Shown: positions 1-64,000, counted from the first letter of the stretch. The stretch: DNA of 64,000 nucleotides from an uncultured Chthonomonadaceae bacterium (GCA_963817895.1 CAWFQB010000001.1:384001-448000); one strand, 5' to 3'. Numbers and translations: made by a program. The notes: generated from the sequence alone by a model not told the origin.

Positions 1-141
1 TAGGACGGTTGAGCAGAGAGTAGGTTGTTAGTTGTAAGGTTGTTAGGATGATACAAGAGTAACACGTTTTCTTTTGCGTACAAGGCTGTCAATTTACCGC
101 CTAACAACCTGACAACTAACAACCTGACAACGGAGTTTCCT

Positions 142-982
142 ATGTCCTTCTTTCCTCCCGATTGCGAAGAGATTGTACGGCGCGCGCTGCTGGAAGATGT
201 GGGTACGGGTGATGTGACCACGCTGTTTACAGTTCCGCCGAATGCGCAGGCGACGGCGCGGATGGTTGCGAAATCACCGGGCATTATCGCGGGGCTGCCG
301 GTTGTCGAGGCCGTGCTGCGCCAGATTGACCCGGATGTTCGCGGAACGCGCCTTGTGGAGGAGGGAGCGCGCGTTCGTTGCCGGGGAACCCATTTTCACC
401 ATGCAGGGACGGGCGCAGAGTCTTCTTACTGCCGAGCGGGTCGCGCTGAATTTCGCGCAGCGGTTATCCGGCATTGCCACGAAAACTGCCCGCTTTGTGG
501 AACTAGTGGCCGGGACGCGGGCGCGGATTGTGGACACGCGCAAAACCACGCCCGGACTGCGCGCGCTGGAAAAATACGCCGTCCGTGTGGGCGGCGGCTA
601 CAACCATCGTTTTGGCCTGTACGACGCCATCCTCATCAAAGACAACCATATCGCGGCCAGTGGCGGCATTGCCCTCGCGGTGCAAAACGCCTTCGCCCAC
701 GCCCCGCACACTATGACGGTAACGGTGGAGTGCGACACGCTGGCGCAGGTGCAGGAAGCGCTGGACGCCGAAGCCGACATTCTGCTGCTGGACAACATGA
801 GCCTGGAACAACTGCGTCAGGCTGTAGAACTCATTGGCGAACAGGCGGCAACGGAAGCCAGCGGCGGCGTGAATGAACAAACCGTTGCGGCCATCGCGCA
901 AACCGGCGTAGATATTATCTCCGTCGGCGCGCTCACTCATTCGGCAACCGCGCTGGATATTAGTTTGGATTTGACCCTGTGA
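142..982 (+). CDS. nadC: Nicotinate-nucleotide pyrophosphorylase (quinolinate phosphoribosyltransferase); one frameshift near 380
   Basis: The N-terminus ALLEDVGTGDVTT (frame 142) joins ER.ALNF.QRLSGIAT, DTRKTTPGLR, NHRFGLYDAILIKDNH and EASGG (frame 242). Confidence 0.95.
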
Positions 983-983
983 C

Positions 984-1763
984 ATGCCTCTCTTGCTGCT
1001 AAAATCCGTACCCTCCACAATGGACATAGCGCGTGAAAATGTGCTTGCGGGCCGCGTTCGGTTTGAAGCGTCCGGGCGTCCGGTTCCCAATGGCGTCCTC
1101 GCGGAAGAACAGACGGCGGGACGGGGACAGCGCGGGCGGCGCTGGTTCGCGCAGTCCGGCGAATGTTTGTGCGCCACCTACTATTTCGGGTGGGGTCTGG
1201 CCGCGCCCGAAACCGCCGGACAGTTAGCGTTTCTGGCAGGCGTCGCCGTCGTGGAAACTCTGGCCTCATCCTTCCTCCTTCCTCCCTCCTCCTTTGCCCT
1301 GAAGTGGCCCAACGACATCCTGCTCAACGGGCGCAAGGTCGGGGGAATTCTGATTGAATTGATGCAAACGCCGGGAGGGGAATGGATTGCGTTGATTGGC
1401 GTGGGGATTAATGTAAAGACGCGCGAGTTTCCCGCTGAACTTGCGGCTTCCGCCACTTCCCTGTGGCGTGAGGGTATAAAGGTTGAGGACATAGCGACGT
1501 TGGCGGAAGCGATTGGCGGCGCATTGGAACGGTTGGCGCATCTCCGGCAAGACCACGATTTCGAGGCCATTCTTGCCCGTTGGCGAACCTGCGACACGAC
1601 ACCGGGCCGCGTATTTGAAACTGTTCTGGAAGGGAAAACCGTTCAGGGCATCGCGGACGGCATCGAACCGGATGGCGCGTTACGGCTGCGACTGCCAAAC
1701 GGCTGCATCTTGCGCGTTTTGTCCGCATCCTCAATTCAAGATACGAGACACGAGGAGAATTAG
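984..1763 (+). CDS. birA: Biotin--[acetyl-CoA carboxylase] ligase, monofunctional (no N-terminal HTH)
   Basis: Motifs QTAGRGQRGRRW, LKWPNDI, KVGGILIE and IGVGINV. Confidence 0.93.
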   Translation: MPLLLLKSVPSTMDIARENVLAGRVRFEASGRPVPNGVLAEEQTAGRGQRGRRWFAQSGECLCATYYFGWGLAAPETAGQLAFLAGVAVVETLASSFLLPPSSFALKWPNDILLNGRKVGGILIELMQTPGGEWIALIGVGINVKTREFPAELAASATSLWREGIKVEDIATLAEAIGGALERLAHLRQDHDFEAILARWRTCDTTPGRVFETVLEGKTVQGIADGIEPDGALRLRLPNGCILRVLSASSIQDTRHEEN

Positions 1764-1825
1764 AAGATACAGAAAGTGTCAGGGAAGTTACTTGTATCTC
1801 GTATCTCGTATCTCCTATCTTTCCC

Positions 1826-2557
1826 CTAATTTTTCATTTCGTCAATGACGCGCTGCCAGCGGGGGGCGTTGGTGTTCAGGGGGCGGGCGATCAGGACGGC
1901 GACGCGCTCTTCACTCTCCGCGCTTGCGTCCGGTTTGGTTGTATCGGGGCGTTCGGTTTTCAGTTCCGCGATCTGTTCGCGCAGCAGGCGCAATTCTTCC
2001 TGCAATCGCGCCCGCGTGTCCGTCATTTCCAGCAGATGCTGCTTGACCGACAGGGGCAGCATGGCGACAGACGCCACGCAAAAGGCCAGCGTTTGCGGGT
2101 CGTCGGGCAGGTCCACATCGGGCATCGGCAGATGCGCATGGGCGGCCAGAAGCGCGAGATAGTTCGAGAACAGGCCGGATACGTCGGCAATCAGTTCGCT
2201 CAGGTCGTCCGTCTCTACGTCCCGGTCTTCCCACTCCTCCACGCGCCCGATGAGATAGGGCTGATCGGCTTCCATCGTTTCCAGAACCCGGAAACGCTCC
2301 TCGCACACCGCCAGCAGGTTCATGCGGCCATCGCGCAGCCGTTCCACTTCCAGAATACGCGCCACGCAGCCGACCCTGTGCGGGGTGGCGGGCTCGCCCA
2401 CTTCATTGCCCTCCCGTATCAGCACGACGCCGAACGGGGCATTGTTGTCAATGCAGGCGTTAATCATGGCCTTGTAGCGCTCTTCAAAGATGTGCAGTTG
2501 CAGCGGAAATTGCGGAAACTGTACGCTGTTGAGCGGAAACAGAGGCAGGGTATACAA
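1826..2557 (-). CDS. Lon peptidase substrate-binding domain protein
   Basis: LPLFPL..V.FP...L.LHIFEERYK.MI motif, with no AAA or protease domain. The true start is probably near 2576 (MSEPPRLY) with a 1-nt indel. Confidence 0.88.
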   Translation of the reverse strand: MYTLPLFPLNSVQFPQFPLQLHIFEERYKAMINACIDNNAPFGVVLIREGNEVGEPATPHRVGCVARILEVERLRDGRMNLLAVCEERFRVLETMEADQPYLIGRVEEWEDRDVETDDLSELIADVSGLFSNYLALLAAHAHLPMPDVDLPDDPQTLAFCVASVAMLPLSVKQHLLEMTDTRARLQEELRLLREQIAELKTERPDTTKPDASAESEERVAVLIARPLNTNAPRWQRVIDEMKN

Positions 2558-2575
2558 TCGGGGCGGCTCCGACTA

Positions 2576-3374
2576 TTATTTCTCCATACGGCGCAGCAAA
2601 TCGGCGCGGGCGGCGACACACAAAACGAGTTCTTCTTGTTTACCATGCGCCTGCAAGGGTTGAGATTGGTACAGGGCAATGGCGGCGTTGAAATGCGTCA
2701 GGGCGCGGACTGTATTGTTCGGCTCATCAATTAGTACGTTTGCCAGTAGATTGCCCAATTGGTGGTGACACTCCGCTTGCGCAAGCCAAATGGCTTCCGA
2801 TTCCGTATCTTCAGTCGGTTCGGCAGGCCCGTAAAGTTTCAATGCTTCGAGATAGTGGGCGCTGGGCCTCTTCGGGGCGGTTGCGCCGGAGAAAAATTTG
2901 AGCGATATGCAGGCAGCAATCCGCCTGCCGCGCCCAGGTTCCGGGTTGAAGCGCGAGCTGCTGCTGTTGCCGGATATAACGGGCGATCAGCAGATACAGG
3001 CGGCTCTGCGGATCGTTGCGCAGGGCGGCAATCCCGGCAAGGGCTTTGCGGGCGCACTCGCGGGCATGTTCCTGATCGTCGGGCGGGGATAATTGCCCGT
3101 ACAGGTCGGCGGCCTCCTGAAAGATACTGGCCGCGTCGGCATGTTGCTGTTGCCGCGCCAGCAGGTCGCCACAATGTCGGCAGGCATGGGCGCGAGCGCG
3201 GGTCAGGGCAACGGGAACGCCCCCGCTCTCCTCTGCCATGCGCCATGCCTCGGCATAATGCAGCGTGGACATTCGCCATTGCGCAAGCGCGTCCTGTTCC
3301 GCCCCCGCCTCCAACTGCGCCGCCCTTTCCGCGCATTGTTCGGCCTGTTCCTGTTGAGAATCATCAACGCTCAT
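2576..3374 (-). CDS. Hypothetical alpha-helical (TPR-like) protein; frameshift near 2850
   Basis: ORFs 2811..3437 and 2576..2842 join into an Ala/Gln-rich helical-repeat sequence. Confidence 0.55.
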
Positions 3375-3478
3375 AATAGTTCTATTACGGTCAGAGGAGG
3401 GTTGGTGTTGGCGAGCAAAGGAGTAATTTAGCGGCATACCGCCCTGAAGCGCCTTGCAGTCCGCAACGCAGACAGCAA

Positions 3479-3743
3479 TCAGCGACGCTCCTCAATGATG
3501 GTTTCCGAAAGTGGCTTGCCCAGAATAGGAACGGGAGGGGGGGTCCGGCTGTGGTGACAGGAAAGGACGCTTGATCTGTTTGACCAATCCCAACTCTTGT
3601 AGTACACGAAGCGCGGCTTCGCGTTCCGCTTCTGGTGATGGCGAGTTGAGAAGAGACTGCACCTCGCGTTCCAGTTCGCGCAAATCTTCCCTCGGCAAAG
3701 TTCTAATCTCATTCAGTAGTTGCGATAGTACTGCCTGCGCCGT
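3479..3743 (-). pseudogene. Orphan antitoxin-like small protein (ACG in place of the start codon, plus a frameshift)
   Basis: RBS AAGGAG, then ACG GCG CAG. The product runs QLLNEIRTLPREDLRELE... to a C-terminal GKPLSETIIEERR typical of VapB-like antitoxins. No toxin ORF follows. Confidence 0.45.
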
Positions 3744-3788
3744 TTCCTACTCCTTTCAAGTTAAGCAACCTCTTTTTACAGCATTATA

Positions 3789-5888
3789 CTACGGCCAGGG
3801 GAAGGTTGGTGTTGGCGTGTAGCGGTCGTAGAGGGCGGGAAGAGTGAACAAAATCGCGGTGGTGAACTCGCCCAACACCATTCCCAAAAAGAACGGGCGC
3901 AGGCGGGCGTACAGGTTCATGCCGCCATAACGCAGCACAACAGTTTTGCATAGCCAGGCGACGAAGCAGGGGAACCAGAAGACATCCATCGTCCACGTTC
4001 CCGAAAGCGCGTAGCCGAGCGGATGCAGCGGGAACCACAGCAGGCGCGTTCGCAGTGTCGCCAATCCTACCGTGACCAGTGCGCCGATGAAGAAATTGAT
4101 TGTGGCCCAGAACGGTAGGGGCGGGCCGCTGTGATTCAGTTGCGTATTCGCGTCGTTGAACGCCCATACCGGATTCATCTGATACACGTAGCTGTACATC
4201 TGCACCGCGCCGAAACGATAGGGCAACGCGATGTGCATATACCCCGACACGAGAAGCGCGACGACGAGCGCGAGCGTAAACACGCCGAGCAGCGAACTTC
4301 GGCGCACGCGAACGCCGTCCGCAAACTTCATCGAATCGAGAAATCCCGTTAGAATCAGACCGCGCTGATCCCGCATCCACAGCGCGTCCAGAAACGCCAG
4401 TCCCGTCAGGTTCGCGGCTCCCAGATTGCGAACATCGCCCACCATCCGGTAAATGTCTATGGGTCGGAAACTGGTTTCTGTCATCAGCATTCCCGACTCG
4501 CACGTACTCCGCGCCATCACAAGCGCGACCACGAACAGCAATATGGCAATTTCAAAGAGGGCCAGCCAGTACGACATCCCCAACAGCGACATCCACCCCG
4601 CCATGCCGAGCAAGCACACAATCAATCCCCAGAACGCCGTCCGGTAGGAGAGCAACTCATCCTCGGAATTTTCGATTTTCGATTTTCGATTTTCGATTGC
4701 CTCTCCTTTTCTCCTCTTCTCCTTTTCTCCTTTTCTTCCCACCGCCGCCTGCCATACGCGCTTCAAATGCGGACGGGCGGACCAGAACATATACGCGACA
4801 AGCACCACGTAGCAGCCGATAATCTGGTAGCCCTGATACACTTTGCAGCCGTACATGGGCATGGTTTCGGGCTGATACCCTGCGCTTGCCGCCATCACGT
4901 CTTCCACTTTGGTCAGCAGAAAAAAGAACCACAGGGAGAAAAGCAAATCCGTTGGCAGCAGATAGAAGAACCCGATGGCGGCGAACGACAGATAGATGTG
5001 GAAAAATCCCGTCTGGTTGTAGGGCGGCTGCGTGAGAAATTCGCCCAGGTTGATGTCGGTTGTTACATCCGGGATGGTCGGCATGTACTGGTGCAAACCC
5101 TTCAAGCCGAACACGCAGGCGGTTATGGCGAAGCCCATCCATGTCAGGCGGTTTTGCAGGAAGCCCTCTGTTTTCGCGCCTGCGCGTCCGCCGATTGCGG
5201 TTGTGTTTTCGCCCTTGACCATTTCGAGGGGCAACTGCACAAGCGGAAATGACAATTTTTCGTTGTCCACCCACTGCCGACGCAAAATTACGGCAAGACA
5301 CAGATACGCGGTAAACATCATCGCCACGAACACGCCCCACGCCAATAGCGGCATCACCCACAACTGCCAGGGGATATGCGCGCCGGGAGGCAGGTGGTCA
5401 TAAAAGTGCGCGGCTACATCCTGTTTGGCGTCGCCAGCCGGGTTCCAGGGGACGGCCCAATGCGGAATGTTCTTGAAAAACTTCTCTTTCCAGCCGTTTT
5501 CGGGCGTGGCGAAATAGTTGGGAACAACCAGAAGCGGGATCAATTTTTGCAGCAATCCGCGCGACGACACCATAGACGCGAGGAGCATCATCACATACAC
5601 GGTAAACATCTCGTGCGGGCGCAATTGCAGGCGAGTCGAGAACCGCCGAAACAGGGCTTGTACCCCAAGCAACATTACCAACATGCCAATCACAACGGGC
5701 GGCAACTGCAAAAATCCGATCTGGATTTTGCCCACAACCAGTTCCGCATAGCATACCACCACGCAGGTTATTGCCACGCAAATCAACCCTACCACAAGCG
5801 CAGGCAGGGTCATTGCGCTGACTCTGGCGTTGGCAGCCATCGAGGCATCGGCGGCAGTGAAATTGGGTTGTGTGGAGTTGGTTTGCAT
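3789..5888 (-). CDS. DUF6785/DUF6784-type polytopic membrane protein (putative transporter)
   Basis: About 14-16 hydrophobic segments, LRRQWVDNEKLSFPL, C-terminal WFPLHPLGY and RPFFLG. Likely start MQTNS at 5888. Confidence 0.75.
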   Translation of the reverse strand: MQTNSTQPNFTAADASMAANARVSAMTLPALVVGLICVAITCVVVCYAELVVGKIQIGFLQLPPVVIGMLVMLLGVQALFRRFSTRLQLRPHEMFTVYVMMLLASMVSSRGLLQKLIPLLVVPNYFATPENGWKEKFFKNIPHWAVPWNPAGDAKQDVAAHFYDHLPPGAHIPWQLWVMPLLAWGVFVAMMFTAYLCLAVILRRQWVDNEKLSFPLVQLPLEMVKGENTTAIGGRAGAKTEGFLQNRLTWMGFAITACVFGLKGLHQYMPTIPDVTTDINLGEFLTQPPYNQTGFFHIYLSFAAIGFFYLLPTDLLFSLWFFFLLTKVEDVMAASAGYQPETMPMYGCKVYQGYQIIGCYVVLVAYMFWSARPHLKRVWQAAVGRKGEKEKRRKGEAIENRKSKIENSEDELLSYRTAFWGLIVCLLGMAGWMSLLGMSYWLALFEIAILLFVVALVMARSTCESGMLMTETSFRPIDIYRMVGDVRNLGAANLTGLAFLDALWMRDQRGLILTGFLDSMKFADGVRVRRSSLLGVFTLALVVALLVSGYMHIALPYRFGAVQMYSYVYQMNPVWAFNDANTQLNHSGPPLPFWATINFFIGALVTVGLATLRTRLLWFPLHPLGYALSGTWTMDVFWFPCFVAWLCKTVVLRYGGMNLYARLRPFFLGMVLGEFTTAILFTLPALYDRYTPTPTFPWP

Positions 5889-6151
5889 AACGCCGCAATG
5901 TTCTTGCAACATTGCTGTTTTTCCTGCCTTGCTGAAAATACCTCGGTCAAAAATCAATGCTTCAACGCGCAATTTATGCAACAATGGAAGCGATTGGCTG
6001 TCATAAGTATTCAAGAAGGCGCGAAAACTATTCCGCCAGATTTGTGTTGTTCTGTGCTTGCTTGCTATCGGCCCCGCCGCCGCTGTGAGTTTGCCTGCTG
6101 TTTGATACGGGCTTTCCATCCGGCCCGTCTTTCGCTGTTGAGGAACTTGCA

Positions 6152-8758
<2,607 letters not shown>

Positions 8759-8824
8759 CGCCGTAGTATCGCCTTAACAGTCGAGATGGCTGAATACCAA
8801 TGGATTGAAGGCGGGACAAGGGGT

Positions 8825-9106
8825 ATGTCGAATCACACCGGAAGTCATTTGTTAAACGATGTTTTCTCCATTCTGGTAAAGGAGAAAGTGTTTGAACCGC
8901 CTGGCAGGGAAGCCACACAGAAGATTGTGCTGGAAATAGTCGAGATTGCCAGAAAAAGGTACGATTGTAACTACGGCGAAATTCTGGAAGATAATGCTCA
9001 AGCTCTGGGCGTCTGTCAACGTTGCCTAAAGCCCGCCAACAAACTGACGCGCGGTTTTTGTAGAAACTGCCATATAGAGCGCATAAAGTACGAGAAAAAT
9101 GAGTAA
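8825..9106 (+). CDS. Small hypothetical protein with C-terminal CxxC...CxxC zinc ribbon
   Basis: CQRC-x12-CRNC motif; GC is lower than the flanking genes. Confidence 0.55.
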   Translation: MSNHTGSHLLNDVFSILVKEKVFEPPGREATQKIVLEIVEIARKRYDCNYGEILEDNAQALGVCQRCLKPANKLTRGFCRNCHIERIKYEKNE

Positions 9107-9118
9107 GGTCAAACATAC

Positions 9119-9956
9119 ATGTCCAAACCATTCGACGCAACGCTGAAGACGCTTGTAGAAAAGTACCCATTGGCATGGCTGGCGCAGGCCGGTATTCCTG
9201 TCATGGGCAGCGTAGAAGTGCTTGATACCGATTTGTCTACGGTAACAACCGCCGCAGACAAGGTACTGCTCGTTCATAAACCGGAACCGCGCATAATCCA
9301 CGTCGAACTGCAATCCAGTCGTGATGTGGGCTTGCATCGCCGCCTGTTGCTGTAATGTACTGTTGTACGACCGTTACGGCTTGCCGGTACATACGATCCT
9401 TGTCCTGTTACGACCTGAAGCGAAAACGTCTGCGTTGACGGGGCGCGTCAGTTACGCTTCTCCTTTCGGCAACAGCACTTTGGAGTTCAGTTATCAACTG
9501 ATTTGCATCTGGCAGCAGCCCGTAGACATGTTTCTGAATGGCGAATTGGGAGTTCTGCCGCTTGCGCCTGTCAGCAAAATTTCACAGGAGGAGTTGCCGG
9601 GGATACTGCGGCAGGTCAGTGACAGGCTAGACCGCGAAGCCAGCCCTGCTGAAGCGGAAACCCTCTGGACGGCGACGTATATTTTGGCTGGCCTGCGTTA
9701 TCCGTCATCTGTGGTCGCACAATTATTTGCAGGAGTTAGGGACATGAGAGAGTCTTCCACTTACCAAGCGATTCTTGAAGAAGGGCGCGTCGCTGGTGTC
9801 AGGCATCTGTTGTTTGCGCTTGGCGAGAAACGTTTCGGTAAACCGAGCGCAACGATGCAAAGAATCATCGAAGCCATTTCGGACGCGCAACATCTGGAAC
9901 AATTGACAACGCGCACTCTGGACGTGAACAGTTGGGATGAACTGCTGGCGTCGTAG
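9119..9956 (+). CDS. Rpn-like PD-(D/E)XK / DUF4351-type protein; frameshift near 9350
   Basis: KPFDATLK, AD.V...IHVELQS, LPLAP, MRESSTYQAILEEG and C-terminal SWDELL. Confidence 0.75.
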
Positions 9957-9996
9957 CGCAGTACGCTGATGAGATGTGTGATGTGAGGAGAAGAAA

Positions 9997-11324
9997 ATGC
10001 TGGACATTGAAATCGGGGCGAAACGGGATTGCGAAGGCTTTACGCGCCGGGACGTGCTGCGCATCGGCGGATTGACGCGCGTTTGGCCTGACCCTGCCCA
10101 ATCTGCTACAGGCGCAAACCGCCAATCCACAGGCGAAAATCGGCAATCGTAAATCCGACATGTCGTGTATTCTGCTGTGGATGGGCGGCGGGCCGAGCCA
10201 TATTGACACGTTCGATCCCAAGCCCGACGCGCCGCAGGAGATACGCGGCTCGTTCGGCGTGGTGGAAACCAATGTCAAAGGCGTTCGCATCAGCGACCAG
10301 TTGCCCAAACTGGCGAAGCAGATGGACAAGTTCAGCATTTTGCGCTCCGTCACATCCCCGGATGGAACTCACGAAACCGCCACGCACTATCTGCTTGACC
10401 GGCTACCCGTTCGGCCCCGCCGCCGAATATCCCGGCTATGGCGCGGTTGTGGCGCGAGAAAAAGGCTTCCAGAACGGGATGCCGCCCTACGCAATGTTCG
10501 GCGGATTGCCCAACAATCACGGCGGCGGCGGCTACATGGGCGCGACCTACAACCCGTTTATCATCGGCGGCGACCCGAACAACCCGGCTTTTCGCGTGGA
10601 AGACGTAGCCCCCCCGAACGGCGTGGATGTGGCCCGCATGGATCGGCGGCGATTATTGCGCGGGGCGTTGGACGATTTTCAGCGCGATAAAGAAACGGCA
10701 AGCAAAAGCGCGCAAACAATGGACGAGTTTTATCAGCGCGCGTACACCCTCGTCACCTCGCCCGTCGCCAAAAAAGCCTTCAATCTCAAGGAAGAACCCG
10801 ACAAACTGCGCGATCAGTACGGGCGTACTTATTTCGGCCAATCGTGCCTGCTGGCGCGGCGCATGGTGGAAGCGGGCGTCCGCGTCGTGTCCATCAACTA
10901 CAACGGCTGGGACACGCACGAGAACAACTTCAACGCGCTTAAAAACAATCTGCTGCCTCCGCTCGATCAGGGCTACGCGGCTCTGCTCAACGACCTGAAG
11001 GAACGCGGGATGCTGGACACCACGCTTGTCGTCTGGATGGGCGAGTTTGGTCGGACTCCCCGCGTCAACTCTTCGGCAGGCCGTGACCACTGGCCCGGCG
11101 CGATCAGCGTGTGTATGGGCGGCGGTGGCGTGAAAACCGGCGTCGTCGTCGGCAGTTCCAACGAGCGCGGTGAATTTCCAAAAGATCGCCCGCTGCGCGT
11201 CGAGGACGTGGCCGCGACGATCTACAAGGCGATGGGCATCAACTACGAAAAAGAGTACATGTCGCCGCAGGAACGCCCGCTGAAAATCAACTACGACGGC
11301 ACGCCCATCAGCGAACTCATTTAA
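9997..11324 (+). CDS. DUF1501 protein with Tat-like signal; frameshifts near 10080 and 10395
   Basis: TRRDVLRIG, WMGGGPSHIDTFDPKP, CLLARRMVEAGV, WDTH and GEFGRTP..N...GRDHW. Confidence 0.92.
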
Positions 11325-11446
11325 TGGACAAATCACTTGAACATTGCACAACCCAGCGTTCGCAGCCAATTGGCCAGTAGGCCTAACAACCGGTATTTTA
11401 GATGCCGGGACAGCACGATTGTACAATCTTTAGTTGCTTTGTCCAT
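11324..11446. repeat. MITE-like element with imperfect ~30-bp terminal inverted repeats
   Basis: atggacaaatcacttgaacattgcacaacc versus the reverse complement of the right end, atggacaaagcaactaaagattgtacaatc. Confidence 0.45.
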
Positions 11447-11451
11447 AAGTT

Positions 11452-11598
11452 AGCCGCGAATAAACGCGAATAAACGCGAATAATTCAAGAACATCAGGTA
11501 AGCAGATTCATGGCACGAAAACGTTTTACACAGGAAGGGTCACAACCTTTTACTATCTTTTCTTCTCCATTCGCGTTCATTCGCGTTCATTCGCGGCT
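11452..11598. repeat. REP-like inverted doublet of (aacgcgaat) decamer arrays
   Basis: agccgcgaataaacgcgaataaacgcgaat ... attcgcgttcattcgcgttcattcgcggct. Confidence 0.8.
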
Positions 11599-13363
11599 CT
11601 TCTCGTTTAGTGTGTTGGCGCTGGTTGCGGGCAGTGTTCTGGCGCAGGGCGGCAAGTCGGGTACGCCTGCCAAAGCGGCGGCAAGTACGGCTCCCGCTTA
11701 CAAGGACGTGCAGGCGGTGTTGAAGGCGCGGTGCGTGGTGTGCCACAGTCAGCAGATGTTGAGCAATACCGTGATTTCGGGCGGGCTGGCATTGGACACC
11801 TATGCGGCGGTGAAAAAGGGCGTTGTGGGGGACAAGGGCGGGCATGCCATTCTTGTGGCGGGCAAGAGCGAGGACAGCGAACTTATCAAGCGGCTGGTGG
11901 CGACAAGCCCGACGAAACTGATGCCCAAAGGCGGGCCTGCCCTTCCGCCCGCGCAAATCGCGCTGTTCAAAAAGTGGGTGGATGCGGGCGCTCCGGGGCC
12001 GGCGGGCGAGGAAGCCACTGCGAATCCGGGCGCGGACATTTTGCCCATGCCCGCGCTTGTCGGGACGCAGGATGTCAACTGGAAAACCCGGATTGCCCTC
12101 GCCCCGGACGTGCTGGGCAAAACCACGCCCAAAAACCCGATGCTGGCCTTTGCTTTCAAAATCGGGCCGCTGCCTCCGCTGACTGCTGTTGCCTTTGCGC
12201 CCGATGGCAAGCATCTGGCAGTTGGCGGGTATCGGGCGGTGACGCTGTGGGATATGGCGACGGGCAAGCCGACAGCCGCTCTAACGGGATTGTCCGGGCC
12301 GGTGCAGGCCCTCGCGTTTCGACCGGACGGCGCGCAGCTTGCGGTGGCGAGCGGCAATCCGGGCGTGTCGGGCGAAGTGAAAATCGTGGACGCCAAAACC
12401 TTGCTCAGCGCCGGCCCGATGCTGACGGGACATGCGGACGTTGTGTTCGGCGTGGCGTGGAACAGCAAGGGAACGCAGTTGGTTACGGGCAGTCAGGACA
12501 AAACGGCGCGAATATGGGAGTGGCCGACGGGCAAGGAAAAACTGGTTCTCAAAGACCATTCCGATGCCGTCACCAAAGTCTGCTTCGCGCCGGATGATAA
12601 ATCCGTGTATACCGCCAGCCTGGACCACAACGCGCGCCGTTTCGATGTGAATGACGGCAAAGTTCTGCGAGTGTTTACGGGACACGCGGACGGCATTACC
12701 GCGCTTGCCATCAACCTCAAAGGCGACCGGATTGTGACGGCAGGACCGGAACCGGAACTGCGCTGGTGGAATGTGGATACCGGGCGACGTAGCCACCAAT
12801 CAGGGCGGGCATGGCGGCGCGGTCAACGACATTGCGTTCAGCAAGGACGGCAAATTCGTCGCGTCCGGTTCGCCGACCATACCGTTCGCCTGTGGGACGG
12901 CAACAGCACGGGCGGGTTGCGCAGTCTGGAAGGCGCGAACGACTGGATGTACGCGGCTGCTATCAGCCCGGATGACAAGTTTGTGGCGGGCGTGGGCGCG
13001 GACGGTATCGCCAATCTATGGGAAGCGGCAAACGGGACGATTGCGCGTTTCGCTTGCCGCCTGGCCCCCGTCCGGCAAATCCACCGCTATCGAATACGCG
13101 GTCATCACGCCGGAAGGCTATTTCGACGCTTCGCCCGGATGGGCCGCGCGCCTGCATCCCGCAACTTGCCGGAGTGGATACGCCCCTGCCCAAACTCGCC
13201 GGTTGGGCGCAAACCCTGCGTCGCCGGAAAATGTCGTCAAGGGCTGGCAGGGCGCGGCTCTGGACCCCGCCAAAATCGAGCCGCCCAAACCGTTGTGCCG
13301 GCCCCGGCGGTTACGCCTGCTAAAACCTCTGCCGCGTCCCCCGCGCCAGATAAAAGCAAATGA
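11510..13363 (+). CDS. Planctomycete-type cytochrome c domain plus WD40 repeat protein; several frameshifts in the 3' part
   Basis: ARCVVCHS...MPK....WVDAGA, followed by GH/WD repeats. Confidence 0.85.
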   Translation: MARKRFTQEGSQPFTIFSSPFAFIRVHSRLFSFSVLALVAGSVLAQGGKSGTPAKAAASTAPAYKDVQAVLKARCVVCHSQQMLSNTVISGGLALDTYAAVKKGVVGDKGGHAILVAGKSEDSELIKRLVATSPTKLMPKGGPALPPAQIALFKKWVDAGAPGPAGEEATANPGADILPMPALVGTQDVNWKTRIALAPDVLGKTTPKNPMLAFAFKIGPLPPLTAVAFAPDGKHLAVGGYRAVTLWDMATGKPTAALTGLSGPVQALAFRPDGAQLAVASGNPGVSGEVKIVDAKTLLSAGPMLTGHADVVFGVAWNSKGTQLVTGSQDKTARIWEWPTGKEKLVLKDHSDAVTKVCFAPDDKSVYTASLDHNARRFDVNDGKVLRVFTGHADGITALAINLKGDRIVTAGPEPELRWWNVDTGRRSHQSGRAWRRGQRHCVQQGRQIRRVRFADHTVRLWDGNSTGGLRSLEGANDWMYAAAISPDDKFVAGVGADGIANLWEAANGTIARFACRLAPVRQIHRYRIRGHHAGRLFRRFARMGRAPASRNLPEWIRPCPNSPVGRKPCVAGKCRQGLAGRGSGPRQNRAAQTVVPAPAVTPAKTSAASPAPDKSK

Positions 13364-15671
13364 GAAACATCATGCTATCTTTGCGCCAGGGGTTGAAAAC
13401 CCCTGTCTATATGGCGTTCCGCCAGGCGTCCTACGGACGCCAATTCAGACAATAGATTGCGTCCGCAGGACGCTTGTTCTTTCCTGCCGGGTATTTTCAA
13501 TACCTGGCACTCTACTGGCGTTGCTGGCGTTGGCAGCCTGTGCGCAGGCGCAAACATCGTTCCCGATGCTGGGGGGCGCGTATCCGCTTGGGGTGCAGCG
13601 GGGCAAAACGGCGGAAGTAACCGTGTACGCGGGCGGCAATGGCGGCGCGAACCTGTATGGCGCGTATAAGGTTCTGGTGGAGGGCGCGGGCGTCAAGGCC
13701 GAAGTGGTTCTGCCCGAAAAAGGCTGGCCGGAAAAGCCCAAGCCCGATCCGAAAGACCCCAAAAAAGAGTGGGCATTGCCCGGAGTGGGCGAAATCAAAC
13801 TGCGCGTCACGGTTGCGCCGGATGCTCCGCTCGGCGTCCGCGAACTGCGAATCGCTACGCCGCGCATGGGACTGTCTACCATCGGCATGATCGTTGTCAG
13901 CGACGAGACGCAGGTTATGGAAGTGGAACCGAACAACGATGTGGCTCACGCCCAACCGATAACGCTGCCCTGCGACGTGAATGGCAAAATTCAGCAGGCC
14001 GAGGACGTGGACAGTTACAAGTTTACGGCTGCGGCGGGACAGGAAGCGGTTTTCGCCGTGCAGTCCGCCCGTATGCAGGACAAAATTCACGATTTGCAGG
14101 AACACGCCGACCCTGTATTGATACTGCGTGACGAAAAGGGCGTGGAAATCGCCCGCAACGACGACTACTATCGCGCCGACCCGCTCCTGCACTACAAGTT
14201 TGAAAAGGCCGGAACGTACATTGTGCAAATTCGCGACGTCAACTATCAGGGCAACGGCTTCTGGATGTACCGCCTGAGCATGACGACGCGGCCTTACGTT
14301 GTCGCCACTGTTCCCTGCGCCGTCAAACCCGGACAAAGCGCCGACCTGCGCATTTCCGGCTTTGGGCTAAACGGCGCGACAACCGCCCATGTTGACGTTC
14401 CCGCCAACACGCCCCCCGGCCTCTGGACAACCCCGCTCAAAGTGGGCGGCCAAAACTCCAATCTTGTTTCTCTCCTCGTCACCGACGCCCCGCAAGTGGT
14501 TGTCGAAAACACGCCCGCGCCGCCCGCTTCAACGACAAAAACAATCAACTATCAACCCTCAACTACCAACTCCTCATCCCTCATCCCTCATCCCTCATCC
14601 TTACACCTTCCCGGCGGCGTCAACTCTACCCTTTTGGCGACCGGGCAGATTGACCGCTATACCTTCACGGCGAAAAAGGGGACATCGTGGGGCTTTGAAG
14701 TGGCTTCGCGACGGCTGGACTCGGAAATGGACTCGGAGTTGAAATTGCGGGACGCGAAGGGGAATGTGCTGGCGGCAAACGACGACGCGCTCGGCAAGGA
14801 CTCGCGCATTGACTGGGGCTGTCCTGCCGACGGCGAGTATTCCATTGAGATACGCGACCTGACCGGGCATGGCGGCCCGACCTACTTTTACAATCTGACC
14901 GCCACGCCCCTGCGCCCCGATTTCAGCCTGAAATGCGATGGCGACCGGGCGATGATCGCGCCCGGAAACCGAACCGCGTGGTTTGTCATCGTGGACCGCA
15001 AATACGGTTTTGCCGGCGATGTGTCTGTGGAGTTGAAAGGGTTGCCGCCCGGAGTGACGGCCTCCCCGCTGACGCTTCCCCCGACGATGACACAGGGCGT
15101 GATTCTGCTCAGTGCCGCGCCGGACGCGAAAATTAATATGGCGGAAGCGCAGGTAGTCGGCGCGGCGCAACTGCCGGGAGCGGACGGCAAGCCTACAGCC
15201 GTAACCCGAGTCGCGCATCCGCTCTCGGAAATCTATCTTCCCGGCGGCGGCAGAGGGCTGTTGGAAGTGGATACGCAGGGGGTCGCCGTGACGGAACCGA
15301 ACGACATGGAGGTATCCGTCGCCAATCCCAACATCACCCTCAAACCCGGCGAAACCCTCAAAATTGATGTTACCATCAAGCGGCGTCCCGATTACGATAA
15401 AGCCGTGACACTGGACTTGCGCGTCAATCATCTTGGCGGCATTTTCACCAATCCCCTGCCGCCCGGAGTGACGGTAGAAGATGGCGCAACCATTCCCGAA
15501 GGCAAAACCACCGGCCAGATCACCCTCAAAGCCGCGCCGGACGCCAAACCCATCGCCAACTGGCCCCTTGCGGTCATGGCGAATTCCAGCGTCAACTTCG
15601 TCATGAAAGTCTGGTACGCCGCGCCCATTACGCTCACCATCCCCGCGCCTACTCCGCCTGCAAAGAAGTAA
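13360..15671 (+). CDS. PPC (pre-peptidase C-terminal) domain protein; likely ATG at 13360 with a frameshift in the leader
   Basis: YPLGVQRG, EVEPNND, EDVDSYKF, ARNDD...DP and AANDDALGKDSRI; usual partner of DUF1501/DUF1553 clusters. Confidence 0.8.
13385..13508. repeat. REP-like nested palindrome doublet inside the 5' end of the PPC gene
   Basis: caggggttgaaaacccctg / gcgtcctacggacgc ... gcgtccgcaggacgc / gccgggtattttcaatacctggc. Confidence 0.65.
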
Positions 15672-15682
15672 GAAAGCGGATT

Positions 15683-15797
15683 CAGCCGCAAATGAACGCG
15701 AATACACGCAAATAAAGTTAAGATCATACGCCGAATAAAATTATGTCGGCAATATGAATTCTTCTCATTTGCGTGTATTCGCGTTCATTTGCGGCTA
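15683..15797. repeat. REP-like inverted doublet (same family as 11452..11598) between convergent genes
   Basis: agccgcaaatgaacgcgaatacacgcaaat ... atttgcgtgtattcgcgttcatttgcggct, a 30-bp perfect inverted repeat. Confidence 0.85.
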
Positions 15798-15806
15798 ACT
15801 ACTCCT

Positions 15807-17819
15807 CTACAAAGCGTTGCTTGCAGGTCTATGATCTGTCGGCGGAATGTCGGAAGTTCCGGGCTGATCGGTGTCACACGCGAAGGTGTTTCCCGCGAGA
15901 ATGACAACTGGCGCAACGCCATCCGAACCTCCATTTGACGTTTGCCCATCACCGACGCGCAGGGGAGTTATCTGCGCGTTCTCCACTTCCACATGTACCG
16001 GCAAGCCATTGCCCGCATGAGTGGCGTGGCCGTTACCGGTCCCGGCAATAGCGGCCTGCGCGTTTCCGCGTTCCACAATTGCAGCCTGTTCAGCGGGATG
16101 TTCAGGGTAGGACGGCGATTCAGAGCCGTCGGGAGTTGGTTTCCGGCCCTGATTCTCCTGCTCGCGTTGCTCAATGATATGCTGGAAACTCTCGCGCAGG
16201 GCGGGCAGATGCTCGATGAGTTCACTGAGGTCTTTTTTGGGAACGCTCAATACATCCAGCGGCTCTACGGCGCGAATGGTAGCCGTGCGCGTGGTCTGGT
16301 TCAGCAGCGCCATCTCCCCGAAGAATTGTCCCGCCTGTAGGGTGACGATTTTACGCGCGAAACCGTCATCCATGCGAATCACGTCGCAACTGCCCTTCTT
16401 GATAATGTACAGCCGGTCGCCAATGTCGCCCTGATTGAAAATCACCTGTCCGGGTTCGTAATGCTCCTGCACCACGCCCCGCGTCTCTTCCAGTCGCAGT
16501 TCCACAATATCCTGCGGCAGCACCTGGCTCATCAGCCAGGCGGTAGCCGTGCGAACTTTGCGATCCCATCCGGGCATTTTCATCAGATACACGCCCCGCC
16601 ACATCAGCCAGGCTACCACGCCGCTCAATCGAAACCCGAATACCTGCGCTACAGCGGAGTGGTGGCCGAGCGCGCCCATGTTTCCCAACCCCTTGAAGCC
16701 AAATGTTTTTTTACGGGCATTGCGAATGGTCGCCACGATGTTGTAGGCGCAGACTTCACCTTGCCGCACGGCATGTTGCGCGGTCGGCGGGCAATGCGTG
16801 GCTCCCGTTGGATCGTTGGGATCGGGAATAGCCGCGCAGTCGCCGACCGCCCAGATATGGTCGCTATCCTTGACCTGAAGCGTCGTGTCGGTGAGAACGC
16901 GATGGCGTTTGTCTTTGGGCAAATTCAGGGATTCTATGATTGGATTGGGGCTGCTGGGAACCGTAGAAACCAATGTTCGCGTCGGGATTCCCTCAATTTC
17001 ATTCGTATCCTTGTGCTTGACAATGGCTTCCGTGCCAGTGGCGGCAGTGAGCAGGCTGGAAAAGCGAATATCCACGCCGGCATTCTGCAACACGCGCTGC
17101 GCCAGCACGCGCAGACTGGGAACCAGTTGTTCCAGAATGGTGTCGCCGGCATGGAGCAAAATGATGCGAACATCCTCTGCCTTGAGACTGCGATAGGTAT
17201 GCAGCGTACCCCGCACCAGGCTGTTGATTTCCGCCACGCACTCCACGCCGCTCCACCCGCCACCCGCTACAACAAACGTCAGCAGGGCCTGGCGGACAAA
17301 AGGGTCGTCTTCGATGGCTGCCTCTTCCAGCGCATGAATCACGCGATGGCGCAGGCGCAGCGCGTCCTCCATTGTTTTGAAGGGGAGGGCGTGCTGTGTC
17401 AGGCCTGTCATGCCCCGAAAGTCCGTGACATTGCCAAGCCCCAGAACCAGGTAATCGTAGTCAATCCGATGCGGCACGGGAACGATGCCCGGACTGGTGG
17501 TAATGACTTTATTTTCCAGATCAACATGTTCGATGTCGCGCACCAGGACGGTTGTTTTGCGCAACAGTTGCCGCAGCGGGCTGACAGTATCGAAGACGCC
17601 GACGTTGCCGGAAATGATCTCGGCGAGCATCGGCTGGTACACGAAATAGTTTTCGCGGTTGATGAGAATGATCTCGTAGTCGTCGTGCCAGGAGAGCAGT
17701 TTCTCCAGTTTCATGGCCGCGTACAGGCCGCCGAACCCAGCGCCCATAATCACGATGCGCTTTTTGTCGGCAACGACCATTTTATTCGAGGCAACCAGTT
17801 GTGTGTGCATAATATTCAA
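15807..17819 (-). CDS. ndh: Type II NADH dehydrogenase fused to a cyclic-nucleotide-binding domain
   Basis: GAGFGG, YQPMLAEI.SG, VAGGGWSGVE, WAVGDCA and PPTAQHA; C-terminal IFNQGDIGD.LYII..G...FFGEMAL....RTATI. Confidence 0.88.
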   Translation of the reverse strand: MNIMHTQLVASNKMVVADKKRIVIMGAGFGGLYAAMKLEKLLSWHDDYEIILINRENYFVYQPMLAEIISGNVGVFDTVSPLRQLLRKTTVLVRDIEHVDLENKVITTSPGIVPVPHRIDYDYLVLGLGNVTDFRGMTGLTQHALPFKTMEDALRLRHRVIHALEEAAIEDDPFVRQALLTFVVAGGGWSGVECVAEINSLVRGTLHTYRSLKAEDVRIILLHAGDTILEQLVPSLRVLAQRVLQNAGVDIRFSSLLTAATGTEAIVKHKDTNEIEGIPTRTLVSTVPSSPNPIIESLNLPKDKRHRVLTDTTLQVKDSDHIWAVGDCAAIPDPNDPTGATHCPPTAQHAVRQGEVCAYNIVATIRNARKKTFGFKGLGNMGALGHHSAVAQVFGFRLSGVVAWLMWRGVYLMKMPGWDRKVRTATAWLMSQVLPQDIVELRLEETRGVVQEHYEPGQVIFNQGDIGDRLYIIKKGSCDVIRMDDGFARKIVTLQAGQFFGEMALLNQTTRTATIRAVEPLDVLSVPKKDLSELIEHLPALRESFQHIIEQREQENQGRKPTPDGSESPSYPEHPAEQAAIVERGNAQAAIAGTGNGHATHAGNGLPVHVEVENAQITPLRVGDGQTSNGGSDGVAPVVILAGNTFACDTDQPGTSDIPPTDHRPASNAL

Positions 17820-17959
17820 ACTTCCTCATCGGAAGAGGCAGGCGTTTCTTTCTGCTGATGTCCGTAGAATGTCACGGCGGGAGAACGGACAACCGGTTCA
17901 AGAAACCCCTGCCGATACAGGAAGCGCGGTAAAGAGAGCAAGTCTGACCGGACGCGCTT

Positions 17960-19225
17960 CTACTGAAAACTCGGATGCTTTACTTTGGTCAGCAGCCAGA
18001 GTATAGGCATAACCGCCATGAAGGACCAGAAAATCGCGGCAACGATAGCCCGCGTTACAGCGACATCCAGTTGTTTGGCCTGCACGGTATGCGACACGTT
18101 AGCCTGCATCCGTCCGAACTCGCTGCTCAGGTTGTTGGAGAACAGCACCACCAGGAAGGCGCCAATCGGGTACAGATGGGGAATTTCCGCCCAACCGAAG
18201 TCCATGACCATCAGTTTGGTGAACACATACACCATCATCAGACACCACACGCGGCAGAACACGCCCACCATCAGCAGGAAGCCCGTCAGCACTTCGGCAA
18301 TCGCGAAGCCCAGAATCCAGCACTCGCGCTGATGGTTTTGCATGTAGGCCGGGGAGTTGGCAACGGCATTAGCCCAGGGCTGATGGCCCGTGCCATACCA
18401 GAACATCTGGATCATAGGATCGTGCATGACAGCCGGGAAATTGTCCGCTACGCCCACAGACAGGTAATAGTTGTAAATTTTCATCCAGCCGAGCGCGAAG
18501 AAGCCGAAGCCCAGCACGATGCGAACCCACCGCATTTGTCCGGGCGTGATCGTGGTAATCGCCTGCTTCCACGAGTCCCAACTTGCGGAAACGTAGACCA
18601 CCCCGACCGTCAGCACGGGCAGCACGTCTACAGCGATTTTCCAATCGAAGGCGAACAGCAGATAGATAAAGGTGCCGAAGATGGTCGCGCCGCCGAGCGG
18701 CAGGAAACTTTGCGTCAAAATCCCGATAGCCATGACAACCTGCACGATTTGAAACAGAAAGCGCGTTTTGGGTTCCAGCGGATAACTGGGCATCACCAGC
18801 GCGTTGTTGGCAGCGGAAAACATCAACACGAGAGCCGGACAGCGCAGGAAAAATACCACGACCCACTTGCTCAGGGCGGTAAATTTTGGCGCGCGAACGG
18901 GCTTATCGAACACAAAAGCGGCGGCGTACTCCACGTAATCCTGCAATTGCAGGCTCACGCGGGGAAAAATGCGGTCAATGATAAAGTTGTAAACCGGTTC
19001 CCGCATGAACCAGACAAACAGCATGGCCGCCATCATCACCATCACGCGGGTGGCAATGTTGAGCATATCGCCGTTCAAATGTTTGAAGAATTCTTCATCA
19101 ATGGGCCATTTGGCGGCGTGGGGAATAAATCGCTCGTGAGCCAGAGCCGCGCAGGGCAGCAGCAGCAGCATGACGGCGGCCCAAACAGTTCGTTTTCCAG
19201 AAAGCAGGCGCTTAATAATATCCAT
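17960..19225 (-). CDS. Polytopic membrane protein with DoxX-like repeats
   Basis: Signal peptide ending ALAHERF, RIVLGFGFFALGWMK, EVLTGFLLMVGVFCR and AEIPHL. Confidence 0.6.
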   Translation of the reverse strand: MDIIKRLLSGKRTVWAAVMLLLLPCAALAHERFIPHAAKWPIDEEFFKHLNGDMLNIATRVMVMMAAMLFVWFMREPVYNFIIDRIFPRVSLQLQDYVEYAAAFVFDKPVRAPKFTALSKWVVVFFLRCPALVLMFSAANNALVMPSYPLEPKTRFLFQIVQVVMAIGILTQSFLPLGGATIFGTFIYLLFAFDWKIAVDVLPVLTVGVVYVSASWDSWKQAITTITPGQMRWVRIVLGFGFFALGWMKIYNYYLSVGVADNFPAVMHDPMIQMFWYGTGHQPWANAVANSPAYMQNHQRECWILGFAIAEVLTGFLLMVGVFCRVWCLMMVYVFTKLMVMDFGWAEIPHLYPIGAFLVVLFSNNLSSEFGRMQANVSHTVQAKQLDVAVTRAIVAAIFWSFMAVMPILWLLTKVKHPSFQ

Positions 19226-19300
19226 CAGGTCACTCCCTGGCATGATTGCCGAAAAGGACAAAACACTAAAATCAAGTCAATACTGGTCCGTCCGGGCAGA

Positions 19301-20149
19301 TTACTGAAGCACGGCGATGTGCATCTCTTTGGGAACGTAGCCGATGCGGCGCAGCACTTTGAGAACTTGCGCCAAATCTGTGGGCTTTTTGTCCTCAAAT
19401 TCCAGTGTCAGGCCATCGAGTTCCACATTGGCGTTTTTCAGCGAAGGCAGTTCCTTCAGGTCGTCATACAGCGGGTTATCCCGACTGCGGTCGCAAATTT
19501 TGCCGACTGCGCTTGTGCATGTTGGGCAACACAGATGCGGCAGAATGATGTGAAGATTGAAGTGCGGGATATTTTTCACCTTGAATTTTTCCAGCGCCAA
19601 TCCTTCCACTTCAATATCCCGATAGATTTTCATCAGGTCAATGATGCCTGCCTGCGTCGCGTCCATATCCGCAATGACTTCACCATAATAGGTGGGCGAG
19701 GGGTGAGGCTTAACCGTTTGGGCTTCCTGCTGTGTCTGCAAAGACAACGCCGTCTGCGGCGCGCGCATATCCTGTGTCGTCACAGGCTGCTGCATGGACA
19801 TCGGCAGAGTTGTCGCAGGCGGCGTTGTCGCAGAGGGCGTTGTCACAGGTAACGTTGTCGCAGAGGGTGTTGTGGTGGATTGTGTGGAATGATCCATTGT
19901 CAGGGCGTCACCTGTATACAGCATAGGGTTGGTCAGCCAGGATTGCTTCTTGACGGCCTGATACACATTGTCAAAACAGCCCCCGCAACATAAATGGTTG
20001 AGGCCGAAAATAATCTGCGGCTTTGTGGCGGAGCCGGCCCCGGTGGTTCGCTCGGGGTGAACGTTGAATCTCAGGTCGATGACTATCAGCATTACCGCCC
20101 ATAGAATCATCATAATCAGCACTTGTTGGGTACGGCCAAGTCCGGGCAT
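19301..20149 (-). CDS. Membrane-anchored protein with two HMA-like HLCCxxC motifs
   Basis: N-terminal TM segment; HLCCGGC and HLCCPTC are separated by a Thr/Pro repeat linker (about 19800-19875). Confidence 0.6.
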   Translation of the reverse strand: MPGLGRTQQVLIMMILWAVMLIVIDLRFNVHPERTTGAGSATKPQIIFGLNHLCCGGCFDNVYQAVKKQSWLTNPMLYTGDALTMDHSTQSTTTPSATTLPVTTPSATTPPATTLPMSMQQPVTTQDMRAPQTALSLQTQQEAQTVKPHPSPTYYGEVIADMDATQAGIIDLMKIYRDIEVEGLALEKFKVKNIPHFNLHIILPHLCCPTCTSAVGKICDRSRDNPLYDDLKELPSLKNANVELDGLTLEFEDKKPTDLAQVLKVLRRIGYVPKEMHIAVLQ

Positions 20150-20228
20150 GGATTATCCTCCTGTGTGGAAAGTGAGAAGTCTCTCATCTATAGATACAAA
20201 TATGATTACACATTTTTACGATTTTTCC

Positions 20229-20244
20229 TGTGATACACCTCATA
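20229..20244. promoter_or_regulatory. CRP/FNR-family-like box
   Basis: TGTGA-tacacc-TCATA, about 80 bp upstream of the 20149 operon start. Confidence 0.5.
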
Positions 20245-20411
20245 GTTGAAAAAAAAATCTCCTCAGCGCGGGAGATAAGCGGCACAGGCTCCGGCGGGGA
20301 GAAGAAGGAAGAGTAGGTTGTTAGGTTGTTAGGTTTTGAAGCCATCAGCGAGTTGCAGGCGCATATCTTGCGAAACTAGCAACTTAACAACCTAACAACC
20401 TAACAACCTAA

Positions 20412-21203
20412 CTACGGGGAGTCCAGCACAAATTTCGCGGTCAGCGGCTGCGTGGAACCGGGTTCGTTGGAGCCATAAATGAACAGCGTGTAAGGCAGGG
20501 AACCGGCCAGATTGACGTTGTCCAATTGCAGCAGCAGATTACGGTTGTTGTCGCGAATCAGAATGGTATACACGCCCGCTGTCTGCACCACGTAGTTGTT
20601 GGTGTTGATGTTAGGCTGAATCTGTGTGCCATTATAGCCGTAAGGATTGCTGGCAATAAAGATAACTTCCGCGCCACTCTGCACATCCGGCGAAATCCCG
20701 GTCACGAAGATGGAGGGAATAGAAGCCGAGGGAGACAGGTTCAGCGTCCGCACGGCCACTTTGTCCGGGGGCAGGTTGGCCGGGATTTTATCGTCAATGG
20801 CGATGACCTGCGGCACATAAGGGCCGCTTGTCTGCCCGATTTGTCCGATGGCGGCAAGCGTGTAGTTGGTTCCGGCGGCCAGTTTCAGCGTGTTCTGCGC
20901 AAGCGTTTGTCCGCCTGCGCTGGCCGTTGTGCCGGTCACCTGCGCGCTGGTTGCAGTCACATACTTGCCGGCCGTTCCGAGCGCGAGGCTCTGCTGGGTG
21001 TAGCCCGCGCTGGTGATGTCTACGGGCGTGTTGCCGGAAACTCCAAGCAGGCCGTTGAACGACCGAACGCGGCTGGTAGTGGTTGCGGGAAGATTTCCCA
21101 GAGGATTGGTGCCGTTACCATCGCCCCCACATCCGGTCAGGCCGAATGTGAGCGCGGCGACAGCGGCGCAAGCCGTATGCAGTACATAGCGGCGGGAATA
21201 CAT
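20412..21203 (-). CDS. DUF4397-like lipoprotein
   Basis: Lipobox LTGC, VRSFNGL...VDI, YTLAAIG and VRTLNLSPS. Confidence 0.7.
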   Translation of the reverse strand: MYSRRYVLHTACAAVAALTFGLTGCGGDGNGTNPLGNLPATTTSRVRSFNGLLGVSGNTPVDITSAGYTQQSLALGTAGKYVTATSAQVTGTTASAGGQTLAQNTLKLAAGTNYTLAAIGQIGQTSGPYVPQVIAIDDKIPANLPPDKVAVRTLNLSPSASIPSIFVTGISPDVQSGAEVIFIASNPYGYNGTQIQPNINTNNYVVQTAGVYTILIRDNNRNLLLQLDNVNLAGSLPYTLFIYGSNEPGSTQPLTAKFVLDSP

Positions 21204-21442
21204 AGCGCAGTCTCCTGAAGTAGCTAGTAGCTAGTAGCTAGTGGCCGGTAGTCTGTCAAAGTAAAATGTTTGAGTAGTTTGTAGGGGTTCTGCTTGCTGA
21301 ACCCTCCTCAGAACAGGGCGCGGCAAGCAGCGCCCCCTACGCCTGCCTTCTACCTGACGGATTACCAGTGGCTGGTGAATGGTTTGCGCCAGGCAGGGCT
21401 GTATAACAATCTCTGCCTGGCACACAGTATAGGAAGCGCCGG

Positions 21443-22898
21443 TTACAGCGACAGGAGGAAGTTGATCAAATCCTGCTTGCTGTCTTCGGGCAGATTGCGG
21501 AACGCGAGCGCGGCGGGATGCCCTTCGCTGTCCGTGTCATTGCCATAGTTGTCATGCCGCTCGATGGCTTCGCGCAGCGCGCTGGCCTGTGACTGGTTGG
21601 CGGTGACGCGCCCGTCGTGCAGATGGGGCGGCCCGACCAGGCCGATGCCCATAAGGGGCGCGGTGCGGAACTGGCGGCCATCCGCGCGTCCCTGACCCGG
21701 CAGAGTGTTATCGGCAAGCGCCGCGCCCATGTCATGCAGCAGGAAGTCGCCGAACGGATAGAACCGCTTGTTGCTCAGGTGGCTTCCGCCCAGTCGGGCT
21801 GGTGACGCGCCCGTAATCATCATGGGCGTATGGCAGCCGGAGCAGTTGAGCATACGGTCTTGCGCAATGCCATGCGGCTGCGTGTAATCCACGCCGAACA
21901 GGATACGGCCCCGGTCTTCGGAAGAGCCGACCGCGAATGTGCCGCGTTCCGGGGGAGCAATCAGGCGAATCAGGGTGCGCAAATCGCGCAGATTGTTGGC
22001 CGTGAGTCCGGGGGACGGAACGGGCGCAGGATTGGGCGTATTGTTGTTGGCGCCGGGCGTAAAGGGACTGGTCAGGCCGATTTCGCCGTTTGTGCCGCCC
22101 GTGTCGAACTGTTCCAGGGAGGGACCTGCCGCGCGCAGACCAAAGCGGCCCAGGCGAACGACGGGGCTGCCGCCGATCAGCGCGGAAGCCTCGCTGGCGC
22201 GGTTTTCAAAGCCTTCGTGTCCCAGGCCATTAACGGACGGGTCTTTGAGGGCAAGGATGGCGGAATCAGGGATGCCTTCGATCAGGCCGCGCCCGATGTA
22301 GGGCGGGGCCGCGCGCATACCCGACACGCGCACAAACGGAGCGCCCGGAAGGGGCGGCATTTGCTGCGGCGGGAAGCCTGCTACCTGATGGCGGTGGAAG
22401 ACGGGGCCACCCGCATCGCGCGCGGGGGTTGAATTCGCCGGTAGCGGGATTGAAATCGCCGAAGATCGTAAAAGCGTCTTCCGTGCGGGCGCGGGATACA
22501 GGCGTGGCCGGGTTGCCGGAACGCTGCGCCATGTGGCATCCCAGACAGTTGCGCTGATTGAAATACGGGCCTTCGCCGTCGAACGCATCGGTTCGCTCTG
22601 CGGTGAACAGGTTCAGGCCGCGCTGAACCGCGGCGCGCTCTTCAGCAGTGGCGCTGGGAAAGACAAGGCCGTCTACGGAGAGCGTTCTGCCGAATTTATC
22701 GCGCGGCATGAATTCCGCGTCCACCACTTTGGTCGGGTCGGTAGGACCGGCCAGGCTGCTGATGTCGGTGTCGCCAATTGTGGACTGATTGTTCACGGCG
22801 CTGCCGCCGCCCTGACAGCCCACAACCGCCACGCCCATCAGAACCGAAGTCAAGCCGAGCAGACCGCCCCACACGAGTTTCAAACGTGGGTGTTGCAT
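21443..22898 (-). CDS. Di-haem oxidoreductase family (DHOR/DUF1111) lipoprotein; frameshift near 22425
   Basis: Lipobox VVGC, GPYFN..NCLGCH, PPYIGRGLIEGI, GRFG, CSGCH, DFLLHDMG, FRTAPLMG and HLHDGR. Confidence 0.88.
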
Positions 22899-22959
22899 TG
22901 TATTACTCCTCTTTTTTGCTTCATTTATCTTGAATGAAAACTTCGAGAATGAAACGCGC

Positions 22960-24418
22960 TTAGAACGAGCGGGACACGTCCACGAAGATGCGATCCGTGC
23001 CGTTGGTTTTGGTGGGCGCCCCCTCGAAGCTGTGATACGCGATGCGCAGCAGCGTATTCGACAGGAAGCGGTACGCGAAACCGAGCTGATAGCCCCGGTA
23101 GTCCGTACCCGCGCCCAGATCGGAATCGGCAAAGGTTGCCAGCGTAGCGTCGGGAGCCACGTCGCGATAGGTGAACCAGGCCGTATACGCGCCCTTCGCC
23201 GTGCCGCCTTTGGTCGCGCCGACAGTTACGCCATAACCCTCATTGCCCACCCTCGCGGAGAAGTTGCGCAGGTAGTCCGCTGTGACAAACGGCTGCAGCG
23301 TTGTTCCCTTGATGTGGGGCAGCAGTTGCCCGGTCAGATGCAGGATGTCGAACGTGTTGCCGGCGAATCCGAAGGCCGTACCGTATGTATAGTGGTTGTT
23401 CGTGGCCTGTACGCCGTTGTTGCGCAGCAGAAAAGCGTTTTGCGGAGTTGACGTGTCAATGCCGAAGCCGGGAATATAGGTCGGAATCAGCAGGCCGGAG
23501 TTCAGGTTATCGTAGACCGTATAGTTGATGGCTCCACGAAATACGCCCGCGTCCACTTTCAACTGGTTGACAATGGCGTAGGTGTCCGTTGTCAGGCCGG
23601 CAAAGCGCTGTCGCTGCGGAATGTTGATGGTGAAGAAGGCGGGGGTATACACCAGGCCGATTTTGGAGTTGCCTTTCGTAAGCGGAAGCCGCAGCGCGAT
23701 GCCTTCAGGGGATACATCGTGATCCCATTCGATTTCATCGTCCCAGTTGCCGATTTCCGCGCGCCACAGGGGGTTGTCCATTTTGCCGACCGTAAGGACA
23801 GGCGTGCTGGCTTTGGCCTTGTCGCCGAAATAGTAGTTCAAAAAGGCGCGTCCCAGATTGAACGTTTTGCTGCGGAATGCATCGCCGAGCGCGACAAACG
23901 GCACACCGGGATTTGGATTGAGTCCCGTAGTGATCTGGAAGCCGCCTTCGGAGCGCTCACTGAGGGGAGCGCCGAAGTTCAGGCGTACCCGTTCGCGGAA
24001 CGAACCCTGATCGCCGACGGGAATCAGCCCGGTTTGCAGGCTTCGGGTTGTAGTGTTGTCGTAACGAAAGGTGATGTCGCCGCCGATAATCACGGGAGGC
24101 TTGTTGGCCGGGGGCGGCGCGGTCTGCCGATCCGGGCGCACCACCTGCGGGCCGGTCGCGTTCGGATTGGGGCCATTCGGCCCCGGGTTGGGCTGCGTTG
24201 TGCCGGGCTGTTTGGTATTCAGCGCGCTTTGCAGGTCTTTGATGGTTTTTTTGTCGACGGCCTGTTCATCTTTGAGCCGCTGTTGTTCTTTGAGCAGCGC
24301 CTGTACCTGCTCCTCTAATTTCTTTCAGTCGGTCGCCGTCGCTGTCCTGGGCGTGGGCTGCGCCCCCGACAAAAAGTAGTCCGGCGAGACCCAATAGGGC
24401 AATCCGGCTCTGTTTCAT
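22960..24418 (-). CDS. Putative outer-membrane porin; frameshift near 24320
   Basis: Signal peptide MKQSRIALLG, coiled coil, GDITFRYD, RERVRL, WDHDVSPEG, FADSDLG and a terminal Phe. Confidence 0.75.
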
Positions 24419-24549
24419 GCGCATTCTCCTTGATGTGGGGTGTCCGTCTGGTATGGCGTCATTGCGCCTGCGGACTTGCTGTTTCGCGTGCGGAAAAGAA
24501 AAGGGGTGGTACGGGTTTGCGCTACGGGGCGCGTGAAACACTGGTAAAT

Positions 24550-24578
24550 ATTATAACCAATCTTTACGCATTTGTCAC
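24550..24578 (-). promoter_or_regulatory. Sigma70-like promoter of the porin operon
   Basis: GTGACA-17 nt-TATAAT on the minus strand. Confidence 0.55.
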
Positions 24579-24671
24579 CTGTTGAACGGGGTACAAACAG
24601 ACAATTCTTTTATTTTTTATCCCCGGCGTTGATTTCTTTTCAGAAACGGCCGGGAATATGACAAAAAACGC

Positions 24672-26135
24672 TTATACGGCTCTTGTGAGCGGGAGTTTGG
24701 ACGCGGTTTGCGTGAGGAACGCATCCACATTGTGGGCGGCTTCGCGCCCTTCAGCGATAGCCCACACGATGAGCGATTGCCCTCGCCGCATATCTCCACA
24801 GGCATATACGCCGGTGACGCTGGAAGCATAGTTCCGGTCGGTCTTCACATTGTCCCGCTTATCGAATTCCACGCCCAGATCGGCCAGCAGACCCTCCTGT
24901 TGCGGATGTACAAAGCCAAGCGCGAGCAGCACCATGTCGGCGTCCATCGCGAACTCGGAATCGGGAACCGGTTGCATTTTGCGCTTGCCTTGCGCGTCGG
25001 GCAGGCTCCATTCCACCCGAACGCCATGCAGATGGGTAACTTTGCCGTTTTCGCCGCTGAAGTGGGTTGGTATTGATGCTCCAGTCCCGCTTGCCGCCCT
25101 CCTCATGCGCGGCGGACGTGCGCATAATCATCGGGTAGTGCGGCCAGGGCATGGTTTCGTCGCGCTCATTCGGCGGTTTGGGCATGATTTCGAACTGATA
25201 CACTTCGGTTGCGCCCTGCCGGATTACGGTTCCCAGGCAGTCCGCGCCCGTATCGCCGCCGCCCAGAATCACGACTTTTTTGCCTTCCGCCGTCAACTGC
25301 GGCCTGTCGTCCTGCCAGATTCCCGCCACCTGTTTGTTCTGCTGCGGCAGAAAGTCCATCGCGAAGTGGATGCCGTCGAGTTCGCGGCCCGTTACGCGGC
25401 AGGTCGCGCGGTTTGGTCGAACCGCCCGCCAGCACGATCGCGTCGAATTGCGCCTGCAGTTGCGCCGCCGTGATGTCCACGCCGACATTCAGCATGTACG
25501 CGAAAAGCAACGCCCTCCGCTTCCATCTGCTTCAAGCGGCGATCCAGCACCCATTTTTCCATTTTGAAGTCGGGAATACCGTAGCGCAATAGCCCGCCGA
25601 TTTTGTCGTCGCGCTCGAAAACCGTCACGGTATGGCCGGCCCGGTTCAATTGCTGCGCGGCGGCCAGTCCCGCCGGCCCGGAACCGACAACGGCGACGGT
25701 CTCTGCCCGTCCGCGAGGTCGGGCGGTTCCGGCGCGATCCAGCCCTCGGCCCAGCCGCGCATCGCAAGCGACTCTTCGATGCGCCGAATCGTCACCGGGT
25801 CCTGATTGATGCCCAGAACGCAGGCCGACTCGCAGGGCGCGGGGCACAGTTTGCCCGTAAATTCGGGGAAGTTGTTGGTGGCGTGCAGTTCGTCCAGCGC
25901 TTCGCGCCATTTGCCCCGGTACGTCAGGTCGTTCCAATCGGGAATGATGTTGCCGAGCGGGCAGCCCTGATGACAGAACGGAATGCCGCAGTCCATGCAG
26001 CGCGCGGCCTGCTTTTGGAGTTTGTCATCAGGAAACTCCTGATACAGTTCGATCCAGTCGTGCGTTGCGCTCCTCAATGGCGCGGCGCGACGGCAATTCG
26101 CGCCCGTATTTCAAAAATCCTCTTGGGTCTGCCAT
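24672..26135 (-). CDS. gltD: Glutamate synthase small subunit; multiple frameshifts
   Basis: [54 protein letters not shown] and [18 protein letters not shown]. Confidence 0.95.
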
Positions 26136-26221
26136 TCGCGTTTTTTCTCGTCCCCGTTCTTCTCGTTTCTGTTCTTCTCGTCCTCAATCGCGGATGCGCG
26201 GGATTGCGCCTGAACAGCCGA

Positions 26222-26872
26222 TTATTTCAAATTCGCAATCAGATCTTCCAGCGCCTTTTTGTTGCGTTCCGAGGCAAAGGGCTTGTCCGGGTCCGGCGGC
26301 GCGGCCCCGCCCCCGCCGCCCATCATGGCTACCGGAGCGGGACGGCCTCCACTCATCGGCGCGCCGCTACCCCCGCCCATTCCTCCACCGCCGCCGCCCT
26401 TTGCTCCGCCGCCCGCTCCTCCACCGCCGCCTCGCCCGCCGCGCTGTGGCGTTAAATCCGTGAGCATCTGCTGCTGATCGGCGGTCAGCGCTTTTTTCAC
26501 CGCGTCCAATTTGGCGGTGGCTTCAGCTTCGGGCAGGGTGTCGGCCTTCTGAATGGCTTCCATCAGGGGCAACAGTTGTTTTTTCTGCTCTGGCGTCAGG
26601 CCCTTGTTTTGCACTTTCTCCACCGTGTTCAGGCTGGATACCAGCCGGGTCAGATCACGGCCGGGATTAGGCGCGGCTGCGCCGCCTGCGCCGCCCGCTC
26701 CTCCGGGCGCTCCACCACCGCCGCCGGAGGATTTGCCCATCACCGCTGTTGAGGAAGCGGAAACAGGCTTCATTTGCATGTCGCGCGTAAAGTAGCCGAA
26801 CACGCCGCCCAGCATCAGGCAAATCAGGCCGGAGGCGACGGACGCAGGCACGTTGGGACCTTTTTTAACCAC
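26222..26872 (-). CDS. Gly-rich membrane-anchored hypothetical protein
   Basis: RBS AAGGAG with GTG start, one TM segment, LTPEQ..QL motifs and poly-Gly tracts. Confidence 0.7.
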   Translation of the reverse strand: MVKKGPNVPASVASGLICLMLGGVFGYFTRDMQMKPVSASSTAVMGKSSGGGGGAPGGAGGAGGAAAPNPGRDLTRLVSSLNTVEKVQNKGLTPEQKKQLLPLMEAIQKADTLPEAEATAKLDAVKKALTADQQQMLTDLTPQRGGRGGGGGAGGGAKGGGGGGMGGGSGAPMSGGRPAPVAMMGGGGGAAPPDPDKPFASERNKKALEDLIANLK

Positions 26873-26928
26873 GATCTTGCTCCTTTGAACTACAGAAAAA
26901 CAGTGTTGAACCCTGAATCAGTTGCGAG

Positions 26929-26957
26929 AGTATAGCCGACTGTGGCAAGCCTGTCAA
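26929..26957 (-). promoter_or_regulatory. Sigma70-like promoter
   Basis: TTGACA-17 nt-TATACT upstream of 26872 and gltD. Confidence 0.65.
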
Positions 26958-27025
26958 GAGCAGGATTGTTCAGGCGTATATGAACGAAGGTCTAACAGGC
27001 GCGGCAGGGCGCAGAATTGGCGGTA

Positions 27026-27796
27026 TCACAAAGGATTTTGATTGAGCCACTCCCGCGCGAGTGGCTGAAGTGCTGGCAGGCGGTCGGCAAATAGCTGCTT
27101 GCGCTGCGCGTTGCCGGGTCCGGCGGACGGGTGCGGCAGACTGAGAACGAGGCGATTGTGGGCGCGCAATTCGTTTGCAAGCAGGGTTTGCAGCGCGTCC
27201 GACACGCTGCGCCCCAACAGCAGTATCAGCGCCGCGCCGATGTGTGCCAGTTCTTCTTTCAGCGTGGTTTCGATATAGTGGCGCAGGACGGGCGTTTTCA
27301 GCATGTCCGGCGCGTAACCCGAATAGTTGCCACCGTTTACGAAAACCGGGTAGCGAACGGCGGCGGACGAGTGCAGCAGATGCGTATGCGTGTCGAACAG
27401 GGCCGCGCCGGATGGCGATACCAACCGCCTCGGGCACGTTTAAGGCGTCCAGCATGGCGATGAGATTGACGCGGGTTTGCCCCACCCATTGCGCCCGCCG
27501 TTTCGCTCGTTCCTGCGCTTCGTCATGCTTCATTCCCGCCCGCAAACAGTCGCGCGGCTTCCTGATACGCGAGCTGCATGGGCGCGAAACCGGGACAGAT
27601 GCCAATGCAGAACCACTTTGGCGTGCGCGTTCACCACGTCAATGGGCGAGTAGTAGATTTCCAGCAGCCCCGCCCGCGTGGTTTCCTGATGCAGCCGGAA
27701 TTGCGGCAGCAGCAGATCGGCTTTCGTGAGCGGCGCATGATTGGGCAGCGCGGCAATGGCGGGCGCAAACTGTTCAAAACGGGTGCCGAGTATCAT
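27026..27796 (-). CDS. Uracil-DNA glycosylase-like family protein; frameshifts
   Basis: Joined frames give IYYSPID.VN..AKV.L.GICPG, RVNLI.MLD, RYPVF..G.NYSG and LPHPS. Confidence 0.6.
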
Positions 27797-27805
27797 AAGG
27801 TTGCT

Positions 27806-28543
27806 TCACGCCGCGCCGCCATGCTGCTCCCGCGGAATATCAAAGGCTTGCCGCGCGAGTTCCGCCAGCGTTCGCATGTCCGGCACTTCCATATCGGGCT
27901 GCGCATTGGCGGGCGGAGTTGCGCCCGCGCCGGTTTTGCCCTGCCGCCGATTGATCCACACGGTTGCAATACCGAGCGAACGGGCGGGCGCAATGTCGTG
28001 GTACAAACTTTGAGCGACGTGCAAGACCTGCTCTTTCGGGACGCCGACATGGGCCAGCATGTACTCAAAATTGCGCGGGGACGGCTTGTAACTGCCAATC
28101 TGTTCCGCCGTCATCACTTTATCAAATGGAACCTGCAACTGCGCGGCGGTAATCGCAAACAGGTCATCATCCACATTGGTCAGCGGCATGAGTTGGTAAT
28201 GCCGATGCAGCGAACGAAGCGCGTCAACCGTATCCGCAAACGGCCTCCAACCGTCAAAGGTATCCACCAAAACATTCAGGTCGGGGTGAGCATCAAACCC
28301 GAACTCCGCGCCGAACTGTTCCACAACGTCGCGCAGCACATCTTTGTACTTCCGATACGCCCCGGCCTCAATCCGCGCCTCATAGCGCCCGTAACGTTCC
28401 AGAATCTCCTCGTCCGCCCGCGTCACGCTATGCCGTTCCAGCAGGGGCCGTAGTCCTGCCAAAATGCCCGCTTCCCAATCCACCAGCGTTCCATAACAGT
28501 CGAACGTCAGCACCTTGAATTGTCGCAGGTTCAGTGTTGTCAA
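27806..28543 (-). CDS. Haloacid dehalogenase type II (HAD hydrolase)
   Basis: LTFDCYGTLVDWE, GSYKP and LHVAQSLYHDI. Confidence 0.92.
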   Translation of the reverse strand: MTTLNLRQFKVLTFDCYGTLVDWEAGILAGLRPLLERHSVTRADEEILERYGRYEARIEAGAYRKYKDVLRDVVEQFGAEFGFDAHPDLNVLVDTFDGWRPFADTVDALRSLHRHYQLMPLTNVDDDLFAITAAQLQVPFDKVMTAEQIGSYKPSPRNFEYMLAHVGVPKEQVLHVAQSLYHDIAPARSLGIATVWINRRQGKTGAGATPPANAQPDMEVPDMRTLAELARQAFDIPREQHGGAA

Positions 28544-28561
28544 TTCTGTCTCGTAGACGAA

Positions 28562-31500
28562 TTATTTGACGCCGGCAGGCATCTGGTCGGCTACGTCTTC
28601 CTTGCCGCCCGCTTTGGCGGCGGCGAGTTCCTGCTGTATCTGGCGGTATTCGAGGGATACCACTTTGACGAATTGCGCCTGCGTTTCGGGCCAGTTTTGC
28701 AGCAGGGACGCGCCCCGGTCGCTGCGGGTGTACTGGACGTGCCGCTCGATCAGGGTTTTCAGTTCGGCTGTGTCGGCCTCGTCCGTGACGGCTTCGAGGG
28801 CGGTTTTGCCGCCGTTGCGGTTGCAGCGGGCGGGGAAGCGGCCTTCGGGATCCCACACATAGGCCACGCCGCCGCTCATGCCCGCCGCGAAGTTGCGCCC
28901 GACATTGCCCAGCACGACAACGGTTCCGCCTGTCATGTACTCGCAGCCGTGATCGCCCGCGCCCTCCACAACCGCAGTCGCGCCGCTGTTACGAACCGCG
29001 AACCGTTCACCCACCACGCCGCGCAAAAACACTTCGCCACTGGTTGCGCCGTACAAAAGCGTATTTCCGGCAATGATGTTCTCGGCGGGGTCGAAGGGCG
29101 ATTGGCGCGGCGGGTACACGATGATGCGTCCGCCCGATATGCCCTTGCCTAAGTAGTCGTTGGAGTCGCCTTCCAGTGTCATAGTAATGCCGCGCGCCAG
29201 AAACGCGCCGAACGATTGCCCCGCGCTGCCCGTAAATTTAAGGCGAATCGTGTCTTCCGGCAGGCCCTCCTCGCCGTATTTCAGCGCGATACGTCCCGAC
29301 AGCATGGTTCCCACGGTGCGGTTCCGGTTGTAAATGGGCAGTTCCGCCGCGACGGGAATCCCTCTGTCTACCGCGCCCTGCGAAAGCGCGATCAGATGGT
29401 AGTCCAGCGCGTCGTCAAGCCCATGATCCTGATGCTTGGCCCACGCCTGCGCGTGTTTGTCCGAACCTTCGGGCTGCGTCAGAATGGGCGTCAAGTCCAA
29501 GCCTGCCGCTTTCCAATGCTCAATGGCGCAGGTGGCGTCCAGCATGTCTATGCGGCCTACCATCTCGGCAACCGAGTTGAAACCCAGTTCGGCCATGATC
29601 TCGCGCAATTCTTCGGCCACAAAGAAGAAGTAGTTGATAACGTGTTCCGGCTGGCCCGTAAACCGCTGGCGAAGCGTTGGGTCTTGCGTCGCGATGCCGA
29701 CGGGACAGGTTCCCAGATGGCATACGCGCATCATAATGCAGCCCATCGCGACAAGCGGCGCGCTGGAAAAACCGAACTCTTCCGCGCCGAGCAGGGCGGC
29801 AATCGCCACATCGCGCCCGGTCTTCAGTTGTCCGTCCGTTTGCAGGACGACGCGCCCGCGCAGGTCGTTTTTCACCAGCGTTTGCTGCGTTTCCGCCAGT
29901 CCCATTTCCCACGGAATGCCCGCGTGTTTGATGCTGGAAACGGGCGACGCGCCCGTACCGCCGTCGTAGCCGCTGATGAGGATATGGTCGGCATGGGCTT
30001 TGGACACGCCTGCGGCAACCGTGCCGACGCCCACTTCCGCCACCAGTTTCACCGAAATACGCGCGGCAGGATTGACGTTTTTCAGGTCGAAAATCAACTG
30101 CGCGAGGTCTTCAATGGAATAGATGTCGTGGTGCGGCGGCGGGGAAATAAGGGTTACGCCGGGCGTGGTATGCCGAACGCCCGCGATATAAGCGTCCACT
30201 TTGGTTCCGGGCAGTTCGCCGCCCTCGCCGGGTTTGGCGCCCTGCGCCATTTTGATCTGCAGTTCGTCGGCATTGACCAGATAATGCGCGGTGACGCCGA
30301 ACCGCGCGGACGCGACCTGTTTGATGGCGCTGCGCCGGTTGTCGCCGTTCGCGTCGGGTTTGTAGCGAGACGGGTCTTCGCCGCCCTCGCCCGTGTTGCT
30401 TTTGCCGCCCATCCAGTTCATGGCAATGGCAAGGGTTTCGTGCGCTTCGCGGCTGATGCTGCCAAGCGACATAGCCCCGGTCACAAATCGCTTCACAATC
30501 TCCCGCGCCGGTTCCACTTCCGCAATCGGGATCGGCGTCCCCGCCTTGAAATGCAGCAAACTCCGCAGGGTCGCCAGCGCCTCACTCGTATCGTTGACGT
30601 GCCTGCTGAACTCTTTGAAGTCTTTAAATCCCGGGTGTTCGGTGTTCGGTGTTCGGTGTTCGGTATCTGTCTCCTTTTCTCCTTTTATCCTTGTATCCTT
30701 GTCTCCTTGTCTCACTGCCTGCTGCAATTTCGCCACCGTATCCGGGTTGTAGGCGTGGTGTTCGCCGAAACGCCGCCACTGGTACTGCCCGCCCGGATCG
30801 AGGTCAATGCTGCCTTTGATGTCCATTTTCGGATAGGCGTACTCGTGGCGCGACAGGGCTTCGCGCTGAATGATGTCCAGTCCGATGCCGCCCAATCGGG
30901 AGGGCGTACCCGTAAAGTAATCGCTCTGACCAGTTCTTTATCCAGACCGATGGCCTCGAATATTTGCGCGCCCCGGTAGCTTTGCAGCGTGGAGATGCCC
31001 ATTTTGGCGAACGTTTTCAGCAGGCCCTTGTTGACGGCCTTGATGAAGTTGACGCTGGCTTTGTCTACCGTAATTTCGGGCGGGAACATCTTGTCGCGCC
31101 CCATGCTGTCGAGGGTTTCCAGCGCGAGATAGGGGTTGATGGCGGACGCGCCGTAGCCGATGAGCAGGGCAAAGTGCATCACTTCCCGCGCTTCGCCGGA
31201 CTCGACGATGATGCCGACGCAGGTTCGGGTTCCTTCCCGAACGAGATGATGATGCACCGCGCTTGTCGCCAACAGGCTTGGAATGGGCGCGGTATGCTCG
31301 TCCACGCCCCGGTCGGACAAAATCAGGAAGCTGTAGCCGTCCTTTACCGCCTGCGACGCGGACGCGCACAGGTTTTCGACCGCTGTTTGCAGGGCGTCGG
31401 GACCGTCCTCCACGTCGAACCACGTCGGCAGGGTTTTGGCGTTGAACTCGCCCGTGCGAACCGCCCGCAGTTTTTCCAGCTCGAAATTGTGCAGGATGGG

Positions 31501-33218
31501 CGATTCCAGTTTGAGCATGTTGGCGTGTTGGGGCGTGGCGTCGAGCAGGTTGCCGTCGCTGCCAATAAAGTCCACAAGCGACATTACCAACTCTTCGCGG
31601 ATGGGGTCAATAGGCGGGTTCGTCACCTGCGCGAAGAGCTGCTTGAAATAGTTGTACAGCAGTTGCGGGCGGCGGGACAGGACGGCGATAGGGCGTGTCC
31701 GTCCCCATGCTGCCCAGCGGCTGTTCGCCATTGGTCGCCATCGGGTACAAAATCAGGCGAATGTCTTCCAGCGTGTAGCCGAACGCTTTCTGGCGCGTGA
31801 GCAGGGTTTTCTCGTCCGGCAGATGGATAATGGGCGGTTCGGGCAGGCTGTCAAGCGTGATACGGTTCGCGTCCAGCCACTCCTTATAAGGATGCTGTGT
31901 ACAGATTTCGCGCTTGATGTCTTCGTCATCCACAATGCCGCCGCGTTCGGGATCAATCAGGAACATGCGCCCCGGCTGCAATCGGCCTTTTTGCACGATG
32001 TGGGCGGGGTCGGTATCCACGACACCCGTTTCCGAAGCGAGAACCACAATATCATCGTCCGTGACGCAGTAGCGGGCGGGACGCAGGCCGTTGCGGTCGA
32101 GCAGCGCGCCGATCACGCGGCCATCCGTGAAGCACACGGCTGCCGGTCCGTCCCAGGGTTCCATCAGGCAGGCGTGGTACTCGTAGAAGGCGCGTCGCTC
32201 CTCGTCCATCAGCGCGTCGCCGTTCCACGCTTCCGGCATGAGCATCATCATGACGTGGGGCAGGCTGCGCCCGCCGAGCGTAAGCAGTTCAACGGCGTTG
32301 TCAAGAGCCGCGCTGTCGCTGCCGGACTTGTTGATGAGCGGAAGGAGTTTCTTGATGTCGTCGCCGAACAGGTCGGAGGAGAGCGATTGTTCCCGCGCGC
32401 TCATCCAGTTGCGGTTGCCGCGCAGGGTGTTGATTTCGCCGTTGTGGGCGATGTAGCGGAAGGGGTGCGCCAAATCCCATGTCGGGAACGTGTTGGTGGA
32501 AAACCGCTGATGCACAAGGGCGAGCGATGTGGTGGTGCGCAGGTCGCTCAGGTCGAGGAAATAGGCCGCGATCTGATGCGTCATCAGCAGGCCCTTGTAA
32601 ACGATAGTGCGGCAGGACAGGCTGTTGACGTAAAAGTAGCCCTCCTGCTCCATGCACAAGTCTACAATGGCGTTTTGTACGCGGCGGCGAATGAGGTAGA
32701 GTTTGCGCTCGAAAGCGTCCTCATCGGCGGCATTGGAACCCCTGCCGATGAAAATCTGCCGGATAACGGGTTCTACAGTTCGGGCGAGAGCGCCGATTTT
32801 GGCATGGTTGATCGGCACATCGCGCCACGCCAGAACGGTTTGCCCCTCTTCCTGTTACGACCTGATTGAAAATAGCTTCGTAAGTGGCGCGTTCGTCGTC
32901 ATTCGTGGGCAGAAACAACATGCCCACGCCGTACTCGCCGGGGGCGGGAAGCGTAACGCCCGCGCCCTGTAGCTCATCCGCGAAGAACTCGTGCGGGATT
33001 TGAAACAGGATACCCGCGCCGTCGCCCGTATCCGGGTCGCTGCCGGTCGCGCCCCGGTGTTCCAGTTTGCGCAGCACATCCAGTCCCTGCTTGATAATGG
33101 CATGGGATTTATGGCCTTTGGCGTGGGCGACAAAGCCGACGCCGCAAGCGTCATGTTCAAAAGAAGGGTCGTACAATCCATGCGCGGGGGGCAGTTGGCC
33201 GGGTTTCGCTTGTTCCAT
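28562..33218 (-). CDS. gltB: Glutamate synthase large subunit; frameshifts near 32840, 31690 and 30920
   Basis: [61 protein letters not shown] and FAAGMSGG. Confidence 0.96.
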
Positions 33219-33424
33219 TTCGCGTGAGTTTCCGTTCTCGTTCGGCAAGGCGTCAAGTGACCATACGGCTTGCCGGGAACCGGAACCAACGGGAACGCGC
33301 AGGGTGAAAAAGCAGGGTTGGCGCGGTCTGCAAGCCGTATCAGGCGTGTGTGGCCGCGCATAAGAGAGGGATGAAAAGCGCGTCTGCCACAGATTGCTTC
33401 TCGTCACATCGTTGTGAAAAGGGA
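33219..33424 (-). ncRNA. Candidate structured cis-regulatory 5' leader of gltB (riboswitch-like)
   Basis: Lies between a consensus promoter and the gltB ATG, folds into a 3-way junction by eye, has an 11-bp alternative helix, and has a paralogous copy at about 39874-39964. Confidence 0.5.
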
Positions 33425-33428
33425 AGAG

Positions 33429-33458
33429 ATTATAGCATGAATAGCGCGTCTTTGTCAA
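33429..33458 (-). promoter_or_regulatory. Sigma70 promoter of gltB
   Basis: TTGACA-18 nt-TATAAT with extended -10 TG. Confidence 0.8.
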
Positions 33459-34154
33459 AGCAGTTTTTGCAAAACACAGGGTGAACGCATCTAAAATCGG
33501 AAGGAAATATGTAGAGGCAGCGTCGAAATCATGGCAATGCAGCGCTTCCAGCCCGATGTCTCATTGTGTCAGGTTGTAAGTAGAGGCGTCGTGACCTCCA
33601 AAGCGTCAGGGCGGACGAGTATATACAGGCATCATCTTGCGCCTCCCTTCCGGGTTAGATTGTTGAGAGTTGTGTTCTTCCCATGTCCTTCCCGCTCCGC
33701 GGGTAGACGCCCAGGTTGACGCCCGAGTTGTTAGGAACTCCGAACTCTCAGCGTCCCTCCACCTGACTGATTAGTAGACGCGCGTTGCGTAATTAGACGC
33801 GCTATGTACGGCAGGAGTTCGCTTCTTGCTGTTCTTTTTTCGGCTTTTTTCTGACTTTGGCAACCAGAAGTAAAGGGGGGGAGGCGTATGTCAGGGCAAA
33901 GTCACCAGAATTTGATAGTTGTTGATTAAGTTTTGATGCGTTCGCCGCGCAAATGAAGTTTAAGGCATTGGTTTGAAAGGTGTATACTTGTTTCGTGTAG
34001 TCCTATCAACAACCTATGGACAGAAACAAGGCGCGAGATGTGGCAAACAAATCATGCCGGATAGATTGAGGTGACGTATTAAACCTGAATTGTACGCAAA
34101 CTCATTATACCCGTCGGGTTTTCGCGCATAGAATTATGGACGGTTTTTCAGGCA

Positions 34155-34186
34155 CAAAAACGCCCCGGATCGTTGTTGATCCGGGG
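34155..34186 (-). terminator. Intrinsic terminator after the PEP-CTERM gene
   Basis: ccccggatc-loop-gatccgggg followed by cgttttt. Confidence 0.7.
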
Positions 34187-34250
34187 TTGCTGGTCGGTGT
34201 CCGTATTACCTTCGTTTTCTGGACATATGTAAGTAGGCGGCTATTCTAAA

Positions 34251-34865
34251 TCATACATCTGACATAGGCCGCTTCCAGCGTCGAAGACATATAACTCCGA
34301 TGCAAGTTGTACTTAAACTTAGTAAGAAGGCCATTGTTGATGGCTCAGGCGTAGTAGTTATGACACTTGCTGAATATATCAGACTTGATGTAGAAGATAG
34401 ATTAAGATCTCCTAAAGTAGTAGATAAGGGGGAACTATAAAGCAAGTCTAGGGAGATAGGCCCTTGCGTATCAGTTAGTGTAGGAGCAGTATTGAGAGTA
34501 GTTTGCCCGGCGAACCCTGAGATAAGTTGCTCATCTGATAATCCGAGCACAAAATTATTTGCCGCGAATTGATATATAAACAGCACATCATTTATATCAG
34601 AATGACCTGACCCCACACCTGTAATTGTGAAATCAACAATACTCGAAGAGCTAATGCTCACAGGCGGTGAGACTACAACACCCGTAGTATCGCCATTGAG
34701 TGTAAAAGTGAACTCAGTATTGGCAAAGGTGGTCATGCCAAGTGACCCTGATCCTGTCCCAGATATGGTATATGTGACTGCATCAGCCTTTGCCTGCCCA
34801 CTTACACAGGCAAAGGCTAAACTGACAAAAATCAGCGCACTAAAAAACCGTCCCCAATATTGCAT
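34251..34865 (-). CDS. PEP-CTERM sorting domain protein
   Basis: Signal peptide, Ser/Thr-rich body, TPEPST, TM segment and RRWKR; low GC. Confidence 0.88.
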   Translation of the reverse strand: MQYWGRFFSALIFVSLAFACVSGQAKADAVTYTISGTGSGSLGMTTFANTEFTFTLNGDTTGVVVSPPVSISSSSIVDFTITGVGSGHSDINDVLFIYQFAANNFVLGLSDEQLISGFAGQTTLNTAPTLTDTQGPISLDLLYSSPLSTTLGDLNLSSTSSLIYSASVITTTPEPSTMAFLLSLSTTCIGVICLRRWKRPMSDV

Positions 34866-35022
34866 TATACAATGCCTCCTTAGTCATACGAAACAGTTTC
34901 GCTGCTATTATAGCTTTGTACTAGTTAGGATCTGCTTCTGATTTTAGGCCGATTTCGCCAAATTTGGCGTTCCTGGCGCGAAAATTCTATCTCGAAGGCG
35001 TTGTAACTAGCACAAGGTCTGA

Positions 35023-36620
35023 CTAATGAATCAGACCGCTATCTATCTGAGATAGCCGGTAGTACTCATGAACTTCCGAATGACCAACAAGGAATGGTTG
35101 ACCATTGAAAAAATAACTTACAGAGGTAAGATCATGCCATAGTGGGGCTACACCGCTATTGTTCTTGATGTGGTTGTTCGTCGCATTCTCTCCCCACAGG
35201 TTCAGTATATTCTCACTGGATAATAAAGAGAAGCTCGAAGCGGGTGTGTGCTGCGACCAAATATCCACTGACATAATGCCTGCGTTTGCAGGCAGAGTGA
35301 CTTCAGGGTCTTGGGCATGATCCTGAAATGTTCGGGTAGCAGCAACAGCAACTGCCGATAGTATCCCGCCAGGCAGAAACCTCGACCGAAAATCCAGCAA
35401 GTTATCTGCTGCTGTATTGGCAGGATGAATGTCAAGAAATGTTGCCTCGACATAACTTCCTGACCAAACCGGATTTTTCTCAGCAGCAATATCTTGTAAA
35501 ACTTGAGATATTACTATTGTACCACGACTGTGACCAAATAAATGGAGATCAACGAACGTCGCCAGGATGCCCAACTACCTGCAACAGTTCTTCTGCCGTT
35601 CCGGTAAGCTGAAAGTTCATGTCATCACCAGCAGAAGTTGCCAGTCCTGGAAATGGAGTTACACTATCCAACAACCATTGGTGAGTGATAACTTGATCGA
35701 AATGAGATATGTTCAGCAGATCCTTCTGCATTGCCGCCATCCAAGCTAATGTATCTGCATCCGAGAACGAGAAGCCATGCACCACACCGCCAAGTAAATA
35801 CTTGCGAAAGTATGTTGTATTGCCCGAAGTAGGATCTTCGGGAACTGTACCATCTCCGTTGGCAACAACAACTATAAATGGCTTCGCGGGATTTGGCGGT
35901 AACGGAGTTCCAGAGATGAGCTGCTCGGAATGTGTACCTTGCTTTAAGGCATCCGATGGTGGATAGATGATCTCTGTGTTAATGAGTTCAGAGTTAGATC
36001 CCTTGATGGGCATATCTGAACGATAAATGTCAAATTTCAGAGGCTGGCTAATATCCGCCCCTGAAACAGTGTAATTGACGGTCACACTCTGAGCATCTAC
36101 CGTAGTTGCTTTAGTCAAGGAGATTTTGGAGTTAGTTTTCGCATCACTGGCTACTGTTATCGAGCCAGTGAGTTTAATGTTGGAGACCTGAGTCTGATTA
36201 AATGCATCGTAGTAGAACGTAAGCCCATTATCTAAGGGCCATGTTCCTGCTACAATCAAACCATCAAATACCCCAGTTCCCTTTACTCCGAAGCCAAAAT
36301 CGCCGAACTTTCCATCAAATGTGGCACTACCCGGAGTCAATTTTTGGGTGAGACCAGGCGTAATTACATACTTGAAAGAGAAGCCAGTAGGTGCGGTAAA
36401 TGTAATTTCCAGATTCTGTCAGTGTAAGCTCTTGTCCCGCAACTGTGTCATAAGTGTAGGTGAAAAACCCTGTGAAGGTTGCACCATTTGTACCAACAAC
36501 ATTATTAAGGGTGGCTTTATACGAGACAGGCGTGGCATAGGAGGGAATTATTGCTAAAACAAACAAGGTCAAAGCAACAATAGTCCGACAATAGCCGAAC
36601 AATCTGGATAGGCTGAACAT
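35023..36620 (-). CDS. Secreted alpha/beta-hydrolase with beta-sandwich domains, paralog of 36800..38692; two frameshifts
   Basis: Joined ORFs 36327..36629, 35549..36340 and 35023..35574; VVHGF, LFGHSRG, LDIHP and GHSEVH. Confidence 0.7.
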
Positions 36621-36799
36621 AAACAACACCTCTGGCAGTATAGAACACCACCAATCATGGCAGGTATCTAATGCACTTAGAAATTCAGAAAGGGATAGGA
36701 ATTAAAACAAGGATATATATGCTAATGAATGACAAAATAGAAAGCGGCTACTAGCCATATCGTGTTATTTAACATTACACCCTAATTTGTGCCTCTACA

Positions 36800-38692
36800 C
36801 TAATGCACCAGACCATTATCTACCTCAAAGAGTCGGTAATACTCGTGAACTTCCGTATGACCGATGAGGAAGAATTGGCCGTCTGCGAAGTAGGTTTTTG
36901 ATGTGAGATCATGCCATTGAACGGTTATGCCGGAACTGTTAGCAATGTGATTTGCGCTCTCACTCTCTCCCCATAGGTCAAGTATATTCTCACTCGAAAA
37001 TAGAGGGAATTGTGACGCTGGTGTGTGTTGATACCAGATGTCCACCGACATGATGCCAGCACCTGCGGGCAAAATGATCTCGTGATCCTGAGCCAAATCC
37101 TGAAATTGTTGGGTGAGCCTAACTGCAATCGCCGATACTATCCCGCCAGGCAGGAATCTCGACCGAAAATCGAGCAGGTTATCTGCTGCTGTATTGGCAG
37201 GATGAATGTCAAGTAAAGTCACTTCGACATAACTGCCTTGCCATGTCTTACTTTGCCCAGTTGCTATGTCCCTGAGAACCTGAGAAGCGACTATAGTACC
37301 TCGGCTATGTCCAAATAGATGAAGGTCAACCACATCGCCAGGATGTCTGACTATTTGTAGCAATTGTTGTGCTGCCAGTAGAAGCTGTGAGTACATATCA
37401 TCACCAGCAGCAACCGTTAGGCCAGGCAAAGGGGTAACGCTCTCACCAAGCCATTCATGCGTAATGACTTGATCGAAGCTAGATATATTCAGTAAGTCGT
37501 TCTTCATCGCAGCCATCCAGGTTAGCGTATCTGTGTCAGAGAATGAGAAGCCATGCACTACTCCCCCAAGCAGGTACTTGCGAAAATATGCTGTGTTGAC
37601 CGATGTGGCATCCTCACTAACCACGCCATTGCTGTTTGCGACAACTACAACGAAAGGCATAGCCTGATTTGGAGGTAACAGAGTTCCGGCAATCAATGTG
37701 ATGGTATGACTGCCCTGCTGCAAGTCCGCAGAATCCATTGATGGGTCAACAGTCTGCGTACCGATATGTTGCGAATAAAAACTCAATTCAGGAATGTCCG
37801 AGCGGTAAACATCAAATGTAAGAGGCTGAACGATCTGCGCTGTCGAAATCGTATAGCTAATGTTGACGCTTTTAGCATCGAGGGTAGTAGCTTTAGTTAG
37901 AAGTAGTTTAGGCAGTGGCTTAGTAACAGTTAAACTAAACTGCTTCTGAACGGACGTGCCTGCTTGATCCATCGCCGCAACCGTGAACTGGTAGGTTCCG
38001 GGGGTCACTGTCGGGCTTCCCGTACTGCTCAATGTGCCGCCGCTACTCAGATTGAATCCAGCCGGTAGGTTGCTCCCCACTTCCGCCCATACGATTGCCC
38101 CTTGCCCTCCCGTTGCCGTGAACGTAAAGGTATAAGCCTGGCCGCTAACTGCATTCGGTACACTGGTGGTACTGATCGTAAGGTTATTTGTTCCCGATGG
38201 GGAAAACGTGAGGGAACCGCCCGTTAGTTTGCTTCCATGAATGGAATTGTTCCCATTAGAAAAATCAGTCCCATAAGGTACTTGAACCGTATTTGCAGTG
38301 AGGAAAGCGGTCTGAGGAAATTCTACATTTAGGTATTCAGGGCTGCTTGCAGGAACCGATATGTCCTGCGCGTATGTCTTCGTCAAGTCAAAACCGCCTA
38401 CGTAGATATAGGGAGAATTGGCGTCGAATGTATGTGTGACTCCACCCACTACAACCGTCACGCTGGCGACGGAACAGGTATAATTGGTTACTCCGTTGTT
38501 GGTGGAAAATTTTGTAAAGGTCATTGTGCCATTGGCGGTCGAGCCGTCTGCGGCAGTCACATTGTTGACTGTCACCGTGACAAAATCAGGCAATGCTTGG
38601 CCTTGTGAAGCGGAAATGCCGCCGCATAAGAACAGCAACAACATGCCTAAGAAGAAAAGGACTGAGCCAAATGGAAAGAGACGACGGCACAT
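36800..38692 (-). CDS. Secreted alpha/beta-hydrolase with a putative Ig (He_PIG-like) domain
   Basis: Signal peptide, LPAGFNLSSGG Ig repeat, HGF oxyanion motif, GHSRG nucleophile elbow, LDIHP and GHTEVH. Confidence 0.78.
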   Translation of the reverse strand: MCRRLFPFGSVLFFLGMLLLFLCGGISASQGQALPDFVTVTVNNVTAADGSTANGTMTFTKFSTNNGVTNYTCSVASVTVVVGGVTHTFDANSPYIYVGGFDLTKTYAQDISVPASSPEYLNVEFPQTAFLTANTVQVPYGTDFSNGNNSIHGSKLTGGSLTFSPSGTNNLTISTTSVPNAVSGQAYTFTFTATGGQGAIVWAEVGSNLPAGFNLSSGGTLSSTGSPTVTPGTYQFTVAAMDQAGTSVQKQFSLTVTKPLPKLLLTKATTLDAKSVNISYTISTAQIVQPLTFDVYRSDIPELSFYSQHIGTQTVDPSMDSADLQQGSHTITLIAGTLLPPNQAMPFVVVVANSNGVVSEDATSVNTAYFRKYLLGGVVHGFSFSDTDTLTWMAAMKNDLLNISSFDQVITHEWLGESVTPLPGLTVAAGDDMYSQLLLAAQQLLQIVRHPGDVVDLHLFGHSRGTIVASQVLRDIATGQSKTWQGSYVEVTLLDIHPANTAADNLLDFRSRFLPGGIVSAIAVRLTQQFQDLAQDHEIILPAGAGIMSVDIWYQHTPASQFPLFSSENILDLWGESESANHIANSSGITVQWHDLTSKTYFADGQFFLIGHTEVHEYYRLFEVDNGLVH

Positions 38693-38933
38693 AGTGGCAG
38701 TTTCCTCTCCGAACCCGAAGGAACAGGAAAAGGCGATCTATGACACGCAAGGGAAGCGGCTTGCGATCCGCATGGAAAGAGGGCAAACAAACAGTAAATC
38801 TACCATTGAATCATATCATACCCGGTATATGGTGCTATTAGTTGTCTGAATTACCAGTTTTTTGGAAATACTAATTTTTTTCAAGTGTATCGTTTCCTGC
38901 TGCCGCACGTCTCGTGCGGTGGATGGTGGCGTA

Positions 38934-39240
38934 CTACTCGCACTTGGCGAAGTGCGACATACAGGCCCATACCTCGGCTTCGCTGCTCGGCTGGCCGTCA
39001 TGCGCCCAAGCCATCACGCCTTCAATGCCCAGTACTGCGTGGCGCGTGGCCGGAACCTTGCTGTGTGGAAAGAAACTGCTGCCGATATCAGTTTCGAGCG
39101 CGGCTATTTCGCTGATTCGCGCCGGGAAGTGTTCGGCAAGGGCGCGTAGTCCGGGCCTGTTTTCTATGATGCAGGGGAAACAGCCGACGCGCTTAAAGCC
39201 CAAGGCATAGAGCGGGTTTAAGGCGTTATGCTGCTGGCAG
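38934..39240 (-). pseudogene. 3' fragment of a phage-type PAPS reductase family gene
   Basis: NPLYALGFKRVGCFPCI and a terminal C.S....CE; the N-terminal PP-loop is absent. Confidence 0.7.
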
Positions 39241-39241
39241 G

Positions 39242-39484
39242 TTGTTTGAGAGTTCACAGGGCGGAGATATTTTGAAACTCAGCGAACGCATCGGTAGGTA
39301 TACCTACCGATGCGTTTGTGCCGCAAAATTTGAACAAGCCGTCTACGTGCTGCATGTGTTCCAGAAGAAATCAAAATCAGGGATTGCCACTCCACAGGAG
39401 GAAATCGAACTGGTACATAGCAGGTATCAACGCGCAAAGGAACACTACGCAGCCACCTATGAGGATAAGGATACGCGCAAATGA
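39242..39484 (+). pseudogene. 5'-truncated RelE/ParE (Gp49/HigB-like) toxin
   Basis: TYRCV...KF..AVYVLHVFQKKSKSGIATP; N-terminal portion is missing. Confidence 0.75.
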
Positions 39485-39846
39485 CAGCCATTGTGGAGAA
39501 AGCAAGCGCACAGACAAACAAGAAAGAGGAAGAGGAAGAAGTTACGACTTCCTGCGGTAACATCTACGAGGATTTAGGACTACCGTATCCAGACGAGCGT
39601 ATGGCAAAGTCTGTGTTGACACTGGCGATTACGGATGCTATCGAAGCGCGTAAACTCACGCAGGCCGTAGCCGCGGAACTGCTTCACACGGACTGCGCTA
39701 AAATCACGGATTTACAGCGTGGACGCCTGACCCATATAACTTTCGACTGCCTGATCCGGTTCGCCAATGCGCTTGGTCTCAATGTGCAAATTACTGTTCA
39801 AGCCGCCAATGAGGAACGAGGCAAAACATCCGGCTACGCAACCTGA
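39481..39846 (+). CDS. HigA-like XRE HTH antitoxin
   Basis: SCGNIYEDLGLP, LTQAVAAELL and L..F...LG.NV.I; ATGA overlap with the toxin remnant. Confidence 0.85.
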   Translation: MTAIVEKASAQTNKKEEEEEVTTSCGNIYEDLGLPYPDERMAKSVLTLAITDAIEARKLTQAVAAELLHTDCAKITDLQRGRLTHITFDCLIRFANALGLNVQITVQAANEERGKTSGYAT

Positions 39847-39873
39847 AGAAAAGCGAGAAAGTCTACGCGATGC

Positions 39874-39997
39874 GCAAACCGCATCAGGCGTGTGGGACCG
39901 CGCGAGACAGGGAAAAGCGCGTCTGCCACAGATTGCTTCCCGTCGCGTCATTGTGAAAAGGGAGAGAATTATAGCGCAAAATGCGCTCACTTGTTAA
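39874..39997 (-). repeat. Second, diverged copy of the gltB promoter plus leader unit
   Basis: 28-bp identical block (39912..39939 = 33373..33400), a 26/30 second block, and TTAACA-18 nt-TATAAT. Confidence 0.85.
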
Positions 39998-40026
39998 AAA
40001 CTAAATCCGAACTCTACAAAATATAA

Positions 40027-40069
40027 AATAACAAGGCTTCCTGATTAATAGGCAAGAGGCCTTGTTATT
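40027..40069 (-). terminator. Hairpin, probable terminator
   Basis: aataacaaggc ... gccttgttatt, an 11-bp stem. Confidence 0.5.
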
Positions 40070-40154
40070 GCATACATGCCCGTCACAATGCTGGTTAAAT
40101 GAGTTCCTGAATGAAGGAACATTTGCGTCAAAGAACGTCCCAGGTAAAGGCTAA

Positions 40155-40922
40155 CTACTTGATTTTAGAAGCCAAAGGGGCAAGTATATAGCGCCGTATA
40201 GCGTTTGCTAAACGCGGGATTTTTGCAATCCGGGCAGCTACAGGAGGTGAAAACCTGTAGTAGAAAAGCACAACTGCGCGACCGAAACATGACGGTAAAA
40301 GAGTATCATCCCGCCAGCGTCGAAATACCAAAACATCAGGGTGATCGAAATCACCGTAACAGGCTGTTGCTACAAAGCAGGGACCTTTCTTCTCGTTCAT
40401 TCGCGCAATGGCTTTGGCCGCCTCCATACTAACCTCTTGGTCGTCACCTTGTTGAGCAACGGTAAATGCTTGAGTAGCAGCGGGCTTGTTTTCTAGAAGA
40501 AGATAAGCGCGTCCCATGTTGTAGTGAGTAGCTTGAAAGGTGGGGAGGAGTTGTGCCGATTTTTCAAATGCAACAATGGATGGTTCAGCCCATTTCCTAA
40601 GAAACTTCTTAAGGTAGGCGTTTCGCATCTGCTTGTTCACAATGACTGCTGTGAATGTAGACTCGATCTCTGGCGACTCGGCAACAGCGAGATTAATCAG
40701 TCCTTCGCAGAAGAACGCGCGAGAACGTTCATACGTCACATCTTCGCCGCGCGCCATAGCTTCATCTATCTTCGTTTGGGCGCGAGATAGATCGCCAGTC
40801 AAGAGTTGTTTCGCGAACTTTTCGCGTTCATGCTGTTTGTCCATCCGGTCAAAAACATCAATTTGTTGTTGGACATCATCTAAAAACGAGTTGGCGACTT
40901 GCAATGCTTGTGACTCAGCCAC
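40155..40922 (-). CDS. TPR plus CFI-box-CTERM domain protein
   Basis: HYNMGRAY TPR; C-terminal GPCFVATACYG..HPDV..FRRWRD..L....GR..V.FYY..SP. Confidence 0.85.
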   Translation of the reverse strand: MAESQALQVANSFLDDVQQQIDVFDRMDKQHEREKFAKQLLTGDLSRAQTKIDEAMARGEDVTYERSRAFFCEGLINLAVAESPEIESTFTAVIVNKQMRNAYLKKFLRKWAEPSIVAFEKSAQLLPTFQATHYNMGRAYLLLENKPAATQAFTVAQQGDDQEVSMEAAKAIARMNEKKGPCFVATACYGDFDHPDVLVFRRWRDDTLLPSCFGRAVVLFYYRFSPPVAARIAKIPRLANAIRRYILAPLASKIK

Positions 40923-40987
40923 GCTGACCTCCTACTGTGATTATGTTCGGTATTGGTTGAGGTATGAGATACCATATTGGAACATAG

Positions 40988-41161
40988 TTATTCTTTCATC
41001 CAAGGATTTTTACCCGCTTTGATGAGACGCGCGGCTTCGTCAACATCTGTGTTGCCTGATTTGCCGCCAACATTTTGAACGGGCCACAACGTACCGCCGC
41101 ATGAGCATGTAGTCTTGTCCATGCGGTACTCCTGTCGAGCGCACTTCAAACAGATTTGCAT
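40988..41161 (-). CDS. 57-aa zinc-ribbon protein
   Basis: RBS AAGGA; MQICLKC-x11-CSCGG.L. Confidence 0.65.
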   Translation of the reverse strand: MQICLKCARQEYRMDKTTCSCGGTLWPVQNVGGKSGNTDVDEAARLIKAGKNPWMKE

Positions 41162-41412
41162 TTTCTTTCCTTTCCTGTTGTTGACATGGTAGAGGGCATT
41201 GGCTGCCTGCGGGCATGAGCAAAATTGTGAAGTTACGGCAAGCAGGCAGTCTGCTGAAGAAAACAATGATGAGCCAATCATAGCAGAGCGGACAAACAAT
41301 CGCAATACCCTAAAAGGGTAAATATTCTGTTTGAACGCTTTATTTTCACGAGGAGTTCAGGGCTACGGCGGCGAATTGACCGGTATCGTCTGGAGGAGAG
41401 GAGAACCGGCGG

Positions 41413-42363
41413 ATGAACCTGGCGTATCGAAAGGCGGAAAAGTGGGATTTTAACGGCATGTACCGCGCCCTGTTTCCCGCGTTTGAGCAGGACGCGGGGA
41501 TGCGCGGCATCATCGAAACGGAATGGAATGTCGTATTCGCCAATCCGGCCATGCTGTGCATGATCGTGGAGGATATTGAAAAGCCTGTTGAAACCCGCAT
41601 TGTCGGCTGCGCCCAGACTGTATTCGTCAGCGATGGGTTTATGCGGCTGGCAAAGTCGGGAATCTCCCCGTATGCCATTCAGCGTTTGGATGACCCGCTG
41701 CCGGATGGTTCCCGGCCCATGCTCACGCTGGAACAGGTGAGGATCGCTAACAGCGGCGAGGGACTGAACGCCTTCACGACCCGTTGGGGATGGGCAGACG
41801 CGCTGCCCGACGCGGGGAACAGGCGGCGTGTTCGGGATTACCTGGATCAGAAGTACCCCCTGTTTTACCGGGGCTACAACTTCAAGGAAGTCATCATCGA
41901 GGCGACTGGCGACTGGCCCTGTAAAGCGCTGGAGATGGCCGGCTACAAAATACGGACGGATTACGCGGCTTACTACAAGGCGCAGGGGGAACCGCCTGCG
42001 ACGGACAAGCATGCCTACCTGATGGGGCTTACGCGACAGGAAGCGCACCGGGACGAAGGCTCCTACGCCAGCCGCGTTTTTGTCTGCACGCCGCCTGTAT
42101 TCCACTTCAAGCCCAATGAACAGGAGTTGCTCGAAGTGGCCTTGCAGAGTCTCTCCGATGACGAAATCGCGCTGCGTTTGAACCTTTCCAAAGACGCCGT
42201 AAAAAAACGTTGGGCGGTCCTTTACGAATGGGTGAGCGCTAAAATGCCTGCCCTGCTGCCAGTCAACGACGGCGAGGGACGCGGCCCGGAAAAGCGCCGC
42301 CTGCTGCTGAACTACCTGCGCGAACATTCCGAAGAACTGCGCCCCATCACGCCGCGCAAATAA
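41413..42363 (+). CDS. Regulator with an uncharacterised N-terminal domain and a C-terminal LuxR-like HTH
   Basis: EQELLEVALQSLSDDEIALRLNLSKDAVKKRW; strong RBS. Confidence 0.7.
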   Translation: MNLAYRKAEKWDFNGMYRALFPAFEQDAGMRGIIETEWNVVFANPAMLCMIVEDIEKPVETRIVGCAQTVFVSDGFMRLAKSGISPYAIQRLDDPLPDGSRPMLTLEQVRIANSGEGLNAFTTRWGWADALPDAGNRRRVRDYLDQKYPLFYRGYNFKEVIIEATGDWPCKALEMAGYKIRTDYAAYYKAQGEPPATDKHAYLMGLTRQEAHRDEGSYASRVFVCTPPVFHFKPNEQELLEVALQSLSDDEIALRLNLSKDAVKKRWAVLYEWVSAKMPALLPVNDGEGRGPEKRRLLLNYLREHSEELRPITPRK

Positions 42364-42371
42364 GCTGCTAA

Positions 42372-42617
42372 TTAGCCTTCCTTATATTCGTGGAGTATCT
42401 GTTCCGGCGTTTTGGTTTCCCACTCTTTGTAAACGTCTTTAATGGAACGGCCACTCCCCACAAGACGCTCCTCAATGATTGCAACGCGCTTTGATTGCTC
42501 TACTTCCACGGTGGACATGCCTGATTCGCGGCAAGCCTCGTCGAGAATGGCTTCCAGCAGAATTGTCGCGTTTTGATCGCTTGTCAGATTTTTGTCGTCG
42601 CTTTCAGGAATGTCCAC
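42372..42617 (-). CDS. Small hypothetical protein
   Basis: 81-aa ORF with GTG start and its own upstream promoter. Confidence 0.5.
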   Translation of the reverse strand: MDIPESDDKNLTSDQNATILLEAILDEACRESGMSTVEVEQSKRVAIIEERLVGSGRSIKDVYKEWETKTPEQILHEYKEG

Positions 42618-42717
42618 GAAATAACCTTCTTCGCCTTGATTCCGCGCAGGCAGACTTCATTATCACAGGTGAGCAATTCATTGCGCGGGCTGATAAAACA
42701 CATGCAGGCTGCCCCTC

Positions 42718-42746
42718 ATTATACAAAGACGAGCTTGCGCCGTCAA
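42718..42746 (-). promoter_or_regulatory. Sigma70-like promoter
   Basis: TTGACG-17 nt-TATAAT. Confidence 0.65.
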
Positions 42747-42768
42747 GGTCTGCAAGAATTTTGTCTTA

Positions 42769-42797
42769 TTGACATTCCAACGGGGAATTGCTATAAT
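42769..42797 (+). promoter_or_regulatory. Consensus sigma70 promoter of the TA operon
   Basis: TTGACA-17 nt-TATAAT with extended TG. Confidence 0.8.
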
Positions 42798-42852
42798 GAG
42801 GTTATACTTCTGCTGACCAACTGAGTACAATGCTGCGAGGAGGGCGCGAAAC

Positions 42853-43128
42853 ATGGCGACTACCTATAAGTCCGACAAATTAAAACAGGTATCGGCTATG
42901 ATTGCCAACTTGGACGACAAGCAACTCTCCAGCCTGCAAGCCGCGCTGAAGGAAGTTTCGGATGACGAAAATGCGCGTTTTCAAACCGTCACAGCGGACG
43001 AACAGCAACTAACGCCGGAAGAGGGCTGCATTCTAATGGAAGCGTTCAATAGCCCTGCGCGCGAGCCATCGGCGCGGATGCTGGAAGCGGTAGCCAATTA
43101 TAAGCGCATTATGTCCGAGACACTTTAG
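42853..43128 (+). CDS. Putative antitoxin with a DUF1778/TacA-like C-terminus
   Basis: LTPEEGCILMEAFNSPAREPSARMLEA; lies directly upstream of a GNAT gene. Confidence 0.6.
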   Translation: MATTYKSDKLKQVSAMIANLDDKQLSSLQAALKEVSDDENARFQTVTADEQQLTPEEGCILMEAFNSPAREPSARMLEAVANYKRIMSETL

Positions 43129-43142
43129 TTGATGTAGATACC

Positions 43143-43670
43143 ATGCAGCCTTCCTCCCGTTTCCGATTTGAACTCCTCACAGAGCAGCATGACCTTACTT
43201 CGTTTGATTGTGGAAATGCTGCTCTGAACGATTATCTGGACATTTATGCCAAACGCGATGTCAGGATCAATCTGCGGCGAACCTACCTCCTGCTGGATTA
43301 CTCCCAATCTCCGGCGTTTGTTGCCGGGTATTTCACGCTTTGTGTTGATACCGCTGAGTTCTGGCATCAAACTGTCTTTGGAACTATCCGTCAGCCACTA
43401 ATTCTTCTGGATTACCTCGCCCGCCATGTCAATTACAAGCGCATGGGAATTGGGGACGCGCTGTTGATACAGGCGTTTCGCGTCACGGTTGATGTTGCCG
43501 CCAGAGTAGGCGTTTCGGGAATGCACATCCGCGAAGCCACCAAAGCAGGCAAAAGATTGTACATGCGCGACGTGTACGGCTTTACCATGCACCCTTGCTC
43601 CGCTATTGACAGGGACAAGGGTTTGTACCTTCCCCTCAACGACATTCAGGCTATTTTAGAGAAGCTGTAG
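43143..43670 (+). CDS. GNAT acetyltransferase toxin (AtaT/TacT-like)
   Basis: HDLTSFDCGNAALNDYL, AGYFTL and LARH..YKRMGIGDALL. Confidence 0.82.
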   Translation: MQPSSRFRFELLTEQHDLTSFDCGNAALNDYLDIYAKRDVRINLRRTYLLLDYSQSPAFVAGYFTLCVDTAEFWHQTVFGTIRQPLILLDYLARHVNYKRMGIGDALLIQAFRVTVDVAARVGVSGMHIREATKAGKRLYMRDVYGFTMHPCSAIDRDKGLYLPLNDIQAILEKL

Positions 43671-43674
43671 CGTT

Positions 43675-46587
43675 TCACTTTTTGCCGGTCAGGTGGGCAA
43701 TGGCGGCTTCCAGTATTTCGTCTTTGCCCTGACGGATGCCTTCAACCGTCGGCGCGACTCGGATGTTGGGCTGGATGCCGACGCGCTGGAGTTGGCGACC
43801 GTCGGCGTGGCGCACGTCGTGGCCGGTGAAGTTGACCTGAATGTTGCCGGGGAGAATGACATTGGTAACGTCGCCGTTCGCGCCCATTGTCGGCGTCCCG
43901 ATGAAGGTTGTGGGCGTACACGACTCGATGAACAGGCAGGTATGCTCGGCCTGACTGATGGCGTCCTCGTTGATTAAGACCACCACTTTGCCTTTGTATA
44001 TGTCGCCCTTGCCGCCCTCGGCATACTGAACGAACTGAAGGGTTGTGGCAACGTCCCCGTCCGGGGTGTGCGGTTCGGGACGCTGGAAGCGGGCGGCGGG
44101 TACGCGCTTATTCGTAAGATGCGGCGCAATCGTCCACGCGGTTCCATTGGGATAGCCGCGCATATCGAAAATCAGGCCGGGAGTGTCCTTCACCTTGATA
44201 AAAGCTTCGTTCACCTGCTGCGGCGTCAATCGCGCCAGATCCATGTAGCCCAAACCGGACGGTAGGACGCCGAAAACGGGTGTGGTTCGGGACGGCGGGA
44301 CCACATACGGCACGGAACAGGCGAGTTCCACCTCGCGAACGGTCCCGTCTTTGCCCTGAACCCGCGCGGTTATCTTGCCGCCGGGATTGCCGCGCAATAG
44401 ATACGGGGCGATGCGTCCGCTCAACGCCTGCGGCGTGGACGCGGCGAACAAACGGCCCAATGCCTCGCGCCGTTTGGCAATGTCTTCGCCGTTCAGCGCG
44501 AAAATCGTATCCCCAACTTCAATACCCCCAACGTTAGCCTTCTGCCCTTCGGCAATCGCAACCACAACGGTTTTGCCCTCGATCTCTTTCAGCGCGAGGG
44601 GCGCGGTTGCTCCTCCCAACTGCTGTTCCAGAACGGGATTGCGCGTGAAGCCGTGCGAGTCGTCCAAGCGGGCAACAAGATGCGCGACGGTTGTGGCGTA
44701 ATCCAGCGCGTTGGCGTTGGGTTCAAATTGGGGAATGAAATCCGTCAGGGTTTTGTCCCAACTCGTGTCCATTAAATGCTTGTAGGGATAAAAGTAGTGG
44801 ATCACGTTCCATAAGCGGAACAGGGACAGCAGGCGGTATTCGGCGTTGGGATACGACATGCCAGGATAGGTGTTTTCCGGGCGCGCGCTCAACCCGGCGG
44901 GCGCGGCAAGTGGTGTTTTTGCGGTTCCCATCGGCTGAAGCGCGGCTTTACGCGCGGCGACAAAGGCGGGGTTCGCGTCGCTCCGATCTTTCGAGACGGG
45001 AACGGTCAGGTCGGGATGAAAGCCGATGCCGCCGCTCGGACTGACGAATTCCCCGGTTCGCAATGTCACAGTAACATTGTCGGGCAGGGTCATGGCGTAG
45101 GTTTCCGCGCCCCCATCCGTTTGCGACTCGCCCTCCTGCACGATTGTTGCCAGTTTCGCTGCCTGCAAGCCGCTGATTATATCGGCAATGCCGCCAGAAT
45201 TAGGGTTGACGAGAAACGTCATGCGGGGCGAGGCGGCAGACGGGCTTCTTCGCGCCCGCATCACTTCGGCCTGCCGCGTCACCCACGCCGCATAGTAGCC
45301 GCCGCTGGTTCCGCCGGATTGGGGCGGATAGCCGGAGTACAGGCGATGCCGGGACGTGGCGAGGGATAAATCCGAAGTGAGCAGCAGGGGAAGCGCCTGT
45401 TCAAAACTGTAGCGGAAGGAATACGCCGCTATCTCGTCCGAAGACGTAGCGCGTAGATCGAAGATAACAGTCGAAGCCGCGCCCGCTTCCCGCATCACGG
45501 TGGCGAATTGGCTGATTTTGTCCATGTTGCCCGCAAACTGCGTCCAATCGTCGGCAACGATTAGGGCTGTTTTCCTGTCATCCAGCCAGCGGATATAGGG
45601 CTGTGGTTTGGCGGGATTGCCGTTTTTGCCGCCTGCCTGCGCGGATGGGGCATTGTCGCTGTTGGCGGGTTCGGCAGTGGTTCCCGGTGTCGGCTGCGTA
45701 TGGGTGGCCGGGTCATGGAGGGTTGCCAGCAGGCCGTCAATCGCGGCTTTGTACTCTCCGGCGTTTTTGGCCGCGCGAACTTTCGGGATTGCGGCAACAA
45801 GGGCGGCATCCCAATCATTATCTTTGTAGGCCAGCCAGGGATGGAAATATTTGGCCGCGCCCCAGACCCGGCACAATCCGGCCAACCGTTCGGTTGTTGC
45901 TGCCGAAGGCGCAGGCAGCGCAACCGCAGGCGTGGCGTCAACTTTGGCTTCCCTGGCATCGCCTTCGATGGTGAGGGAAACATTGTCCATCCACGCCTTA
46001 CCTGTTCCAATCAGCAGCAGTCCGAAGTTGATTTGCGCCGCGTCCGCTTCAACGTCGCCCACAATATCGAAGTCGCGCCACACTTTGTCGCCGACAGTAA
46101 GCGGATGGTCGTTCATGTTGTCGAACAGGCCCATGCCGCCTCCCGCCCGATCCACGCGCAGCCAGATTCGCGCCTGATCGCCCGGACCCGCAGCCTGCAA
46201 ACGCAGGGAAGCGTGGAAGTGGACACGCTTGCCCCGGTACGGCGTGGCGTCCATTGCCTGCATGATGTTGCCGAACGCCTGCCCGCCCGCCTTCACGTTC
46301 GGCCCGCCTGCCAGCAGGACGCACTGCCTGCCGCTTTTGGGTTTGTCATTGCTGATGACCGCGCTGTATCCAGCAGCCATAACCGGGGGCGGCACGAACC
46401 ATCCCGGCGGCGGCTGTCCCACAACGCCCTGCTCAAAATCCGGGTTGGCAACGCCGTTCGGTTTGTTTTGCGTTTTGGCCTGCCCTTGCATCATTGCGGG
46501 AGTTCCGGCAACGGTTTTCACCCCCGTATAAGCGGGCAGTAGCAGCGTCAACAAAACCGTCAGACCGGCACAACGGCGCATCATCAT
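43675..46587 (-). CDS. Secreted S41 family peptidase
   Basis: VWGAAKYFHP, LWNVIHYFYPY, LIFDMRGYP, ISQAEH, GANG and QRVGIQP. Confidence 0.9.
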   Translation of the reverse strand: MMMRRCAGLTVLLTLLLPAYTGVKTVAGTPAMMQGQAKTQNKPNGVANPDFEQGVVGQPPPGWFVPPPVMAAGYSAVISNDKPKSGRQCVLLAGGPNVKAGGQAFGNIMQAMDATPYRGKRVHFHASLRLQAAGPGDQARIWLRVDRAGGGMGLFDNMNDHPLTVGDKVWRDFDIVGDVEADAAQINFGLLLIGTGKAWMDNVSLTIEGDAREAKVDATPAVALPAPSAATTERLAGLCRVWGAAKYFHPWLAYKDNDWDAALVAAIPKVRAAKNAGEYKAAIDGLLATLHDPATHTQPTPGTTAEPANSDNAPSAQAGGKNGNPAKPQPYIRWLDDRKTALIVADDWTQFAGNMDKISQFATVMREAGAASTVIFDLRATSSDEIAAYSFRYSFEQALPLLLTSDLSLATSRHRLYSGYPPQSGGTSGGYYAAWVTRQAEVMRARRSPSAASPRMTFLVNPNSGGIADIISGLQAAKLATIVQEGESQTDGGAETYAMTLPDNVTVTLRTGEFVSPSGGIGFHPDLTVPVSKDRSDANPAFVAARKAALQPMGTAKTPLAAPAGLSARPENTYPGMSYPNAEYRLLSLFRLWNVIHYFYPYKHLMDTSWDKTLTDFIPQFEPNANALDYATTVAHLVARLDDSHGFTRNPVLEQQLGGATAPLALKEIEGKTVVVAIAEGQKANVGGIEVGDTIFALNGEDIAKRREALGRLFAASTPQALSGRIAPYLLRGNPGGKITARVQGKDGTVREVELACSVPYVVPPSRTTPVFGVLPSGLGYMDLARLTPQQVNEAFIKVKDTPGLIFDMRGYPNGTAWTIAPHLTNKRVPAARFQRPEPHTPDGDVATTLQFVQYAEGGKGDIYKGKVVVLINEDAISQAEHTCLFIESCTPTTFIGTPTMGANGDVTNVILPGNIQVNFTGHDVRHADGRQLQRVGIQPNIRVAPTVEGIRQGKDEILEAAIAHLTGKK

Positions 46588-46669
46588 AACTTTGTCCTTT
46601 GCGTGTCATACTAAAGCCTAACAACCTAAAACCCTGAAACCTTAAAACCCTAACTACAGGAGTAAACGA

Positions 46670-47185
46670 ATGCCCGGCGCGAAAGCCCATGACATGATAA
46701 CCTTGATTACGGCGGCAGCGGCCAATGGCGCGTATTTTGCCTTTACGCCGCATCCGAATACGAATTTCGCCGCGCTGTTCACGATCTCCTACCTGTTTGC
46801 CGGATACGCCTGCGCGGGCGATCTGGATTTGGACAGTAAAGAGTACCGGCGCTGGGGATTGCTGCGATTTTTGTGGAAGCCGTACCAGATGTTGGTTCCG
46901 CACCGCTCGTGGGTGTCGCACGGATTGATATTAGGGGGCGTGATACGGGCGGCGTATCTCGCGCTTGTCTGCACACTTTTGGGGTGGCTTGTGGTATGGG
47001 GGATAAGCCGGTTGGGGCCGCATTACGACGCGACGCAGCTTGCGCAGCAGCAGTGGCAATCCCTGTTCGCGCTGGCGCAGGCGCATCCGCAGGAGACGCT
47101 CGCGCTGGCGAGCGGCTTCGTTCTGGCGGGAACCACGCATTCGCTTGCCGATATTATCTGGTCAGGTTTGAAACGCCGGTTTTGA
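46670..47185 (+). CDS. DUF2227-type metal-binding membrane protein
   Basis: MPG..HD, DLDL.S...RWG, W.PY...PHRS..SH and HSLAD. Confidence 0.8.
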   Translation: MPGAKAHDMITLITAAAANGAYFAFTPHPNTNFAALFTISYLFAGYACAGDLDLDSKEYRRWGLLRFLWKPYQMLVPHRSWVSHGLILGGVIRAAYLALVCTLLGWLVVWGISRLGPHYDATQLAQQQWQSLFALAQAHPQETLALASGFVLAGTTHSLADIIWSGLKRRF

Positions 47186-47206
47186 ACTTTGAACCGGGAA
47201 AATAAG

Positions 47207-48025
47207 TTATTGCCCCAGTTTTTTCAGGGCGAGTTTCGCCTTCTCATTGCCTCCATCGGCGGCTTTGCGAAACCACTTCAAAGCCTCTTTATCATTTTGC
47301 GCGACGCCTAGGCCCTTGAAGTACATCACTCCGTAATTGAACATCGAATTTGGGTCGCCCGCGTCTACGCCTTTCGCATACCACTTGAGCGCTTCCGTAT
47401 AATCCTGCTTGACGCCCAGACCGTGTTCATACATGGCGCCGAGATTTAATACTCCTAAAGCGCTGCCTCCTTCGGCGGCTTTGCGATACCACTTGACGGC
47501 TTCTTTCTCATCTTTGGGGAGGCCAAAGCGACCAGCGGCATACATCGAGCCGAGGTTGGACATTGCGTTGGGATTGCCCGCATCGGCGGATTTACGAAAC
47601 CACTTGACGGCCTCGACGCCATCTTTGGCGATACCTATGCCGTTCAAGTACGCCACTCCGAGATTGTACATGCCGTGAGAATTGCCCGCGTCGGCGGCTT
47701 TGCGATACCACTTTGCGGCCTCTTTATCATCATGCGCGGCGGCGCACATCGCTCCGACATTGAACATTCCCAAAGGGCTGCCCGCATCGGCGGATTTGCG
47801 AAACCACTTTGCCGCTTCTACTTCATTTTTAGAAACGCCCTCGCCTTTCAAGTAGCATAAACCGACATTGTACATTGCATTCGCGTCGCCCCCGGCGGCG
47901 GCTTTGCTGTATTGCGAGAAGGCTGCCGCGCCATTCTGCGCGAGACTGAAAGACATGATGGTCGTCGTAAGCACAAGAGCGGCGCAGGCAGAAACGAGAG
48001 ATTTGCGGAAATGTTTGCAGTTCAC
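47207..48025 (-). CDS. Secreted SEL1-repeat protein
   Basis: Repeated AMYNLG..Y..G.GV.KD..EA.KW.RK.A units; GTG start after an RBS. Confidence 0.92.
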   Translation of the reverse strand: MNCKHFRKSLVSACAALVLTTTIMSFSLAQNGAAAFSQYSKAAAGGDANAMYNVGLCYLKGEGVSKNEVEAAKWFRKSADAGSPLGMFNVGAMCAAAHDDKEAAKWYRKAADAGNSHGMYNLGVAYLNGIGIAKDGVEAVKWFRKSADAGNPNAMSNLGSMYAAGRFGLPKDEKEAVKWYRKAAEGGSALGVLNLGAMYEHGLGVKQDYTEALKWYAKGVDAGDPNSMFNYGVMYFKGLGVAQNDKEALKWFRKAADGGNEKAKLALKKLGQ

Positions 48026-48070
48026 AGTGTTTTCCTTCCTTTCCGAACGATATTCCACAGGAATAGAAAC

Positions 48071-48791
48071 CTATTTGCCCATGCGAAGCAACTCCAGTTT
48101 TGCCTCGGCATTTCCGGCTTCGGCGGCTTTGCGAAGCCATTTGCGCGCTTCCGCATTATCTTTAGTAACGCCGCGACCGTCCGCGTACCGTGTTCCGAGC
48201 GCATACATTGCTTTCACGGATCCCGCTTCCGCGCCTTTGCGGTACCATTTCACGGCCTCCGTGTCGCTTTTAGGAACGCCCAGACCGCCTGCGTACATTA
48301 CTCCAAGACTGTTCATTCCGAACGAATCTCCCGAGGCGGCGGCTTTGCGAAACCACTTGACGGCTTCCACATTATCTTTGGCGACGCCGCGCCCCTCTGC
48401 GTACATCAAGCCGATATTGAACATGCCTAAGGACTCTCCCCCGGCGACGGCTTTGCGATACCACCGCATGGCCTCTTTCTCATTTTTGACGCCGCCACGC
48501 CCGTCTTCGTACAGCGCTCCGAGATTCAACATGGCGTGTGAACTCACCCGCTTCGGCGCCTCTGAGAAACCACTTGAAGGCTTCCCTGCCATTTTGGGGG
48601 ACGCCTTCACCGTTCAGGTACATTATTCCGAGATTGAACATAGCGGTTAAATCGCCCCCGGCGGCGGCTTTGCGGGTGAGCAGGAGGTCCGGCGCGTCGC
48701 CCTGCCCGCGAACGGCAGGCGTAATCCCTGTGGTAAGCATAAGGGCGGCGCAGACAGGAACGAGACACGCGCGGAAACGTTTGCAGAACAT
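48071..48791 (-). CDS. Secreted SEL1-repeat protein; frameshift near 48540
   Basis: Same repeats and a signal peptide; tandem paralog of 47207..48025. Confidence 0.88.
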
Positions 48792-48934
48792 GAGTTTCTC
48801 CTTCCAAACGACATGCGACAACGTCGAGAGACAATTATAACCTGTGTATAATACGGGTGTAGTTGTCTCTTGTTCCACGAATTGCGGCAAAGGAGGGGGA
48901 CACTATAAACGTGTCTGCTTCATAGCCATCGGCG

Positions 48935-51900
48935 CTAACGCATTCCCGCGTAGGCTTGCTGCCAGCCTGCGTTGGTGTTGATGAGGGCGAGGATTTGCGC
49001 GATGTCGGCGGCGTCGGTTTCGGGGAACAGGCCGTCCAGTCCGAGCGGGCTGTAATTGGTGAAGGGCTGCTCGTAGAGAAGGCCCGCGTCCATCACGCCG
49101 TTTCGAGTGAGGTATTCGATGATCTGGTTGATGAACCGAATCTGGTTGGCGTTGTAGGGGGAACCGGCCAGATATTTGCCGAACGCTTTGCGGACCGCCT
49201 CCGGTTCCAGCCCGACCAGTTTGCGGATAAACGCGCCCAGACTGTCGTTCGGGCGGTACGCCTGCTCGAACTGCGCGCGGCTCCCCTCGCCGCCCAATTC
49301 GTACAGCAGGTTTTCCAATGCCTTTACGTCATTTGTGGTGAGCGGCTCATTGTAGCGCAGTTTGACAACGGCGGGGTGTTCGCGCTGCGCGTTGAGGAAC
49401 GCTTCCACTTTTTTGCGGTACTGCGCGGCGTCTATGCCGGAAGCCAGTCCCGATAACGTCATCTCCACGCCCGCCCCAAGTTCGTCCTCAAAATCGGTAT
49501 AAATGGGAACGCGCCTGTCTTTGTCAATGTACTTCACCAGATCGCGCAGGCGTTTGCGAACGGTTTCCAGTTCCGCAACGGTGACGCCCATCCAGAATTC
49601 ATCGGTTTGTATCTCCTGAATCAGCGGCATTTGCGCGGCAACGAGGGGAATACTCTCTTTCATTTCCAAGCTGTCGGCAATGTCGCGCACCTGTGATTGC
49701 AGGCGCGGCAAGGCGGGTTCGGCGCGTAACAAAGCCAGTTGCAGGTTGAGCAGCAGCAGGTCGAACAGGCGGGCCGTAATGTCTTCCGGGTCGAGTTCGG
49801 AGGGGAGGCCGGCAAGCTGTTCGGCGATTTCGCTTGCCTGCTCGTTCGCCAGTTCGTCCCACACTTTGCGTTCGCCGTACTGTTCCACATAGCGGCGTTT
49901 GGGGCGCACGACAAAGTTATCCACGTTCATGGCCGCCACTTCGCCGTGCAATCTGTCCGCGAGTTCCACATCCAATGCGCCGTAGGCGGGTGACGCTTCC
50001 GCTACCTGAAGGGGCGCGGCCTGTTCGGACTGCGCGGTTTGCCGGACGGTTTGCAGCAGTTCCAATCGGCGCAGAAACAGTTTTGTGCCGAGCGCTTCCT
50101 GTGAAACGCCCTCCATGCCTTTGGGGTTCGCGCCAAAGTACTCGAAGTTCTGGCAGTAATCGAACACGGTGAAAAACGCTTTATCCCTGCCCGGTCCGAA
50201 CAGGTTAGGACGCAGGCGCGTACCCCTGCCGATCATCTGCCAGAACTTGGTTTTGGAACGAACGATTTTGAAAAAGACAAGATTGGCGACTTCGGGAACG
50301 TCTATGCCCGTATCCAGCATATCTACCGAAATGGCGATATGGGGATTGTTGTCGGGCGTGGAAAAGTCGTCCAGTATGTTCTGGGCGTAGGTTTCGTAGT
50401 GGTCAATCACGCGGGCGAAACGGCCTTTGAGATGCGGATAGTTGTGGTCGAACCGCTCCTGAATGAACAGCGCGTGTTCGTGGTTTTTGGCGAAGATGAT
50501 GGTTTTGGCGAGTCGGTCCCCGCCGTCCACTTTCTGCCCGTTGGTCATCAGGTCGCGCAATACCTTGTCTACCGTGTCCTTGTTGAACAGCCATTTGTTC
50601 AGGTCGTTCGCGTTCACCTCGTCGGGAATCGCGCCCTCCTCGCCCCAATCTTTGGCGTCCCATTCGGCCTGCTCGTCCTCGCTCAATTCGGCGTACTTGA
50701 TGCCCTCGCGCAGAAACTTGTCGGGAACGGAGAAGGCGCGGGGCGGAACCAGCCAGCCGTCGCGCACGGCCTCTTCCAGTTCATACGCGGAGGTGGGGAC
50801 GCCGCTTTCCAGATCGAAGAGTTTGTAGGTGTTCTTGTCCACTTCCGATTTGGGCGTGGCGGTCAGGCCGACAAGCAGGCTATCGAAGTAGCCGAAAATC
50901 GCGCCGTATTTCTGGTACACGCTGCGGTGCGCCTCGTCAATGACAACCAGATCGAAATGGCCTGAGCCGAACCGCCGCGCCCCGCTTTTCACATCATCTA
51001 TCAGGCCCATCATCGTCGGATAGGTGGACAGGTACACGCGGCTGCTCATGTCCTCTTTTTCCAGCACAAGGTTGACGGGCGTACTGCCGGGCAGATGCGT
51101 TTTGAAGGCATTGGCGGCCTGATTGACAAGCGCGACGCGATCCGCCAGAAACAGGACGCGCTTGATCCAGTTGCATTTTTGCAGCAGTTCGCACAGGGCA
51201 ATCACGGTTCGGGTTTTGCCCGCGCCCGTCGCCATAACCACAAGGCCTTTGCGCTGCTGCTTTTCCCATCCCGCGCACACGTCCCGAACGGCGAGATGCT
51301 GATACGGGCGTTCTACAATGGCGGTGTTGATGGGCGCGTTGGCGATGGGTTTGCGCGTTGTTCGGCGCTGAATCAGCAGTTCCAGTTCATCCTTTTTGTA
51401 AAAGCCCTGCACGGGTCGGGGCGGATAGTTCAGGTCGTCCCACAGCCACGTTTCGTAGCCGTTGGTGTAGAAGATAATCGGGCGCTGCCCGTACTTCGCC
51501 TGTAGACAGTCGGCATAGAGTTTGGCCTGCTGCTGCCCGATGCGCGAGTCTTTTTTGGCGCGTTTGGCCTCGACAACGGCAAGCGGCAGGCCGTTGTCGC
51601 CCCACAAAACATAATCCACGTAGCCTTTGCCCTGCGCGTTGGGCATGCCCGTGACGGGAAACTCGCGGTCTTCCGGTTTCAGCAGGGGCCAGCCCGCTTC
51701 GCGCAATAGCAAATCAATGAAGAAGTCGCGGGTCTGCGCTTCCGAATAATCGTGGTTGTCGGGAACCGCTTCGTTCTGCTTTTTGGCAAGCGCGACTTCG
51801 GCCTTCAGCTGCTTGATCTCGGCGTCCAGTTGCGTGGCGGTTTTCGTCGCGTCGTGCAGGGCGTCCGCCTGCGCTTTGAGGGTTTTGTCGCGGGCTTCCA

Positions 51901-52396
51901 GTTCGGCTTGCAGGGTTTGCAGTTGCTGCGCGGTCAGGGCCTTTTGCGCGGCGGCATGTTTGGCGCGGGCGGAAAGCAGGCTTGTATCGAAAGCGAGTCC
52001 GGCGTACAGGGCAATGTTCTGGCGGGTATACGTCCGGGCCAGCCACCAGCAGATATGAAACAGTTCCCGCGTGGCCTGTTCCGAATCGCGCGTTTCCACA
52101 TTCCGGCTGCTGTGAACCGCCTCGTTGCCCAAATCCTTGACAACCCGCGTTTTGACAAACACCTCGTTGGGAACCAGACGGCGAAACGTCGGCTCGTGAA
52201 GCAGGGCGGAAAGCGTATCATCGTAGGGCGGGGAAAGGGTCAGGTCATGCGCGTACAGCCAGTTGACCGCCAGTTCGAGCGCCCGGCGGGCATAAAAGCA
52301 GGCGGCGCGGGGATCGGTCAGGGCGAGGCTTTCCACGCGGGCGGCAGCCGTGTACAGTTCCGGCCATTCCGAATTTAGAAATTGAAAGTTAGACAT
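48935..52396 (-). CDS. hsdR: Type I restriction enzyme R subunit
   Basis: DYVL..VEAK, QA..Y, MATGAGKT, DEAHRS, LTATP, MLDTGIDVP and QMIGRGTR. Confidence 0.95.
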   Translation of the reverse strand: MSNFQFLNSEWPELYTAAARVESLALTDPRAACFYARRALELAVNWLYAHDLTLSPPYDDTLSALLHEPTFRRLVPNEVFVKTRVVKDLGNEAVHSSRNVETRDSEQATRELFHICWWLARTYTRQNIALYAGLAFDTSLLSARAKHAAAQKALTAQQLQTLQAELEARDKTLKAQADALHDATKTATQLDAEIKQLKAEVALAKKQNEAVPDNHDYSEAQTRDFFIDLLLREAGWPLLKPEDREFPVTGMPNAQGKGYVDYVLWGDNGLPLAVVEAKRAKKDSRIGQQQAKLYADCLQAKYGQRPIIFYTNGYETWLWDDLNYPPRPVQGFYKKDELELLIQRRTTRKPIANAPINTAIVERPYQHLAVRDVCAGWEKQQRKGLVVMATGAGKTRTVIALCELLQKCNWIKRVLFLADRVALVNQAANAFKTHLPGSTPVNLVLEKEDMSSRVYLSTYPTMMGLIDDVKSGARRFGSGHFDLVVIDEAHRSVYQKYGAIFGYFDSLLVGLTATPKSEVDKNTYKLFDLESGVPTSAYELEEAVRDGWLVPPRAFSVPDKFLREGIKYAELSEDEQAEWDAKDWGEEGAIPDEVNANDLNKWLFNKDTVDKVLRDLMTNGQKVDGGDRLAKTIIFAKNHEHALFIQERFDHNYPHLKGRFARVIDHYETYAQNILDDFSTPDNNPHIAISVDMLDTGIDVPEVANLVFFKIVRSKTKFWQMIGRGTRLRPNLFGPGRDKAFFTVFDYCQNFEYFGANPKGMEGVSQEALGTKLFLRRLELLQTVRQTAQSEQAAPLQVAEASPAYGALDVELADRLHGEVAAMNVDNFVVRPKRRYVEQYGERKVWDELANEQASEIAEQLAGLPSELDPEDITARLFDLLLLNLQLALLRAEPALPRLQSQVRDIADSLEMKESIPLVAAQMPLIQEIQTDEFWMGVTVAELETVRKRLRDLVKYIDKDRRVPIYTDFEDELGAGVEMTLSGLASGIDAAQYRKKVEAFLNAQREHPAVVKLRYNEPLTTNDVKALENLLYELGGEGSRAQFEQAYRPNDSLGAFIRKLVGLEPEAVRKAFGKYLAGSPYNANQIRFINQIIEYLTRNGVMDAGLLYEQPFTNYSPLGLDGLFPETDAADIAQILALINTNAGWQQAYAGMR

Positions 52397-53616
52397 GGCG
52401 GTATGGGCGTTTCGGTCGTGTTCGTTTCGGTCGGCGGTGACGAAAAGGCTTGCTGCTGAAGCGACGTAAACAGCGTCTCTAAATGGCTTAATGACTTTTG
52501 ATGTGGTTCGCGCATAGCGCGAATTGCTGCCACTTTCTTTTCATACTCACTCTGAAGCGGTGAAGGCGGAACCATTATTGGAATAGTTTTCAATTCACTG
52601 GCATTGATGTTTGCCATGCCAATAATGCTTTTGCACATGTTACGCAGAACCGTCTTGCCGTGAACACTGTTGAGGTATGCGGAAATGTACTCGGAACTAT
52701 GTTCTGGTTTCGGGCGCACTCGTATTAAATAGCCTGCGTAAGCCATTAGTTTTTCTTCGCGGTATACAGCGGTTTTTCCTACCAATTCCTTGCTGTTGGT
52801 TCGATTGAAAAGAATATCTCCACGACGAACAAGGTATTTGGGTTGCTCTGCTTTGGTAAGGTCAATATACTTCAAGTCCGCAAAGTTCCAACTGCCATCA
52901 TACGTGATGTTACCCATACGCAAAATGGGAAACGCGCCTTCGGAACCAGCTTTGCTGCTTGTTCCATAAGAAACGTCTTGTACCATGTCACCAATCGTAG
53001 CCAATTCCCAACCTTTGGTATTTGTCACCGGGTCGCCGAACATATCCAGAAAGACCGACTGCAAGAGCGCGTCGAGTTTGGCGAGGGCTTCGCGGCGTTT
53101 GCGGCGCAGGGCGTCGGCTTCGTCGAGAATGGTGGCGATGCGTTTTTGTTCGGCAAGGGGCGGGAGTGGAATCCTGATTTCTTTCAGGTTCGAAATAGAA
53201 ACGCTTGCCTGATTCACTGAAGGATTAATTATCCGTTCTAAGGGAACGCGAAAGTTCGGTGAACGTAGGAAACGCAACAGAAAGCGCGAATATGTGATTT
53301 CAGGATTGGTACGAAGACAAAGCAAGTTCATTCCATGAACCAGCGTTTCCGGGTTGCCTTCATACATTGCACACTTCCCTAAATGCTCAATGCTATTGAT
53401 GTGGCTAAAAAGGATGTCCCCTTCTTCCAGCAACCATCCTTTGCATTGAGATAATTCTAATCCAGCATAGCCTACTTTTTCAGCGTTGATGATTGCTTTT
53501 GAAATAGTCTCAATCCGCGTTATAGGCAAGCCGCCTTCGGACTTTGATTGTTTCACAGAAAGACCATTACGCATGAATAAGAGTGTGTCACCTAATCGCA
53601 CAAAGTTTTCGTTCAT
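52375..53616 (-). CDS. hsdS: Type I specificity subunit
   Basis: Two TRDs, IPLPPLAEQKRIA, FLDMFGDP and IMVPPSPLQ. Confidence 0.93.
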   Translation of the reverse strand: MNENFVRLGDTLLFMRNGLSVKQSKSEGGLPITRIETISKAIINAEKVGYAGLELSQCKGWLLEEGDILFSHINSIEHLGKCAMYEGNPETLVHGMNLLCLRTNPEITYSRFLLRFLRSPNFRVPLERIINPSVNQASVSISNLKEIRIPLPPLAEQKRIATILDEADALRRKRREALAKLDALLQSVFLDMFGDPVTNTKGWELATIGDMVQDVSYGTSSKAGSEGAFPILRMGNITYDGSWNFADLKYIDLTKAEQPKYLVRRGDILFNRTNSKELVGKTAVYREEKLMAYAGYLIRVRPKPEHSSEYISAYLNSVHGKTVLRNMCKSIIGMANINASELKTIPIMVPPSPLQSEYEKKVAAIRAMREPHQKSLSHLETLFTSLQQQAFSSPPTETNTTETPIPPCLTFNF

Positions 53617-53719
53617 TATGTACCGCCTTTTTTCCTGTGAACCGGTTTGTGGATTTGCCAAGCCAAAAAACAACAGGCCGCGTGTGCAAAAAAGAGAGGA
53701 TTGGGCGAACGTTGGGGGG

Positions 53720-53926
53720 TTCTACCCTCATCCGGCCTCCGGCCACCTTCTCCCTGCAAGGGAGAAGGCTAAATTGTGAGATTGGGCGGGTTGGATGGAA
53801 CATTCCTGAACCGCGCAGGAATAAACCAATTATATGCCTAAACTAACCCCTATTCAACCCACCAGACTACCACATTAGCCTTCTCCCTTGCAGGGAGAAG
53901 GTGGCCCCCGACGGATGAGGGTAGAA
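53720..53926. repeat. REPIN-like doublet (left), made of two inverted ~53-bp REP units
   Basis: ttctaccctcatccgg...ccttctccctgcaagggagaaggctaa at 53720..53772 and its inverse at 53875..53926. Confidence 0.9.
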
Positions 53927-53951
53927 ACTTCCAACTACGGAACCCCAACCC

Positions 53952-54341
53952 ATGCCCGACGAGAAACACCTGCGCATCCAGCCCCAACTCACCGAACGCG
54001 CCCGCCAGTTTCGTCGCGCCCTGACGCCGATGGAAACACGCTTGTGGACACAGCTACGTGACCGCAAATGTGAGGGACACAAGTTCCGCCGTCAGGTCGT
54101 TCTGGACAGATATATTGCCGACTTTTACTGCGCCGCCTCCCGCCTGCTCGTGGAAGTGGACGGCAGTTCGCACAACGGCACGGTGGAACGCGACGCCATG
54201 CGTGACGAGTGGCTTGCCCTGCACGGCCACCACACCCTGCGCGTCACCAATACCGATGTGCGCGACAACCTTGAAGGCGTCCTGACCCTGATTGCGCAAA
54301 CCTGCACCCGGTTTCAGGGGGAGGATCCTGCGGAACCGTAA
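53952..54341 (+). CDS. DUF559 (Vsr-like) endonuclease
   Basis: ARQFRR..T..E..LW..LR, KFRRQ, YIADFYC, VEVDG..H and D..RD..L. Confidence 0.92.
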   Translation: MPDEKHLRIQPQLTERARQFRRALTPMETRLWTQLRDRKCEGHKFRRQVVLDRYIADFYCAASRLLVEVDGSSHNGTVERDAMRDEWLALHGHHTLRVTNTDVRDNLEGVLTLIAQTCTRFQGEDPAEP

Positions 54342-54343
54342 GA

Positions 54344-54543
54344 TTCTACCCTCATCCGGCCTTCGGCCACCTTCTCCCTGCAAGGGAGAAGGCTAAACTA
54401 TTCAATGGGCGGTTGAATGAGAGATGAGGGAGACTGTAAGCAATCCACACATCTGAAACAACTTTCTAACCAACCCACCAGACTACCACCTTAGCCTTCT
54501 CCCTTGCAGGGAGAAGGTGGGCGAAGCCCGGATGAGGGTAGAA
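54344..54543. repeat. REPIN-like doublet (right)
   Basis: The same units at 54344..54396 and 54491..54543; shared spacer caacccaccagactaccac. Confidence 0.9.
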
Positions 54544-54552
54544 GCCCCCGCC

Positions 54553-56061
54553 TCACGCCGAGGCTTTCAGCAGACTCCGAAGCCGTTCCAGCCCCTGCTG
54601 AATGTCGGTTTCCAGTTCCGCGAGTTCGTCCAGAAGCTGTTCCGGCGGGTCGTAGGCGACGGCGGTTTGGGTCACTTCGCGGTAGCGGTTCAGACTCAGG
54701 TCGTAGTTTTTGGCGGCGATGTCGGCTTTGGGAACGCAAAACGATTGCTCGGCGCGGGTTCGGGGCGCTTCGTTTGTTCGGTTCCGCCAGCGGCTCAGAA
54801 TGTCGGGCAGGTTGTTGTTGCCGTGTTTTGTCGTGTCCAGCGGAACGCGCTTGTCATCCAGAGAAAACCCGTCCGCCTGCATGTCGTAGAACCAGACGGT
54901 TTCCGTGCCGCCGGAATTGGTTTTGGTGAAGAGGAGAATGGCGGTGGAAACGCCCGCGTATGGCTTGAACACGCCGGACGGCATCGAAATCACCGCATCC
55001 AGTTTCTGGTCTTCCACGAGGATACGCCGCAGCGCTTTGTGCGCGGTGGACGAACCGAACAAAACGCCGTCCGGCACGATAATCGCCGCCCGCCCGCCGG
55101 GTTTGAGCAGCCGCAAAAACAGAGCCAGAAACAGCAGTTCGGTCTTTTTGGTTTTCACAATCCGCAGCAGGTCTTTGGCGCAGTTCGACTCGTCCAGCGA
55201 CCCGGCAAACGGCGGATTGGCGAGTATCAGCGTGTAATGCTCGTCTTCCCCCGCGTGTTCCTCGGCGAGCGAATCTTTGTAGCGGATGTTGGGGTTTTCA
55301 ATGCCGTGCAGCGCCAGATTCATGCTGCCGATACGCAGCATCGTGTTGTCGAAATCGAAGCCGTTGAACAGCGTCTCGTTGAAATGATGCAGGCGCGTCG
55401 CGTCCGTAAAAATTTCCGGGTGCGTTTCGCGCAGATACTCGCCCGTCGCCACCAAAAATCCGCCCGTTCCGCAGGCCGGGTCGCACACAATGTCGTCCGG
55501 GCGCGGCGCGGTCATGTCCACCATCAGGCGAATGATATGGCGAGGCGTCCGAAACTGCCCGTTCTGCCCCGCGCTCGCGATTTTGCCGAGCATGTACTCA
55601 TACACGTCGCCTTTGGTGTCTCGGTCCTCCATCGGAACATGGTCGAGCATATCCACGACGCGCGCCAGCAGCGGGGGCGTGGGAATGGTAAAGCGGGCGT
55701 CCCGCATGTGGCGGGCATACGTCGAGTCTTCCCGCTCACTTTGCAGGTTGCGGATAAACGGGAACACGCCGTCCCCAACCGTCTCGAACATCGTTGCAGC
55801 CTCAAAATGCTTGAAGCGCGACCAGCGCAGGTTCTCGTAAGGAACGCCCCTGTCCGTTTCACCTTCAGGGAAAATGCGGCCTTCAAGGGGACGGTTCAGC
55901 CGGTTGGCTTTCCGCTCCTGCGCCGTGTGCAGTTCGTCCAGCCGCTTGATAAACAGCAGGTACGTGATCTGCTCCATCACTTCGAGGGGATTGGCAATAC
56001 CGCCCGACCAGAAGGCGTCCCAGATGCGGTCAATCTGACTTTTGAGTTCTCCGGTAATCAT
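54553..56061 (-). CDS. hsdM: Type I DNA methyltransferase (N6-adenine)
   Basis: GQFRTPRHII, DPACGTGGFL and ANPPF. Confidence 0.95.
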   Translation of the reverse strand: MITGELKSQIDRIWDAFWSGGIANPLEVMEQITYLLFIKRLDELHTAQERKANRLNRPLEGRIFPEGETDRGVPYENLRWSRFKHFEAATMFETVGDGVFPFIRNLQSEREDSTYARHMRDARFTIPTPPLLARVVDMLDHVPMEDRDTKGDVYEYMLGKIASAGQNGQFRTPRHIIRLMVDMTAPRPDDIVCDPACGTGGFLVATGEYLRETHPEIFTDATRLHHFNETLFNGFDFDNTMLRIGSMNLALHGIENPNIRYKDSLAEEHAGEDEHYTLILANPPFAGSLDESNCAKDLLRIVKTKKTELLFLALFLRLLKPGGRAAIIVPDGVLFGSSTAHKALRRILVEDQKLDAVISMPSGVFKPYAGVSTAILLFTKTNSGGTETVWFYDMQADGFSLDDKRVPLDTTKHGNNNLPDILSRWRNRTNEAPRTRAEQSFCVPKADIAAKNYDLSLNRYREVTQTAVAYDPPEQLLDELAELETDIQQGLERLRSLLKASA

Positions 56062-56380
56062 AGCCCTTTATTCGCCGCCCGCCCGCCGGATTCATGCCGC
56101 GAATCCATGACAACGCAGAAAGAATAGCCGCGAATGAACGCGAATGAACGCAAACTGCGCCAAATTCGGCTAAAATATACTGGTGGAATGGCGAATAAAA
56201 GGATTCCACAGAACATTTGGCGAATAACGCTGTCAAAGGAGTTGCGCCGCCGTCCGCGTCCGGCGTTGCGTCGCTCCCCGTCGCGCCCTTTTGAACGTCT
56301 TGAACGTTATGCAACGCCCTGAACGCCGACAATCGCGCGCTTTCTGCGCCCGATTGTCTCGCACCCAATGGAGGAACCGT

Positions 56381-57220
56381 ATGCTGAACTCTCGTTTTAC
56401 CCGCCTGGGACTTGCCCTGGCGACCCTGCTGACCGCGCTTTCCCTGTGGAGCCGGCCCGCGCAGGCAACCCCCGCCTTCGCCAAGAAAGAGATGAAGGAG
56501 TGTAACTACTGCCACGTCAATCCGGGCGGCCCCCGCAACTTCCGGGGCAAGTTCTACAAGGCGCACGGCCTGTCATTCGCCGACTTCGACAACATCTATG
56601 AGGCCAAACTCGCGGGCGTGACGGACGCCAACGCGATGGGCGGCGATGCCAAACCCACCGTGACCGGCTACCCGAACGTGAAAACCGATGTGTCCGACCT
56701 GCTCAAGTACACCATGAAAGACATTGACGGCAAGCCGGTGAACCTCGCCCGCTATCAGGGCGATGTCATTATGATCGTCAACGTCGCGTCCAAGTGCGGC
56801 AACACGCCCCAGTACAAGGCGCTTCAAAAGATGTACGATGACAACAAAGACAAGGGCTTTGTCATTCTCGGCTTCCCGTCCAACGACTTCGGCGGGCAGG
56901 AACCGGGCAATGAGAAAGAGATCAAGCAGTTCTGCACCGACCTGTACAAAGTGACCTTCCCGATGTTCTCCAAAATCGTGGTCAAAGGCGACGACACCGC
57001 CCCGCTGTACAAGTACCTGCTCGATGAGAAGACTGATCCGAAATTCGCCAAACCGATTGACTGGAACTTCGCCAAGTTTCTGGTCAACCGCAAGGGCGAA
57101 GTGATTGCCCGCTTCCCCGCCAAAATGTCTCCCAATGATCCTTCCATCGTCAGCGCGGTGGAAAAAGCGGTTAAAGAAGTCGAAGCCCGAAGAAAAGGCC
57201 GCTTCCGCCAACGTATTTAA
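56381..57220 (+). CDS. Exported glutathione peroxidase-like protein with an N-terminal CxxCH (haem c) domain
   Basis: RBS GGAGG, signal peptide, ECNYCH, then NVASKCG, FPSNDFGGQEPG and WNFAKFLV. Confidence 0.88.
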   Translation: MLNSRFTRLGLALATLLTALSLWSRPAQATPAFAKKEMKECNYCHVNPGGPRNFRGKFYKAHGLSFADFDNIYEAKLAGVTDANAMGGDAKPTVTGYPNVKTDVSDLLKYTMKDIDGKPVNLARYQGDVIMIVNVASKCGNTPQYKALQKMYDDNKDKGFVILGFPSNDFGGQEPGNEKEIKQFCTDLYKVTFPMFSKIVVKGDDTAPLYKYLLDEKTDPKFAKPIDWNFAKFLVNRKGEVIARFPAKMSPNDPSIVSAVEKAVKEVEARRKGRFRQRI

Positions 57221-57268
57221 CCGCGCGCTGGCCGTCCACTTCTAAGTTTCCGTGTAAAATTTGACGCC

Positions 57269-57284
57269 TGTGACGTATCTCACA
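57269..57284. promoter_or_regulatory. Perfect CRP-type box
   Basis: TGTGA-cgtatc-TCACA. Confidence 0.6.
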
Positions 57285-57311
57285 CCGAGGCTGTGACAGG
57301 TTGCAATGACA

Positions 57312-57368
57312 AAACAACAAAGCTCGCGCATAATAGACCTATCCTATTATGCGCGGGCTTTGTTGTTT
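57312..57368. other. 25-bp stem hairpin (terminator or regulatory)
   Basis: aaacaacaaagctcgcgcataatag-7 nt-ctattatgcgcgggctttgttgttt, with one U-G pair. Confidence 0.8.
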
Positions 57369-57472
57369 GACCGGGGTTCTAATGCAGCACAATATGCCCC
57401 CGCCCGCAATGTCATTCACTTGCGCTCACATTCGCTTCTGCCGTTATGCAGATTTACCGGGAGTTGATTCTC

Positions 57473-57784
57473 ATGTACCACACCACTGCTGAACCGAAAG
57501 CCCTGCCGCTGTCCAGAGAAGAAACATTGGCGCTGCTGGATTTGTGCCTGAATAGCGGTCTGGAAATGCAGCCCGCCCATGAGCAGGCGTTGAGCAAATT
57601 GGGCGACCTGGCGCGCAGTTACATGGCGGAAGAGACACGCGCCGAATCCGCCCCCGCGCCTGTCGCCGAACACAATGGACACGAACACGGCTATACCGCG
57701 CCTGCCCGCCTGACCTTCTGGAGCCGAGGTTCCCTCCGCCCGCGCCTGCGCAGTATGCCGGTGGGAGGGGAGATGAGTAGATGA
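57473..57784 (+). CDS. Small hypothetical protein
   Basis: RBS GGAG; LSREETLALLDLCL helical core. Confidence 0.6.
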   Translation: MYHTTAEPKALPLSREETLALLDLCLNSGLEMQPAHEQALSKLGDLARSYMAEETRAESAPAPVAEHNGHEHGYTAPARLTFWSRGSLRPRLRSMPVGGEMSR

Positions 57785-57883
57785 GTAGATGAGTAGATGG
57801 GTAGAAATTTCTGTCTTTTACAGTTTTGTGCTATAACAATACAGGCTACCCATCTACCGACCTACCCATCTACTCATCTACCT

Positions 57884-58783
57884 ATGAATACTTTCAACGC
57901 CGTAATCACCCATAACGTCGCGCCGATGCGGGCGGAGCCGAACGGAAGCAGCGAGCAGGTCAGCCAGGCGATCTGGGGCGACAACGCGCTGCGGCTTGCC
58001 CGCGAGGGCGAGTATGTCCGCATACGGACAGCGGACGCTTACGAGGGGTGGGTATGGGAGCGGCATTTGCGCCCGTTCGATCCGGCATTGCCGTCCGAAG
58101 AACAACAGTGGCCGTTCGGGCAACAGGTGGGGCAGGCGCATTGCGTCACGGCGGATTTCGCGGTTTTGCGTAATCAGGCCGGAAACGACGCCGCGCAAAC
58201 TTCCAAACTGGTGTTCGGAACATGGGTTCAAACGCCCCTGACGGAACGCCCGAAAGCAGCGGGAGGATTGTTGGTTCAACTGCCCATCGGCTGGCAGGCG
58301 GAAGACGCGGGGCGAGTACAGGCGGGATATGTGCAAGCGGAAACCGTCCATTCTCTCGCCAATTGGCCGTATCCGCGCGAATGGGACGGGGAAGCGGCCT
58401 GTCAGTTAGCCCGCCGGTTTCTCGGCACTCCCTATCTCTGGGGCGGCACAACGCCGTTCGGCTTCGACTGCTCCGGCTTTGCGCAACGAATTTATGCCAC
58501 ATTTGGCGTGACATTGCCCCGCGACGCTTACATGCAGGCCGCGTCGGAATTGGGGACGCGCCTGGACGTGGATGTTCCCGCGCAGGCGGGCGATCTGGTC
58601 TTTTTCGGCGGGCGCAGCGACCCGCGCAAACGCGGCATCACCCATGTCGGCATGGCGTTAAGCGAACATTTCTTTATCCATGCCGTCGGCAAAGAGGGCG
58701 TTATCATCACTCCGTTCGACGATCCGTACTATGCCGCGCAGTATGCGTATTGCGGCGCGTGGCGTTGCGCGTTACAGATATAA
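57884..58783 (+). CDS. SH3 plus NlpC/P60 cell-wall peptidase
   Basis: SEQVSQ..G, YEGWV, GTPYLWGG...GFDCSG, LPRDA..Q and HVGM....FIHA. Confidence 0.92.
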   Translation: MNTFNAVITHNVAPMRAEPNGSSEQVSQAIWGDNALRLAREGEYVRIRTADAYEGWVWERHLRPFDPALPSEEQQWPFGQQVGQAHCVTADFAVLRNQAGNDAAQTSKLVFGTWVQTPLTERPKAAGGLLVQLPIGWQAEDAGRVQAGYVQAETVHSLANWPYPREWDGEAACQLARRFLGTPYLWGGTTPFGFDCSGFAQRIYATFGVTLPRDAYMQAASELGTRLDVDVPAQAGDLVFFGGRSDPRKRGITHVGMALSEHFFIHAVGKEGVIITPFDDPYYAAQYAYCGAWRCALQI

Positions 58784-59061
58784 ATACCCCTGTCAAAAGG
58801 CCGGGAACGGCATCCGAAAACGGCCTGACCACGCGCATCCAGACGATCTCCTCACTGGCATGAAGATGCTTGCGGCTTTTGCGCATCCTCACCTTCTGTT
58901 GTGACCGGCCCAAACGCGCCTTCCCTCCCCAACCCGGCGGTACTTGACCGTGATTTGCGCTGCCCCGCCGAAGCGCGGGCGCTGATAGAGGACGGCGGCG
59001 CGGGTATAATGAATACTCATTTAGCCGCCATGTTGCCGAATTAACGGGAGGAGAACAAAGC

Positions 59062-59877
59062 ATGCTCACTGAAGAACAGATTGCGGAGTTTCACGAGAAG
59101 GGTTATTTGCAGGTTGGGCGCGTCATCAGCGACGAGCAGGCGGACGCCCTGCGCGAACGGATGTTTGCCGTGATGGAGGGGCGTTCCGCGTCGCAGCCCG
59201 AATCCCTGCGCAACCTGAACGGGCAGCGGGAAAACGTTGTCGTGCAGATCGTCAATATATGGGAGGCCGATGGGCTGTTCCGCGCCCATCTGTACGAGCC
59301 GGACATGACCGAAATGGTGGCGGAAGTTATCGGTACGGATACGCTGCGATTGTGGCACGATCAGGTGCAGTACAAACCGCCCCGCGTGGGCGGGCCGACG
59401 GACTGGCATCAGGATCATCCCTACTGGCCGATTATTCAGCCCGCCGATCTGGTCAGCGCATGGGTGGCTTTGGACGACGCGGACGAAGAAAACGGCTGCA
59501 TGTGGATGGTTCCGGGCAGCCACAAATGGGGGCCGCACAAGGGCGGAACGATTGGCACGAACCGCGACGACTTTTCGCCCGCGCCCGACCTGAGCCTGCT
59601 TCCTGAAGGCATCAATGTCACGCCCGTTCCCATGCCCGTCAAGAAGGGACACGCCGGACTGCATCATTGCCTGACGTGGCACGGCAGCCCGCCCAACCGC
59701 TCGGAGCGGGGCCGTCCCGCGATTGCCGTCCACTATATGCCGGGTTACACGCGCTACGAAAAAGACCCGCGCCGCACCCATCTTGTGGAACACAATGTCG
59801 AAGTCGCGCCGGGAGAAATCTTGCAAGGTAAGCATTTCCCCACCGTCTACGAGAATGGGCATCCGCTTACGCCGTGA
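59062..59877 (+). CDS. PhyH-family Fe(II)/2-oxoglutarate dioxygenase
   Basis: WHQD, WVALDD...NGC....PGSH and HGS..N.S...R. Confidence 0.92.
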   Translation: MLTEEQIAEFHEKGYLQVGRVISDEQADALRERMFAVMEGRSASQPESLRNLNGQRENVVVQIVNIWEADGLFRAHLYEPDMTEMVAEVIGTDTLRLWHDQVQYKPPRVGGPTDWHQDHPYWPIIQPADLVSAWVALDDADEENGCMWMVPGSHKWGPHKGGTIGTNRDDFSPAPDLSLLPEGINVTPVPMPVKKGHAGLHHCLTWHGSPPNRSERGRPAIAVHYMPGYTRYEKDPRRTHLVEHNVEVAPGEILQGKHFPTVYENGHPLTP

Positions 59878-59979
59878 GTGGGTGATTGGTGGCTGGTTAT
59901 AGACGCGGCACTGCTTGAAACAAAATCTTCGTCTCCTTCCGTATAGGCGATAATTGGAAGAATGGAGGGATAACGAGCG

Positions 59980-60903
59980 ATGTTGACGTGGTTACGGTAT
60001 CTTGATCGCGTGATACGAGGGGAAGCGACCCGGCCCGCCGCGCTGTGAAACGGGGAGATTGAGCAGCCTGTCGGTGGGCTGGCGGTTCTGGGCATCATTT
60101 TGGGCGCGATTTACGGCATCTGCATGGGGTGTTACGCGCTGTTTCAGGGGGGACACGCGCCGGTTTTGCAGGTGTTCGCCACCACCCTGAAAGTGCCGAT
60201 CCTGTTCTTCCTCACGCTTGCCGTGACGTTTCCTTCCCTGTATGTGTTCAACGCCCTTGTCGGGTCGCGGCTATCCGTGTTGTCCGTGCTGCGGCTATTG
60301 GTAATTTCGCTGATCGTGATGCTGACCGTGCTTGCATCCCTCGGCCCGATTGTGGCCTTTTTCGCCGCCAGCACGACCAGTTACCCGTTTATGCTGCTGC
60401 TCAACGTCCTGATTTTCACCATTGCGGGCTTTCTCGGTTTGCGCTACATGCTGATGACGCTGCACCGCCTGAGTCTCGCCATTGTGGACTCCATTCCCGC
60501 TTCGGCTTCCACGCCGACGCAGCTTGTCACGCCCTCTTCGCCGCCCATCATGGATTTGCCCGGTTCGTTCCAGACGCCGGAACCCGCGCCGCCTGTCGCG
60601 TCTGCTTCATCACCTCTAAATCCCAACGCGCCCGCGCCGTTCCCATCTGCCCCAACCTATGCGCCCGGATTGCCCAAAACGCCGCCGAGCGCGCTGGATA
60701 ATATGGCAGGCAGTCTCATCAGCAAGGATGTAAGAACGGTGTTTCGGGTCTGGATCGTGGTTTTCGGACTGGTGGGCGCGCAAATGGCGTGGGTACTGCG
60801 CCCGTTCCTCGGTTCGCCGCAGCATGTCTTCTCGTGGTTCCGTCCCCGCGAATCCAACTTCTTCGAGGCACTGCTGTATGCCCTGTCACATTTATTTAGG
60901 TAA
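59980..60903 (+). CDS. Multi-TM membrane protein (Yip1-like); in-frame TGA at 60046
   Basis: RBS GGAGG with ATG at 59980 in frame with the 60100 ORF; KVP.LF..T, PSLYVFN and AQMAWVLRPF. Confidence 0.65.
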
Positions 60904-60982
60904 GTAGGTAAATAGGCTGTTAGGTTGTTAGGTTGTTAGGTTAGCAGGAGTTGAAGTAATAGGATTAGGGGAATAAGGAACG

Positions 60983-61711
60983 ATGAATAAGCGGGCGGGT
61001 ACAATTTCATCCTTCATTCTTCATCCTTCATCCTTTGTGGCCTCCTTTCTGCATCGCGCCGATCTGGTGGTGAGGGGTGATTTGCGGCTGGTGGAGGCCG
61101 CTGCTGTCCGGCAGACGTTGGCGCAGTTGTTCTGGCTGGTGGCCTGCTTCGGCTGTTTGTACGGCGCGGCGATGGGCACGTTCGGGGGCATCGGGGACGG
61201 GCGCATTTTGCAGGTGTTTTATTCCGCCTTCAAAGTTCCCCTGCTGTTGCTGGTAACATTTGCGCTCAGTTTGCCCAGTTTTTTCGTTTTCAACACGCTG
61301 TACGGATTGGGAGGGGATTGGCCGCAAACCATTCGCGCGCTGCTGGCGGGGCAGGCGGGCGTGACCATTCTGCTCGCTTCGCTTGCGCCCATCACCCTGC
61401 TGTGGAACGCGGGAACCAACGGCCATAACGCGACCGTCCTGTTCAATGCGGCCATGTTCGGAGTGGCGACGTGGGGCGGGCAAATCCTGCTGCGCCGCTA
61501 CTACCGCGTTTTGCTGGCGCGCGACGCCCGACACCGGCAGATGCTGCGTTTGTGGGGCGTCTTGTATACGTTTGTGGGCATTCAGATGGGCTGGATTTTG
61601 CGCCCCTTCATCGGCGACCTGAACAAGCCCGTCGCGTTCTTCCGCGAAGATACATGGGGCAATGCGTACATCATTGTGCTTGAAATGATCCGCCGCATGG
61701 TGATAAAATGA
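60983..61711 (+). CDS. Paralogous multi-TM membrane protein
   Basis: KVPLLL, PSFFVFN and IQMGWILRPF. Confidence 0.75.
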   Translation: MNKRAGTISSFILHPSSFVASFLHRADLVVRGDLRLVEAAAVRQTLAQLFWLVACFGCLYGAAMGTFGGIGDGRILQVFYSAFKVPLLLLVTFALSLPSFFVFNTLYGLGGDWPQTIRALLAGQAGVTILLASLAPITLLWNAGTNGHNATVLFNAAMFGVATWGGQILLRRYYRVLLARDARHRQMLRLWGVLYTFVGIQMGWILRPFIGDLNKPVAFFREDTWGNAYIIVLEMIRRMVIK

Positions 61712-62550
61712 ATGCGTTGATGTTCAGGTGTTCAGGTGGGATATTGTTGAAGAATGGTTTTGCGGGGATACAGACAGACGGTAATCATTCCGTTGCTTTC
61801 ATCGAGAATGTTGCCGATTCTGCGCGTGAGCATGAAGTTCAACAGGCGATTGCCCGACTGCGGCGTGAAAGCCGATGGTATCTGCTGCGCGTGGTCGGGA
61901 GTATGGGCTGCGCGTTGCTGGCGTTCGTCTCGGTCTTTCTGGCGGTAGCCCCTACGTCCGCGCGTGAACCGAATGTAGCCTTGCTGGTAGGCTGCGTGTT
62001 GTGCATGATTGTCTGCGGCATCCTGATTCCCCATTCGGACAGCAAACCTCTGGCGGTACTGGCGGAAGCGCCGGACGTAACCATGATTGCCCCCCTGCTG
62101 GAAGTTCTGGAGGCCGCCCCCGAAGCCCGAGCGCGGAAGATACACGCGCTGCTCACCCTTCTGCTGCCACAAATAAGCGCAACAGACGCGGTTTTGCTGA
62201 ACAGGCGGCAGCGCCGCGTTTTGTACGACGCGCTGCTGTTGGGCGACGCTGACCGCGAACTGGACTATCTACAGGCGGTCTTGCAGGCGGTTACGCAAAT
62301 CGGGGATACGGAAGTTCTGACCTGCCTGCGGCAACTCGTTCAGCGCGGGGCTGTGACGGACGGGCAGCAGAGTCTGTTCGAGGCGGCTTCGGAGTGTCTG
62401 CGCATAGTGGAAGCGCGGCAGGCGCATCAGCATATCCACGATAGCCTGCTGCGCGCGTCCGCTGCCGAAGAATCCGCTGCCGAACTGCTCCGCGCCGCCC
62501 AATCCACATTAGAAACCTCGCCGCAAACTCTTCTGCGCCCCGGACAGTAA
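61708..62550 (+). CDS. Hypothetical protein with two TM segments and a HEAT-like domain; start uncertain
   Basis: Two hydrophobic helices, AVTQIGD, and repeated LLRA/LLRP tail. Confidence 0.6.
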   Translation: MNALMFRCSGGILLKNGFAGIQTDGNHSVAFIENVADSAREHEVQQAIARLRRESRWYLLRVVGSMGCALLAFVSVFLAVAPTSAREPNVALLVGCVLCMIVCGILIPHSDSKPLAVLAEAPDVTMIAPLLEVLEAAPEARARKIHALLTLLLPQISATDAVLLNRRQRRVLYDALLLGDADRELDYLQAVLQAVTQIGDTEVLTCLRQLVQRGAVTDGQQSLFEAASECLRIVEARQAHQHIHDSLLRASAAEESAAELLRAAQSTLETSPQTLLRPGQ

Positions 62551-62570
62551 ATTGAATACCCAAACACCTG

Positions 62571-62608
62571 AAAACGCCCCTTCATAAACACTATGAAAGG
62601 GGCATTTT
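62571..62608. terminator. Bidirectional terminator
   Basis: aaaac-gccccttcata-loop-tatgaaaggggc-atttt between convergent genes. Confidence 0.7.
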
Positions 62609-62715
62609 GTCCGACAGAAAAGATGGAATTGTAAAACGTTCACCACTGCCGGAGAAATGAGGAACGCAAGTAATGTACCTGAACGCGCGAGAGCAAACAT
62701 GACGCGCGCCGTTTG

Positions 62716-63060
62716 CTATGGCTCTTTTGCGCCGTTGCGTTTGAGAAAGGCGACCATTTGCGGGCCGTTGTAGTGTTTCGCGTAGTTGAGCATCGTGCCG
62801 CCATGCTTGTCTTTGTGGTTGACATCGGCTCCATGCGCCAGCAGCACTTGGGCCGTGTCGAAATGCAGGCCACTCGTGGCATTGGCAAGCGGGGTCTCTC
62901 CGCTCTGATCAACAGCGTCCACGTTGTCTTTAACAGCCAGCGCCAGCGCGTGGTCGAGACGCGCCTGCTGCCACCGTCGATACGTCATTCCCACCGGAAG
63001 CGCGAGAAGAAGAAGCAACCCCAAACAGGCGGCAAGCAGGGCGCGAAATTTACGGTTCAT
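62716..63060 (-). CDS. Short ankyrin-repeat protein with an N-terminal TM segment
   Basis: D..GETPL..A, LLAHGADVN.KD..G.T.L.YA. Confidence 0.8.
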   Translation of the reverse strand: MNRKFRALLAACLGLLLLLALPVGMTYRRWQQARLDHALALAVKDNVDAVDQSGETPLANATSGLHFDTAQVLLAHGADVNHKDKHGGTMLNYAKHYNGPQMVAFLKRNGAKEP

Positions 63061-63358
63061 GAGCAGAAGTCTCCACGTCAATGCGGCGCGTCGCAATTCA
63101 CACAGTCCACACGCATTATATCAAAACCGGGCAGATTCAACAAGCGCAATCCTGTATAAAGCGATTTTAGCCCTGAGTTTTTGATTTTCCCCGCCAATAA
63201 TACTGGTGTAGGCTGCGGCTGAAAACAGAGGAATTGGGCCTGCCGGAAACATTCGCGCCGTCCCGAATTCCATTTTTACGCTTCCTCCTGATTGATGCCG
63301 GAGTCTCTTCCCAATCCGGGCGGACAACGGCTTGCCACCCGTTCAGAAAGCAAACCCC

Positions 63359-64000
63359 ATGCGCAGTCATCGGCTTCTCTCCTGTCTTTGCGGCCTTCTG
63401 GCGTCTGCCCTTCCCGCGTCGGCGCAGCAAAACTCGCTGCTGAGTCTGTCCGAACCGTCCGGCACTCTATTGATGGGCGATTACTCGTTTGCGGGCAAGT
63501 CGAGCCGAAGCCTGCAAACCGACGGATGGACGCTGCATCAGCAACTCGCGTCCCGCCTGTATGGATGGTACGGGCAGCAAAACATCCTTGCCACCGGACG
63601 CAGCGGGGCCACGCATTTCACCGCCGATACGTCCCGTTTTGGCGCGCAATGGGGATTGTCGCCCACGCCCCTGCGCGGATGGACGCTGGCGTATGGCGGC
63701 TACCGTCCCTCCAACGCCCGATTGGTAACGCCCTCCAACCACATCATACGCCCCGGCGAGGTGACGCGGGTGCAGTATCCCGATACTCAATCCGATCTGC
63801 TGACCGCGCGCTACGCTTTCGGCAGGCCGCTTCCCGACACAAGAACGGCGCGAATTGCGCCGACCTACAGCGTGTTCGGCGGTTACAGTCGCGTGAGCGC
63901 GGTCGGCACGGGGGCGGACGCGCTTCTGGCAGGAGCCGGCGCGCTATTTCAAATCAACCCGCGCGTGACAGGCGATGTGGAATTGACGATGTACGGGGAG
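63359..64000 (+). CDS. Secreted, possibly beta-barrel protein, truncated by the window end (absent from the ORF track)
   Basis: MRSHRLLSCLCGLLASALPASAQQ signal peptide; frame stays open to 64000. Confidence 0.65.
   Translation, partial: MRSHRLLSCLCGLLASALPASAQQNSLLSLSEPSGTLLMGDYSFAGKSSRSLQTDGWTLHQQLASRLYGWYGQQNILATGRSGATHFTADTSRFGAQWGLSPTPLRGWTLAYGGYRPSNARLVTPSNHIIRPGEVTRVQYPDTQSDLLTARYAFGRPLPDTRTARIAPTYSVFGGYSRVSAVGTGADALLAGAGALFQINPRVTGDVELTMYGE

What the first reader, a model, noticed from the sequence alone, without database searches (positions are those of the whole stretch)
33219..33458. Candidate new riboswitch-like leader of glutamate synthase gltB
Seen: a consensus promoter (TTGACA-18-TATAAT) is followed by a ~200-nt leader. 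Its 5' part folds by eye into a 3-way junction: GCAA/UUGC; UGUGGC-AGA-CGCGC/GCGCG-GCCACA; GCC-UGAUAC-GGC. Its 3' strand AUACGGCUUGC (33330..33340) is perfectly complementary to GCAAGCCGUAU downstream (33263..33273). That downstream segment can instead form a 7-bp hairpin (33269..33275 with 33243..33249) about 25 nt before the start codon. Known: glutamine riboswitches (glnA and downstream-peptide motifs) control nitrogen genes, but this sequence does not resemble their consensus as I recall it. Inference: mutually exclusive helices of this kind suggest a ligand- or protein-controlled switch that may sense nitrogen status.
Basis: partly seen in the sequence, partly recalled or inferred. Interest (0 to 1): 0.78.

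Follow-up and report, generated by a model that had tools for sequence, protein, structure and literature searches.

The report
Protein-type hairpin leader of gltB
The long untranslated leader of the glutamate synthase gene is a real regulatory RNA, but its conserved core is a small hairpin of the kind bound by ANTAR RNA-binding regulators, shared with the glutamine synthetase leader, rather than a demonstrable metabolite-sensing riboswitch.

Summary
No Rfam family matches.

It shows no compensatory changes, so that fold cannot be tested by covariation.

A model of it hits once per genome, upstream of gltB, in 26 of 42 family genomes.

- Its hexaloop has A/G at position 1, an invariant G at position 4 and a C-G closing pair, which is the ANTAR signature.
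- Hexaloop hairpins of this class, there with covarying stems, occur in glnA leaders and in the leader of a REC-ANTAR gene that precedes amtB-glnK.
- In three other families the gltB hairpin's 3' strand overlaps a terminator-like helix.

Best reading (0.55): an ANTAR-type, protein-controlled leader within a nitrogen-assimilation regulon.

This scan noted a similar ANTAR-type gltB leader before on other DNA (e1-5275481). It is a new variant of a known kind, of moderate interest.

The parts
33453..33458 (-). -35 hexamer TTGACA
   Evidence: 12 of 12 match with an 18-nt spacer. The TTGAC-17/18-TGnTAnnnT layout recurs at gltB promoters of relatives.
33429..33437 (-). Extended -10, TGcTATAAT
   Evidence: The predicted transcription start lies about 33421-33423 (inferred, no RNA data).
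33421..33423 (-). CCC at or next to the predicted transcript start, conserved 5-6 nt after the -10 box
   Evidence: Alignment A1: two C columns are invariant or nearly so. It can pair with GGR after the hairpin in 22 of 25 leaders, but without covariation (permutation p = 0.96).
33404..33417 (-). P1 hairpin: UCAC (33417-33414), hexaloop AACGAU (33413-33408), GUGA (33407-33404). This is the conserved core and a candidate ANTAR binding site.
   Evidence: A1: CAC, loop G4 and G.G are invariant in 22 sequences. Model R1 hits upstream of gltB in 26 of 42 family genomes, one such hit per genome.
33398..33403 (-). Purine-rich linker CGAGAA (GGAG-like in other genera). It is near-complementary to UUCCCGU at 33294-33288 and repeats the ACGAGAA of the ribosome-binding region.
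   Evidence: Read directly. G002 and copy 2 have ACGGGAA, a perfect 7-nt complement of UUCCCGU. The functional role is inferred.
33330..33397 (-).
   Evidence: Helices are present. The junction is the MFE in G002. G000 and G002 differ at 0 of 44 paired and 12 of 50 unpaired positions. It was not found outside the genus.
33330..33340 (-). AUACGGCUUGC, 5' strand of the 11-bp alternative helix. It also forms the 3' strands of P3 and of GCAA/UUGC.
   Evidence: Identical in G002.
33263..33273 (-). GCAAGCCGUAU, 3' strand of the 11-bp alternative helix
   Evidence: The island CGGCAAGCCGUAU is kept at 12 of 13 positions in G002 amid diverged flanks. The one change (A to G) turns U-A into U.G.
33287..33300 (-). 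GCGCGUUCCCGUUG island, a putative anti-Shine-Dalgarno strand
   Evidence: Identical in G000 and G002. It pairs with AACGGAA of the ribosome-binding region in the MFE. The role is inferred.
33243..33275 (-). Local hairpin CGGCAAG/CUUGCCG with a 19-nt loop
   Evidence: Six of 7 pairs are kept in G002, with one mismatch and one wobble.
33230..33241 (-). ACGAGAACGGAA, the probable weak ribosome-binding region
   Evidence: Identical in G000 and G002. Mean unpaired probability of the -20..-5 stretch before the ATG, which covers most of this block, is 0.44 (junction state) against 0.60 (11-bp state) in G000, and 0.18 against 0.59 in G002.
33216..33218 (-). gltB start codon ATG
   Evidence: the N-terminus aligns to GltB of 54 of 61 related genomes.
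39866..39997 (-). Second, partial copy. Promoter TTAACA-18-TATAAT (39997-39968), P1-like hairpin (39956-39943, whose 3' strand reads GCGA) and the junction region, about 83% identical. No gltB follows.
   Evidence: (35.1 bits). Its transcript would run antisense to a HigA-like ORF at 39481-39846.

Best explanation
The gltB leader is a protein-controlled regulatory RNA of the ANTAR type and belongs to a nitrogen-assimilation regulon.

Shown:
- The transcript is predicted to begin at a conserved CCC, followed at once by hairpin P1 (UCAC-AACGAU-GUGA). Its hexaloop has A at position 1 and G at position 4 and is closed by a C-G pair.
- This hairpin is the only part of the leader conserved across the family.
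- It is specific to gltB leaders.
- Hexaloop hairpins of this class recur in glnA leaders and in the leader of a REC-ANTAR response-regulator gene. In this genus that gene precedes the genome's only amtB and glnK genes found with the Pfam models.
- In other families, and in one genus of this family, the 3' strand of the gltB hairpin is also the 5' strand of a terminator-like helix.

Inferred:
- An activated ANTAR regulator binds the hexaloop and holds P1.
- In those relatives this would prevent termination.
- G000 and G002 have no terminator. That platform comprises the 11-bp alternative helix and the UUCCCGUUG/AACGGAA helix that covers the ribosome-binding region. The purine-rich linker after P1 could compete for the anti-Shine-Dalgarno strand.
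- The direction of the response, and which of the four ANTAR proteins acts, are unknown.
For: 1. Conservation and specificity.
- Alignment A1 of 22 sequences has invariant CAC, loop G4 and G.G.
- Model R1 hits 31 of 42 family genomes at E <= 0.01. The 22 genomes with E < 1e-4, plus 4 weaker ones, have their hit upstream of gltB (coordinates).
- The only other strong hit is G000's second copy.
- The 15 weak hits elsewhere that I inspected, of about 24 listed, lie in reading frames or at terminator-like hairpins.
- Genome-wide, CCC..TTCAC..GTG follows a promoter only at gltB (1 of 28 matches).

2. Strand-asymmetric conservation. Loop position 4 is always G while its palindromic partner, position 3, varies. 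Position 1 is A or G.

3. Terminator overlap in relatives.
- In families f2 and f3, 17 leaders carry CACGG-UWCC-[RANGAC]-GC-CCGUG.
- Its 3' strand pairs with a downstream GGACACGGGC followed by a mostly U-rich tail (mean z = -2.1; 8 of 17 below -2).
- The same layout holds in 3 of 3 strong hits checked in family f16 and in genus g4 of this family.

4. Regulon.
- Hexaloop hairpins (R1, G4, C-G closed, at least 4 bp) occur in 25 of 30 glnA upstream regions, against a shuffle mean of 5.8 (max 12).
- They occur in 22 of 30 leaders of the REC-ANTAR orthologue, against a shuffle mean of 3.3 (max 9).
- The genome background is 0.83 per kb.
- The glnA hairpin H1 covaries: 79.5% of cells paired against 62.2%, score 0.508 against 0.182, 0 of 500 shuffles as high.
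- G000 itself has CAGGC-AAUGAG-GCUUG in the glnA leader and UGGC-AAUGCU-GCUA in the regulator's leader.

5. Regulator.
- ANTAR domains are present in 42 of 42 family genomes, 2-5 each.
- One REC-ANTAR gene has an orthologue in 46 of 46 order genomes searched.
- In G000, G001 and G002 it lies upstream of a porin gene and amtB; in G000 glnK follows too. In G000 these are the only matches to the amtB and P-II models.

6. Literature.
- A1/G4 hexaloops define ANTAR targets, and ANTAR sites were predicted at glutamate synthase genes of Desulfotomaculum reducens (PMC3369931, passages).
- The minimal ANTAR site was redefined as a single hexaloop (PMC8934654, abstract and passages).
- The ANTAR protein NitR induces GS/GOGAT genes in Clostridium saccharobutylicum (passage in PMC6316151).
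Against: - No second hexaloop hairpin is conserved within 2-25 nt of P1, so the classical dual-hairpin definition is not met.
- The P1 stem never varies, so there is no covariation for it. Its outer CCC/GGR extension fails a permutation test (p = 0.96).
- G000 has no terminator-like site in the leader. The P1 3' strand has no significant alternative partner in this family (z near 0), so the link from P1 to gene expression in G000 is unexplained.
- ANTAR genes are also present in genomes that lack the hairpin, G001 for example, so presence and absence do not discriminate.
- The regulator-amtB linkage holds in 3 of 6 genomes checked, all of one genus.
- Loop position 1 is G rather than A in about a quarter of sequences.
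- Related genomes are not independent, so the enrichment figures overstate the support.
- No RNA data exist for the transcript start.
Confidence: 0.55

Rival explanations
1. Metabolite-sensing riboswitch. The three-way junction binds a nitrogen-status ligand. Binding decides between the junction and the 11-bp long-range helix, and so sets access to the ribosome-binding region.
For: - The 11-nt perfect complement is rare by chance (4 of 1000 shuffles).
- Both of its strands are conserved islands in G002, and the single change keeps a U.G pair.
- All 12 G000/G002 differences in the 5' domain avoid the 44 paired positions.
- With each state enforced, the ensembles are equal in G000 (-68.8 kcal/mol both). 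The 11-bp state exposes the ribosome-binding region more: 0.60 against 0.44 in G000, 0.59 against 0.18 in G002.
- No known family matches, so it would be new.
Against: - The fold is found in only two species plus a decaying copy, at about 82% identity, with no compensatory pair.
- G001 lacks it.
- A metagenome scan with a 22-nt pattern found no further homologue.
- Across genera the P2 helix shows no species-specific complementarity (p = 0.19; mean z = -0.5).
- The leader as a whole is no more stable than shuffles (z = -1.25).
- The junction has no conserved unpaired nucleotides across genera of the kind that would mark a binding pocket.
- The family-wide conserved element is a simple hairpin outside the junction.
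Confidence: 0.12
2. DNA operator. The palindrome TTCAC-N6-GTGA(A), centred about 15 bp after the transcription start, is the binding site of a dimeric repressor that blocks initiation or early elongation of gltB.
For: - The half-sites are invariant in sequence rather than covarying.
- The element sits at a fixed distance from the -10 box in this family.
- The flanking CCC and GGR extend the palindrome without covariation.
Against: - Conservation is asymmetric: position 4 of the spacer is always G while its mirror position 3 is free.
- In families f2, f3 and f16 the CAC and GUG halves are 16-17 nt apart instead of 6, yet the hexamer between them stays conserved.
- In those families the distance from the -10 box varies.
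- There the 3' half is part of a terminator-like RNA helix.
- Hexaloops of this class occur in glnA leaders on stems that covary, which is an RNA-level signature.
- No regulator gene is evident next to gltB in G000 or G002.
Confidence: 0.12
3. Unregulated 5' stabiliser. A 5'-terminal hairpin followed by a Shine-Dalgarno-like GGAG protects the long gltB mRNA from 5' exonucleolytic decay. The remaining helices are incidental folding of a GC-rich leader.
For: - The hairpin lies at the very 5' end.
- A GGAG-like purine block follows it in most genera.
- The overall fold and the P2 helix are no better than controls.
- That 5' hairpins and SD-like 'STAB-SD' elements stabilise mRNAs in Bacillus is recalled, not looked up here.
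Against: - A protective hairpin needs neither an invariant stem sequence nor an invariant loop G4.
- It would not need to overlap a terminator in four lineages.
- It would not share its loop class with the glnA leaders and the regulator's leader.
Confidence: 0.1

Closest known systems
ANTAR target RNAs: EutV/eut leaders of Enterococcus faecalis, NasR/nasF, AmiR/amiE (Ramesh et al. 2012, PMC3369931; Walshe et al. 2022, PMC8934654)
   Same: - A short hairpin with a hexanucleotide loop, A (or G) at position 1, G at position 4 and a sequence-conserved closing pair.
- In relatives the hairpin's 3' half overlaps a terminator.
- REC-ANTAR regulators are encoded in every genome of the family.
- The context is nitrogen metabolism.
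   Different: - The gltB leader has one hexaloop hairpin, not two separated by 2-25 nt.
- It sits at the extreme 5' end of the transcript.
- Its stem is invariant in sequence.
- G000 has no terminator after it.
- Binding has not been tested.
NitR, the ANTAR regulator of the glnA-nitR-gltAB cluster of Clostridium saccharobutylicum (Stutz et al. 2007, known here only through a passage in PMC6316151)
   Same: An ANTAR-family RNA-binding protein is reported to induce both GS and GOGAT genes by antitermination under nitrogen limitation. That is the regulon content proposed here.
   Different: - The phylum is different.
- Here the regulator gene is not clustered with glnA or gltB; in this genus it precedes porin-amtB-glnK.
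- I did not see NitR's RNA sites, so no sequence comparison was possible.
Glutamine riboswitch (glnA RNA motif, Rfam RF01739, and related glutamine-II)
   Same: A cis-acting RNA in the leader of a nitrogen-assimilation gene.
   Different: No match to any Rfam model at E <= 10 in 33100-33700, and none at gathering score in the whole window. No conserved multi-helix aptamer. The family number and name are recalled.
   Same: The same gene, the same proposed regulator class and the same phylum. The f2/f3/f16 type of hairpin that I found may be what that note describes.
   Different: That note reports two small hairpins in a short leader and a single ANTAR gene. Here there is one hairpin in a 200-nt leader, four ANTAR genes and a genus-specific structured extension. 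I could not see its sequence.

Membership tests
ANTAR target RNA | Hairpin of at least 3 bp with a hexanucleotide terminal loop | tested here: met
   UCAC-AACGAU-GUGA at 33417-33404. The CAC-N6-GUG core is matched by 21 of 29 usable gltB upstream regions.
ANTAR target RNA | A at loop position 1 and G at loop position 4 | tested here: met
   The G000 loop is AACGAU. G4 is invariant in 22 of 22 rows of A1. Position 1 is A or G; G at position 1 departs from the published consensus.
ANTAR target RNA | Two such hairpins in tandem with a 2-25 nt linker (Ramesh 2012; Mehta 2021) | tested here: not met
   No second [AG]NNGNN hexaloop hairpin at a consistent place in 25 leaders, and none in G000. P3 has the loop UGAUAC. 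The 2022 redefinition to a single hexaloop would admit it.
ANTAR target RNA | The hairpin competes with an intrinsic terminator or with the ribosome-binding site | tested here: inconclusive
   Not in G000: there is no terminator in the leader and no significant alternative partner. It is met in relatives: 17 f2/f3 leaders, 3 f16 leaders and genus g4.
ANTAR target RNA | An ANTAR-domain protein is encoded in the genome | tested here: met
   Four PF03861 matches in G000 and matches in 42 of 42 family genomes. REC+ANTAR architecture confirmed for two of them.
ANTAR target RNA | Specific binding by the ANTAR protein, dependent on A1 and G4 | not testable with these tools
   Needs EMSA or a reporter assay.
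Riboswitch (known classes) | Match to a curated covariance model | tested here: not met
   No hits at gathering score in the window and none at E <= 10 in 33100-33700. Nothing relevant in 20 related gltB leaders or 6 glnA/regulator loci.
Riboswitch (new class) | Multi-helix aptamer supported by covariation in several lineages | tested here: not met
   The junction is alignable only with G002 and copy 2, with no compensatory pair. P2 own-versus-cross complementarity gives p = 0.19. No new homologues were found in metagenomes with the one pattern tried.
Riboswitch (new class) | Mutually exclusive helices coupled to an expression signal | tested here: met
   In silico only. The junction state and the 11-bp state are equal in ensemble energy in G000, and they change the unpaired probability of the ribosome-binding region.
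Riboswitch (new class) | Direct ligand binding | not testable with these tools
   Needs in-line probing or ITC.

The most novel reading that the evidence does not exclude
In this genus the ANTAR-type hairpin has been joined to a second, independent sensor. On this reading the three-way junction and its 11-bp alternative helix form a true ligand-responsive switch, so gltB translation would integrate a protein signal and a metabolite signal in one leader.

The truncated second copy at 39866-39997 keeps a promoter, a hairpin and the junction but has no gene. It could be a small decoy RNA that titrates the regulator, as EutX/Rli55 does for EutV (that comparison is partly recalled and is mentioned).
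Probability: 0.1. Interest if true: 0.75.

Novelty: new variant of a known kind. Interest (0 to 1): 0.5.

Why it matters
Nitrogen assimilation through glutamine synthetase and glutamate synthase is controlled by DNA-binding regulators in the model bacteria. RNA-level control by ANTAR proteins has been shown for these genes only in one Clostridium, as far as the passages I read go.

If this reading holds, a poorly studied soil phylum runs its core ammonium-assimilation genes through one hexaloop-binding regulator. Those genes are glnA, gltB and, in this genus, the amtB-glnK operon's regulator gene. The site type would be a single 5'-terminal hexaloop, which the 2022 structural work predicted but did not exemplify.

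It also gives a concrete, cheap test set: one protein, three short RNAs and two point mutations. And it offers a natural series in which the same hairpin is coupled to a terminator in some lineages and to a long structured leader in others.

Tried and rejected
- Known RNA family: rejected.
- Regulon of identical hairpins elsewhere in the genome: rejected. R1 and a pattern scan find only gltB and its partial copy. The 15 weaker hits that I inspected lie in reading frames or at terminator-like hairpins.
- Second ANTAR hexaloop next to P1: not found.
- Alternative partner for the P1 3' strand in this family: z near 0, apart from a terminator-like helix seen in genus g4.
- Covariation of the outer CCC/GGR helix: none (p = 0.96).
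- P2 as a helix conserved across genera: looked convincing by eye, but it fails against shuffles (mean z = -0.5) and against cross-species partners (p = 0.19).
- RNAalifold on five leaders of genus g19 gave a weak consensus: covariation term -0.36, 4 of 43 pairs with a compensatory change.
- Leader peptide after the GGAG block: by eye there is no conserved start codon or frame.
- The search for related loci on genome contigs with the GltB N-terminus returned only distant phyla and no relatives, so organism names were not obtained. The phylum name comes from earlier notes of this scan.
- Metagenome scan with a 22-nt pattern: 2 near-identical loci in an unrelated context and no new leader.
- Expression data: no RNA holder listed among 18 runs. 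No reads were laid.
- One paper reading failed on a too-short term and was repeated correctly.

Full report
**What is in the sequence**

gltB lies on the minus strand and starts at ATG 33218-33216. Its N-terminus aligns to GltB in 54 of 61 related genomes.

Upstream is a perfect sigma-70-type promoter: TTGACA, an 18-nt spacer, then TGcTATAAT (33458-33429; 12 of 12 with a TG extension). That leaves a leader of about 200 nt.

- An 11-nt perfect complement occurs in only 4 of 1000 dinucleotide shuffles.
- The leader as a whole is no more stable than shuffles (z = -1.25).
- The three-way junction is not in the MFE of the 226-nt G000 fold. A second G000 fold has P2 and P3, and the full junction is the MFE in the congener G002.
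- No Rfam family matches: none at gathering score in the window and none at E <= 10 in 33100-33700.

gltB is split over at least four reading frames. amtB and a porin gene elsewhere in the genome are also fragmented. The assembly is 81% complete in 14 contigs. I read this as indel errors, so the leader itself may contain one.

By BLAST the whole leader is found only in G002, at 82% identity. A 110-nt partial copy at 83% sits in the same window at 39866-39975.

The third congener, G001, has an unrelated gltB upstream region and no model hit.

In the 5' domain, G000 and G002 differ at 0 of 44 paired and 12 of 50 unpaired positions. Eight of the twelve cluster in the P2 loop, so the independent events number about six.

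The 3' strand of the 11-bp helix lies in a 13-nt island kept at 12 of 13 positions amid diverged flanks. The one change turns U-A into U.G. The local hairpin keeps 6 of 7 pairs.

With each state enforced, the two ensembles are equal in G000 (-68.8 kcal/mol each) and differ in G002 (-71.9 against -65.3). The 11-bp state exposes the ribosome-binding region more: 0.60 against 0.44 in G000 and 0.59 against 0.18 in G002.

So the switch is plausible within the genus. But there is no compensatory change, and a metagenome scan with a 22-nt pattern found no further homologue.

Across genera a long hairpin at the P2 position looked covarying by eye. It fails both controls: mean z = -0.5 against shuffles and p = 0.19 for own against cross-species partners.

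**The element that is conserved**

It follows the -10 box directly: CCC, 1-4 nt, UUCAC, six nt, GUGA(A), then a GGAG-like block.
- 21 of 29 usable upstream regions match it.
- In alignment A1 (22 sequences), CAC, the fourth loop position (G) and G.G are invariant.
- In G000 this is UCAC-AACGAU-GUGA at 33417-33404.

A covariance model of the region (R1) hit 31 of 42 family genomes at E <= 0.01.
- The 22 genomes with E < 1e-4, plus four weaker ones, have their hit just upstream of gltB. The only other strong hit is the second copy in G000.
- The 15 weak hits elsewhere that I inspected lie in reading frames or at terminator-like hairpins.
- In G000 the motif follows a promoter only at gltB (1 of 28 pattern matches).

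Leaders range from about 75 to 290 nt, and the shortest keep only this hairpin.

**RNA or DNA?**

The stem is invariant, so it gives no covariation. The possible CCC/GGR extension fails a permutation test (p = 0.96).

Four observations favour RNA.
- Conservation is strand-asymmetric. Loop position 4 is always G while its mirror position varies.
- In families f2 and f3 the corresponding element is CACGG-UWCC-[RANGAC]-GC-CCGUG. The same hexamer class sits on a longer stem and at variable distance from the -10 box.
- In 17 such leaders the 3' strand pairs with a downstream GGACACGGGC followed by a mostly U-rich tail (mean z = -2.1; 8 of 17 below -2). This is an antiterminator/terminator layout.
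- That layout recurs in genus g4 of this family and in family f16. A model of the f3 type hit 15 of 151 sampled phylum genomes, 10 of 13 in f16. The three strong f16 hits that I checked lie upstream of gltB; the two weakest hits do not.

**Link to ANTAR regulators**

A hexaloop with A at position 1 and G at position 4 and a conserved closing pair defines ANTAR targets (PMC3369931 and PMC8164766, passages). The classical target has two hairpins 2-25 nt apart. I found no conserved second hairpin next to P1, so that feature is not met.

Walshe et al. 2022 redefine the minimal site as a single hexaloop, with G4 stacking on a tyrosine (PMC8934654, abstract and passages).

ANTAR domains occur in 42 of 42 family genomes, 2-5 each. 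That is permissive but does not discriminate.

One REC-ANTAR gene of G000 (contig 5) lies on the same strand directly upstream of a porin gene. After the porin come the genome's only match to the amtB model and its only match to the P-II model.
- The regulator-amtB linkage holds in G001 and G002 but not in three other genera.
- The regulator has a clear orthologue in 46 of 46 order genomes searched.
- Its own leader starts with UGGC-AAUGCU-GCUA after a 12/12 promoter. In the three congeners the stem changes as UGGC/GCUA, UAGC/GCUG and CAGC/GCUG.

The glnA leader of G000 carries CAGGC-AAUGAG-GCUUG.

Across relatives, hexaloop hairpins with R1, G4, a C-G closure and at least 4 bp are enriched.
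- They occur in 25 of 30 glnA upstream regions (shuffle mean 5.8, max 12).
- They occur in 22 of 30 regulator leaders (shuffle mean 3.3, max 9).
- The genome background is 0.83 per kb.

The first glnA hairpin covaries strongly: 79.5% of cells paired against 62.2%, score 0.508 against 0.182, 0 of 500 shuffles as high, and slid controls at most 0.276. I picked those windows by the pattern GC-loop-GC, so the two inner pairs are there by construction and the signal comes from the outer pairs.

A second glnA hairpin about 45 nt downstream has an outer stem, an internal loop and (A)C-[RAUGUC]-G(U). That resembles both the f3 gltB hairpin and P1 (read by eye). In G000 its loop is AACAGC, without G4.

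**Mechanism**

For the lineages with a terminator the inference is the standard one: the activated regulator holds the hexaloop hairpin, and the terminator cannot form.

For G000 and G002 there is no terminator, and the P1 3' strand has no significant competitor. The conserved islands downstream are:
- GCGCGUUCCCGUUG;
- CGGCAAGCCGU;
- ACGAGAACGGAA.

The first pairs with the third and covers the weak ribosome-binding region. The second is the partner of the junction's 3' strand.

The linker after P1 (ACGAGAA; ACGGGAA in G002 and in copy 2) is complementary to UUCCCGU, and in G000 it repeats the ACGAGAA of the ribosome-binding block.

**Comparison and novelty**

ANTAR control of GS/GOGAT genes is reported for NitR of Clostridium saccharobutylicum (passage in PMC6316151; the original paper was not seen). 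ANTAR sites at glutamate synthase genes were predicted in Desulfotomaculum reducens.

A literature search on ANTAR, the two enzyme names, antitermination and nitrogen listed 15 of 141 papers, none about this phylum.

Earlier notes of this scan call the genome Armatimonadota (not tested here). They also record an ANTAR-type gltB leader in another genome of that phylum (e1-5275481). My results agree with that note and extend it:
- a single-hairpin variant at the 5' end;
- the glnA leader and the regulator's own leader as further members;
- a genus-specific structured extension.

I file this as a new variant of a known kind. The metabolite-riboswitch reading is not excluded for the genus-specific junction, but no comparative evidence supports it.

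Noticed in passing
window 39866-39997 (minus): A second copy of the gltB promoter (TTAACA-18-TATAAT), the P1 hairpin (3' strand GCGA, one pair broken) and the junction region, about 83% identical, with no gltB after it. At several positions it resembles G002's leader more than G000's own. Its transcript would run antisense to a HigA-like gene. It could be a decaying duplicate or a small RNA.
   Followed up: partly
window 39242-39846 (plus); L010 2437-3073: HigB/HigA-like toxin-antitoxin ORFs lie next to copy 2 in G000. In G002 their orthologues lie directly upstream of the gltB promoter. G000 thus seems to have about 5.7 kb (33.5-39.2 kb, including PEP-CTERM-type and paralogous secreted-protein ORFs) inserted between the gltB promoter and the higBA pair.
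   Followed up: partly
window 28562-33218 (minus); G000 contig 5, 531494-534856: gltB is split over at least four overlapping reading frames. amtB (4 pieces) and a BBP2 porin gene (3 pieces) are fragmented too. Genome completeness is 81% in 14 contigs. This is most likely indel error in a long-read assembly, not pseudogenes.
   Followed up: partly
L185 4357-4740 (minus) = G000 contig 5, between the REC-ANTAR gene and the porin-amtB-glnK genes: The hairpin CUCACAGAC-ACAUUCCC-GUCUGUGAG is followed by a terminator-like hairpin, AGACAGGC-CACCA-GCCUGUUU plus a U-rich tail. GUCUGU can alternatively pair with the ACAGAC of the terminator. It looks like an attenuator inside the operon, and its loop is not a hexaloop.
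   Followed up: no
L186 1708-2014 (minus) = glnA leader of G000: A 300-nt glnA leader follows a TTGACA-17-TGCTATACT promoter. It has two hexaloop-type hairpins about 45 nt apart and a conserved AGCGUUC block. The layout is conserved in most genera of the family, and no Rfam family matches. It is a stronger candidate for a structured regulatory RNA than the gltB junction.
   Followed up: partly
L252 and L253 (metagenome contigs), positions 401-422: A 23-nt identity to the leader segment GAAGCAAUCUGUGGCAGACGCGC lies at the start of an unrelated ORF (MKQSVADAQ..., with an HxT motif as in 2'-5' RNA ligase-type proteins, named from memory). About 0.1 chance matches were expected, so this is probably chance. 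Descent of the leader segment from a gene fragment is not excluded.
   Followed up: no
L125-L127, L124, L134 (gltB leaders of genus g19): RNAalifold pairs the P1 loop and 3' strand (CAGNGUNGU) with a segment just after the long hairpin (GCAAUGCUG-like), with one compensatory column. This is a possible anti-P1 helix in that genus. I saw no counterpart in G000 by eye.
   Followed up: no
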